Assembly: GCA_020137815.1 (NCBI GenBank)
Contig: CM035351.1
Coordinates: forward strand, 3,658,001 to 3,722,000
Direction: 5' to 3'
Length of the DNA stretch: 64,000 bases
From: Hormiphora californensis
Lineage: Eukaryota > Animalia > Ctenophora
A program made the translations under genes and the position numbers. Below are positions 1 to 64,000 of the stretch, one piece after another. Every line of letters begins with the position of its first letter. Positions within the stretch are counted from its first letter, which is position 1. The notes under the pieces are model-generated. The model was given only the letters and a program-made list of their open reading frames with translations, was not told the origin of the DNA and ran no database searches.

Positions 1-10653
<10,653 letters not shown>

Positions 10654-11048
10654 CAAATGAGAAAAGAAGAGAGATGAATCATGATATGAACTCGTTTCAA
10701 AAGTTAATCTCTATCACAAATACTATATCCCCTTTTATCTGTTAATCTTAATTTCATTTTCATTCAAAAAAAGAGAAGATTTGTCGTGTTTGTGTTTCCC
10801 ACCATAATTGGTAAACCGGCCTTTGTATGCGCCTCAGATTGGTACTGCGCACAGACGTTCCTCTATGCAAAGTGCATCGTTGTGGCATCACTCCCGCGCG
10901 CGTTATTCAAAATGAGAGAACGCGCTGTCGAAATCAGATTATGAGCGCGGCTCTTAATTTGCGCGTGCGCTATTTTTCGCGTTTCGGAAATATTTTCCGA
11001 CCTTTGGACGACGATTTTCCTTTAAATTTTTTCCCTCCAAAAGATTAT

Positions 11049-12746
11049 ATGATGATCAGACAGACTCCAGTGACCTGTACGGGTCACAGCAGGCCGGTGG
11101 TTGACTTGGCCTTCAGTGATATAACAGAAGATGGCTCCTACTATCTCATGAGCGCCAGTAAAGACGGGAAACCCCAGTTACGAGAGGGTGGCACAGGTCA
11201 GCATGATTCGTCTTTCGGCCCTTCTTGTAGTTTTGCTGCTATTTTATGACAATGTACTCATCAGATCACTCTAACAGGGAACTGTATATATATATTTTTG
11301 CACTGTGAGGCCCCCTCACTGAGGCGTGATAAAGTAGAAATTGACGTCGAAAACTCTCTTTAGGTGATTGGCTGGGTACATTCGAGGGTCACAAGGGTGC
11401 TATCTGGTCAGTAGACATCAGTTATAACGGAACGAGGGCAGCAACTGGTGCAGCAGATTTCACTGCAGGGTTCTGGAATGCAGATACGGGCACGTGTCTT
11501 GCCAGCCTAGAACACAAACACATTGTAAGTAATGGAATGTGGGGGGGATGTGTGGAAATGTGTGAAGTTGTTTATTCTAACTAAGACTTCAACAAATCAA
11601 TAAAATTAGCTGGTCTTCTCAGGTGAAATCAGTGTCAATAAGTCAAGATGCTAAACTGTTGATGACCGGAACTGCCAAGTCCCAAGTGCGGGTGTTCGAT
11701 ACACGGGAAACGAAGCAAGCTGCTGAGGTAATTTAGGAAATATTAGTACACTTCCGGTGATATGGTGGCCGCACTAGTGTCATCGAATCTGTTATTCTCT
11801 TGTTATGTTCTAGCCCTCCTTTACGGGGTTCGATGGAAGGGGGTCGAGTAAGGCAAATAATAATTGTAATCGCCTAGGAGTACACTGCACACAACGGCCA
11901 CGTGAAAAGAGCAAAGTTCCTGGCAAACAACAACTTCTTTGTATCAGTGGGTGATGATCAGAATCTGAAAATGTGGGACCGGAGAATGAACAAAGAATTG
12001 CGTGTTGTTCGAATGAGCCAAACTATTAACGGTAATACTTGTGATTCCATCCCTCTCTGCAGTCTAGTGGGGTGGGAATGCACGCTTCCTGATTCGCAGG
12101 CTTCGTTCTCCAAACTTTCTGATTCATCTGACACCACCCCCGCTCTTCCTCTCTAAATAATTCCTAACTCTTTCTCTTCCACGCAGGTATGCAACTGAAG
12201 GAGGATGTTGTAACGATTTCACACGGAAGTACGGTTGCGCTCTATGATATCACGACCTTTGATCTGCTCCGATCACACACTCTTCCATGCATTGTAAACA
12301 GTGCCTCTCTTCACTGCGATAAGGTAGGAAGTGGCTGTTTGTGTTTGATTTGTATATTGAGACAGGAAAAGATGAGGAGATAGGAGTCACTGCAATTGGA
12401 GTATATCTCCCAGAAACATAGGTAGTTGAAAACACACTCTACTGCAATTATTGTGGTACTAAAAAGTGAAACCCCCCTCATTCAGCAACACTACGTGTGT
12501 GGCGGCGATGATTTCAAGGTCTACAAGGTTGCCATAGAAACGGGGCAGATCATGGAGTCTTACAAGAAACACTTTGGATCAATCCACTGTGTCGCATACT
12601 CCCCAGATGGAGAGGTATACGCTACTGGAAGTGAGGACGGCACTATTAGATTGTGGCAGGATGTTGTAGGACACACGTATGGGCTGTGGCAACGCCCCGA
12701 GATGATCCCTTGTAGCCCTAATAACCACGAACTTCACGTGAACTAA
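11049..12746 (+). CDS. STRAP: Serine-threonine kinase receptor-associated protein (STRAP/UNRIP, WD40); multi-exon
   Basis: MMIRQTPVTCTGHSRPVVDLAFS, SASKDGKPQLREG, GDWLGTFEGHKGAIW, GGDDFKVYK, YSPDGEVYATGSEDGTIRLWQDVVGHTYGLW. Confidence 0.97.
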
Positions 12747-13110
12747 CAGTGTGCATATGTGTGGTGAATTCTTTGTAAGCTATTCTGTGTGTATATTGAT
12801 TTTTATATTTACCTCCTATTTTAGTAAAACGAGTTTTTGTCCCTTCCTGTGCCCACCTTGTTTCTGCAAACATCCCATCTTTCACTTTTCCACCACCCTG
12901 GTTTTCTGGTGCATGATCTGTTGCACAATGCACAGCTTGTCTTTCTCTCATTAGTGTGTGCCCCTCCCTTCTTATTCTCTTGGCATCTTCTTCCACTAAC
13001 TACAGTATGCCCATTAATGGTATAACACCTTCGCTGGTTCATTACTACGATTCACTATTACGCTACTTCTACCATTCTACCAACTTGTCATCGCCGTTCT
13101 CTGTTCCTTT

Positions 13111-13616
13111 CCCACCCAATATGTTCCTTCCCACCCAATCTAACCCAATTTGTTCCTTTCCCACCCAATATAACCCAATCTGTTCCATTCCACCCAATAT
13201 AACCCAATCTGTTCCTTCCTACCCAATCTAACCCAATTTGTTACTTCCCACCCAATCTAACCCAATTTGTTACTTCCCACCCAATCTAACCCAATTTGTT
13301 ACTTCCCACCCAATATAACCAAATTTGTTCCTTCCCACCCAATCTAACCCAATTTGTTACTTCCCACCCAATCTAATCCAATTTGTTACTTCCCACCCAA
13401 TCTAACCCAATTTGTTACTTCCCACCCAATCTAACCCAATTTGTTACTTCCCACCCAATCTAATCCAATTTGTTACTTCCCACCCAATCTAACCCAATTT
13501 GTTCCTTCCTACCCAATCTAACCCAATTTGTTCCTTCCCACCCAATCTAACCCAATTTGTTACTTTCCACTCAATCTAACCCAATTTGTTCCTTCCTACC
13601 CAATCTAACCCAATTT
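13111..13616. repeat. 29-bp minisatellite CCCACCCAATCTAACCCAATTTGTTACTT (about 17 copies)
   Basis: Tandem repeats read directly. Confidence 0.95.
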
Positions 13617-13635
13617 TTTGTTCCTTAGCAATAAC

Positions 13636-14169
13636 ATGGTGGAAATTGGCGGTGAGGACAAGTTGTTTGGGCAATCCTACAACCCAGTGGTTTTTATAAT
13701 TCCTGCTCTCGTTGTTCTCACCATGTTCGGTTAGTTTTTCATCTTTTTGCGGCCTGTTCAATTAGTTTGTTAGAAGACGTATATTATGATCGGTTAGTTT
13801 CACATGATTGTTGGTTTGTCGTTTATTTAATTTATAACAAAGAGAACTGATATGAGAGAAGTTGTCCTGTATATCTGGGTGCTGTAAGCGTATCTACATT
13901 TGACATGTTCCTCGTCTGGCAGCTCTCACACTGGGCGCTAAAAGTGCCGAATGGACAGACTTCGTAGCATGGCAAATCTACATAGATGCGTCTGTTTGAA
14001 TGTTGGGTGGCCCAAAACCCAATCTTATAACACTAATCGATACTGTGTTAGTAATTTAACTATCTAACGTTTATCTCTCTGCTTCACAGGATTTGTTGGA
14101 TACAAGTTGTACACCTCCCAAAACAACAAGCTCACCGGCAAAGACAAAAAGAAAAACAAGAAAAAGTAG
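13636..14169 (+). CDS. 57-aa single-pass membrane microprotein (exons 13636-13729, 14090-14169)
   Basis: A phase-1 GT-AG intron joins MVEIGGEDKLFGQSYNPVVFIIPALVVLTMFG to FVGYKLYTSQNNKLTGKDKKKNKKK*; the hydrophobic segment spans the junction; acceptor TTCCTTAG 7 nt before the ATG. Confidence 0.75.
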
Positions 14170-15212
14170 AGAGAATGAGAGACTTTTTATCTTTATCCCA
14201 CCTATACTATAATGATATGATCTGCATTGATAAGTTTTAACAATTTCACATTCACACAAACTGGGAAACTTCTGTGTTTTATTTCTACACCTTTTTGTAA
14301 TGATACAAAGACGAAGAAGAAGGCCATTGACGGGAAGCCTCACTGATCATTTAATTCTGCTTGATTGATATAAGTCCCATGAATCTCCTAGATTATGCAG
14401 CCGAATGTCTGTTTTGTTGCCTTAGTCATACACTGTTGTTTATTCCTTAACAGGCAGCCAGGCTTCACAAATTCTATACTCCCTCTATCATGTCTATGTC
14501 CTGTGTCATCAGATCAAGATACACACCAGGTCTGTCTCATTTCACAGACCTCTCCGTCTCATTCCTGAGCAGTGAGTATTGTTGTAGCGCGCGAGGTCCA
14601 CCGAACAGAGTTGGTCGCGCCAACCCTATTCTGCTGATGTGGCCATCAATAACAAATGACATCTGGTGACGGTACTGGGAGTGAGGGTGTGAGACTGTGA
14701 GTTGTTGAGTGAGGGTGTGGCACGGCTAAATATCAGGGAACACACGGCTTTTGGAGTGGAACGTGGAGAACGCGTTGGGATAATGTCAGTTACTAAGTAC
14801 TGCACAGGATTATGTTTCAGCAGTCCGAATGATCTGCGGGCACACATTCCACAATTCTATGATCCCGGTTACGAAACGTTTGGCAGCGCCGACCCCATTT
14901 TGTGAAGTAGGGTTTACTTGTCTGGCCATCGCCAATCTACAGCTTTTAGCACGAGGAAAGGAAAGGAGTCGATTCTAATCTGTCAGGTCATTAGGTCAAT
15001 GCTCTGACCGCGGTTCTCGTGCTCCGTGAGAATAGGGCCATGCCAATGCTCTGACAGATTCGAATAAGAAAAGAGTCGTGTTTTGCCATGTATTAAAACA
15101 GATAAATGGACGAGGGAAAGCACAATAAGTTACACATGTTAGAGACACTAAAACAGAAAAACAAAAAACGCTCAAAATATAACTGTTAAATATTCGATTC
15201 TATAGCTATTTC

Positions 15213-17331
15213 TCATAAATTCCCGGGCGGGTGACGGGACTTTCTCTTGCCCATACCCCGATAAAGTCCAAGTCTGTTAAGCACATGAGAGGGGCACTTT
15301 CTGAGTGGTACGGATACTTTCGAATTCTCGTTTGAACTCCAGCACATAATAGATCTGAGAGGGGAGGTTGAGGTTAGACTTGAAGTACTGACATGATAAA
15401 TGGACCGTGTGGGGTTCGATTGGGCCGGGCCATGGTTGAAAATCATATGACTGAAAACTGTCAAACAATGTTATGGCAAAGGAGGATGATTGGAGATGGG
15501 AGTAATTAAGTAATGCCAGGAACCAGGGGCAGGGACTAAGAACTAAACTATGATTAGATAATAAATCATGTTTCTGTACCTGTCAATTTTAGCTTGAAGG
15601 AGCCAAGTTTTGTTGCCCATCCTATCCACTAACTCTCCAGACACCTAAAATAAAACATGTTGTTGGAGAGGAGTAAAAGACTCGTATAGTAGGCTCAAAG
15701 TACGAAATAGTAAGTACTACTACTACTACTGTCAGTAGCTGGAAGTGGAAACTGATCAGTGTTAAAGTGCAGCTGGCAGCTTGTTTCGTGTTTATCCTTG
15801 AATTTGTGTAGCATAAGCAAATATTTAAAGATAAGCCCTTACCTCCGATGTCAATTCAATTGTTTTATTTGGGCAGTCTGCCAAGCGTTTTATCCGCCTT
15901 CTCAGAGACCGCATGGTCCGCTCTGGATATCTGCTATCGGGTAAAACTGAAAAGAGCCGCGCATTAGAAGTGCTGGCAATATCAAGATCTCTCACATTGG
16001 ACGTCGCGCGCTACACCCAACACCACCATATTTATAAGCATGGTCTCATAGAATAACGTGCAGAGGGACAAAGAGGGGGGTCTGGAGAGAGGAAGACACA
16101 CGACGATGTGATATAATATCTTGCCCCGTTCTCCCCCACTTGTTATATGCGAGTGTATGGAACTGATTATGCGCCACTCTCCATATGTGATCTTGGAGCA
16201 GAGGTGGTGGATTGCATCATAACTAAAAATGTCGCACTTTTCGATGAATGCTCCTTTCACACAAATAACTTCAATACAAATGGAACATACCATACCCCAA
16301 CTAAAATGGTACAAATGTTGTCAACATACCATCTCTAAAGTTGTCTCTAACAACAGTACTCCGAGACAAATCACGCTTGTTTCGAGCCATCCGCAGCAGC
16401 TTTGCTTTTTCCTCAAATGTGTGTTTGTGGCATCCACCCTGGGCTTTTCGTTCCTCCTCTGCATTCCGCTCCCTGGCTTTCTTTTCCCGAATGTGTTTTG
16501 AAATGTGGATCCTGCGAGCTGACTCATCTTTGAACCTATTGGGGTAATTTAGGAGATTTAAAAAGGGGGCAACTATAAAGAATATTGTATTGCTTCGATA
16601 TATGATAAACTTAGAAAGTTCCCCCCTCTCAATTTCCCTCCGTATAACAATATTCTCGAATTCTACAAACTACCACGGTTATTGCTGTATCACATTACAA
16701 ATGAGCTACAAATGAGCCAGGAATGTTTCCAAACACAACATGGGCGATAAAGCGTGAATTGTCTACAGCTGAACAAATAGCGTACTTCAGTTGTTGTTAG
16801 TTCAGTATAGTGAGGTTTAGTTGATCTGTTATAAGGGCCTTGATTGGGTTATGAACCTAAGGGCATTCATTCCCACTATAAACCTAATATAGCCTGAGGG
16901 CAGGGGCGCGGGCTCTGTATCCTAACAACATTATGAATCTTCTAGTGTAGGTATAGAGTAGGAGGTTTTCCAAAAACCTAGATTCTTGCTTTGGGTACAC
17001 GCGACATCGTGAGAGAGGACAGCGCAGGAGTCCTGCGGCAGGACTCAGGAAGGGGAGAAATGAGGGGATATCATGCCCTAGATTTTTTTCTGGCCTGTCT
17101 TGGTTCGAGTAAATGAGAGTGAGGTGGAGTATGTGTGCTAGGACATAAGTTTGTGCTGATCTATCTCTCGCTGAGAGAGGGAGAAGAGAGGAGAGAGAGA
17201 GAGAGGAGAGAGAGAGAGAAGAGAGAGAGAGGAGAGAGAGAGAGAGACGGAGGAGACGAGAGAGAGAGAGAGGAGAGAGGAGAGAGAGAGAGAAGAGATA
17301 GAGAGAGAGAGAGAGAGGAGAGAGACGAGAG

Positions 17332-17388
<57 letters not shown>

Positions 17389-17500
17389 GAGAGAGAGAGA
17401 AGAGGAGAGAGAGAGAGGAGAGAGAGAAGAGAGAGAGAGGAGAGAGGAGAGAGCGAGGAGAGCGAGAGAGAGATAGAGGAGAGAGCGAGCTCTCTCTCTC

Positions 17501-17594
<94 letters not shown>

Positions 17595-19213
17595 CTCTCT
17601 TTCTCTCTCTGTACAGCATATGCAATGAGCTACATAGAACAGCCACTAGTTTCCTACTGCTACATACTCTTTCTCTCATGTATGCACATTATTCTCCATC
17701 TCTCTCTCTCTCAACCACAACAATGTGATTCTGGCCATTCAGCTTGTTTCCCCCTCACCGCCCCCTCTCTCATCTTTGAAATTCTCATTTCTGACATGTT
17801 ATTCTTACCATTCTCCACATCCCTCCCAGAAACATGGACAAGTTTTAGCCTTCGTGTGGATTAGGATATGCCTCCGAAATAGGTCCTTTCCCCGGAAAAA
17901 CTTGCCAAATAAAGTACATCCGACCCACTCGCATAGCATGTCGCTCCTGTAAATGAGAGAGGAGTGTAATAAAGGAGAGGCAAGATAATTTAGGGGACAC
18001 AGCGGGCTGGGCATCAAGAGGAAAGGGTAATTTCCTTTTGAGCCTCATTATACACACACATGTTGACACACGCATATAATAATTGGTACACTCAAAATAT
18101 GGACCCACTGGACCCGAAACATAAAACTGATGTAATGCAGAGCGGGATACTTCACAATTTGGCATCAATAATCAGCGTTAACTGTTAATTAAGAACACTG
18201 AATGATTATAGATGGAGTGAAACAAATAATGAAATTATACAAGTCTGATCACCTGTCACCATTACACGTCGTGTAATGGTGACAGGTGACACGTCGTGTA
18301 CTGTTCATGTTGTGTTAACACGTGTACTGTTCATGAACTCAATCTCCGATTTTTGCTTGCATATGCTCATGTACTCACGTCTCACCCTGCTCACGTGTAC
18401 AGCTACTCACCCTGTATTATGTTTTGTTAGCACATGTTCATGTAGTGATTCCCGGGTATCGCACTTTACACAACATTCCAACCATTTACACGAGTGCAAC
18501 CGCAGATCAGCAGGTGTAACTTTGAGCGTCATCACCTGTAATTAGACAAATAATTAGCTAATTAACGGGGGGGGGGGTGGCACTAATTACCCTTAATTAG
18601 GTACACTCACAGATTTCACTTTCGGTATGAGAGGTGTAATGTTGAGGGGTGCCGCATCGTCACTTATACTCGGCGTAGGTGGCAGAGAATATTTCTGGGA
18701 TTCAGAGGAATCTGAATAAAATTACAGGGGCGTCAGTTAGTAATGAGGTAGAGAGAGGGGGATAAAATGATAGAGATAGAAGGAGAGAGGAGGAGGATGT
18801 AATATAAAGATAGAAATCAAGAGAGAAGCTATAATCCCAGAGCATCAATTATATTCCCAAATATGGAAATATACCTGATTCATCGCTGTAAGATGCTGCT
18901 GTTGCCCCCCGCTACCGATCCATTCTCAGGACTGGGTGTCAGAACAGCGCTCCCCCGAAATATCTGGCGTACTTTTTGTAGTGATAACGGTCTGAGAAGG
19001 GTTCGGATTAGGCCATTACCAGAGCATACATATTTGCTGAATTAGAAGTTGTTTTTCTTACTTTGCTTTGCTTTGTTTTTCTTGTCAAAGCAGGATTTAC
19101 TTTGCCTTGTTCGACCCTCAAAATGGGTTTGAACAAAACAAGATTTACTTACCCGAGGGAAAAGGAAGGTGGTTGTACAATCTTTGGAAGGAGAGGGCCA
19201 TCATTTTCACACA
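15213..19213 (-). CDS. AEBP2: AEBP2/jing-like C2H2 zinc-finger protein (PRC2 cofactor). Confident exons 18711-18611, 18535-18411, 17946-17809, 16535-16330, 15946-15843, 15644-15580, 15450-15213; 5' exons near 18875-19213 uncertain
   Basis: Phase-consistent splicing gives three fingers (CKWLEC..LHEHVLTKH, CEWVGC..FRRHILIH, CFWEGCGEWF..RIHISKH), a K/R-rich segment (RMARNKRDLSR) and a C-terminus (KTWLLQ...WSSNENSKVSVPLRKCP..LYRGMGKRKSR) that parallels AEBP2 layout. Confidence 0.75.
17172..17609. repeat. (GA)n tract directly followed by a (CT)n tract
   Basis: Purine tract to about 17490, then pyrimidine tract; self-complementary; in an AEBP2-like intron. Confidence 0.9.
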
Positions 19214-20639
19214 TCCTAATTGATTATAATTAATTAGTTTAATTAATGATCATTTTGCTTGTTTACACATTTAAGTTTCTCTCTGCAAATATAATATCTA
19301 AGAGTGCGTTACCACAAAATTGCATCAACATTCAATAAAGCCTCTTGTATAACAGTAGCCTGTAGCATCAATAATCGCGTAAATAGTCAATAAATCTGTA
19401 GGAATTCTATGGAAAATCTGTGGGAAATCTTAACTAATGATAATAGCAAGACACAGTCGTTTAGTGTGAAAATAATTCAAAGATTATCCACTGAATCCCC
19501 CCTAAATAATGTTAATAATTTCTTAGTTGTGGGATTTTGTTTCAGTTCCTTGGGATTGGTCTGGCAACATGATTTATGTTCTCAACTTACAAAACTATTC
19601 TTTCAGGGTTTTTACAAAAAAAAATATCCGGATGCTCCTTGATGGCTAACTAAAACTTAAATGAAAATAGACCTAACACACACACACACACACCATCTGT
19701 GGGCTCATATGGCCGTCAGTGCATGTGCAGATATGCACCAAGGAGTACCCAGATAATTTTTAAGAAAAGAGCTGTTTTAATTCTCTCTAACTTAAATGCG
19801 TAGACTCATCTTTTGAGGTTAGAAAGTACCTGCCAAGATCTTTCTTACTCCCAAAGATGGCAGATGGAGTCTCTATCTTATCAGGGGATGGAGCCGTGAT
19901 CGCTTGAGTCGCTTGACACTGTTTCCGTTTAGAATAAAAAGAAAGTATGAAGAATTCAAGTGATAGCAGGGAAACGGGTAATGTAAGCGAGGGCCCTCGC
20001 TTGCATTTTCCCTCGAGAGCTATTACAATTTTCGTGTGGGTAAGCTTACATCTCTTCAGCAGTTGAGCCATTCCTGATGCCGAGAGACTGCAATATAGCA
20101 CCGCACAAGGGATTTCTAAAGTGGGTTTGCACTCTTATCTGGCATATCAGAAATGGGTATACAGTTGTTTCAATGCTACAGTTCCAACGATTTTACCCTC
20201 TATTCCACCAGAACAATTTTCAATGCAACATGTCCCCTGGACACTCCGCAATAACGAGGCTCCGACGAAGCTCTTTGTGATATTGCTGCGTGTAAAGGAA
20301 AGACTGGAGATCTAAGTTACTATCCTTAAACAACACGGGACATTTGTAGATTGCACAGTAATCCGTGTTGGGGGGGGGGGGGGGTTACGAAGCGAAATGT
20401 GAGAAGACCGTCCGTAACTGTGTCCTGTGATGGTGTTTGTGATGAGTTTACATGTGACGACGAGATTCGTTACGACACTGGACATTATATTTACGGCTAC
20501 AAATGTTCTAGTAACATGTATGTGCGGGCGTATTTATCAATATCATTTCAAGTTTACAGGTTTACTATAAAAGTTTTAGTGTACACAACAGGCCTTCCCT
20601 TGGTGGGTCCATCTAAATAAATTAAACACGTATCACCTC

Positions 20640-20966
20640 TCAGCCACAGGTCACTCTCAAACAGGAAATATCTTTGGGAAGTGATGGATAGCCTTTGACA
20701 GGGGGACGGTCATAAAAGCCTATCAAGTAATCGCCCAGGGATGATTTGAATTGACCTAAGCTTCCACAAGAGTTAATGGCCGCTGGCAACCGATTCCATA
20801 GGCGAGCAGCTCTCAATCCGAAGGGAAAATGGAACTGATTCGCTCTCCAGGCCTCAGCCCAATAGGTAAACACTGGTGGGACTAATCTCATGCCCAGCCT
20901 AGCTCTGTGTTGAAACACAAGGTCTCCGGAATAAGGAATTCGGAACAAACCCAAAAAGGATAACAT
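20640..20966 (-). mobile_element. Decayed CR1-type LINE ORF2 C-terminal fragment
   Basis: FGLRAARLWNRLPAAINSCGSLGQFKSSLGDYL..YDRPPVKGY resembles CR1 ORF2 ends. Confidence 0.7.
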
Positions 20967-21945
20967 CGGCTAATGACACTATCGTAGAACAAAAGTCAAA
21001 CGGTAAATTAGCTGCCAAAGTAGGCTCAACTTGGCTGGTTATCGGCTCTTAGCCATTCAAGATTACTGCATGCATAAAACAAATTTTGCAAGTAAAAATT
21101 TCAGAAATTGCATCTGTCTTTAAAATCCAATTTTAAATCATGTGGCTTGGTGGCTGGTGCCGTGCAGCTGCAGATTAATGCACAGAAATTACGGCAAATG
21201 CTGCTGAACCTATTGTGTTGGATAAGGTAGCGCTTTTCAAACGGAACCTGTGACCGGTGATTGGCATACGTTGCAGGCCCCTTATAATATAATATAAGGG
21301 GCCTGGAGGGAATACCGCGCTAGGGGGGAATACATAATCAATCATATCTCCGGTTCCAGATATGGTACAGAAATCGTTTTGGTAGCGTTGGAAAGAGGAA
21401 GATAATAGCTTTCAAATGCAACCGGTTTCAGGTTTCTATCTTATCAGGAACAGGAGATATGAACCAAACTCCGCAAAATCGAGTGCGGTAAAATAAAAAA
21501 ATTCGAGATTTTAATTCAAATTTGAAACAAAGTGTCCCTGCAGGGACCTGTGACGTCACTTTTTGAAAACAACCAATCTTTGAACGGCTATTGCTCAGCC
21601 TCCTCAAGTCCAATTAACTTCTCTCAAAAACAGCAAGGTAGATAATTGTCAGATCTAACAGCTAGTGAAAGAATCAAGCAAAACGGACTACAGGGGCCAA
21701 AGTTATAAGCACCGCCGTTTTTTCGACCGCAAAGTTATTTTCGACCCAGCCAGGCTCAGGCCAAACGCGCGCGCGGCATTCCCTCCAGTCCCCTCGTTGC
21801 GGGGGTGCGCGCATGAGGGGGCTGCAGCGCATTCCAAGACCGGTGACGGAAGATTTTTCTGAAAAATGTTTCTGATTTTTTGGATTTGAGTTGGCATGCG
21901 CTGCAGACCCGAAGTGCGCGCGTTTTCCACGGCTTCTAGGGCCTG

Positions 21946-22100
21946 TAAAGTCCATTTTTATTCAACTGTTCACCCCTCAACTCATGCGCGTGCGATATTT
22001 TAATTTACGCTGCGCGCGCTACACGTTAACATGTGATAAACGCGCAAAACAATTCCGCGCACGACTTTGGGGGTGAACAGTTGAAAAAAAATGGACTTTA
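21946..22100. mobile_element. About 150-bp MITE (sibling of 22881-23029)
   Basis: About 30-bp TIRs TAAAGTCCATTTTTATTCAACTGTTCACCCC; shared core ACACGTTAACAT..CGCGCAAAA..ATTCCGCGCACGA. Confidence 0.7.
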
Positions 22101-22880
22101 GCATAGGCCAAGGATTTGAGTGTGATTTTCATTTTGATAAATTTAGTTTTTTAGACAATGCGCTGCATTACCCAAATACGCGTTGCATGCGCGTTTTAAC
22201 ACGCCCGCGCCCGACATTTTTAAAATGCGCCCGCCCGACATTTTTCACATTTTTTGTCCGGGCGTTTGACGTTTCTGAACTTTTGTATAAAGACTAGCAA
22301 TTTTGGGGGGGGGGTTTCCGGTGGTCCTGGAAGAAAAACGGAAAAGGGGACTGTCCTGGGGTTGTTTTTTGCCCCCCCCCCTTTTTCCCCCGTTGCCCCC
22401 CCCAAATTTTTTTTTTTTTTTAAAAAAAAATTTTAGGAATTTCCCCCAAAGCTGGAAAACAAAATTTTCACCCCAAAAAATTTTCGATTTTGGTTTTCCG
22501 GGGGGGCCCCAAAAGTTTTTTTTTTTCCTTTATCGGAAATTGTATCCGATTTTAAATCATGTGGCCTGGTGGCTGGTGCCGTGCAGCTGCAAATTAATGC
22601 ACAGGACTTATGGCAAAAGCTGCTGACGCTATCGTGTGGGATAAGGCAGCGCTTTTCAAACGGACCTGTGACGGAAGATTTTTCTGAAAAATGTTTCTGA
22701 ATTTTTGGATTTGAGTGATGATTTTCATTTTGATAAATTTTTTAGACAATGCGCTGCATTACCCAAATGCGCGTTGCATGCGCGTTTTAATACAGAGCGC
22801 CGCGCGAGCGTCCGGCCGCGGCATTTTTAAAATGCGCCCGACATTTTTCACATTTTCGTTCGGACTTCGGACGTTTTTAA

Positions 22881-23029
22881 AGTCGGATTTTTTGAAGTTG
22901 TCACCCCAAAATGACCGCGCATGTGAAATTTATTAATTTTCACGCGCACACCACACGTTAACATATGATGTGACGCGCAAAAACATTCCGCGCACGAGAA
23001 GGGGGGTGACAACTTCAAAAAATCCGACT
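22881..23029. mobile_element. About 150-bp MITE with TTAA TSD and AG terminus (Kolobok-like)
   Basis: TTAA|AGTCGGATTTTTTGAAGTTGTCACCCC...GGGGTGACAACTTCAAAAAATCCGACT|TTAA. Confidence 0.8.
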
Positions 23030-23068
23030 TTAATTTTATTTTTTATATCTATTCATGTAAATAATATA

Positions 23069-23360
23069 GGGATCCCTAAAAAAGTTCAGTATTTACACAG
23101 CGTTTACACAGTCTTTACACAGTCGTTACACCCAGAGCGCCCGCGCCGCTCTGGGTGTAAAGACTGCGTCTTTCGCAGTCGATTTGCAGCGTTTTCGGAA
23201 ACTTTTTTCGCCGCAGCGCTCAATTTACTCAATTGTGCAGCACACAATCCAATATTTTCTTAGAAAAAGCCGCAAAACGCAGCACGCGCCGCTCTGGGTG
23301 TAACGACTGTGTAAAGACTGTGTAAACTCTGTGTAAATACTGAACTTTTTTAGGGATCCC
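23069..23360. mobile_element. MITE with about 70-bp TIRs, TA-flanked
   Basis: TA|GGGATCCCTAAAAAAGTTCAGTATTTACACAG...CTGAACTTTTTTAGGGATCCC|TA. Confidence 0.85.
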
Positions 23361-23533
23361 TATTGTACTGACATATTTTCAAAAAATTTTTATAAAAAAA
23401 AAAAAAAAAAACTTCGGACGTTTTAAAAACGTCGCTTTTGCGCATTCGGCATTTGTGTAAAGAACAACGACTAGCAATGCCCGTTCCGTGGTCTTGGAAG
23501 AGCGAGAGGGAGTTCTTTGAACTGCTCATGTTA

Positions 23534-23765
23534 CGCCGTTACGATCTGGGTGTTTGGAGGCCTGTTTACAGGTGTGCGCTGCCAAAAAAGTTGATTCACT
23601 AAAATGGCTCTAACCGCCAAACCACTCAACCGTTTTGGCTGATTCAAAGTTTATCTGGTAGGGAATGTCAAGGCCTAACCCCAACCCTAACCCTAACCCT
23701 ACTTTAGCCCTAACCCTAAAAAACCGTTTGTCAGCACTCACGAAACACCCAGATTTTAACGCTGG
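23534..23765 (+). mobile_element. Dispersed MITE with internal CCCTAA repeats (copy 1; copy 2 at 61052-61274)
   Basis: Strong similarity to 61052-61274; imperfect TIRs CGTTACGATCTGGGTGTTT / AAACACCCAGATTTTAACG. Confidence 0.8.
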
Positions 23766-23848
23766 CCCTCATGTTTGTCTGTGTCCAGTACAATAGAATT
23801 TAGATCTAAAGCTGACATTCAAACTTATATTTTGTAGACCATACAGTA

Positions 23849-25428
23849 ATGTTAGGTTTCAAGCGTACTCTTTTACAAAAAAGAGGTCTTTCTCAAGCAA
23901 ATCAGTTACTGGAGCTTGCCTACAAGGGATGGGAGGGGACTATGCCGGAGACATCCTTCGAAGTTCCTCAAGTTGACATCGAGGGAAAACTCCCTGATGG
24001 TTTAAAAGGCACGTATCTTCGAAATGGTCCTGGTTTGATCGAAAAATTTGGACAAAAGTTTGTTCACCCCATCGACGGTGACGGTATTGTTTGTGGTCTA
24101 ACGTTTCATGGTGATGGCAGTGCTCACTTCAAGAGTCGATTTGTGGAAACTGCCGAACGGAAAGCCGAAGAAGACGCAAAACAGTTCCTCTTCCGTGGCC
24201 AAATGGGTACAATTTCAGCTGAACAGAGGGAAGAGGACACAAAAGCCGTCGCTGAGGCGATCAGAACAGGGAAACTACCTAAGATTAAATTCAGAAATCC
24301 TTCAAATACTAATGTCTGGCATTGGGGTGACAGACTGATAAGTGCTTACGAAACCTCACCTCCGTATGCTCTTGATCCATTTGATTTGTCAACCATTGGG
24401 AAGGAAGATCTCAACAAGACTCTATCCTTGAAAAGACTGGCTGCACATTTCCGTATAGACACGACTGATCCTGAAAACCCTCGGCTGGTAACGGGGAGTT
24501 TCGTGAGAAGCCCTCTTTTACCGGATGCATCCCTTCAAATAAACGAGTATAACTGGGACTGGTCTCTTCACAAGTCCCATACGTATTCCGTCCCTGGTCT
24601 CTCCTATTTCCATGATATGGCCCTTATAGACGGCTACTACGTGATCCACAACAGCCCCTTTGTAACTCTATCACCTGAAGCGGGGGCCAAGTACCTGTCG
24701 GGTCAAGCGGGTCCGGAAGATAACATGAAACTAAACAAGGATTTGCCGTGTCAACTAATCTTTCTTCCTAAGGAGGGAAACGCCAAGAAACAAATCGTTA
24801 TTGAAAGTCCCATTGCCTTTCACACATACCATTTCGGTACGTGTTACCGTGAGGGATCCAAAGTCGTGCTCACCACCACTGCACTGCAGGATAAATTCGA
24901 CATGTCCTGGGAGTGGAGGTACTGGTTGTCCAACATGTGCAAAGCACCCGGTAAGTTTAACCGTTTGGATATTGATCTGGAGAGGGAAACTAGCCGAGAT
25001 GTATGAGATCGATCCGGCTAGTAATGAGTTCCCTTGTTCCCATCCCTTCCGACATGGACACTGTTGGTACTCGGTACAACTACCTTCATGGGCTGTGACG
25101 AGCCCGGCCGAGGTCTTCCCTTCATGGACGTGGTGAAGGTAGATGCAGAGAGGGGAGTTGAGGCGAGGGAGAAAGTGGAGGGCTGATGGGTTGGTTGGGG
25201 AGGTGGTGTTTGCTCCTCGGGCTGGGATACAAATCCTCTACTGAGCTTGATGAGGATGATGGATGGTTGATAACCCAAATGTTCAATCCAAACCGACCTG
25301 ATGAGTCACAGTTTCTAGTGCTGGATGCGAAGGATGTCTCATCGGGACCCGTTGCACGGGTGAAGGTCAACTTTAAAGTTAATTACTCCTTCCATGGAAC
25401 TTTTACCCCCGATGTTTTTCTTAATTAA
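23849..25428 (+). CDS. Intronless carotenoid/apocarotenoid cleavage oxygenase (RPE65/CCO superfamily, ACO/lignostilbene-dioxygenase-like); clustered 1-nt indels at about 24990-25222
   Basis: GTYLRNGPG, HPIDGDGIV, NPSNTNV; four Fe-ligand His (AAHF, FHDM, YHFG, FHGTF); after indel correction EFPCSHP, GEVVFAP, EDDGWLI, LDAKDVSSGPVARV. Confidence 0.92.
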
Positions 25429-25748
25429 ACAAATCTTTTCTTCATCCGCTTCAGGAGCGCAAATTTAATCAATTTTTATTCGGTTGGATCTTAAAATGTA
25501 TACGTATGATTTGGCAACATTTGCCCGTTTTTTGTGTTTTTATTGGTGTTTTTGTGCACTGTAATTTATTGATGGCGTAAACGTCGTGTATCCGTTCATT
25601 TATAAAACCAGTCTAGTTTTATATTTAGAAGTGAGTCTGACAAGTGCCTGCCAAGAATTACTTCACAGTTCCATCTCTCTCACACACGTATCCTATTTTT
25701 AGCTGTTTTAGCAAACCATGTGCTGCTAATGCGATACAATATGTTGAA

Positions 25749-28700
25749 ATGGGAAAAACATCACAGAGTATAATAGAGAAAATCCATGAACGATCAAACA
25801 AGCGGCCCATCCCGTACAACCATCGGCGGAAGATAATCGAGGATACCCAGAATTGTCGGTACCTGACGGAACGGCCCATTGATATACCTAACAAGTATAA
25901 TAAGGTCTTCGCGTCATCATGGGTCACACAGGACACAGTGATCGTAGGAACAAAATGTAACAAGGTTAGCAATCTTTTTATCTTAGTTGCATGCTGTTTC
26001 TTATGACAGTTAACTATCTCACATTTTATCATATTTAACCATAATCTATGGTAATGTATTAATTGCACTGAACTGCTGTAGACATCACCCACTCACTTCA
26101 TACACACACAACACCCACACACATGACCAAGCCTGTACGACAGGTTATTGATCACCGGCTGTATTACAGCACGAGAGAGCCGTCACTAGTATCGTGCAGT
26201 GATCCGAAGATCATGATAACAATTAATATGACGTGATCAACTGCTATAGCCCAACTGTTCATTCTGAGAATTCTGATACAAAGATATTATTATTATTATT
26301 ATTATTAGTATGTGCCTAGATTAATCGAACTCAGTGGATTCCCTTGGTAACTCCCATGTTAAACAAGGAGATGAAACTGGGGGGTTGGAGTTACCTCATA
26401 TAGCAGTACGGCAAATAATATTAGGTCATTCCATAAAGAATTTCGTGTCCCGATATCTTGAGACCTATTAGAGATAGAGACTTCTACCTAGTTTTAACTT
26501 GTTCAGTGGACGATTCTCTACCTGGAAACATGTTTGGAATAGTATACGACCATTTGAAGTGCTCGAAATTTGGTGCTATGACACCGGAAGTCGTGCTGCC
26601 GCTGCACGGGGTTCCCAGAGTTTTTCAAACGCCGCTGGAACAGAGCCGGTACACATTTTTTACTTTCTACAGTGCTCAATCGATAGCCCATCGTCTAAGG
26701 ATGAGATATATATGTGATTTGGGTCTCGACGCGTTGCCTAAAAACCTCTAGGACAGTAAATGTAACATTAAAAATCGAAAAAGTGCAAAATCTGACCTCA
26801 ATTTTCGGCCTGTTTTGGGGGTATCTTCGAAAACGTCAATTGGTCACTTTTATATGTTGACAAATCAAATAATTGGCTTCACTATGGCATAGAACTTACT
26901 TAGAACTATCTTTTACTGCAAAGTTTTTGATTATAAGCCATTCCTATAAAACGTGAAGGGACCCGGAAGTGAAACTTTCCAATTTTTACCAAAATTTTTT
27001 GGAGGCCCATTGCTCAGCCGCGAATAAAGCTAGGATCTTCTAATACGTCTTAAACGAAAGAGAATTGTCTAATGAACAAGCTTGATGCAATAAAACATCC
27101 CACAGATGCAATATTTAAGAAGTACAGCAGTTTCAGTACTATGCACGTTTTTCCCGTGCAGCGGCAATTTGAGTTCAATTTTTTCCGGGTTCGCCGAGAG
27201 CCACCCCTGATCAAAAATTTCAAAATAACTACTGTTGTGAGTAGTCAAGAGCTCAATTAACAAGCTAGAAAAGGGTCTATGTGAATATCTTAAGTACTTT
27301 CGAAAATATCGGGACACGAAATTCTTTATGGAACGACCTAATATCTTTGTATCAGAATTCTCAGAATGAACAGTTGGGCTATAGCAGTTGATCACGTCAT
27401 ATTAATTGTTAACCATAATCTCTCTCTTACTGAGAAAGACTTTCTCTCCCCTCTCATACACACTCTTTCCTTCACTCTCTCCCTAATCCCCCTCTCCCTC
27501 TACTACAGTTACTAGAGATAAACGTGCTGAACGGTTTAAAGCGAGAGGTTCCATTATTAAGATCCCCAGTGCCCCGGGAAGTACCCGATAATAGTGCCGG
27601 AATTCACTCAATCGCCATCAACCCCAGCAAAACATTCCTTGCAACTGGGGGACATAATGTAAACGATCTGGCCCTTTACACATTACCAGATTATGAGCCA
27701 TACGCAGTGGGGGAGTTTCATCATAATTGGCTCTTTGGGGTATCGTGGATCAACGATTTCGTACTTTGTACTGGTAAGTGCTTTCACTAATCAGTAATTG
27801 TAAGTGTTGTAAGTGTTGTGAGTGGTTGGGGAGGGGGCTGTAACCATATCTACTATATTTTGCTTTTCATCATAACGTGATACTTGCATTATGTATGTTT
27901 CTCTCTCTTTATCTCTGCCCTATTTTCACTGCCCGCTCTCTATCTCTCTTGCAAAGTGACCCCTCCCCGACACAACGCAAACACAATGAGCTCTTCTTCA
28001 GATCTACTCAACTCGAATATCTGGGCATTGTTCCACGCTGGAACAGAGAATGTTTGTGTTTTGTCTAAAAATAGAGATCATTATAATATCATTCTGTCTC
28101 TTTTTCTCTCTGTTTCCATTCTGCCATTCTAGCCACAACAACTCCATCACTCACTCAAACAGGAAATGCTTTTACTATCCGTTCTAATGTATCATGTGAT
28201 CGGAAGGAGAAAAATGAGGAAGAAACGACATAGGAGATGGGAGAGAGAAAGAGAAAAAGAGAAAGGAGTAGAGAGAGGGAGAAGGATAAAGTAGGAGAGA
28301 TAAAATGGATGGATCAATTAGATCATTACTACTCCGAATTGTGTGTGTGTAACCGCACACCAGCAAACAATGACCCCGCCTTGTCGACCACTAGACCACT
28401 GTGATACACTTATCTGTTATCTGGATGGTGGCTTTGTGGAACTTTCAGTCTGCCTGGAAATTTAATTAAACAAGGAAATTAAGGAAAGGAAATTAAACAT
28501 GATCGATCACACTCAGTTACCAGGACAGGGAGAGCTAACATCTGTCTGTCTGTCTAATTATTTGTCTAGGGTAAGCTGGGGTGAAATGGCCCGCGGGGTA
28601 AAGTGGCCCATGTATGGGGCAAAGTGGCCCTAGTTATTACATGTGGTCACGTGACTTTTTCTCCAGCGGAGACCTGCTCGTTCTGTTCCGAATTTTCGCT

Positions 28701-29976
28701 TTAAAACTGCTGTCATTTCTGTTTGGGTTGGCCGATTTTAATTTTGCAAAAACTGCCAGTTAGGCTTTATAATTCTCTAAAACGTGGTATAAAAATTTTT
28801 GAAGAAATTGGCATTTTTGTTGTCTTAAAGTGAGAGTGGACCGAATCAAAATTGGACAAGTTTATTGTAGGTAGTAGAGATTAGCTTCCTGAGCATTTTG
28901 CGTTTTTGCCGCTCAAAATCGACCCACCCATCACTGAGATATTTTTGTTATGTTGGGAGAATTCCTGCTGGATCAATATTTATCAAACAGGATAGAAACA
29001 ATCCTTGTGTTTTACTAACACATTCTTTAAACTTTTAATATGCTGGCTTGCATTGCCCTGCTTCTGTGCATGGACATGTCAACATCACTGCTGATATTCA
29101 GAATGTGTTAGTAAAACACCAAGATTGTTTCTATTCTGTTTTATACATACTGATTAAACAGGAGTTCTCCCAACATAACAAAAATATCTCAGTGATGGGT
29201 GGGTCGATTTTGAGCGGCAAAAACGCAAAATGCTCAGGAAGCTAATCTCTACTACCTACAACAAACTTGTCCAATCCTGATTCGGTCCACTCTCACTTTA
29301 ATTGTCAATTTTGTGAAATCGGGGCAAATATGGCCCACTCTCCGGGGCAAAGTGGTCCGGTCTGGGGCAAAGTGGCCCACCTCTAGGACCAATGAAATGG
29401 CGCCTGCAATACCACGTGATATTGGAATGCACAAAAATGTAGTACAGACGATCAAATTAGGGGCAAAGTGGCCCATGTTCCGGTGCAGAACATGGGCCAC
29501 TTTGCCCCTAGTTTGATCGTTTCGTCTAACAACACCAGGCACGTGATAAAATCGAGCAATGCTATTGGCTTGGGCCACTTTGCCCCGGTGCAAATTTTCC
29601 AAAAAACGCCTCACCAAATTATTTGAATTGATTAATTAACCCATTAAATAAAACTTGTAGATAATAAAATTTAGCTCGGCTGAAAGGAAAAGGTTTCATT
29701 GGATAGCCTATATAATTTTTTTCTTCCTGCTGTATAAATTGCGTATTTTAGAACCTAAAACGTTAAAAGTGGGCCACTTTTACCCCAGCTTACCCTATTT
29801 ATCTGTCTGTCTATATAATGTCTCAGGTAGTTACATCATGAAACCATGTACCACGTGGAATGTGTGCACATGTGTGGGCCTTGTTAAGTGTAAACAATGC
29901 GATGACGTGTGTGTGCAGTGTGGCAGGCGAAGTATGCAAACAAGCGTAGTGAGTGTAACTACCCCTCTCTCTTCTC

Positions 29977-30033
<57 letters not shown>

Positions 30034-30043
30034 CTCTCTCTTG

Positions 30044-30129
<86 letters not shown>

Positions 30130-32478
30130 AAATGTTCAGCCATGTAATGAGAGAAACTCGAGAAAGGTTTCAAATGACAAACCATGAGCAAAAGGCCAAA
30201 TTTGGTCTTGGTTTCTCCTAAAATTGCTAAGACTCGGGGGATCAGAGAGAAACTGCGCATAAGGGTTGCGTTCTCCTCACCACTACGTTTTCTCCATTTC
30301 CCATCTATTAAATGTTCGGCCATAATTGAGTACAAACCCGAAAACGTTCAACACCTGAGCAAGCAAGGCAAATGTTGGTTCTCAGAAAGTAAGGAGAGAA
30401 TCTGCGGGAGGGGCAGGCCCACCGCGTTGTGTGCCTCACACAATAGTCGCTGCAAGATTGGTAAAATACACACACTGCTTTTAGATGCCAGGGGCGGCCC
30501 CTGGCCGTGTGTGGGCCTGGCTGTAGCGGACACTGCTGGTGTACACACTGCTGACACGCAATCTTAATTACACTATACCTTCATTGTCCTTGAATGTACA
30601 AGGTGGGCCACGGATTGTTAGTAAGGGTTAGCGAGGTGTCGTCATACATTATATGTATGCATAATTGTCATACTACATGTGACTTTGGCCATGTTTGGAG
30701 AGAGCAGTCTTTTTGGAGATTGGAGACAACATGAGCCATTATTATAAGTGTTCTCTGTGTAATTTGGAACCGAGCCTAATGTGGTACACTAGCAAATATT
30801 ATACGCTCTCTCTCTTTAAACCTTCTAACTACCTCTCGACTGTGTAACCGCTGGGGAATCTCTCACTAACCACTTCCTTCATCTCTTATTGGCCCTTCTC
30901 TAACCCCCTCACCCACTACCCCTAACCCCTCCAATCCCTCAAGATTTCTTTCTACCCTTCTCTAACCTCCCCTTCCATCAGGATCTAAAGATGGTTTGGT
31001 GTGTATCTGGACAATATTGGATGTCCAGGGGTTCTCAAACTATGAGCCATCGTGTGGGCTCTACCGAAAAACACCCCTTGAAATTGTTTCCAACCACGAT
31101 ATAGACCGGATTAGAGACATTCACTACAGTCCGGCATGCAAGGTTGGAATCTGAGAGAGGGGGGACAAAGAGAGAAAGGGGGACAGAGGGGGACAGGGAG
31201 AGAGAGGGAGAGACAGAGAAAGAAACAGAGAGAGAATACCCAATTAGAGTATAGACCTCGACTAAATAGTTCTTAATTGCAGAAACTTGCATCGATTGGA
31301 TACGGCAAGGAAAGGGATGAGGCTGTAATCAGTCTGCTTGATGTCAACAATGTCGTAAGTTTATTTGTCCGTTTGTACTTGTACTGTTTGTTTGTTTGTT
31401 TATTTGTCTGTTTGTTTATTTGTCTGTTCGTTTATTTGTCTGTTTGTTTATTTGTCTGTTTGTCTATCTGTTTAATTTTGTAACTCCAGGTTGTTTAATC
31501 TCTATATTCTATGTTTTTTGCTGTCGCAAGTTCTGTGTAGTGTAGTGTGTACTTTGCAACACGTCACATGTGACATTTTAACTTGACAAGTCACAAAAAG
31601 ATAAGACTTTGTGCTATCAATGATTTCTGCAGAAGACCCATTCTGACACTGTTATCCTTTGCAGATGGCTCACCGTGTGGTACAACTTCCGCAAATGCGA
31701 GAAAACATGGCAGTATCGGGTCACGATACCATGCCTGTATTTGCTGTTGGTAGTCTGGATCACCTAATGTTAGTGGACGACCGAGACCCCGCAACTGTCG
31801 ATCTCACCAGTGCCAAGTTACCTGATCCTGCCCAGGGCGTCAGGTGTGTGTGTGTGTACTTTGAACGTCAAAGGCTTTGAGAGTCAAAGCACGTGCTCAG
31901 AAGCACTATAACGTCTCTCTACCGTGCTTGGAGTGGGGGCCACTGTTGGACCTCCGAATTTCCCCCCTATTTTCTACCATCCAATTCCCCAGGTCTCTCT
32001 CGTTTCAAGGGGACATTATAACGGTCGGTGCGTGTAGGACAAGTCTGATGTTTTACGATGTTCGAAAACGGGACTACATCACCGATCATCTGCGAAGTCC
32101 CATCCGACGGCAACTGCAGTACGGCTTTGTGGTAAGGCGCAGGAGTTTTAGACGCGCGCAAAGTACACTACCTCAGTCATCTACTGTATTATTTTTGGAC
32201 GGCAACTCCGTAGATCTATCTTACTGAGAGAGTGGGGTCATGTGACCTGTATGGCCGTGTTTACTCTGTGTACTATTAATAGTAACACGCTCTCTCTCCC
32301 ATTACAGGCTGATAACTACGATTTCCATCAGCACCGGCCGACCTCACTAACCCTTGGTAAATCATTTATCCACAGCATCATGACTCACTGCTATGATGAT
32401 TCCGGACTCCGATTGTTCGCGGCAGGGGGCCCTCTGACTCTTGAGTTGGTCGGCAATTACGCCGCCATCTGGGAATAA
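25749..32478 (+). CDS. DCAF12: DDB1- and CUL4-associated factor 12 (WDR40A); multi-exon
   Basis: NKVFASSWVTQDTVIVGTKCNK, GIHSIAINPSKTFLATGGHNVNDLALYTLP, GSKDG, THCYDDSGLRLFAAGGPL..GNYAAIW. Confidence 0.95.
26217..27411. mobile_element. Nested repeats in DCAF12 intron: outer 73-bp inverted arms enclosing a minus-strand (TAA)n-tailed fragment and a TIR element (26424-27338)
   Basis: 26217-26289 is the reverse complement of 27339-27411; inner TIRs GGTCATTCCATAAAGAATTTCGTGTCCCGATAT / ATATCGGGACACGAAATTCTTTATGGAACGACC. Confidence 0.8.
28569..29795. mobile_element. Non-autonomous TA-flanked TIR element (Tc1/mariner-like) with an internal inverted repeat
   Basis: TA|GGGTAAGCTGGGGTGAAATGGCCC...GGGCCACTTTTACCCCAGCTTACCC|TA; repeated GGGGCAAAGTGGCCC motifs; internal arms about 28830-29035 and 29100-29300. 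Confidence 0.88.
29965..30127. repeat. (CT)n microsatellite
   Basis: Read directly. Confidence 0.95.
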
Positions 32479-33046
32479 CACAAGATGAAGATGTATTAAT
32501 CGTGAAAGTTTCTTTTTGTGTCTTTTTATCATGTAATCTATTTTTCTAGAGATTTGATAATGTATAAATCGTTCACTGGGGGTTGGGCTAGTTAGGCCCA
32601 ACCAAAACAAGAATATTGTTTAAGATTTCTACAACTTGTAGTACTATAAGACTATCTGGGAACAATATTGAACAATCTCGACTCTGTGTTGTCGTCTAAA
32701 TTGCATTTTGGGTTTAATTTTTCCTGTTAGGGTCAGATCCTTTTTTAGTCGAAACCAGAGTCGGGGGTTGTTCTAAGTTAATAGTTTGGGTTTATTCAAT
32801 GAGAGACTGTATTATATAGACTCTAAATAGTGGTATATATATTTTTCATTCTGGGTAGCTTGCCTTGCTTTAATTTACCTAGACCTAGGTTTTTCATTTG
32901 TATTCTGATTTCTGTCTAGATGTCTTTCATTTCATGTATTACAAGGGGCGCTTGTATTCTACATCTTGTTGCAGTACATTCTACTACAAATGGAGTCTTG
33001 TGTTTTATTCGTCTCACCTTGCGGGGCCGGTTTGGTGTGTGTAGTA

Positions 33047-33218
33047 CAGTCGGACCCCGATTTACCGGGCCCCGATTTACCGGAACCCCGATTTACCGGG
33101 AGGGTAAACTTCCCCCGATATAGGAAATTTACGGTATTTCACCCCGATATACCGGGCACCCCGATTTACCGGGCAAAATCCTTTCCCCCGAGCATCCCGG
33201 TAAATCGGGGTCCGACTG
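33047..33218. mobile_element. pogo/Tigger-like MITE, copy 1
   Basis: TA|CAGTCGGACCCCGATTTACC...GGTAAATCGGGGTCCGACTG|TA; near-identical copy at 44037-44207. Confidence 0.92.
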
Positions 33219-33668
33219 TAGTACACAATTAAGTGTATAGTACAGTGTACTGACAGTGTACACTGTACTTCGCCATACAAATTCCGGTACAGTTTGTTCG
33301 GCGACATACTCATTAGAAGGTAATCACGCCAGGGCTGTAAGTGCGATACCTGCCCATTCCCCTCGCTCCGTTCATGTCTCCAGTCCCCGAATTGGTTCCT
33401 CACCCTCAGTGGACAAATCAATGTTTAAAGAACTCGTATCGCGCATCATTCTATAGTTTACCATGCCTTTAAGTGCCGCGCCGCGCGTGAACGATCGAAG
33501 AATCATCTCGCGAACGTGAAATTTACGTTTTTTGAAATCGGAAGACAGAAAATAAAACTTCAGGACCGACTCTAACGCGTTCTGACAATCTATCCGGTTT
33601 CAAAAGGCCTTCTGTACTGTCTTATTGCTGTACCATCCCGATAAAGCGGATATCGGGAACCCTAAGTG

Positions 33669-36600
33669 ATGTCAAAACGGGGTGCAGAGTACAACAATGC
33701 TGCGGTTGCGAAGAGGCCGGCAAATTGCCCATCATATTACAACGTTGGCCTTGTCTCTAATCAAGAGGAGTTAGATGCCAAAGTTCTATTGATTCAGAAC
33801 CAAAATCTTGCTGCTAAAAACGAGTTTCTGCAAACCGAGGTCAAAGACTTTAAATCAAAGTACCACAATTCTAAAAAGGCGTTCGAGATTCACGACATCA
33901 CTATCAGTACTGTTGGAAGAATCTGGGATAATGTAAGTTATGGTCTGATTTGTTCATTTGTTAATTTCGGTATCTCTATTATAATTTGGAGATGAACGTC
34001 GAAGTGGTCGTTCGTTCAGTGCGTTTCTACGCGACAGTGCTCCTTCATAAAACACTTTATAGGCCAAAAGCTGTAAAGCTGTTATTCACACTTTCTGAAG
34101 TTCCAGTGGAAGTTTCTTAATATTTCGAATGACTTTTAACATGCCAGTCCCCATAGTTGCCATGGCAACCGTTTTATGGCAACCGTTTTATAGACGTTGA
34201 AAGGGGCAAAAAGAACCACCCGGCTTCGCCGGGTGGGTTATCGAAAAGCCCTTACTTGAGGCGCACCCAATGGGTGCGCTAGTTGTAATAATAATACGAT
34301 TACGGATGATAATGTTGTAATGAATTAACATTGGTTTTCAGTTGGATAAGGAAGTGATAAACCTACTGTCGCAGTTCACAGATGACCCACCAACACGAGA
34401 ATCCAGTAAGTAAATATCACTCCCATTCCTGTCTTTCGTACATCATCCAATCACAGCAACAGTGCTTTATAATTCTATTTATGTTCTGGTTATTTAGCAA
34501 ATCTTTTCAGATTACTCGGAGGGTGTGGCGATGTTCCTCGAACGGCTTGGTGCAGATGTTAGTGGCGAAGGACTGGAAACAGGGCTCAACGAGAAGCTAC
34601 AATTTACAACATCTCTTGTGGCAAAGTTGTTAGAGCTCATCGAGCAATCTCGTCAGATCTGGAGGGCGAACGGGGAACTTTTTGGATCAGGGGATTGTGA
34701 TCTAGAGGAAATAGTGAAGGAAGAGAATGGTACAGATGAGGCAGGAGTTGGAGAGACTTGCAAACTCGATACCTCGAGATGTCAGGCACTAGAACGGAAA
34801 TCATCCTCAAATGTGTCTGTGTTAGAGGATGCTATTCGAATCAAGGACCACAAAATTATGGAAATAAATGATCAAGTTCAAAAGTATGTACGCGTTTCTC
34901 TGATCAAGTTTTCGTAGAAGTTGTTCCCCGAATTTTCGGTTCTTTAACACCTCTAAATCACCCCTCTAATCCATCACTCAACCCCTCAGGTTGTTGTACG
35001 AGAATGAAAAAGCTCGTGAGCAACTGGAGAGGAACAAGAGGCGGCTATCTGATCTTATCAAACAGCAACAACAACTAGCACAAACGATCAGTAACAACAG
35101 CAGTGCAAATAACAGTGCTGTCACGACGCCCACTGACGTGAAGGAGGAACCGACGGAGGAGAACTCATCTGAGTTACAGATGTTAGCTGATGAGCGACTT
35201 AAAGAGATCCACGAGATTCAGTACAAGTTTGAGAAAACTGTCCGGGTAGGTTGTGTTCGTTTGGTGGCTAATTAGAAATCCAATTATTAAGCAATTTTCG
35301 TTGTCGATTTCTCTGTTTTTAACACATTTTTAATCAGGAACTCGAGTTAGTAAAAGCGGAGACCTCTCGAGCTAAGAATGAGGTTGAGAGCCAACTAACT
35401 AACCAGTACAAGACACTACGGGCTCACTTTACACTTTTACACACGGAGAGTGAGACGTTGAAGCAGCAGTTGGAAGAGACAAAACACCAGCTCACACAGC
35501 GCTGCCAACATCACATGCTGCAACTCGAACAAATAGAGGTAGGTTATCTGCTAAAATCGGTCTGATTCAAAAAGTTTCAATCATAGATTCAACCTTCAAA
35601 GTTTAATAATCCTCCAAGCTACTTTTCTTGATATTGTTGTTACCATGATAAGCCATGAGTTTAACATCTCACCTCACCAGGTAGAGGAGGATGCTGCACA
35701 GAAAAAGATGAAGCAGGAAGTGATTGCGAAAGAGGAGACTCTGGCAAACATGAAGAAAGATTACGAAGTTTTGCAGTTTAAATTCCAGAGGTATCTTGCA
35801 GCGAACGAGCAGACGGGTCCAAGCAACAAGGAGATGAGGAACATGATATCAAGTTTACAGGCCCAGAACACCCTTCTTAAAAATGACGTGGGTCGTGGGA
35901 AAAAGAAGGTAGCGGATCTTGTTCAGCAGATATCCAAGTGCAGATGTAACGAGAAAGAGTTAGAGAAAGAGGAGGGAGGGGCTTTAGAGCCTGCCAAAGA
36001 GGCAAATGTAACTGAAGATTTGAAAGCCAAGGAAGAGGCGCATAAAAAACAGATCAATGAACTTTCAGCGATGATTAAGGATCTCCAGAAACAACTGAAG
36101 ACAAGTCACGATAACCAAAAAGAGCTGAAATTGTTGCTCGATGTCTTCAAGGGTTCGGTTAAGGAATCCAGGAGTAAGGTTGATCTGCTAGCCAGTGAGA
36201 AACGTCTCCAGGAACAAGTAACTGACCTTTCTACTAATTTAAAGAAGAAGGAGAAGGAGCTAGATGTGGCCCAAAAACGGGCAGCTGGACTTTCAGATGA
36301 TGAGATATCAGCACAACTCGCTGTTGAAAAGAAATTGAATGAGAAAATTAAGGGTGAACTAAAGGTAATATTTCATAGTGACTACTGTCGTATAATTCCT
36401 TTTATAATTCCCACTTTAATCATAAATATGATACTCCCGTCTCCCCCTAACTAAACATTCGGTTACTACCAGGAAAAGACGGAGACGAGTGATGCACTGG
36501 TTATTGATTTGGAACTGTTAGGAACTGCCTACGAGGACCTCCAGGAACAAAATATGAGACTTCTACAGCAACTAAAGGAAAAAGATGATGCCAACTTTAA

Positions 36601-37756
36601 ACTCATGTCCGAACGTATCAAGGTAATAAAATACATTGCAATGCATTCCCACACCAACATCCCAATTTCCAAATTTCACTTTTGAGATTCTCCCTTCCCC
36701 TGAAACACTTCCTTTCCCTCAGGCTGACGAGCTACTAAAGCTACTTCGTGAAGAGAAAGAGTTGCTTGGGGAGCACACCAACGCGTTGAAGAACCAGCGA
36801 GACAGCCAGCAGGCGCTGCTCAGGAAAGTAGAAGAACGAGAGAGACAGGTGCAAAGTGGGGTTGGAATTCTGGAGAAAGAGATGGTACTGAAACAACAGG
36901 CAATTGAAATCCACAAGAAAGAGGCCACAAAACACTGCCTGAACTTCAATGAGCTGAAAGCGACCTATGATAAGCTAGTTGAAGAGGTCAGTACTCAAAA
37001 CAACATAACATTTGTGATAGCACGGTCCTAAATAGTAACTAACTTTTCGCCCTCCCTCTCCTCTTCTTTTCCCAGTTGAAACTTTAAACCCTCCCTCTTC
37101 TCATCTTTTCTTAGTATCAAGTAGATACTTTCAACCCCACCATTCCTCGTCAGATTAATCAGATTAAGGGGGATATTGCGGAAAAGACAGCGTCTCTAGA
37201 GGCGGAGCAGTTCAAATGTAAGAGGAAAGAGGAAGATTTACAAGCCTATAAGAGGAAGATTGACCGCCATAAAAAGGACAACCCTCTATCAACGACCATA
37301 GATGAGGTAAGATGTTATCTGCAGCCCTGTACTACTCAGTGTGAACACACTTGTGGAGAATATCCCTACTCAAGAGTCAAGGATGCCACTGGAAGCACTG
37401 TAACTCTTGAGCTGGGTACCCTAAATTAATCTCTCCCACTAAAAATGCTTCTCTCGGCTGTTATGTTCTAACCCTCCTTTACATATAAATGCGTGGGAAA
37501 CTAGGCCGAGCAAGGCGATCTCTCGTCACACTAAACTAACCTCCTCCTCCAGGTTTTGGAAGAAGAAGTACGGATGTACAAGCAAAAGTTAACCTGCCCT
37601 GTCTGCAATGTCAGGAAGAAGGATGCCGTACTGACAAAGTGCTATCACATTTTCTGTTTTGAGTGTCTCAAACTGCGATATGATACGCGACAGCGAAAAT
37701 GCCCTAAATGCAATGCTGCCTTTGGTCAGAGTGATTTTCACAGGATTTATCTATAA
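33669..37756 (+). CDS. BRE1: E3 ubiquitin ligase BRE1 (RNF20/RNF40); multi-exon
   Basis: [119 protein letters not shown]. Confidence 0.97.
34140..34283 (+). mobile_element. Helitron-like non-autonomous 3' end in BRE1 intron 1
   Basis: Hairpins CCACCCGGC-TTC-GCCGGGTGG and GCGCACCCA-A-TGGGTGCGC ending in CTAG|T; 5' end not identified. Confidence 0.55.
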
Positions 37757-38003
37757 TATATGTGTGTGTTAACATGTCGCCCCCATCCCCCGCCATCGTC
37801 CCCCATTTACACCCAGTGTGTGATTGTTTTATAGCTTTTCTTATCGTGTATTTGTTTTACCATATTATGGTTAACCATTGTGTATGGCCATGTTTTACCA
37901 TAAAATATTGAGTTATCAACTCTCTTCCATATCTGACTTCCTATATATTACTTTCTTACCGTCCACATCCAAATTTAATAAAACTGCTATTTATCTAGGA
38001 GCA

Positions 38004-39331
38004 ATGTCCGAAAGGTACAGTTTCAGTCTTACCACTTTCTCTCCCTCGGGAAAGTTGGTTCAGATCGAGTACGCCATCGCGGCAGTTGCTGCGGGTGCCC
38101 CCTCAATTGGTATCAAGAGTAAAACTGGTGTAGTCTTGGCTGCAGAGAAGAAGACAAAGAGCTTACTCTATGACGATACCACGATTACTAAGGTAGGGGT
38201 TGGCTGTGTGAATTAGGCTGGTTGTGGAATGTGGGGTTAGAAAGCAAGTTGTTGTTTTGCTCACAACTGTTTCGGGTGAAATATGTCCGGTGACATCAAA
38301 AATACCCTTCTTCAATTTTCAGCCATCTATTTACCCCTTCTCTAGATGGAGATGATCACAAAACACTGTGGTATCACGTACAGCGGAATGGGACCCGACT
38401 TCAGGATCCTGGTACGCAAGGCCAGGAAGATTGCCCAGCAGTACTACCTCCAGTATGATGAGGAGATCCCAGTGTCTCAACTGGTACAGAGGATCGCATA
38501 CGTGATGCAGGAGTACACTCACAGCGGGTAGGTACCATGCCTAGCACGTAATAAAATTATTTAGTTATTATAGGGGGGGGGGGGGGTTCATATACAACTA
38601 GGCGAAAAAAAAAACTGGAGATGGCTATCTGATTCAAGGTTATCCGGCCTCTTTGTTTTCCACATCCCACTTGTCCACGAACCCATTTCTCATTTCAGTG
38701 GTGTAAGGCCGTTCGGAGTATCTCTTCTAGTGGCTGGGTTTGATGAAGAAGTACCTTACCTCGTGCAGTGTGACCCCTCTGTAAGTGATGTGAACAACAA
38801 GTACCCTATAACACATAGTTGATAGTTCAGGTTGACCCCTTCCTATCTAGATTCCGATTAATCGCCTTATTACCCATATATTTCTCTCAGGGAGCTTATT
38901 TCGCTTGGAAAGCAACTGCGATGGGCAAGAACCACATCAATGGAAAGACTTTCCTCGAAAAACGGTTTGTTGTATATGTGTTGTATGTGTGTTGTGATAT
39001 TAGCACCTGGTTAGTATGGAAGCAGTTATTGTAACCCGCAATGTTCAAACACCATTATACCATTATACCACTCCCTCTAACCCACATGTTCATGTTCATC
39101 TAACCCACATGTTCCTCTAACCCACATGTTCCTCTAACCCACACGTTGTGTCCTAGATATAACGCTGACTTGGAACTTGAGGATGCCGTTCACACGGCCA
39201 TTCTAACCTTAAAGGAGGGATTTGAGGGACAAATGACTGAAGATAATATAGAGATTGGAATCAGTACAACTGCTGGATTTAGGAAGCTAACCAGATCCGA
39301 AATAAAGGACTACCTGGCGGCACTAAACTAA
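38004..39331 (+). CDS. PSMA2: Proteasome subunit alpha type-2; multi-exon
   Basis: [96 protein letters not shown]. Confidence 0.98.
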
Positions 39332-39514
39332 TATCGGGAAGTTTGGGACTGTGTGGGTGTGGGTGTGGGTGTTAAGATAGCTCGAGAGAGAGCAAGGATC
39401 TGGTATCCAGGACTTAAAATTAACAAGTGTGTATTGAACATGTTGTATTTGTATTAGTTTTCTTCGGACAACCGTATAAAAATATCCGAGTTTTGAAAAG
39501 TTTTTTGAACAAGA

Positions 39515-40072
39515 ATTATTGCATTATGTGTTCATAATGCTGAGTTTCCCTGCCCTACCGTTTCACATGTCAGTGACATTGTCACTGCCAACAGGATCAA
39601 GGCTTGGTCATAATGTAATGTGAGATGCATACGATCTAGCTGTCAGTATACTTCTCACATAGCTTAGAGTTAGCTAACTCCCAATCACATGACACTTGCT
39701 AACCAGCTTTTGACATTCCAACTTAACTACTTATCTAACATCTCACACTCGACTCACAAGATGAAAATGTGTATGTAACACGCGAAACGCGCGGCAGAGC
39801 ATTTCATGTTTTGTTGAGTGGCGCGCTCACACACGTCCATCAAACTGTGTCAATGAGGTGTTTGATGAAGGAGTAGCTCGTCACTGTGCGCGCGGCTCTA
39901 GTTGCTACACCGTTGCCCCTCGCAACGAAAGTGTGACCAAAATGGTCCCTCTACCGATTAGTTAGTATACCAAAATGTCGTTTTCGAATTCTAACCCTGC
40001 TATGCCTTTTTACAAAGTAAAAAGGCATCCGGGTGAATGCCTTCGGCATTCACCCGGGCAGGGAAAAAATAA
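39515..40072 (-). mobile_element. Non-autonomous Helentron/Helitron2-like element, copy A
   Basis: Asymmetric inverted repeats TTTCCCTGCC / GGCAGGGAAA, terminal hairpin GCATTATG-n4-CATAATGC at one end, double hairpin at the other; same layout at 44735-45386. Confidence 0.7.
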
Positions 40073-40209
40073 ATATATTTGAAACATATATCATATCTTC
40101 CAACCTATCACATCTACATAATTCCAACCTATCACATTGTCACTCTACGCATATGCCATATACTTTAGTATAGTCCGGGGAGTAAAAGAATCCAAGCCAG
40201 AAGTACTAG

Positions 40210-41214
40210 TTACAATTCCTCACAGTCTCGTGTTGAACGGGAGCACGAGGATTTCTCGGGATCTAAGGCATCAGCGATTGAATTGACAGTATTCAATACA
40301 TATTCGGGATATTCATATCCCATAGATAATTCATCATCACTATAATCTGCCATACTCGCAATAATTATATAAAGATTTCTTCTCATTCTGTCGCTGAAAA
40401 CATCGACCAGGTTTCCATAGCAGCACGTATTGAACTTCTTCTCCAGCTCCTTCCTGCATTTCCTATTGGAGCACCAAATGGCATCTACCAGACGTTCGGA
40501 TGCGAAGATTTCGCCGTATCTGTTAGTAATATCCGTAAAATCGAGACATGATCCGGACCCAGAGGTGGTCTCATCCAGAATTTTTCCCAATTTAACCAAG
40601 TGAAAGGTATCCGTTAACTCACAGTCTCGACTACACACAGCATCCATAAAGTTGGCCCAGATTCTCCTAACTAATCCCCATCGTACCCATTTAAGTTCGT
40701 TGGTTATTCTGTTAGTTAGCTTCGTTCTTCCAGTCATACATCCCTGAATCGCAACAGCTAGATCATCCTTACAGTTGCATACCTTGTTTTTTAGTTTCTC
40801 CAACAAGGGAAGAGCTGCCACTACCATTTCTTGGTAAGAGTTAGCATCTGCCAATTTTCGGATAACAGCCATCCATTTCCCACGAATGGTTTGAAGAACA
40901 TCGCATACAACAGCAGAGCACTCATCTTTCCCCGAGTTGTAGACATCAAACGCATTCCTGCAATCACAGTCAAAGTAGTCCCTGTCTTCACAAGTTGTAG
41001 AACACACCTCATCCGTCGCCTGGTTCAAAATCCCGGTAAAGTAAAGTAAAGAATTAGAAGATAACAAGTTAGTTTTCGTCACGATGTACGGTGGAAGATA
41101 TAAAGGGATCCGGAAGCCATCAGTTCTTGGCACCGTAGAAAATGTTGACGTTGAAAATTGCTGGCCAGAGCCGATGCCGACAAGGGCTACCGAGAGAACG
41201 AGTTCTAAAATCAT
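40210..41214 (-). CDS. Secreted/ER Cys-rich protein of unknown family, copy 1 (334 aa, intronless CDS)
   Basis: ATG at 41214 starts a signal peptide MILELVLSVALVGIGSG; 18 Cys conserved across three paralogs; ends DCEEL. Confidence 0.85.
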   Translation of the reverse strand: MILELVLSVALVGIGSGQQFSTSTFSTVPRTDGFRIPLYLPPYIVTKTNLLSSNSLLYFTGILNQATDEVCSTTCEDRDYFDCDCRNAFDVYNSGKDECSAVVCDVLQTIRGKWMAVIRKLADANSYQEMVVAALPLLEKLKNKVCNCKDDLAVAIQGCMTGRTKLTNRITNELKWVRWGLVRRIWANFMDAVCSRDCELTDTFHLVKLGKILDETTSGSGSCLDFTDITNRYGEIFASERLVDAIWCSNRKCRKELEKKFNTCCYGNLVDVFSDRMRRNLYIIIASMADYSDDELSMGYEYPEYVLNTVNSIADALDPEKSSCSRSTRDCEEL

Positions 41215-41535
41215 GAATAGGACGAAGTTAAACAAACACCGGGACTGAGAGAATAAATCAATTTGTGGGATTTGTATGCAGCAGAACAATATGTAACTCA
41301 ATTACTCGCTAAATATGCAGTGAAAATTGTTTTATTTCTCAAAACCCGGAAGACTGTATCCTTCACTCTTCAGAAAAGTTTGAAGTCTCATGCAATATTT
41401 ATCATAATCGAATTAAAGCATCCCTCAAAAATTGTTGAAACATAGTTTTACATCTTCCAATCTGTCACATTGTCACTCTACGCATATACTTTAGGATAGT
41501 CCGGGGAGTAAAAGAATCCATGCCAGAAGTACTCT

Positions 41536-42549
41536 TTACAATTCCTCACAGTCTCGTCTTGAACGGGAGCACGAGGATTTCTCGGGATCTAAGGCATCAG
41601 CGATTGAATTGACAATCCAACGTACATATTCATATCCCATAGATGATTCATCATCCATATAATTATAATTTGCCACGCTCGCCATAATTTTTACAAGATT
41701 TTCTCTCATTCTGTCGCTGAAAACATCGACCAGGTTTCCATAGCAGCACGTATTGAACTTCTTCTCCAGCTCCCTCCTGCATTTCCTATTGGAGCACCAA
41801 ATGATATCTACCAGAGGTCCGGATACCGGTCCAATAGAAAAAATACGCTTGATTTCGTTAGAAATATCCGTAAAATCGAGACAGGATCCGGACCGAGAGC
41901 TGCTCTCATCCAGAATTTTTCCCAATTTCACCAAGTGAAAGGTATCAGTTAATTCACAGTCTCGACTACACACAGCATCCATAAGGTTGGCCCAGATTCT
42001 CCTAACTAATCCCCATCGCATCCTCTTAAGTTCGTTGGTTATTCCGTAAGTTAGCTTCGTTCTTCCAGTCATACATCCCTGAATCGCAACAGCTAGATCA
42101 TCCTTACAGTTGCATACCTTGTTTTTTAGTTTCTCCAACAAGGGAAGAGCTGCCACTACCATTTCTTGGTAAGAGTTAGCATCTGCCACTTTTCGGATAA
42201 CAGCCATCCATTTCCCACGAATGGTTTGAAAAACATCGCATACAACAGCAGAGCACTCATCTTTCCCCGAGTTGTAGACATCAAACGCATTCCTGCAATC
42301 ACAGTCAAAGTAGTCCCTGTCTTCACAAGTTGTAGCACACACCTCATCCGTCGCCTGGTTCAAAATCCCGGTAAAGTAAAGTAAAGAATTAGAAGATAAC
42401 AAGTTAGTTTTCGTCACGATGTACGGTGGAAGATATAAAGGGATCCGGAAGCCATCAGTACTTGGCACCGTAGAAAATGTTGACGTTGAAAATTGCTGGC
42501 CAGAGCCGATGCCGACAAGGGCTACCGAGAGAACGAGTTCTAAAATCAT
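41536..42549 (-). CDS. Secreted/ER Cys-rich protein, copy 2 (337 aa; chimera of copy 1 and copy 3 types)
   Basis: Intact ORF; N-half like copy 1, C-half like copy 3. Confidence 0.85.
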   Translation of the reverse strand: MILELVLSVALVGIGSGQQFSTSTFSTVPSTDGFRIPLYLPPYIVTKTNLLSSNSLLYFTGILNQATDEVCATTCEDRDYFDCDCRNAFDVYNSGKDECSAVVCDVFQTIRGKWMAVIRKVADANSYQEMVVAALPLLEKLKNKVCNCKDDLAVAIQGCMTGRTKLTYGITNELKRMRWGLVRRIWANLMDAVCSRDCELTDTFHLVKLGKILDESSSRSGSCLDFTDISNEIKRIFSIGPVSGPLVDIIWCSNRKCRRELEKKFNTCCYGNLVDVFSDRMRENLVKIMASVANYNYMDDESSMGYEYVRWIVNSIADALDPEKSSCSRSRRDCEEL

Positions 42550-42894
42550 GAATAGGACGAAGTTAAACAAACACCGGGACTGAGAGAATAAATCAATTTG
42601 TGGGATTTGTATGCAGCAGAACAATATGTAACTCAATTACTCGCTAAATATGCAGTGAAAATTGTTTTATTTCTCAAAACCCGGAAGACTGTATCCTTCA
42701 CTCTTCAGAAAAGTTTGAAGTCTCATGCAATATTTATCATAATCGAATTAAAGCATCCCTCAAAAATTCTTGAAACATAGTTTCACATCTTCCAACCTGT
42801 CACATCTACATAATTCCAACCTGTCACATTGTCACTCTACGCATATACTTTAGGATAGTTCGGGGAGTAAAAGAATCCATGCCAGAAGTACTCT

Positions 42895-43908
42895 TTACAA
42901 TTCCTCACAGTCTCGTCTTGAACGGGAGCACGAGGATTTCTCGGGATCTAAGGCATCAGCGATTGAATCGACGGTCCAACGTACATATTCATATCCCATA
43001 GATGATTCATCATCCATATAATTATAATTTGCCACGCTCGCCATAATTTTTACAAGATTTTCTCTCATTCTGTCCCTGAAAACATCGACCAGGTTTCCAT
43101 AGCAGCACGTATTGAACTTCTTCTCCAGCTCCTTCCTGCATTTCCTATTGGAGCACCAAATGGCGTCTACCAGACGTCCGGATTCCGGTCCAATATAAAA
43201 AATGCGCTTGATTTCGTTAGTAATATCCGTAAAATCGAGACAGGATCCGGACCCAGAGCTGCTCTCATCCAGAATTTTTCCCAATTTCACCAAGTGAAAG
43301 GTATCCGTTAACTCACAGTCTCGACTACACACAGCATCCATAAGGTTGGCCCAGATTCTCCTAACTAATCCCCATCGTATCCTCTTAAGTTCGTTGGTTA
43401 TTCCATAAGTTAGCTTGGTTCTTCCAGTCAAACATCCCTGAATCGCAACACCTAGATCGTTCTTACAGTTGCATACCTTGTTTTTTAGTTTCTCCAACAA
43501 GGGAAGAGCTGCCACTACCATTTCTTGGTAAGAGTTAGCATCTGACATCTTCTGGAGAACAGCCCTCCATTTCCCACGGAAGGTTTGAAAAACATCGCAT
43601 ACAACAGCAGAGCACTCATCTTTCCCCGAGTTGTAGACATCAAACGCATTCCTGCAATCACAGTCAAAGTAGTCCCTGTCTTCACAAGTTGTAGCACACA
43701 CCTCATCCGTCGCCTGGTCCAAAATCCCGGTAAATTCGTTCAAGTCACTTTCCCTCTCTAAAATTGCTGCAAAGGCAGTTTTAGCGATGAGGTACGGTGG
43801 AATCGGGAAGCCATCATTTCTTGGCACCGTAGAAAATGTTGACGTTGAAAATTGCTGGCCAGAGCCGATGCCAACAAGGGCTACCGAGAGAACGAGCAAC
43901 AAAATCAT
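42895..43908 (-). CDS. Secreted/ER Cys-rich protein, copy 3 (337 aa)
   Basis: Intact ORF with signal peptide MILLLVLSVALVGIGSG and the same 18-Cys frame. Confidence 0.85.
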   Translation of the reverse strand: MILLLVLSVALVGIGSGQQFSTSTFSTVPRNDGFPIPPYLIAKTAFAAILERESDLNEFTGILDQATDEVCATTCEDRDYFDCDCRNAFDVYNSGKDECSAVVCDVFQTFRGKWRAVLQKMSDANSYQEMVVAALPLLEKLKNKVCNCKNDLGVAIQGCLTGRTKLTYGITNELKRIRWGLVRRIWANLMDAVCSRDCELTDTFHLVKLGKILDESSSGSGSCLDFTDITNEIKRIFYIGPESGRLVDAIWCSNRKCRKELEKKFNTCCYGNLVDVFRDRMRENLVKIMASVANYNYMDDESSMGYEYVRWTVDSIADALDPEKSSCSRSRRDCEEL

Positions 43909-44036
43909 GAATAGGACGAAGTTAAACAAACACTGAGAGCCTCCAGATTTATCTTCTCAGTGAGAGGATAAATCGAATTATATGGGCGAGAGAATGGAAT
44001 TCATTTTTATTTGATACCGCCTCGTCTAATATAATA

Positions 44037-44207
44037 CAGTCGGACCCCGATTTACCGGGCCCCGATTTACCGGAACCCCGATTTACCGGGAGGATAAACT
44101 TCCCCCGATGTAGGAAATAAACAGTATCTAACCCCGATATACCGGGCACCCCGATTTACCGGGCAAAACCCTTTCCCCGAGCATCCCCGTAAATCGGGGT
44201 CCGACTG
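44037..44207. mobile_element. pogo/Tigger-like MITE, copy 2
   Basis: TA|CAGTCGGACCCC...GGGGTCCGACTG|TA. Confidence 0.92.
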
Positions 44208-44734
44208 TATTTTTCTTTGTGGAAAATCTTCGTAATTATATGCAGAGGTGTTAGCTCCTTACAAAGCCTGTCCTTCTTTGTCAGATCATTTGCCTGGGCC
44301 GGGGGGGGGGGGGTCCAGGAATCTCTCCAGCGATTTACATATCATTATTCACTGGTGCTCTGTCATATTGGCCGCCCGCATAAAGCGTCGCCCAGAGCGT
44401 CATCCAAGATATCAGTTTCCAGCTCCCAGTTACAAATGGCAGTGCTGACACTATGCGCACTGTGCAGCGCTACTTTCAATACAATTCGCATCAAAATTCG
44501 GTCACGTGATCGTATATATGACCCACGCAATATGGTTCATCAGGAGTCTCCCAGCTAGAAACTGAAATCAGTTTCCAACCTAATGTTAGTTCCCAATTTG
44601 TAACTGGAGCGTAAGACGCACTTCGCTATTATTGAATGATCGGGGGGTGGGGGGGGGGGGGGGCATCGTGGACAACGCTTTGGTCGGGTTGTCAATATAA
44701 TTTAACGGAGCACCACTGTATGACAATGAAAGAG

Positions 44735-45386
44735 TTATCGCATTATGTATTCATAATGCGGTGTTTCCCTGCCACAAATGGGTGTAAAATTGATGAATAA
44801 GCTTCAAAACCGGATTTCCCGATGAATTTTGCACTCAAAGAGCAATTTTTGGCTGATACAATGTTAGTTGCTATGGTATCCATGGTTGTAGCTATGGTAA
44901 TCAAAGCAGTTGCTATGGTAACCATAAACCAAGACAGTTGCTATGATAACCAATGCAGTTGGTTAGGAAACCCTGGTTGGTTACCAAGTGCTTCAACTTT
45001 ACCCTTGCTCATCTTAACTCCAGTCACTTGCAATTACTGTGTGATAGTAGTTTCATGCTTGGAAGACTTGCTACCATGTCATGGTACGGCTGTAGGGTAC
45101 CCAAAGTGATTTCAGGTGAAAGTAGGTGTAGTGATACGAGTGAGTAATTGCGTGGCTCAATGCGTTTTAATCATTTCCTTTGTTGCATCAACAAAGTGTG
45201 AGTTGAAAGTTTTATGAAGGAGCAGACTTTGTTACTATGCGTTAACGGTGGACAGACAGACGGACACTTTTAGTTAACTACACAATCTGCTGATTTCTAA
45301 ACCCTGAATGATCTTTTTAGCACGTTCGTGCTAAAAAGATCATCCGGGTGAATGCCTTCGGCATTCACCCGGGCAGGGAAAAAATA
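44735..45386 (-). mobile_element. Non-autonomous Helentron/Helitron2-like element, copy B
   Basis: GCATTATG..CATAATGC hairpin, TTTCCCTGCC...GGCAGGGAAAAAA, GACA microsatellite, identical CCGGGTGAATGCC-TTC-GGCATTCACCCGG hairpin. Confidence 0.7.
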
Positions 45387-46211
45387 CCAGCTATTGAACC
45401 GTGTCATATACTGTTAACCTAAACATAAAACCTGAAATGTTCCAACCTTGAACTCTGGTACATTATCAGTGATAATGAGTACTGCGTAGTCAATTGGGAA
45501 GTTTGGTTCCCCTTCAGGCTGGACAAGATGAATAAACAGGTCTTTTATTGTAGCAGAACACTCTGATTCACTGATTGTAATTAAGAATTCATTAACATGC
45601 CAATCTGTTGGTGATGTGTGTTATGCCTGTTTCTCTCTGAGAAAGAACTGGGTACAAGCATTTCTTTGCTTGCGTGGTTTTGCCCCTTTGTCGCACAGTA
45701 TGATCAGTCAGTTAATGGCACGCGCGTTTAATTCTTGTTGATAAAAGTAAACCGTAATCAGCAGTCCGCTCACGAGCATTTCCCGCGCGTCAGTAGCAGA
45801 AAAGGGAGCGAAACTCAGGTCAACGGATCCGTCAAAAATGCTCCATGTCTATTGTCTGGTGGTGGCTGTCAGGCCAATGCTCTGACCGAGGTCATGCGAA
45901 AGGAATGAGAATAGGGTCAGGGCAATGCTCTGACAGGGTGAAAGTTAATGAGTTAGGGTGGTAGTTGTTACTTGTTAGGAACATGCCAATCGTTTTATTT
46001 TAAAGTTGTTTCCCAAAAGGCTAGGTGATGGCATGGATTCAAACATCCGTCGGACATGCACCGAATCAAATAAACGGTCTCCAGTGTATCCTCTCTCTCC
46101 CTATCAGCTATCTCCCTCTTACCGCTAACACAGACAGTTCTCCAACAGTCTCCATCACCGTGAATTGTGTTTGTTGTTATTTTAGAGCGAGATTGACTGA
46201 GTGAGATAAAA

Positions 46212-48674
46212 ATGAATATCATCGTTGTTGACGAGGATGAGATTCCAGATAAATCTACTCGACAGAAGGTACACTTCCTTAATCTGTTGTCCGGGTACTT
46301 TTTGTAAGTTTTATGGGCATGAGTTGAGTCTTATTGTATTGCTCAAACCTCTCTCCTCGTGCCAATTAAATGTTGACATGCTCCCAGGACCCAGCCTGAG
46401 TCCGTCGGGTCTCACACCGAGTCGAAAGCCCGGTGTGAGCTTACGCGAAGCCGAGGCGAATGGACAGTAGCATGGCCAATTAAATGTATTTGATCATCGT
46501 ATTTCTAAACATTCACACTTCCTGGTTCCCATCCCCAGGTCTTGGTGGCCATGTTGATTTTCTTCCTGCCCTTCATCGGTGGTCTATTGGTGAACATCTA
46601 TTTTAACTCTGCAGATGATGATGAAATATGGTACAACACCCTCATGGTAACAGAGTTCCACCCTCCCTTTTACATCTTTGGACCAGGTTAGTTCCAACCC
46701 CCCTCATGTTAATAACCAGGTCCACCCCTTGATTATAAAAGGGTACAGCTATGACCGTGGGAATTTTCACAACATCCAAATTCCAAGCGAGGCCGAGGGG
46801 CTTTTTAGCTTGGGTTTAACAATACTATAACTAATTCTTACTCCCTGATTGCAGTTTGGACTGTCCTACTGGTGCTAAATGGAGGAGCTGCATGGTTAGT
46901 GTGGGTCAAATCTGGCTTCGGACAGGCACCCCTAGCATTTGTAAGTTTAAAGGGATACTGACATATTCAAAATTGTTTGACTTTTTCAACGATCCTGGGT
47001 GTGGTAACTGGTTGGGAGATAAAAATAGGATTAGTCGAAGTGCGAACTCTCTACTCCCTCTCGTTCTCAAGATATAGGGCCCCACCTTTTATCACTTCGT
47101 AATTGGTTATGGTAAAGGGGGAGAGTTGTATTGCAAATTACATGTAAACACGAGTCTGTTTATCCGTCAATATCTCAACTTTCACATGCACGATTTTGAC
47201 CGGATTTTTTTCTGGAAATGAGAAATGTTTTAAATTTTTAGTATTTTCTTATGATGTATCAGAATGACCAAAAATATCAGTAAATAAACAAGTAAACATT
47301 GCAGTTTGAGGTGAACTGGAGTGCATTGTCAATTAAACCTAATTATAGTCAATTAGGGCACTTTGCCGACCTCTAAGGACTTGGAAAAGTTGTTCATGTG
47401 ATTCAGCGTATCAAAATTAGTATGTAAAGTGCCCTCATATGCGATCTTTCAGCATTTCCAGTTGAAAATGCAATTATCGCCAATTAGACTGAATTATGCT
47501 CAATTAGGACACTTTCTTCACATCTGATGGCTTGGAAAAGCCGCTTACGTGATTCAGCGTATCAAAATTAGTGGGGATAGTGCTCTCACATGAATTGAAA
47601 ATGTTTTCATGCGATAAGTTACAGTTACGATCAATTAGACCCAATTCAACGTATCAAAATTAGTCGGGTGTAGCGGTTTTGCCTTTTATACCAATTAGTT
47701 GGCTAAATTTTTCAGTTTATACTCTCCTAGGATACAATATTCATTTCAGGGTTGAATAGTTAATAACTATTGATTATGTTATTGACTAAGGGCTAAATAA
47801 TAACAAATTGTATGTAAAATTGAGGAAGTACAGCCAAGTCTGATTGACATTAGTTACTGAATACCATGATAATATTGTTCTAAGAAGGCATACATTTCAA
47901 AAACATCACGGTCTTGCTTAGTTATAGTTCTATCTATTCATGACAAGACTAGATACAAATGGAAATAAAAAATGGAAACTAGAAGTCGTCTTAATGTTTT
48001 TAGAAAAAACCCGGTCAAAATCGCATGTGTATTAGCTGAGATAATGACATATAAACAGGCTCGTGTTTACCTGTAATCTGTAATACTGGTCTCCTCCTCT
48101 TACCATAACCAATTAGGAGGTGCTAATATTCGGGTCCCTATATCTTGAGAAGTAGAGGGAGTAGAGAGCTCGGACTTCGACACAATGTATTTATTCTCTC
48201 AGATGATTTGATTGAGTAATTTTTTACTAAAATTTGAGATGGTCGATTTGAATATGTCAGTATCCCTTTAACCCTGTCTGGCGGCACCGACCCAATTTGA
48301 TCACACTATTGTGATGAGAATCAAAACGGGATCTGGTGGTGAATTATCAAAAAGAGCTATAAACTCGGCAAAAGAATACACCCATTTCGTACTATCTTTC
48401 CCAATTACACAAACAGTGCCCTAACACTAAATCTCTCTCTCAGGTGCTATATTATATCCAGATAATCCTAGCAATATGGTATGTCCCTCTCTTCTTCTCC
48501 TTTCACAAACTCCTCGGTTCTTTCCTGGTACTAGCCGCCCTTTGGGGAATGTTATGCGTTAAGTTGATCATGTTCTCCCGGATTTATTACTTTGCTGGAA
48601 TCCTGGTGGTACCCTATCTTATTTGGGTTACTTTCAACACCATTCTTAACTTCTCAATCTACCGACTCAACTGA
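46212..48674 (+). CDS. TSPO: Translocator protein TSPO/TspO-MBR family (exons 46212-46268, 46539-46686, 46855-46940, 48444-48674)
   Basis: WYNTLMVTEFHPPFYIFGPVWTVL, AAWLVW, VPLFFSFH, AGILVVPYLIWVTFNTILNFSIYRLN; splice phases consistent. Confidence 0.9.
46951..48267. mobile_element. Kolobok-like non-autonomous element in TSPO intron
   Basis: TTAA|AGGGATACTGACATATTCAAA...TTTGAATATGTCAGTATCCCT|TTAA with long imperfect inverted arms. Confidence 0.88.
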
Positions 48675-48776
48675 GGAAGAATGGAAATACTTTGATTTAT
48701 ATAGAACAACTCATCAGATTGAAATAAAAACAGGATTTCTCTACAATTGATGATTCCATTACTCGTATATACTTAT

Positions 48777-48885
<109 letters not shown>

Positions 48886-49091
48886 GTAAGGATATGTGTA
48901 TAATCAATAGCGTCTCATGATGCCCATAAGGTAAAAAGTGTGTGACTGTGTATAAGAGAAGAGCGCTATATAAAAATATAGGAACGTATTTTTAAACCCT
49001 GCAAAGTGTGTCTATCTCAATATATTTATTGTCGAAAAAAAAGAGTTTTAAACTGAGTAAATCTAAAAAAAGTATATCAGGTTGTGGTCTC

Positions 49092-51550
<2,459 letters not shown>

Positions 51551-51963
51551 CGTCCTTTCTGATCATCCCCTGCTGTACTGTACCTCACTATATCACAGTA
51601 TCACATTGTCCTCCGTTCCATTATAGCATTAGCTAGAAACAGTAGTAGTTAGCAACATCAACAAAGAAAAAGGGGATTAAATATCTGAAGTTATAAGTTG
51701 TTAACTTGAGTCGCTTGACACTGTGTCCGTGCTCCCAATAAAAAGAAAGTATGAACAATTCAATTGTTAACAGCCAAATTTTTAGTAGGATAACAATTCA
51801 CATATTTTCACTTGTGTGGTATGTGTAACAATTTCATGGCATCCTTAACTAAACACACACACACACGGGAAATAGATATTATGTAAACTTAGAATAAGGA
51901 CACGTGTCGGATTTAGGGAAGCAGATTGAGCATATTCCGTTGAAGAGGAGAGAGAGAACGGGA

Positions 51964-52066
<103 letters not shown>

Positions 52067-53934
52067 GGAGAGAGAGAGAGAGAGAGAGAGATAGAGAGAG
52101 AGAGGGGAGAACGGGCGAAGAGAGAGAAGGGGGAAGGGCGAGGTAAAGCGGGTGAGATAGGAAAAGATCTTACCGAAGAGAATAGAAAAATCGAAGTGTA
52201 CTTGTTGTTATGTTGTTGTATTGTGGGAAATCGATTCATGAATGATGACGTATTTATCATAATTGTAACAGACACAACCTTGTTTTGTTCATTCTACAGA
52301 AGCGACACGAGACAGTGTGAACAAACAGACATACAGACATACAAACAGCCCAAGAACTGAGTCTTTTTGTTCACAAAACATCGAATCTGCTGTAATGACC
52401 GTGTAGTGGTTGATAACTTGAGAAGAATGGAGGCTAGGGGACAAGGTTTGATGAGTTGAGATGAGAGAAAGAATAAAAGAGATGTCAATGTATATAAAAT
52501 GTGACACCAGATGAAATACATTGATCCAAGATATAAAAGAAGGAACCAGCCATATATACCCAGGATGAAGGAGGGTTGGTGAAGTAGAATAGGGGAGGGT
52601 TAGAGTAGGGCGGAGGGCCCATGGGCAAAGGTGAATAGAGAGGTTCAATATAGGAGGCCAGACTACCGAAACTGTGTTGTGACACACACTGGATTGCGAC
52701 GCACATTATGCACGTCTCAGCATATAACATTTGGAGGGCCTCCACAAGCTTGAGAAATGTTACCGTTCATATGCATTCGAGAAGATTTCAAATCTTCAAA
52801 ATAGTTATACTAATCATGTCAAGACATCCACATAAACAAACGCTTCAGCCTCTCTGAACTTATCCGGTTTAACAAATAAAGTCCGTGCCCCGGCTCTAAG
52901 CATAGTCAAACAAAGAGTTTCCATGAACACACGAGTACCCCCTGGTTGGTGGTCGATCAGACTATCAGTAATGCCTCTGAAGTGCCCTCAGAGACGATTT
53001 AAATGTCAAACTTTCTAAATTCCTGATTTAAGGAGAATATGAATATGAATATGAACTTCACAATTTATATCAAGTCAATATAAGAAAATATATGACTCTC
53101 CCGCTCTTACACTATACGTATAAAATATAGTTAAAAATTAAGTACATTAATATACGCTTCTAGGCCGAGGCTAATAGCACAACAGCAGTTACCTAAAGCG
53201 GGACAAACACACACAGACGAACCAATGAGACGGGTAACAATGAGCTGAGAGCTAAACGGACAGATAGATTTAACCAGGTTTAATAAATTACTAAAATCGA
53301 AAAGAAAAAGGCGAATAAGTTAGTTAAAAATACGGTAGTTACAAAACACCACCACACATACACACACACACACCGACACACACACACACACACCGACAAA
53401 CACACAGAACTCACACTCAAACTCACACTCACACTCACACTTATACCCCAACACCCAAAAAATAAAGACATACACAAAACACAAATAAGTTAAGTTAAAT
53501 AAGTTAATTAAAAAATGGTCATCTCACAAGAGAACACAAAGGTGCACACACAAACGGACACAGCACACCTAGACTACTTGGAAACAGTAAATCATGTTCA
53601 GCACACACATAATCGTTTACATAAAAATCGTTTACATAAAAATAGTAAGATTGTCATTGATAAACACATACTTATCATCACTTTCGAAGTGTTCATTTAC
53701 AGTCTGCAGGAATAACTGCACTTTCAGCCGTTTTCGTAACGGTACACGTTTCTTGTAACTGTTTTCTCCTGGCCCATACTCGGCCAATTCTCGACTACCC
53801 TCAGACTCTACTCCACATCTCAGTTGCCAAGATCCTACTAACCCATACACCCACCACACACAAACGAACAAGAATACGCACTCAAAAAACCCTAGCTCTG
53901 AACAATATGTGGAGGACGTCTCTCCTAACTCGGG

Positions 53935-56160
53935 ATGGTGGTGAAGTAGGACGGATGGTGGAGGATAGGAGTGATGGTACTGTCTAGGACAGCTGATAGA
54001 GGATAGGAACAGGATGATGGAGGATAGGATGGATGGTGAAGGATGGATGGTGGAGGATAGGAAGGATGGTGGGGGATTGGACGGATGGTGGGGGATTGGA
54101 CGGATGATGGAGGATGGGAGAGATGGTGGAGGATAGGACGGGTGGTGGAAAGTTTGACGAAAGATGGACACGGTGCACCAGAAGGATCGTCAACCCAAAG
54201 TTGAGCCCACAAAACAAACTTTTGTTGGGGGTGACCCAGGAGGCCTTCCTGAACATCCCCACGGTGAGAAAAGTATATGTTATCGGGGGAAATTTTTGTT
54301 AAAATCGAAAAAACTGGTTTTTGGTCCAAATTTGTGCATAGCTTACTTGACTGCCGTTTGATGAAATATCTGATTGACATAAAATAAGTATACAAGACCT
54401 ATTTTTGCACGAGGAATCGATTGCCGGTGGAGAGAAATCTCTAAAATGACCGGAAAATTGTCAAATATGGGAATTTTGTCATTTTTTTGAGGTTTTTGGC
54501 CCTTTAACCATTGAAAACGTTGAGATAGGAAGTTGGCAATAGCGTCAATCGTTAAAATGGTCATTTTTCTACGGGACCCCAAAATTTCATGTATATCCGA
54601 TTCATTGTTAGATTTTGGCAAACTATTGAGATGTGCTTACTGAAAAAATGATAACTTGATTTTCTCGTTTTTTGCGATTTTTTAACTTTTGACAGAATTC
54701 TGATTGAAATGGCCAATCAGGGCCATGCTAAAGTTGTTTATGGGACAATTTTCGACCAAAATCCAAGATTTCATGCAAATCCAATGACAGATCATTGATT
54801 TATAGAAAGTTGAAAAAGGCAAAAAAGGCCAATTTTTACCATGAAAACAAAAATACACATTTTTTCTTGTCAATTTCCATCAACAACTGGTACCCTACCT
54901 ATTTTTGTACGTAGAATCGATTGCCGGTGGAGATGATCCTCTCAAATGATTGGAAAGCGGTCGAAATGCCATTTTTTGGAGGTTTTTGGGCCTAAGGTGA
55001 GCAGGGCTATTTTATACAAAAAATGGCATTTTGACCGTTTTCCAATGATTTAAGGGGCTCCACTCCACCGGCAATCGATTTTACGTGCAAAAATAGCTTG
55101 GGTACCAGTTGCTGATGGAAATAGACGGGAAAAAATGTGAATTTTTATTTTCATGGTAAAAATTGGCCTTTTTTGCCTTTTTCAATTTTCTATAAATCAA
55201 TGATCTGTCATTGGATTTGCATGAAATCTTGGATTTTGGTCGAAAATTGTCCCATAAACAACTTTAGCATGGCCCTGATTGGCCATTTCAATCAGAATTC
55301 TGTCAAAAGTTAAAAAATCGCAAAAAACGAGAAAATCAAGTTATCATTTTTTCAGTAAGCACATCTCAATAGTTTGCCAAAATCTAACAATGAATCGGAT
55401 ATACATGAAATTTTGGGGTCCCGTAGAAAAATGACCATTTTAACGATTGACGCTATTGCCAACTTCCTATCTCAACGTTTTCAATGGTTAAAGGGCCAAA
55501 AACCTCAAAAAAATGACAAAATTCCCATATTTGACAATTTTCCGGTCATTTTAGAGATTTCTCTCCACCGGCAATCGATTCCTCGTGCAAAAATAGGTCT
55601 TGTATACTTATTTTATGTCAATCAGATATTTCATCAAACGGCAGTCAAGTAAGCTATGCACAAATTTGGACCAAAAACCAGTTTTTTCGATTTTAACAAA
55701 AATTTCCCCCGATAACATATACTTTTCTCACCGTGGGGATGTTCAGGAAGGCCTCCTGGGTCACCCCCAACAAAAGTTTGTTTTGTGGGCTCAACTTTGG
55801 GTTGACGATCCTTCTGGTGCACCGTGTGGAGGATAGGACGGATGGTCGAGGATAGGACGAATGGTGAAAGGATGCGACAGATGGTGGTGGAGGATATTCC
55901 AGATCATGGTGGATGATAGGACGAATGGTGGAGGATAGGACGGATGGTGAAGGATAGGATGGATAGGATGGTGGAGGATAGAGCATATAGCATATGGTGG
56001 AGGATAGGACGAATGGTGGAGGATAGGACGAATGGTGGGGGATAGGACGGATGGTGGAGGAAAGGACGGATGGTGGAGGATAGGACAGATGGTGGAGGAT
56101 AGGACGAAAAGTGGAGGATAGGATGGATGGTGGAGGATATGATAGTGGTTGAGGATAGAA
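53935..56160. repeat. Degenerate about 19-bp minisatellite GGATGGTGGAGGATAGGAC, interrupted by the Chapaev-like element
   Basis: The same unit occurs on both sides of 54169-55826. Confidence 0.85.
54169..55826. mobile_element. Chapaev-like (CMC superfamily) non-autonomous foldback element
   Basis: TGGA|CACGG...CCGTG|TGGA (4-bp TSD, CACGG termini); about 680-bp nearly identical inverted arms, which explains the mirrored ORFs in the track. Confidence 0.9.
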
Positions 56161-56269
56161 TCTATGAAAGGATTCAGAGGTCAGGATTCAGGAGGTCAGA
56201 GGAAATCGAAAGATCATTCAGGTTACGATCATACTAGGTATTGTATGTATGATATCATAGGAACGGAAG

Positions 56270-59215
56270 TTAGCCATAGGCAATGTTGAACAGGTGAGTC
56301 TTCAGTGATTTCTTGAATGTTGCTACAGACTCTGATTTCCTGATTAATTTTGGAAGTCTGTTCCAGAGTTTAGGTGCAGCAATGCTAAATGCTTTCTCGG
56401 TAACCTTGTACTTGCAGTGGTACTCCTCTAATCTTGTGTCATCGTCATCTACTCTGAGTTTCTTGGACTTCGCCTGCCTCTTCTGGATCATCTCAGTGAT
56501 GTAGCATGGAGATTTACCATTAAGTGCATTGTATACCATTAGGCACATTTTGTACTTGATGCGTTGGTTGATTGGAAGGAAGTGGGATTTCTTTCTCAAT
56601 TCGGTTACACCTCTTCTGCTGCGCTGACCGTATATAAATCGTGTGGCCGCGTTTTGGAGTACTTGGAGACGTTTTATATCGGATTCCTTCGAACCAAGGA
56701 GTAGGGCATTACAGTAATCGATCCTGGAGTGTATCAGGGTGTTGACAAGAAGAGTCTTCTGGTTCTTGTTTAGCTTACTAGCTATCCTCCACATGTTTAC
56801 CAACTGTAGATTGCCCATCTGGACTATCCGTGTTACATGCTTGGTCATGTTTAGCTCTTTATCAAATATTACTCCCAGGTTCTTGGCTACTTCAGTTACA
56901 ACTGTATCCTCATCTTCTGTTATGGCGACTGTATCAGGAGCTTCCGATTTATCCCATTTGTTGTTAAGTATCATGACCTCCGTCTTGTTAGGATTCAACT
57001 TGAGAAGATTTTGAGCCATCCATAGTCTAATATGAGCAACACATTTTTGTACCTGGCTCATAGCTGAAATTAGGTTTTCAGGCACAAAAGATATAGAGAG
57101 CTGTGTATCATCTGCGTACATATGTATCTTTAGATTGTATAGCTGAGCAATCTTCTCCAGGTCACGGGTGTAGAGTATGAAGAGAAGGGGCCCCAATATC
57201 GATCCTTGAGGGACTCCGATTTTGATGGTCGTGGTAGCAGATTCGTTCGGTCCGATCTTCACTATCGCAGTTCTATCATTCAAATAAGACTCTATCCATT
57301 TGAGAACTCTGCCAGTGATTCCATAGTCTTGCTGTAGACGTTGAATGAGCTTAGAGTGAGATATAGTATCAAAAGCTGCCGATAGATCGAGCAGCACAAG
57401 GATCACTTTTGTTTTCTTGTCCATCTGTATTAGAGTGTCGTTTACGATCTTCAAAGTTGCAGTCTCACAGCTATGGTGTGAGCGATACGCAGACTGAACC
57501 TTGCTAAAAAGTCCATTGCTCTCAATGTGCTCAGTGAGTTGATCGGCAACACATTTTTCTAGGATCTTGGACACAAAGGAGAGATTAGAGATCGGTCTGT
57601 AGCTACTGAGCTCGTCTGGGTCCAGTTCTTTGTTTTTCAAGAAGGGCCGGATAACAGCGGATTTTAAGTTGGCTGGAACCACTCCGTCCGATAGACTACC
57701 GTTCACAATCTTAGAGATAATGGGGACGAGTTCTGTCAGAGAACCACCTACCATGGTGGATGGAATAGGGTCGAGAGGACAGTGTTTCTTGTTCATGCTC
57801 CGAACAGTTGATACAAGTTCGGCGTCAGACACTGTCCTAAACTTGGAGAGTACCGGGCAGTTATGAGCAGATAGTTCATGGGGAATAGTTGGCAGATCAG
57901 CTGAGTAAGCAGGGTCCTCTTTAATTGTCTCATAAATCTTCTCGATCTTGGATTTAAAGTAGTCCATCATCTTGTCTGGAAGCTTCTCAGGCTCATCTGT
58001 GGTTGGTAACTGCTTTGGAACTTTCTCTTTGCCAAGAAGATAGTTAAGGATCTGATAGATAGCAGCAGGATTACCTTCAGCGGCTTCAAGGCGTATTTGG
58101 AAGAACATTCTTCTGGCTCGAGTGAAAACAAGCTTTGCAGCACGGATTTCAGTGATAAACTCCTTCTCTGCATCTAGCACTTTGTCGTGGGGGACGGGTT
58201 TGCCCTTGTTTTTCTTTTGTAGGGCTTGTTTAAGGGTTTTCCTGTATCTTCGCTCAGCCTTCCTTCGCCTTCTAAGGGCATTGTAGCACTCTTGGTTAAA
58301 CCACTGTGGTTTGCTGGAGAGTTTGATGTCTTTATCCTCAATCGGTGCCACTTCATCTAGTATCTGTACAAGAGTAGTGTTATAGAGTTCAACACATTCC
58401 TCAACGGTCTTTGGAAGAGGTTGTTTACAGAGTTTAGATTGGAGTATGTAGGTTTTCAGGGTTTCAATCGATAGTTTCTTCAATGATCGTCCAGTAACTT
58501 TCTTAGAGATTAGCTTCCTGTTCGCTGACCCACAATGTAGATGAAAGTCAACGAGAAAGTGGTCTGGAGCCTCGGGGGTCGGGATAACATTCACAGAGCT
58601 TACAATAGGGACATCCTTCGTCAAAACAAGGTCCAGGGTTCCTCCTAGGATATGGGTGGGTCCTTGAACATGCTGGATCCATCCATGGTCTTCCAAGGTT
58701 TGCAGGAAACCGTTTGCAAGAGTGCATGTAGGCTTTTCGATGTGTATATTGAAATCCCCGGTTATCATCAAATGGCCAGACTTCGAAGAGAAAGAGGACA
58801 AGAAAGCTTCAAAATCGTCCAGAAACTGTATCTGCTTAGGTTGGTTTGGAGGGCGGTAGATTACTGCTATTCTTGTGAGATCAATACCTGGACCGTAAAT
58901 AGTGGCTTCAAGAAGCTCAAAGGTTAGGAACTTTTTCTTCGGTTTATATTTCTTTACATTGATTCCATCCCTATAAATGAGTGCCACGCCCCCACCTCTG
59001 CTACCTCTAGCCACATTGAGTAAATTGAAGTTCAGCTCAGCGATTTCTCTTGAGAGGGCTTCATCATTAGGGGATAACCAGGACTCAGTAATGCATAGTA
59101 CATCTAGTTCCTGTTCGGCGGCTAGAATTAGTACTTCTTCAGTTTTGTTTCGCAGTGAGCAGCAATTAAGATTACCGATGCGAAGATAAGGGACATTGAG
59201 CAGATCTAGTTTTTT
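56270..59215 (-). CDS. LINE ORF2: AP endonuclease + reverse transcriptase (no upstream AUG)
   Basis: GNLNCCSL, CITESWL, RGGGVAL, IYRPP, GDFN, TLDL, DH; YRPISNL, DLSAAFD, GVPQGSILGP, YADD. Confidence 0.96.
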   Translation of the reverse strand, partial: KKLDLLNVPYLRIGNLNCCSLRNKTEEVLILAAEQELDVLCITESWLSPNDEALSREIAELNFNLLNVARGSRGGGVALIYRDGINVKKYKPKKKFLTFELLEATIYGPGIDLTRIAVIYRPPNQPKQIQFLDDFEAFLSSFSSKSGHLMITGDFNIHIEKPTCTLANGFLQTLEDHGWIQHVQGPTHILGGTLDLVLTKDVPIVSSVNVIPTPEAPDHFLVDFHLHCGSANRKLISKKVTGRSLKKLSIETLKTYILQSKLCKQPLPKTVEECVELYNTTLVQILDEVAPIEDKDIKLSSKPQWFNQECYNALRRRRKAERRYRKTLKQALQKKNKGKPVPHDKVLDAEKEFITEIRAAKLVFTRARRMFFQIRLEAAEGNPAAIYQILNYLLGKEKVPKQLPTTDEPEKLPDKMMDYFKSKIEKIYETIKEDPAYSADLPTIPHELSAHNCPVLSKFRTVSDAELVSTVRSMNKKHCPLDPIPSTMVGGSLTELVPIISKIVNGSLSDGVVPANLKSAVIRPFLKNKELDPDELSSYRPISNLSFVSKILEKCVADQLTEHIESNGLFSKVQSAYRSHHSCETATLKIVNDTLIQMDKKTKVILVLLDLSAAFDTISHSKLIQRLQQDYGITGRVLKWIESYLNDRTAIVKIGPNESATTTIKIGVPQGSILGPLLFILYTRDLEKIAQLYNLKIHMYADDTQLSISFVPENLISAMSQVQKCVAHIRLWMAQNLLKLNPNKTEVMILNNKWDKSEAPDTVAITEDEDTVVTEVAKNLGVIFDKELNMTKHVTRIVQMGNLQLVNMWRIASKLNKNQKTLLVNTLIHSRIDYCNALLLGSKESDIKRLQVLQNAATRFIYGQRSRRGVTELRKKSHFLPINQRIKYKMCLMVYNALNGKSPCYITEMIQKRQAKSKKLRVDDDDTRLEEYHCKYKVTEKAFSIAAPKLWNRLPKLIRKSESVATFKKSLKTHLFNIAYG

Positions 59216-60660
59216 GAATGTAACTGCTGCAACTGTTGGCGGACAGGGCACAATCTATCTCCACTGTGGTGACGGCTGGCCTCGGATTTGAATGTATCAG
59301 AACTACTGCAGTTAATACAAAACAGTTTTTTCCTATCGGTACAATCCTTGACATCGTGATTATCTCCACAAAGTTTGCAAACTAGTACTGAGCTGGTGCA
59401 CTCAGTGGTCCTGTGGTTGAAACGGTGGCATTTAATACACTGTGGAATGTGGAAACGTTCCACAACATTAAGTCGGGATGTTGCATAGTATATTTTACCG
59501 GCGTCAAGGAGACGCTGTTGTGCGGGAATCGGTAGACGCAGGCCAATGGTACATTTATCCTTATTCCGGTAGTGACTTTTGATGTACACGATGGTTACCT
59601 CTTCAGTCTTGAGCCATGGGTTTTTGAGTTGGAGCATGGTTAGCACTTTATCCTTAGCTTGGTCGTTTGACAAGGATTCGATGTTTTCAGGTACATTCAG
59701 TATAGTCACTTTAGCAGTGGAGGATAGAGTGGTAACTGTTGCATCTTTAGGTATCGCCTCTGTGACTAGCTGTATTACTGCATCAATGTTAGTTGATTCA
59801 GGGAATCCAATCTTGATCTCTGCAGCATTTTTTGTGTCAAGGAACAGCATAGGTGTCTCGGCAAGGCAGTCACTTACAGACTTGGCTGTTTTACTGGAGT
59901 CGTTAACACCGCAAGAAATAAGCAGCTTATGCACTCTCTCACGGGGTTGTGATTGGGTGGGGGTTTGTTGCTGGGTTTGTTTAGTTCTAGCCTGGGGATG
60001 GGCTTGGGGTTGTGGAGCTGCGGCAGTTGAATCAATTGCACTTGTGGCAGGTGTATTGATGTTCAAAGCATCCGAGTAGTTTGCTCTGTTACATTGGGGA
60101 GTAGCAATGTCTGTAGGCGCGTTTTCAGCTCGAGTGTGTTGCTGGGTGACGGTTTTAGTAGGAGCAGTTGCAGTAGAGGCGAAGATGCGGGCAGCGTTTT
60201 CAGCTATTTTATTGAATAATGCGCTGTCGGGTTGCATCAGTTGGGCGAAAACTAGACAAACAGGGCAAGACCAACCAGGGGCGTTATAAACACCATCGGT
60301 AATAGGGATGGACCCTTTTGCAATAGAGAGGAAATTAAGGCCAACACAGTCTGCATGATAGTGAGTATTGCAGGAATAGCAGTGTACGAGACCAGAGCTG
60401 CCGGGTTCAGTAGGGTTTTTGCCACATAGGCATTTCCTTGACGCCGAGGTGAGTATATGAGGCGTTTGGGTTGGGTCGCTCATGATGGTGGGAACGGGAC
60501 TTGGGGTGGAGAATAGTCCGGGTGTAGTCCCAGGGTTACACTGGGGGTCGATGTTTTTACGTACCGGTGTTGTAGTGAAACTGACCTCGGAGAATTCTTT
60601 ACCGTTCCGTAGTCCTCTCGTCAGCTCAGGAGTGGGACTGCTTCTTTGGCCGTCCATCAT
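59206..60660 (-). CDS. LINE ORF1 with PHD finger and C-terminal CCHC zinc knuckles
   Basis: CLC..CYSC..YHADCV..WSCPVC (PHD); CIKCHRFNHRTTEC, CKLCGDNHDVKDC, CINC..H..C; first ATG at 60660. Confidence 0.92.
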   Translation of the reverse strand: MMDGQRSSPTPELTRGLRNGKEFSEVSFTTTPVRKNIDPQCNPGTTPGLFSTPSPVPTIMSDPTQTPHILTSASRKCLCGKNPTEPGSSGLVHCYSCNTHYHADCVGLNFLSIAKGSIPITDGVYNAPGWSCPVCLVFAQLMQPDSALFNKIAENAARIFASTATAPTKTVTQQHTRAENAPTDIATPQCNRANYSDALNINTPATSAIDSTAAAPQPQAHPQARTKQTQQQTPTQSQPRERVHKLLISCGVNDSSKTAKSVSDCLAETPMLFLDTKNAAEIKIGFPESTNIDAVIQLVTEAIPKDATVTTLSSTAKVTILNVPENIESLSNDQAKDKVLTMLQLKNPWLKTEEVTIVYIKSHYRNKDKCTIGLRLPIPAQQRLLDAGKIYYATSRLNVVERFHIPQCIKCHRFNHRTTECTSSVLVCKLCGDNHDVKDCTDRKKLFCINCSSSDTFKSEASRHHSGDRLCPVRQQLQQLHSKN

Positions 60661-60784
60661 CTTCACGACTATCGATGTCGACTTACAGAGACTATCAATA
60701 TCGGGTCTCTCGTCAGATAGGTTGGCTTATGTTACGGGTTCGTCACCTCCCCCGTAACTTTATTTGCTAGATGCCATCACCTAT

Positions 60785-60827
60785 CTCAAATTAATTTGTT
60801 TAAAGTAGTGTTGAAAAGTTTGAAACT
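60785..60827 (-). other. Genomic copy of a ctenophore-type spliced-leader exon fused to the LINE 5' UTR
   Basis: Minus strand reads AGTTTCAAACTTTTCAACACTACTTTAAACAAATTAATTTGAG, matching my recollection of the Pleurobrachia/Hormiphora SL (unverified). It is followed by ATAG, not a GT donor. Confidence 0.72.
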
Positions 60828-61051
60828 TTAAAGAGCACGTGAGGCGAGCCATCTACGCGAGGAAAACACCGTTTTAGGCTCCAGTTACAGATTGGGACCT
60901 GACATCAGGGTTCACCTCCTATAATTTCAGATTCTAGTCTGTAACTGCGGCGTAAATCTGTTTTGATCAATCGCAGGTCAACAAACCTCAGGCCCCACTT
61001 TTATTGCGGACGATCAAAGATCGAGAAACAGCGATGTCAGAACAAAAACAA

Positions 61052-61274
61052 GGGCGCCGTTACGATCTGGGTGTTTGGTGCCCTGTTTACAGATAGGCAT
61101 TGCCAAAAAATTGATTCACTAAAATGGCTCTAATCGCTAAACCACTCAACCGTTTTGGCTAATTCAAAGTTTATCTGGTAGGAAATGTCAAGGCTTAACC
61201 CCAACCCTACTGTAACCCTAACCCTGAAAACCGTTTGTCAGAACTCACGAAACACCCAGATTTTAACGCTGCCC
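61052..61274 (+). mobile_element. Dispersed MITE with CCCTAA repeats, copy 2
   Basis: Imperfect 25-bp TIRs GGGCGCCGTTACGATCTGGGTGTTT / AAACACCCAGATTTTAACGCTGCCC. Confidence 0.8.
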
Positions 61275-61758
61275 AAAAGTTTTGGGCCAAAACACACGTG
61301 CGAAAATCTGAAAGAAAAAGGTGAAAAAAAAGTTTTCTGAATTGCACTTCAAACGCGCATTCTTTGTATTTAACGCGCATCAAAAACGATACGTGGCGCG
61401 GATTGTATTTGCGCGTTTCTGTGCTAGTCATTGCTTGCGCGCTTCGTTTTATTCACAGGGGAATCTTCGCGCGTTCCTGACATTAACCAAACGATTACCA
61501 GCGTTGTAAAACTAAAAAAGAGGCAGACATTTACTTGCTGATGGGGCGTCTAAGAATTATTCGAAGATGGTTATTACTTAAACCGTTTTTCTACTTCAGT
61601 TAACATCAAATTGAATCAGCATAGATTATCAAATTTTCAAGTCAATGTCACTGTTTTAATTCATATATTCATACACTCAATTAGAGAAAACTGGAGGCTG
61701 TCCTTGCTTCGTCTTTTACTTCGTATGTGGTCGATCTTAGATGTAGGAGAAGTGTCCA

Positions 61759-62827
61759 TCACCTTTCGTCCGTTTCTTCAACATCCGATGCATCGTAAAT
61801 GACAACTTTTGGTATGGGTGCCTGAGGGAGAACCTGTATAGTCAATACTGAACTAATTGAGGGTATACGCTGATTAATTGGATTGTTGGGAAATTGGAGA
61901 GCAGTGCATGGTGTATATTGATCGAGTTTGTCATTGGAAAGCCGTGGTTCCCAGCAATCACTCTGTCCGACCTGTCTCATTTTCTCACGGCTCACAACCA
62001 GCCAGTGTTCCTCATAATAATACACATCCACATGATCATATACCCCTACATATAATATGACTCTCCATCCCTCTCTTTCTCCCTGCCTCTATTTCCCTCT
62101 CTATAGATTAATTCCCTGTGATTGTTAGATAGTAGGAGACACAAAGAATATGATCGAGAAAATGATATTGCTTTCTGATAGTCCCCTACACACACGCAGT
62201 ACGCACGCATCTACACTATGTTGAACTATCTGATACTAAAGAGACAAATTCAGAGTCCACTGGTCTTACTCAACAATTCCTAGAATTGAAGGATATATCG
62301 TTTTCTGTCAATTCTAAGCTAGACACGCTCAGACAATGTCTCCTGTACAGCATAAAAAACTCTCATTTTTCAAGTTGATTACCCTTATTCAACAAATTTT
62401 ACCGACAATCATACAGACTATTCTTAGTTCTCACACTGAAGATTGGGAGGGGTGACATTAGCCAACACTGTTAGTTGTGCAGTAGATGGTTTGCAGTTGG
62501 GAGCTGCAGTAGTGGATCTTGCGTGTTCCGGAGGATTTTCAGAAAAAAATTACCTATTTTAAATGTCTAACCCAACCCCGGAACACGCGAGATCCACTGC
62601 AGCTACCAACTGCAGACCATATTCATCCAACGCGAACGGTGCCGCCAGCCCATTTGGATTGGCACAACAAAAGCAAAATGAGTAGTGAGTAGATAGAGTG
62701 AAAGACAACCTTAAACAAATCATTCTCCCCTCATTACCTTTTTCTGAGGTCCATCCTTGGTCTCTCCTAGTCCATGATTGTTGTTGTGTGAGCCCCCGTT
62801 CACACGGCGACTCTGAACACATCCCAT
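61759..62827 (-). CDS. Putative 54-aa N-acylated microprotein (exons 62827-62738, 61833-61759)
   Basis: MGCVQSRRVNGGSHNNNHGLGETKDGPQKK|VLPQAPIPKVVIYDASDVEETDER*; phase-0 GT-AG intron; acceptor CTCTCTTCTAG 2 nt before the ATG. Confidence 0.5.
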
Positions 62828-64000
62828 AGCTAGAAGAGAGTTGAAATGGTCAGAGAGGGAGAGATGTAGTGGGAGGAGGGAGGGGGTATAAGAGATGGAT
62901 TGATTGACACTTTAGGACTCAGACAAAGAGGGGGACACATATTCATGAGTACTCGAGGCAGAGGCAAGATAATGATTATATATAAATATTACGCCTGAGA
63001 TGGTAAAAGAGTGAGAGATTAGCGAGAGTGAGAGAGATAAGAATGTGTGGACTGGTCCGGGAGTTCGTACTGTTATTTGATCTCGGTGCTGCAATGCTTG
63101 ACAGTGTGAGAGAAGAAGAGAGAGAGGGAGGGAGTTCGTAAATGCTTATCTTCTAACGTTTTTAAGTGTGACGAAACATGGAGTAAGGAGTTCTAAGTGC
63201 AGCAGTGTTATAAGTTTTCATGTATCACTGCTAGCAGTATAATGAAACTTATACACTGCCAGCAGTATACATGAAACTTAACACGCGCAGTGTTATAAGT
63301 TGTACAAGCATGCTACTAAGAATTATTATATCTCAAATTTTACATGTCTCCTGTACAGCATAAAAACTCTCATTTTTCAAGTTGATTACCCTTATTCAAC
63401 AAATTTTACCGACAATCATACAGACTATTCTTAGTTCTCACACTGAAGATTGGGAGGGGTGACATTAGCCAACACTGTTAGTTGTGCAGTAGATGGTTTG
63501 CAGTTGGGAGCTGCAGTAGTGGATCTTGCGTGTTCCGGAGGATTTTCAGAAAAAAATTACCTATTTTAAATGTCTAACCCAACCCCGGAACACGCGAGAT
63601 CCACTGCAGCTACCAACTGCAGACCATATTCATCCAACGCGAACGGTGCCGCCAGCCCATTTGGATTGGCACAACAAAAGCAAAATGAGTAGTGAGTAGA
63701 TAGAGTGAAAGACAACCTTAAACAAATCATTCTCCCCTCATTACCTTTTTCTGAGGTCCATCCTTGGTCTCTCCTAGTCCATGATTGTTGTTGTGTGAGC
63801 CCCCGTTCACACGGCGACTCTGAACACATCCCATAGCTAGAAGAGAGTTGAAATGGTCAGAGAGGGAGAGATGTAGTGGGAGGGAGGGAGAGGGGGGTAT
63901 AAGAGATGGTTATTGTTATTTTGCACACTTCTGTGAAACTCAGACAAAAGAGGGGGACACATATTCATCGAGTTCTCGAGCGCAGAGGGCAAGATAATGT
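62336..64000. repeat. Direct duplication of about 640 bp (62336-62975 and 63344-64000), containing a short inverted-repeat element and the MGC exon
   Basis: Near-identical copies offset by about 1007 bp; similarity degrades at the window end. Confidence 0.85.

Follow-up and report, generated by a model that had tools for sequence, protein, structure and literature searches.

The window, a stretch of 64,000 nucleotides of Hormiphora californensis DNA (G000:C2:3658001-3722000), contains on its minus strand a retroelement that spans positions 53038-60827 and retains two open frames (Table 1). ORF1 begins with its first ATG at 60660, 124 nt 3′ of the leader sequence described below, and encodes a possible PHD finger, although the match (E=1.4e-4) is sub-threshold for Pfam; this weak match agrees with a CR1/L2-like clade. 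ORF2 overlaps ORF1 by 46 nt and has Pfam matches to Exo_endo_phos at residues 29-224 (1.2e-12) and to RVT_1 at residues 548-771 (2.4e-33). There are 460 relatives of the ORF2 protein, including in Mnemiopsis leidyi, with identities that include 89% and 67%. As the endonuclease and reverse transcriptase domains are accompanied by a tail of (TTCATA)3 at 53038-53055, an 8/9 target-site duplication and many 5′-truncated copies, the element is, by its coding content and its termini, an APE-type non-LTR retrotransposon (LINE). The presence of two ORFs and of a microsatellite tail instead of poly(A) fits a CR1/L2-like build, and would place the element in that clade.

The same 3′ end point is found in three copies of the element whose flanks are unlike each other. 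A sequence-only reading of the window, made before copies elsewhere in the genome were considered, had noted a near-match 9-bp direct repeat just outside the element. This repeat is real, with CTCTTTAAA upstream and CTCCTTAAA beyond the tail, and the two sequences agree at 8 of 9 positions; as a putative target-site duplication, a match of this quality has a chance of 0.002 (0.2% of random position pairs in the window, 12-nt windows). No clear target-site duplication is seen at copy L040. The element had also been described as a full-length LINE, and both ends and two open frames are indeed present, but the element is not contiguous as its 3′UTR is split by a 1.66-kb palindrome. This nested sequence is foreign to the LINE, divides the 19-nt tandem array of the 3′UTR and is missing in copies L040 and L043, both of which run straight on. 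The location of the LINE in sense between two minus-strand genes, as first described, stands for the downstream neighbour only, a Rab-like exon encoded on the minus strand at 49894-50229.

Table 1. Features of the LINE and its termini in the window, listed in minus-strand order
Feature	Position	Strand	Remarks
Upstream copy of the putative target-site duplication, CTCTTTAAA	60827..60835	minus	last A doubles as leader nt 1
DNA copy of the complete spliced leader (SL-A, nt 1-43)	60785..60827	minus	first bases of the element
ATAG, second of two tandem splice-acceptor AGs	60781..60784	minus	present in the window copy, absent from L045 and L046 (5′-end alignment)
Rest of 5′UTR	60661..60780	minus	96-100% identity, common to subfamilies A and B
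ORF1, about 484-486 aa	59206..60660	minus	weak PHD-finger match
ORF2, 993 aa, apurinic/apyrimidinic-type endonuclease (APE) and reverse transcriptase	56270..59251	minus	Pfam matches
3′UTR part 1, with 19-nt tandem array (55826-56158)	55826..56269	minus	
Nested insertion foreign to the LINE, near-perfect palindrome	54168..55827	n/a	arms of 811 nt, 98% complementary, spacer of 38 nt
3′UTR part 2, with remaining 19-nt array (53933-54149)	53038..54168	minus	94% identity to the L040 continuation
Downstream copy of the putative target-site duplication, CTCCTTAAA	53027..53035	minus	2 nt past the (TTCATA)3 tail

The 43-mer with which the element begins occurs only once in the window, with an expectation of 0 from 100 shuffles. 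In the H. californensis genome paper, a spliced leader (SL) was reported on 56% of Iso-Seq reads, and this published leader is the 43-mer with one additional 5′ G (PMC8527503). The 43-mer is also identical to the exon of the SL RNA genes L074/L075, and its assignment as the spliced leader of the species is exact in both comparisons. As exon nt 1 is preceded by a C in the SL RNA genes, the extra 5′ G of the published sequence is not templated and the window copy is the whole leader from nt 1. In an RNA run labelled as the same species, 520 contigs match the window at 60785-60827 alone and then continue into diverse sequences.

Based on similarity to the SL intron, the whole genome has 16 SL RNA gene loci. 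Nine are clustered on C13, a single one lies on C12, and C5, C9 and C11 each have a divergent pair. They share ~300 bp of conserved upstream sequence and, as read in the C5 pair, the exon is followed by a GTAAGC donor, stem-loops, an Sm-like site (CCUUUUGG) and a 3′ terminal hairpin. At the window locus, the 43-mer is followed directly by ATAGGTGATGG and the LINE UTR, rather than by a GT donor and Sm site, and this is, as first read, not an SL RNA gene. Nor has the LINE inserted into such a gene, as no similarity to the intron or the promoter/upstream region of L074/L075 is present anywhere in the window.

A 225-nt probe, consisting of the UTR and the start of ORF1, identified nine places in the chromosome-scale assembly (45 contigs, 110.7 Mb), and the UTR is present at eight of them. 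A 3′-end probe, in contrast, has 49 matches, two of which are 100% identical to the window, and the family is therefore young and mostly 5′-truncated. Copy L040, on C3, has 98.1% identity to the window over 5,003 bp in an alignment that starts exactly at 60827, stops at 55826 and restarts at 54168. Family homology thus ends precisely at leader nt 1. Six of the eight loci with a 5′UTR are SL-headed, one has a different leader of 42 nt and one is 5′-truncated. The window copy and L040 have the complete leader followed by ATAGG, whereas the leader starts at nt 5 in L042 (C8) and at nt 3 in L044 (C7). In L045 (C2, near 6.258 Mb), the leader is present from nt 3 or nt 2, in L046 (C10) from nt 7, and both are joined as GAG/GTGATGG, without ATAG. 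The six SL-headed copies therefore start at leader nt 1, 1, 3, 3 (or 2), 5 and 7, with 0-6 bases missing at the 5′ end. The different 42-nt head is that of L041 (C4), joined as ...AAGAG/ATAGG, and L043 is truncated at UTR nt 26. L044, L045 and L046 constitute a subfamily with a shared UTR and a different ORF1. The sequences upstream of the leader heads differ among all family copies, with the flanks of the window copy and L040 being unrelated, and the same SL head recurs on other chromosomes in differing surroundings. As the UTRs of the copies differ at just 0-5 of 121 positions, a comparison of leader divergence with UTR divergence has no power.

The junctions between leader and body fall into two registers, GAG/ATAGGTGATGG, found in five copies of which one has the 42-nt head, and GAG/GTGATGG, found in two. 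The four bases ATAG are the only difference between the registers, and in both the join comes right after an AG, where a splice acceptor would place it. Alternatively, L045 and L046 may be related copies that share an inherited 4-bp deletion of ATAG. The junction is constant while the flanks vary, and the 3′ end of the leader is exact and its 5′ end ragged, as expected from reverse transcription. The element has the hallmark of an SL-tagged retrocopy, in that its DNA-encoded leader meets the body where a splice acceptor would lie.

A second LINE family (family C), with an ORF1 that encodes PHD-like and CCHC motifs, provides a further comparison. In one copy, L080, 14 nt that end in CTCTAG separate a leader of a second type from the body, and in another, L079, the head is joined directly after the position of the CTCTAG AG that L080 retains. 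The L079 head is the same 42-nt sequence that heads L041. These are the only two copies of the 42-nt leader in the genome, and a gene encoding it was not found there. Its presence on two unrelated LINE families, at their acceptors, implies that this leader acts in trans. The possibility that the L041 head is a cis-spliced host exon was rejected, as the same 42 nt head a different LINE family. The 14 non-leader bases that precede the acceptor in L080 indicate that at least LINE family C had native upstream sequence.

An origin of the SL head by some route other than splicing of the LINE RNA is very improbable. Template switching generates the mammalian U6-L1 chimeras, and the NeSL, CRE and SLACS elements target SL genes, so that a switch to the SL exon or SL RNA, an insertion into an SL gene or an error of assembly were all considered. 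Template switching to the exon was rejected as the junctions are fixed and follow an AG, and as the register without ATAG loses just the stretch that ends at the next AG; a switch to the whole SL RNA would import intron sequence, which is lacking here. An APE-type endonuclease, flanks that differ at each locus and the lack of similarity to SL-gene introns or promoters together exclude an insertion into an SL gene. An assembly artefact was rejected as GAG/ATAGG is present at five loci and GAG/GTGATGG at two more, on six contigs in total.

Comparison of the copies therefore gives good support to the proposal, already made from the window sequence, that the LINE RNA was trans-spliced to the host SL and then retrotransposed full-length. 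The host SL was added to the template RNA at a 3′ splice site with which the 5′UTR begins (...AG/ATAG/GTGATGG), and the reverse transcriptase of the LINE itself then copied the mature RNA to its 5′ end. The new insertion therefore starts with the 43 bp of the leader, and this course of events is documented by comparison of the DNA copies. Leader addition took place repeatedly within the family, as two different leaders and two acceptor registers attest, and the family therefore propagates through spliced RNAs, with the 5′ end of the RNA set by host splicing and not by transcription initiation. The source transcripts would start upstream of the element, either in the host DNA next to an SL-headed copy or in a native outron that the assembly no longer contains, and trans-splicing would then trim them to size. 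Taken as a whole, the best explanation is an APE-type LINE with a template RNA that is trans-spliced and copied to its 5′ end and with source transcripts that start upstream, and to this we assign a probability of about 0.88.

Where these source transcripts originate can be explained in several ways. It is possible, at somewhat less than even odds, that the cycle is self-renewing, with promoter-free SL-headed copies transcribed by host read-through and re-spliced either at the AG with which the leader ends or at the adjacent TAG. These re-splice sites had been named from the window sequence alone and are the two registers found among the copies, and the GAG/GTGATGG copies are derivable from GAG/ATAG/GTGATGG sources. 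An Rfam scan of 60500-61000, covering the LINE 5′UTR and 173 nt of upstream flank, identified no ribozyme family at E<=1 and no other Rfam family. Furthermore, although the family is young, with copies that are 98-100% identical, no native, unspliced 5′ end is present among the nine 5′UTR matches. The sequence-only reading had suggested looking for a master copy with an outron and AG in place of the SL; no such copy is among these nine matches, and an outron with the acceptor AG for the GAG/ATAGG register is never seen in the DNA of this LINE family. The RNA data are neutral on read-through or count against it: in neither run does a contig join the upstream flank to the leader, and depth over this flank is zero in both, but the runs were available as assembled contigs, which show presence and not absence. 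The LINE body is absent from the contigs of the same-species run, and a seawater library has two contigs that are 100% identical to the UTR and ORF1. Repeated cycles might also be expected to leave tandem leader relics and there are none genome-wide (leader 3′ end followed by a leader from nt 3, <=2 mismatches); this is not decisive as a traceless re-splice would leave none. The palindrome that splits the 3′UTR of the window copy is either neutral or counts against self-renewal.

The 14 non-leader bases that L080 retains upstream of its acceptor, in LINE family C, are likewise unfavourable to self-renewal and point instead to a master copy, the classical model for LINEs, which we nevertheless regard as rather unlikely here. 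One or a few native copies with a promoter and outron would then make all the spliced RNAs, the native copies being absent from the assembly or unrecognised in it, and the SL-headed insertions would be transcriptionally dead on arrival. A single master could just as naturally yield three independent splice outcomes at one site, but the absence of a non-spliced head from all nine 5′UTR matches, in an assembly of this contiguity, speaks against such copies. A portable promoter is less probable still. LINEs normally rely on internal promoters, intragenic elements are required for transcription of the SL RNA genes in Ascaris, and in the SL genes the leader follows a C and begins with AGTTT, an initiator-like context, so that the leader and/or the 5′UTR might hold an internal Pol II promoter that directs initiation at leader nt 1 with no new splicing. 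However, at least three heads on one family, with SL-A, with the 42-nt leader and in the register without ATAG, need fresh splicing, and the conserved sequence upstream of the SL RNA genes suggests that their promoter elements are external.

The window element is one of many sequences headed by a leader. There are at least 446 matches to the 43-mer in the genome (<=3 mismatches), more than 100 of which are exact. At 89, the leader is followed by GT, but only two of the first 30 of these are SL genes and the remainder are repeat families with a body that begins with GT. An unbiased sample of 30 leader sites contained no SL genes and at least 19 unrelated groups of downstream sequence, with a long ORF opening within 200 nt at most of the sites. 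Inspection of the first ORFs of 18 other SL-headed groups revealed Pfam matches in four, to a reverse transcriptase, a PHD finger, an oxygenase plus esterase and, weakly and well below the cutoff, a zinc-ribbon; no Pfam domain was found in the first ORFs of the remaining groups. CTGATGA..GAAAC motifs that follow the leader in other families have no match to the Rfam hammerhead families, and yielded only spurious miRNA matches on palindromes. A second leader type, of 44 nt, exemplified by G000:C2:1470661-1470704 (minus), is found in 120 genomic copies, whose mismatches fall almost entirely within their first bases, and only one copy is followed by GTAAGC. Beyond this genome, the exact UTR pattern has no match in metagenomes, and a profile of ORF2 relatives identified 80 distant loci there (30-44% identity), none with a ctenophore leader.

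The H. californensis genome paper counted 718 leader sequences, which were taken to be SL loci with mis-mapped reads (PMC8527503). With 16 SL RNA genes in the genome and no SL gene among the 30 sampled sites, most of the 718 would instead be the heads of retrocopies, with the window locus among them. About 16 leader loci are SL-A genes, one may be an SL-B gene and the rest, in the samples examined, are retrocopy heads. Hundreds of Hormiphora leader loci therefore need to be re-read, which affects gene models that share a spurious first exon.

Every new copy of a LINE must carry or find a promoter, and the solutions known for this 5′-end problem are an internal promoter or a co-transcript with a self-cleaving ribozyme. 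Use of the host spliced-leader machinery, with the leader written into nearly every full-length copy, is a third way to make a LINE 5′ end, for which the genome provides clear evidence in the form of these DNA copies. It constitutes a directly testable model of the interplay between trans-splicing and retroelements in an early-branching animal. A broader proposal, which we offer tentatively and would not yet call probable, is that the SL-headed retroelements gave up their own promoters. The 3′ end of a retro-copied leader would be a ready trans-splice acceptor, and copies inserted in the sense direction within a host transcription unit would be excised from the read-through RNA, re-capped with a new leader, and so become translatable and mobile again. 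If so, SL trans-splicing would be an engine of retroelement propagation in ctenophores and each insertion a portable acceptor able to create new host 5′ ends, and the argument would extend to many other SL-headed retroelement families of this genome.

In the literature searched, we found no description of ctenophore LINEs with SL-headed DNA copies, and nothing on autonomous LINEs with DNA copies that begin with a host leader or on the nature of the ctenophore leader loci. Several known systems do, however, share features with the LINE described here. NeSL-1, CRE1/2, SLACS and CZAR encode a restriction-like endonuclease and are located within SL RNA genes, the remainder of which follows on their far side. 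As in those elements, a retrotransposon physically adjoins spliced-leader sequence, but here the endonuclease is of the APE type, the insertion sites are dispersed with differing flanks and there is no SL intron on either side. In the R2, RTE and L1Tc LINEs, the 5′ end results from processing of a co-transcript by HDV-like ribozymes. In those elements, as here, RNA processing rather than initiation sets the 5′ end, which permits the use of upstream host transcription; the Hormiphora LINE differs in that the host spliceosome adds a leader, no Rfam ribozyme is present in the 5′UTR and the insertions are dispersed.

The closest parallels are with trans-spliced RNAs. Dinoflagellate retrogenes are recycled cDNAs of host genes with DNA-encoded SL relics, for which re-expression via new trans-splicing has been proposed (PMC6050394, PMC5585692). 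In both cases, a trans-spliced RNA was reverse-transcribed and integrated, leaving the leader in the DNA at the head of the retrocopy. The dinoflagellate examples are, however, host genes with truncated tandem relics from repeated cycles, whereas the Hormiphora element is an autonomous LINE that encodes its own APE and reverse transcriptase, with a leader that is complete or merely 5′-ragged and no tandem relic in the genome. In Hydra, ~30% of the Iso-Seq reads from transposable elements carry an SL (PMC12220107), so that there too host SL trans-splicing acts on transposable-element RNA. The Hydra observation was reported at the RNA level only, whereas almost all full-length copies of the Hormiphora family have the leader fixed in their DNA.

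SL RNA genes are few: genome-wide, the SL RNA intron, which combines a GTAAGC donor, an Sm-like CCUUUUGG and a 3′ hairpin, is present at only 16 loci, of which nine are clustered, six form three divergent pairs and one stands alone. A genome search for the leader followed by GT gave no exact canonical exon match for the C13 genes with introns at 3191162 and 3191900, and these two genes may encode variant leaders.

Further leader types also occur. The second shares its first 13 nt with the main leader, ends in ...ATTGAG and is found 120 times in the genome (G000:C2:1470661-1470704, heading the LINE copy L080, and 119 others); the 5′ ends of these copies are ragged, and just one copy is followed by GTAAGC. 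A third head of 42 nt, resembling the main leader over its first 16 nt, is common to two unrelated LINE families and lies at the acceptor site of each; no gene for this head was found in the assembly. According to the genome paper (PMC8527503), all leaders are >90% identical to one sequence.

Coordinates of leader-related and neighbouring features in H. californensis (L, stretches of the assembly G000; C, its contigs)
Feature	Location	Strand	Remarks
Near-perfect palindrome, 1.66 kb	window 54168-55827		811-nt arms, 98% complementary; 38-nt spacer
Two identical ORF pairs	window 62519-62822 and 63526-63829		
Partial leader duplicate in L042	G000:C8, near 6717850		~40 nt upstream of leader
Oxygenase + esterase ORF	L059:1579-3021	+	also in L071
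Metazoan SRP RNA gene	L012:1816-2111	-	Rfam, 240 bits
Candidate gene of second leader type	C13:2741191-2741240		
42-nt third head	L041:535-575 (G000:C4:5640231-5640271)		
42-nt third head	L079 (G000:C6:7794014-7794055)		
SL RNA gene pair L074/L075	G000:C5:6431270-6432080		
SL RNA intron loci	C9:4528213-4528946		
SL RNA intron loci	C11:221784-222596		
SL RNA intron locus	C12:4023186-4023273		
SL RNA intron loci	C13:3181579-3195339		

Within the window LINE, ORF1 and ORF2 share 46 nt of sequence (window 59206-59251), and a 19-nt tandem array in the 3′UTR is the insertion point of a large palindrome that is absent from other copies of the element and could be either a foldback-type element or the product of a hairpin-mediated inverted duplication. 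Two identical ORF pairs upstream of the LINE, with a spacing of ~1,007 bp, indicate that this sequence was duplicated in tandem.

Five stretches (L012, L018, L019, L022 and L029) contain head-to-head palindromes at about position 1500 of each, in which two leader-headed copies are joined at the 5′ ends of their leaders. Leader nt 1-11 (AGTTTCAAACT) are self-complementary, and a cDNA end of this kind could snap back on itself and serve as the primer for a second copy in inverted orientation. The palindrome in L012 adjoins an SRP RNA gene. Shortly before the 5′-truncated leader of the LINE copy L042, leader nt 5-20 are partially duplicated and followed by CACAT, a duplicate that may have arisen by slippage or a template switch at the 5′ end of the RNA. 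In one SL-headed repeat, the first ORF encodes a 2OG-Fe(II) oxygenase (AlkB-like) domain together with a GDSL-like esterase, a make-up that is unusual for ORF1.

Several SL-headed repeat families open, directly 3′ of the leader, with CTGATGA-like ... GAAAC motifs (L001, L002, L008, L010, L012, L018, L019, L022 and L029). In sequence, these motifs look like hammerhead cores and are at most candidates: Rfam yielded no hammerhead match under either of two cutoffs, the gathering threshold and E<=0.05.
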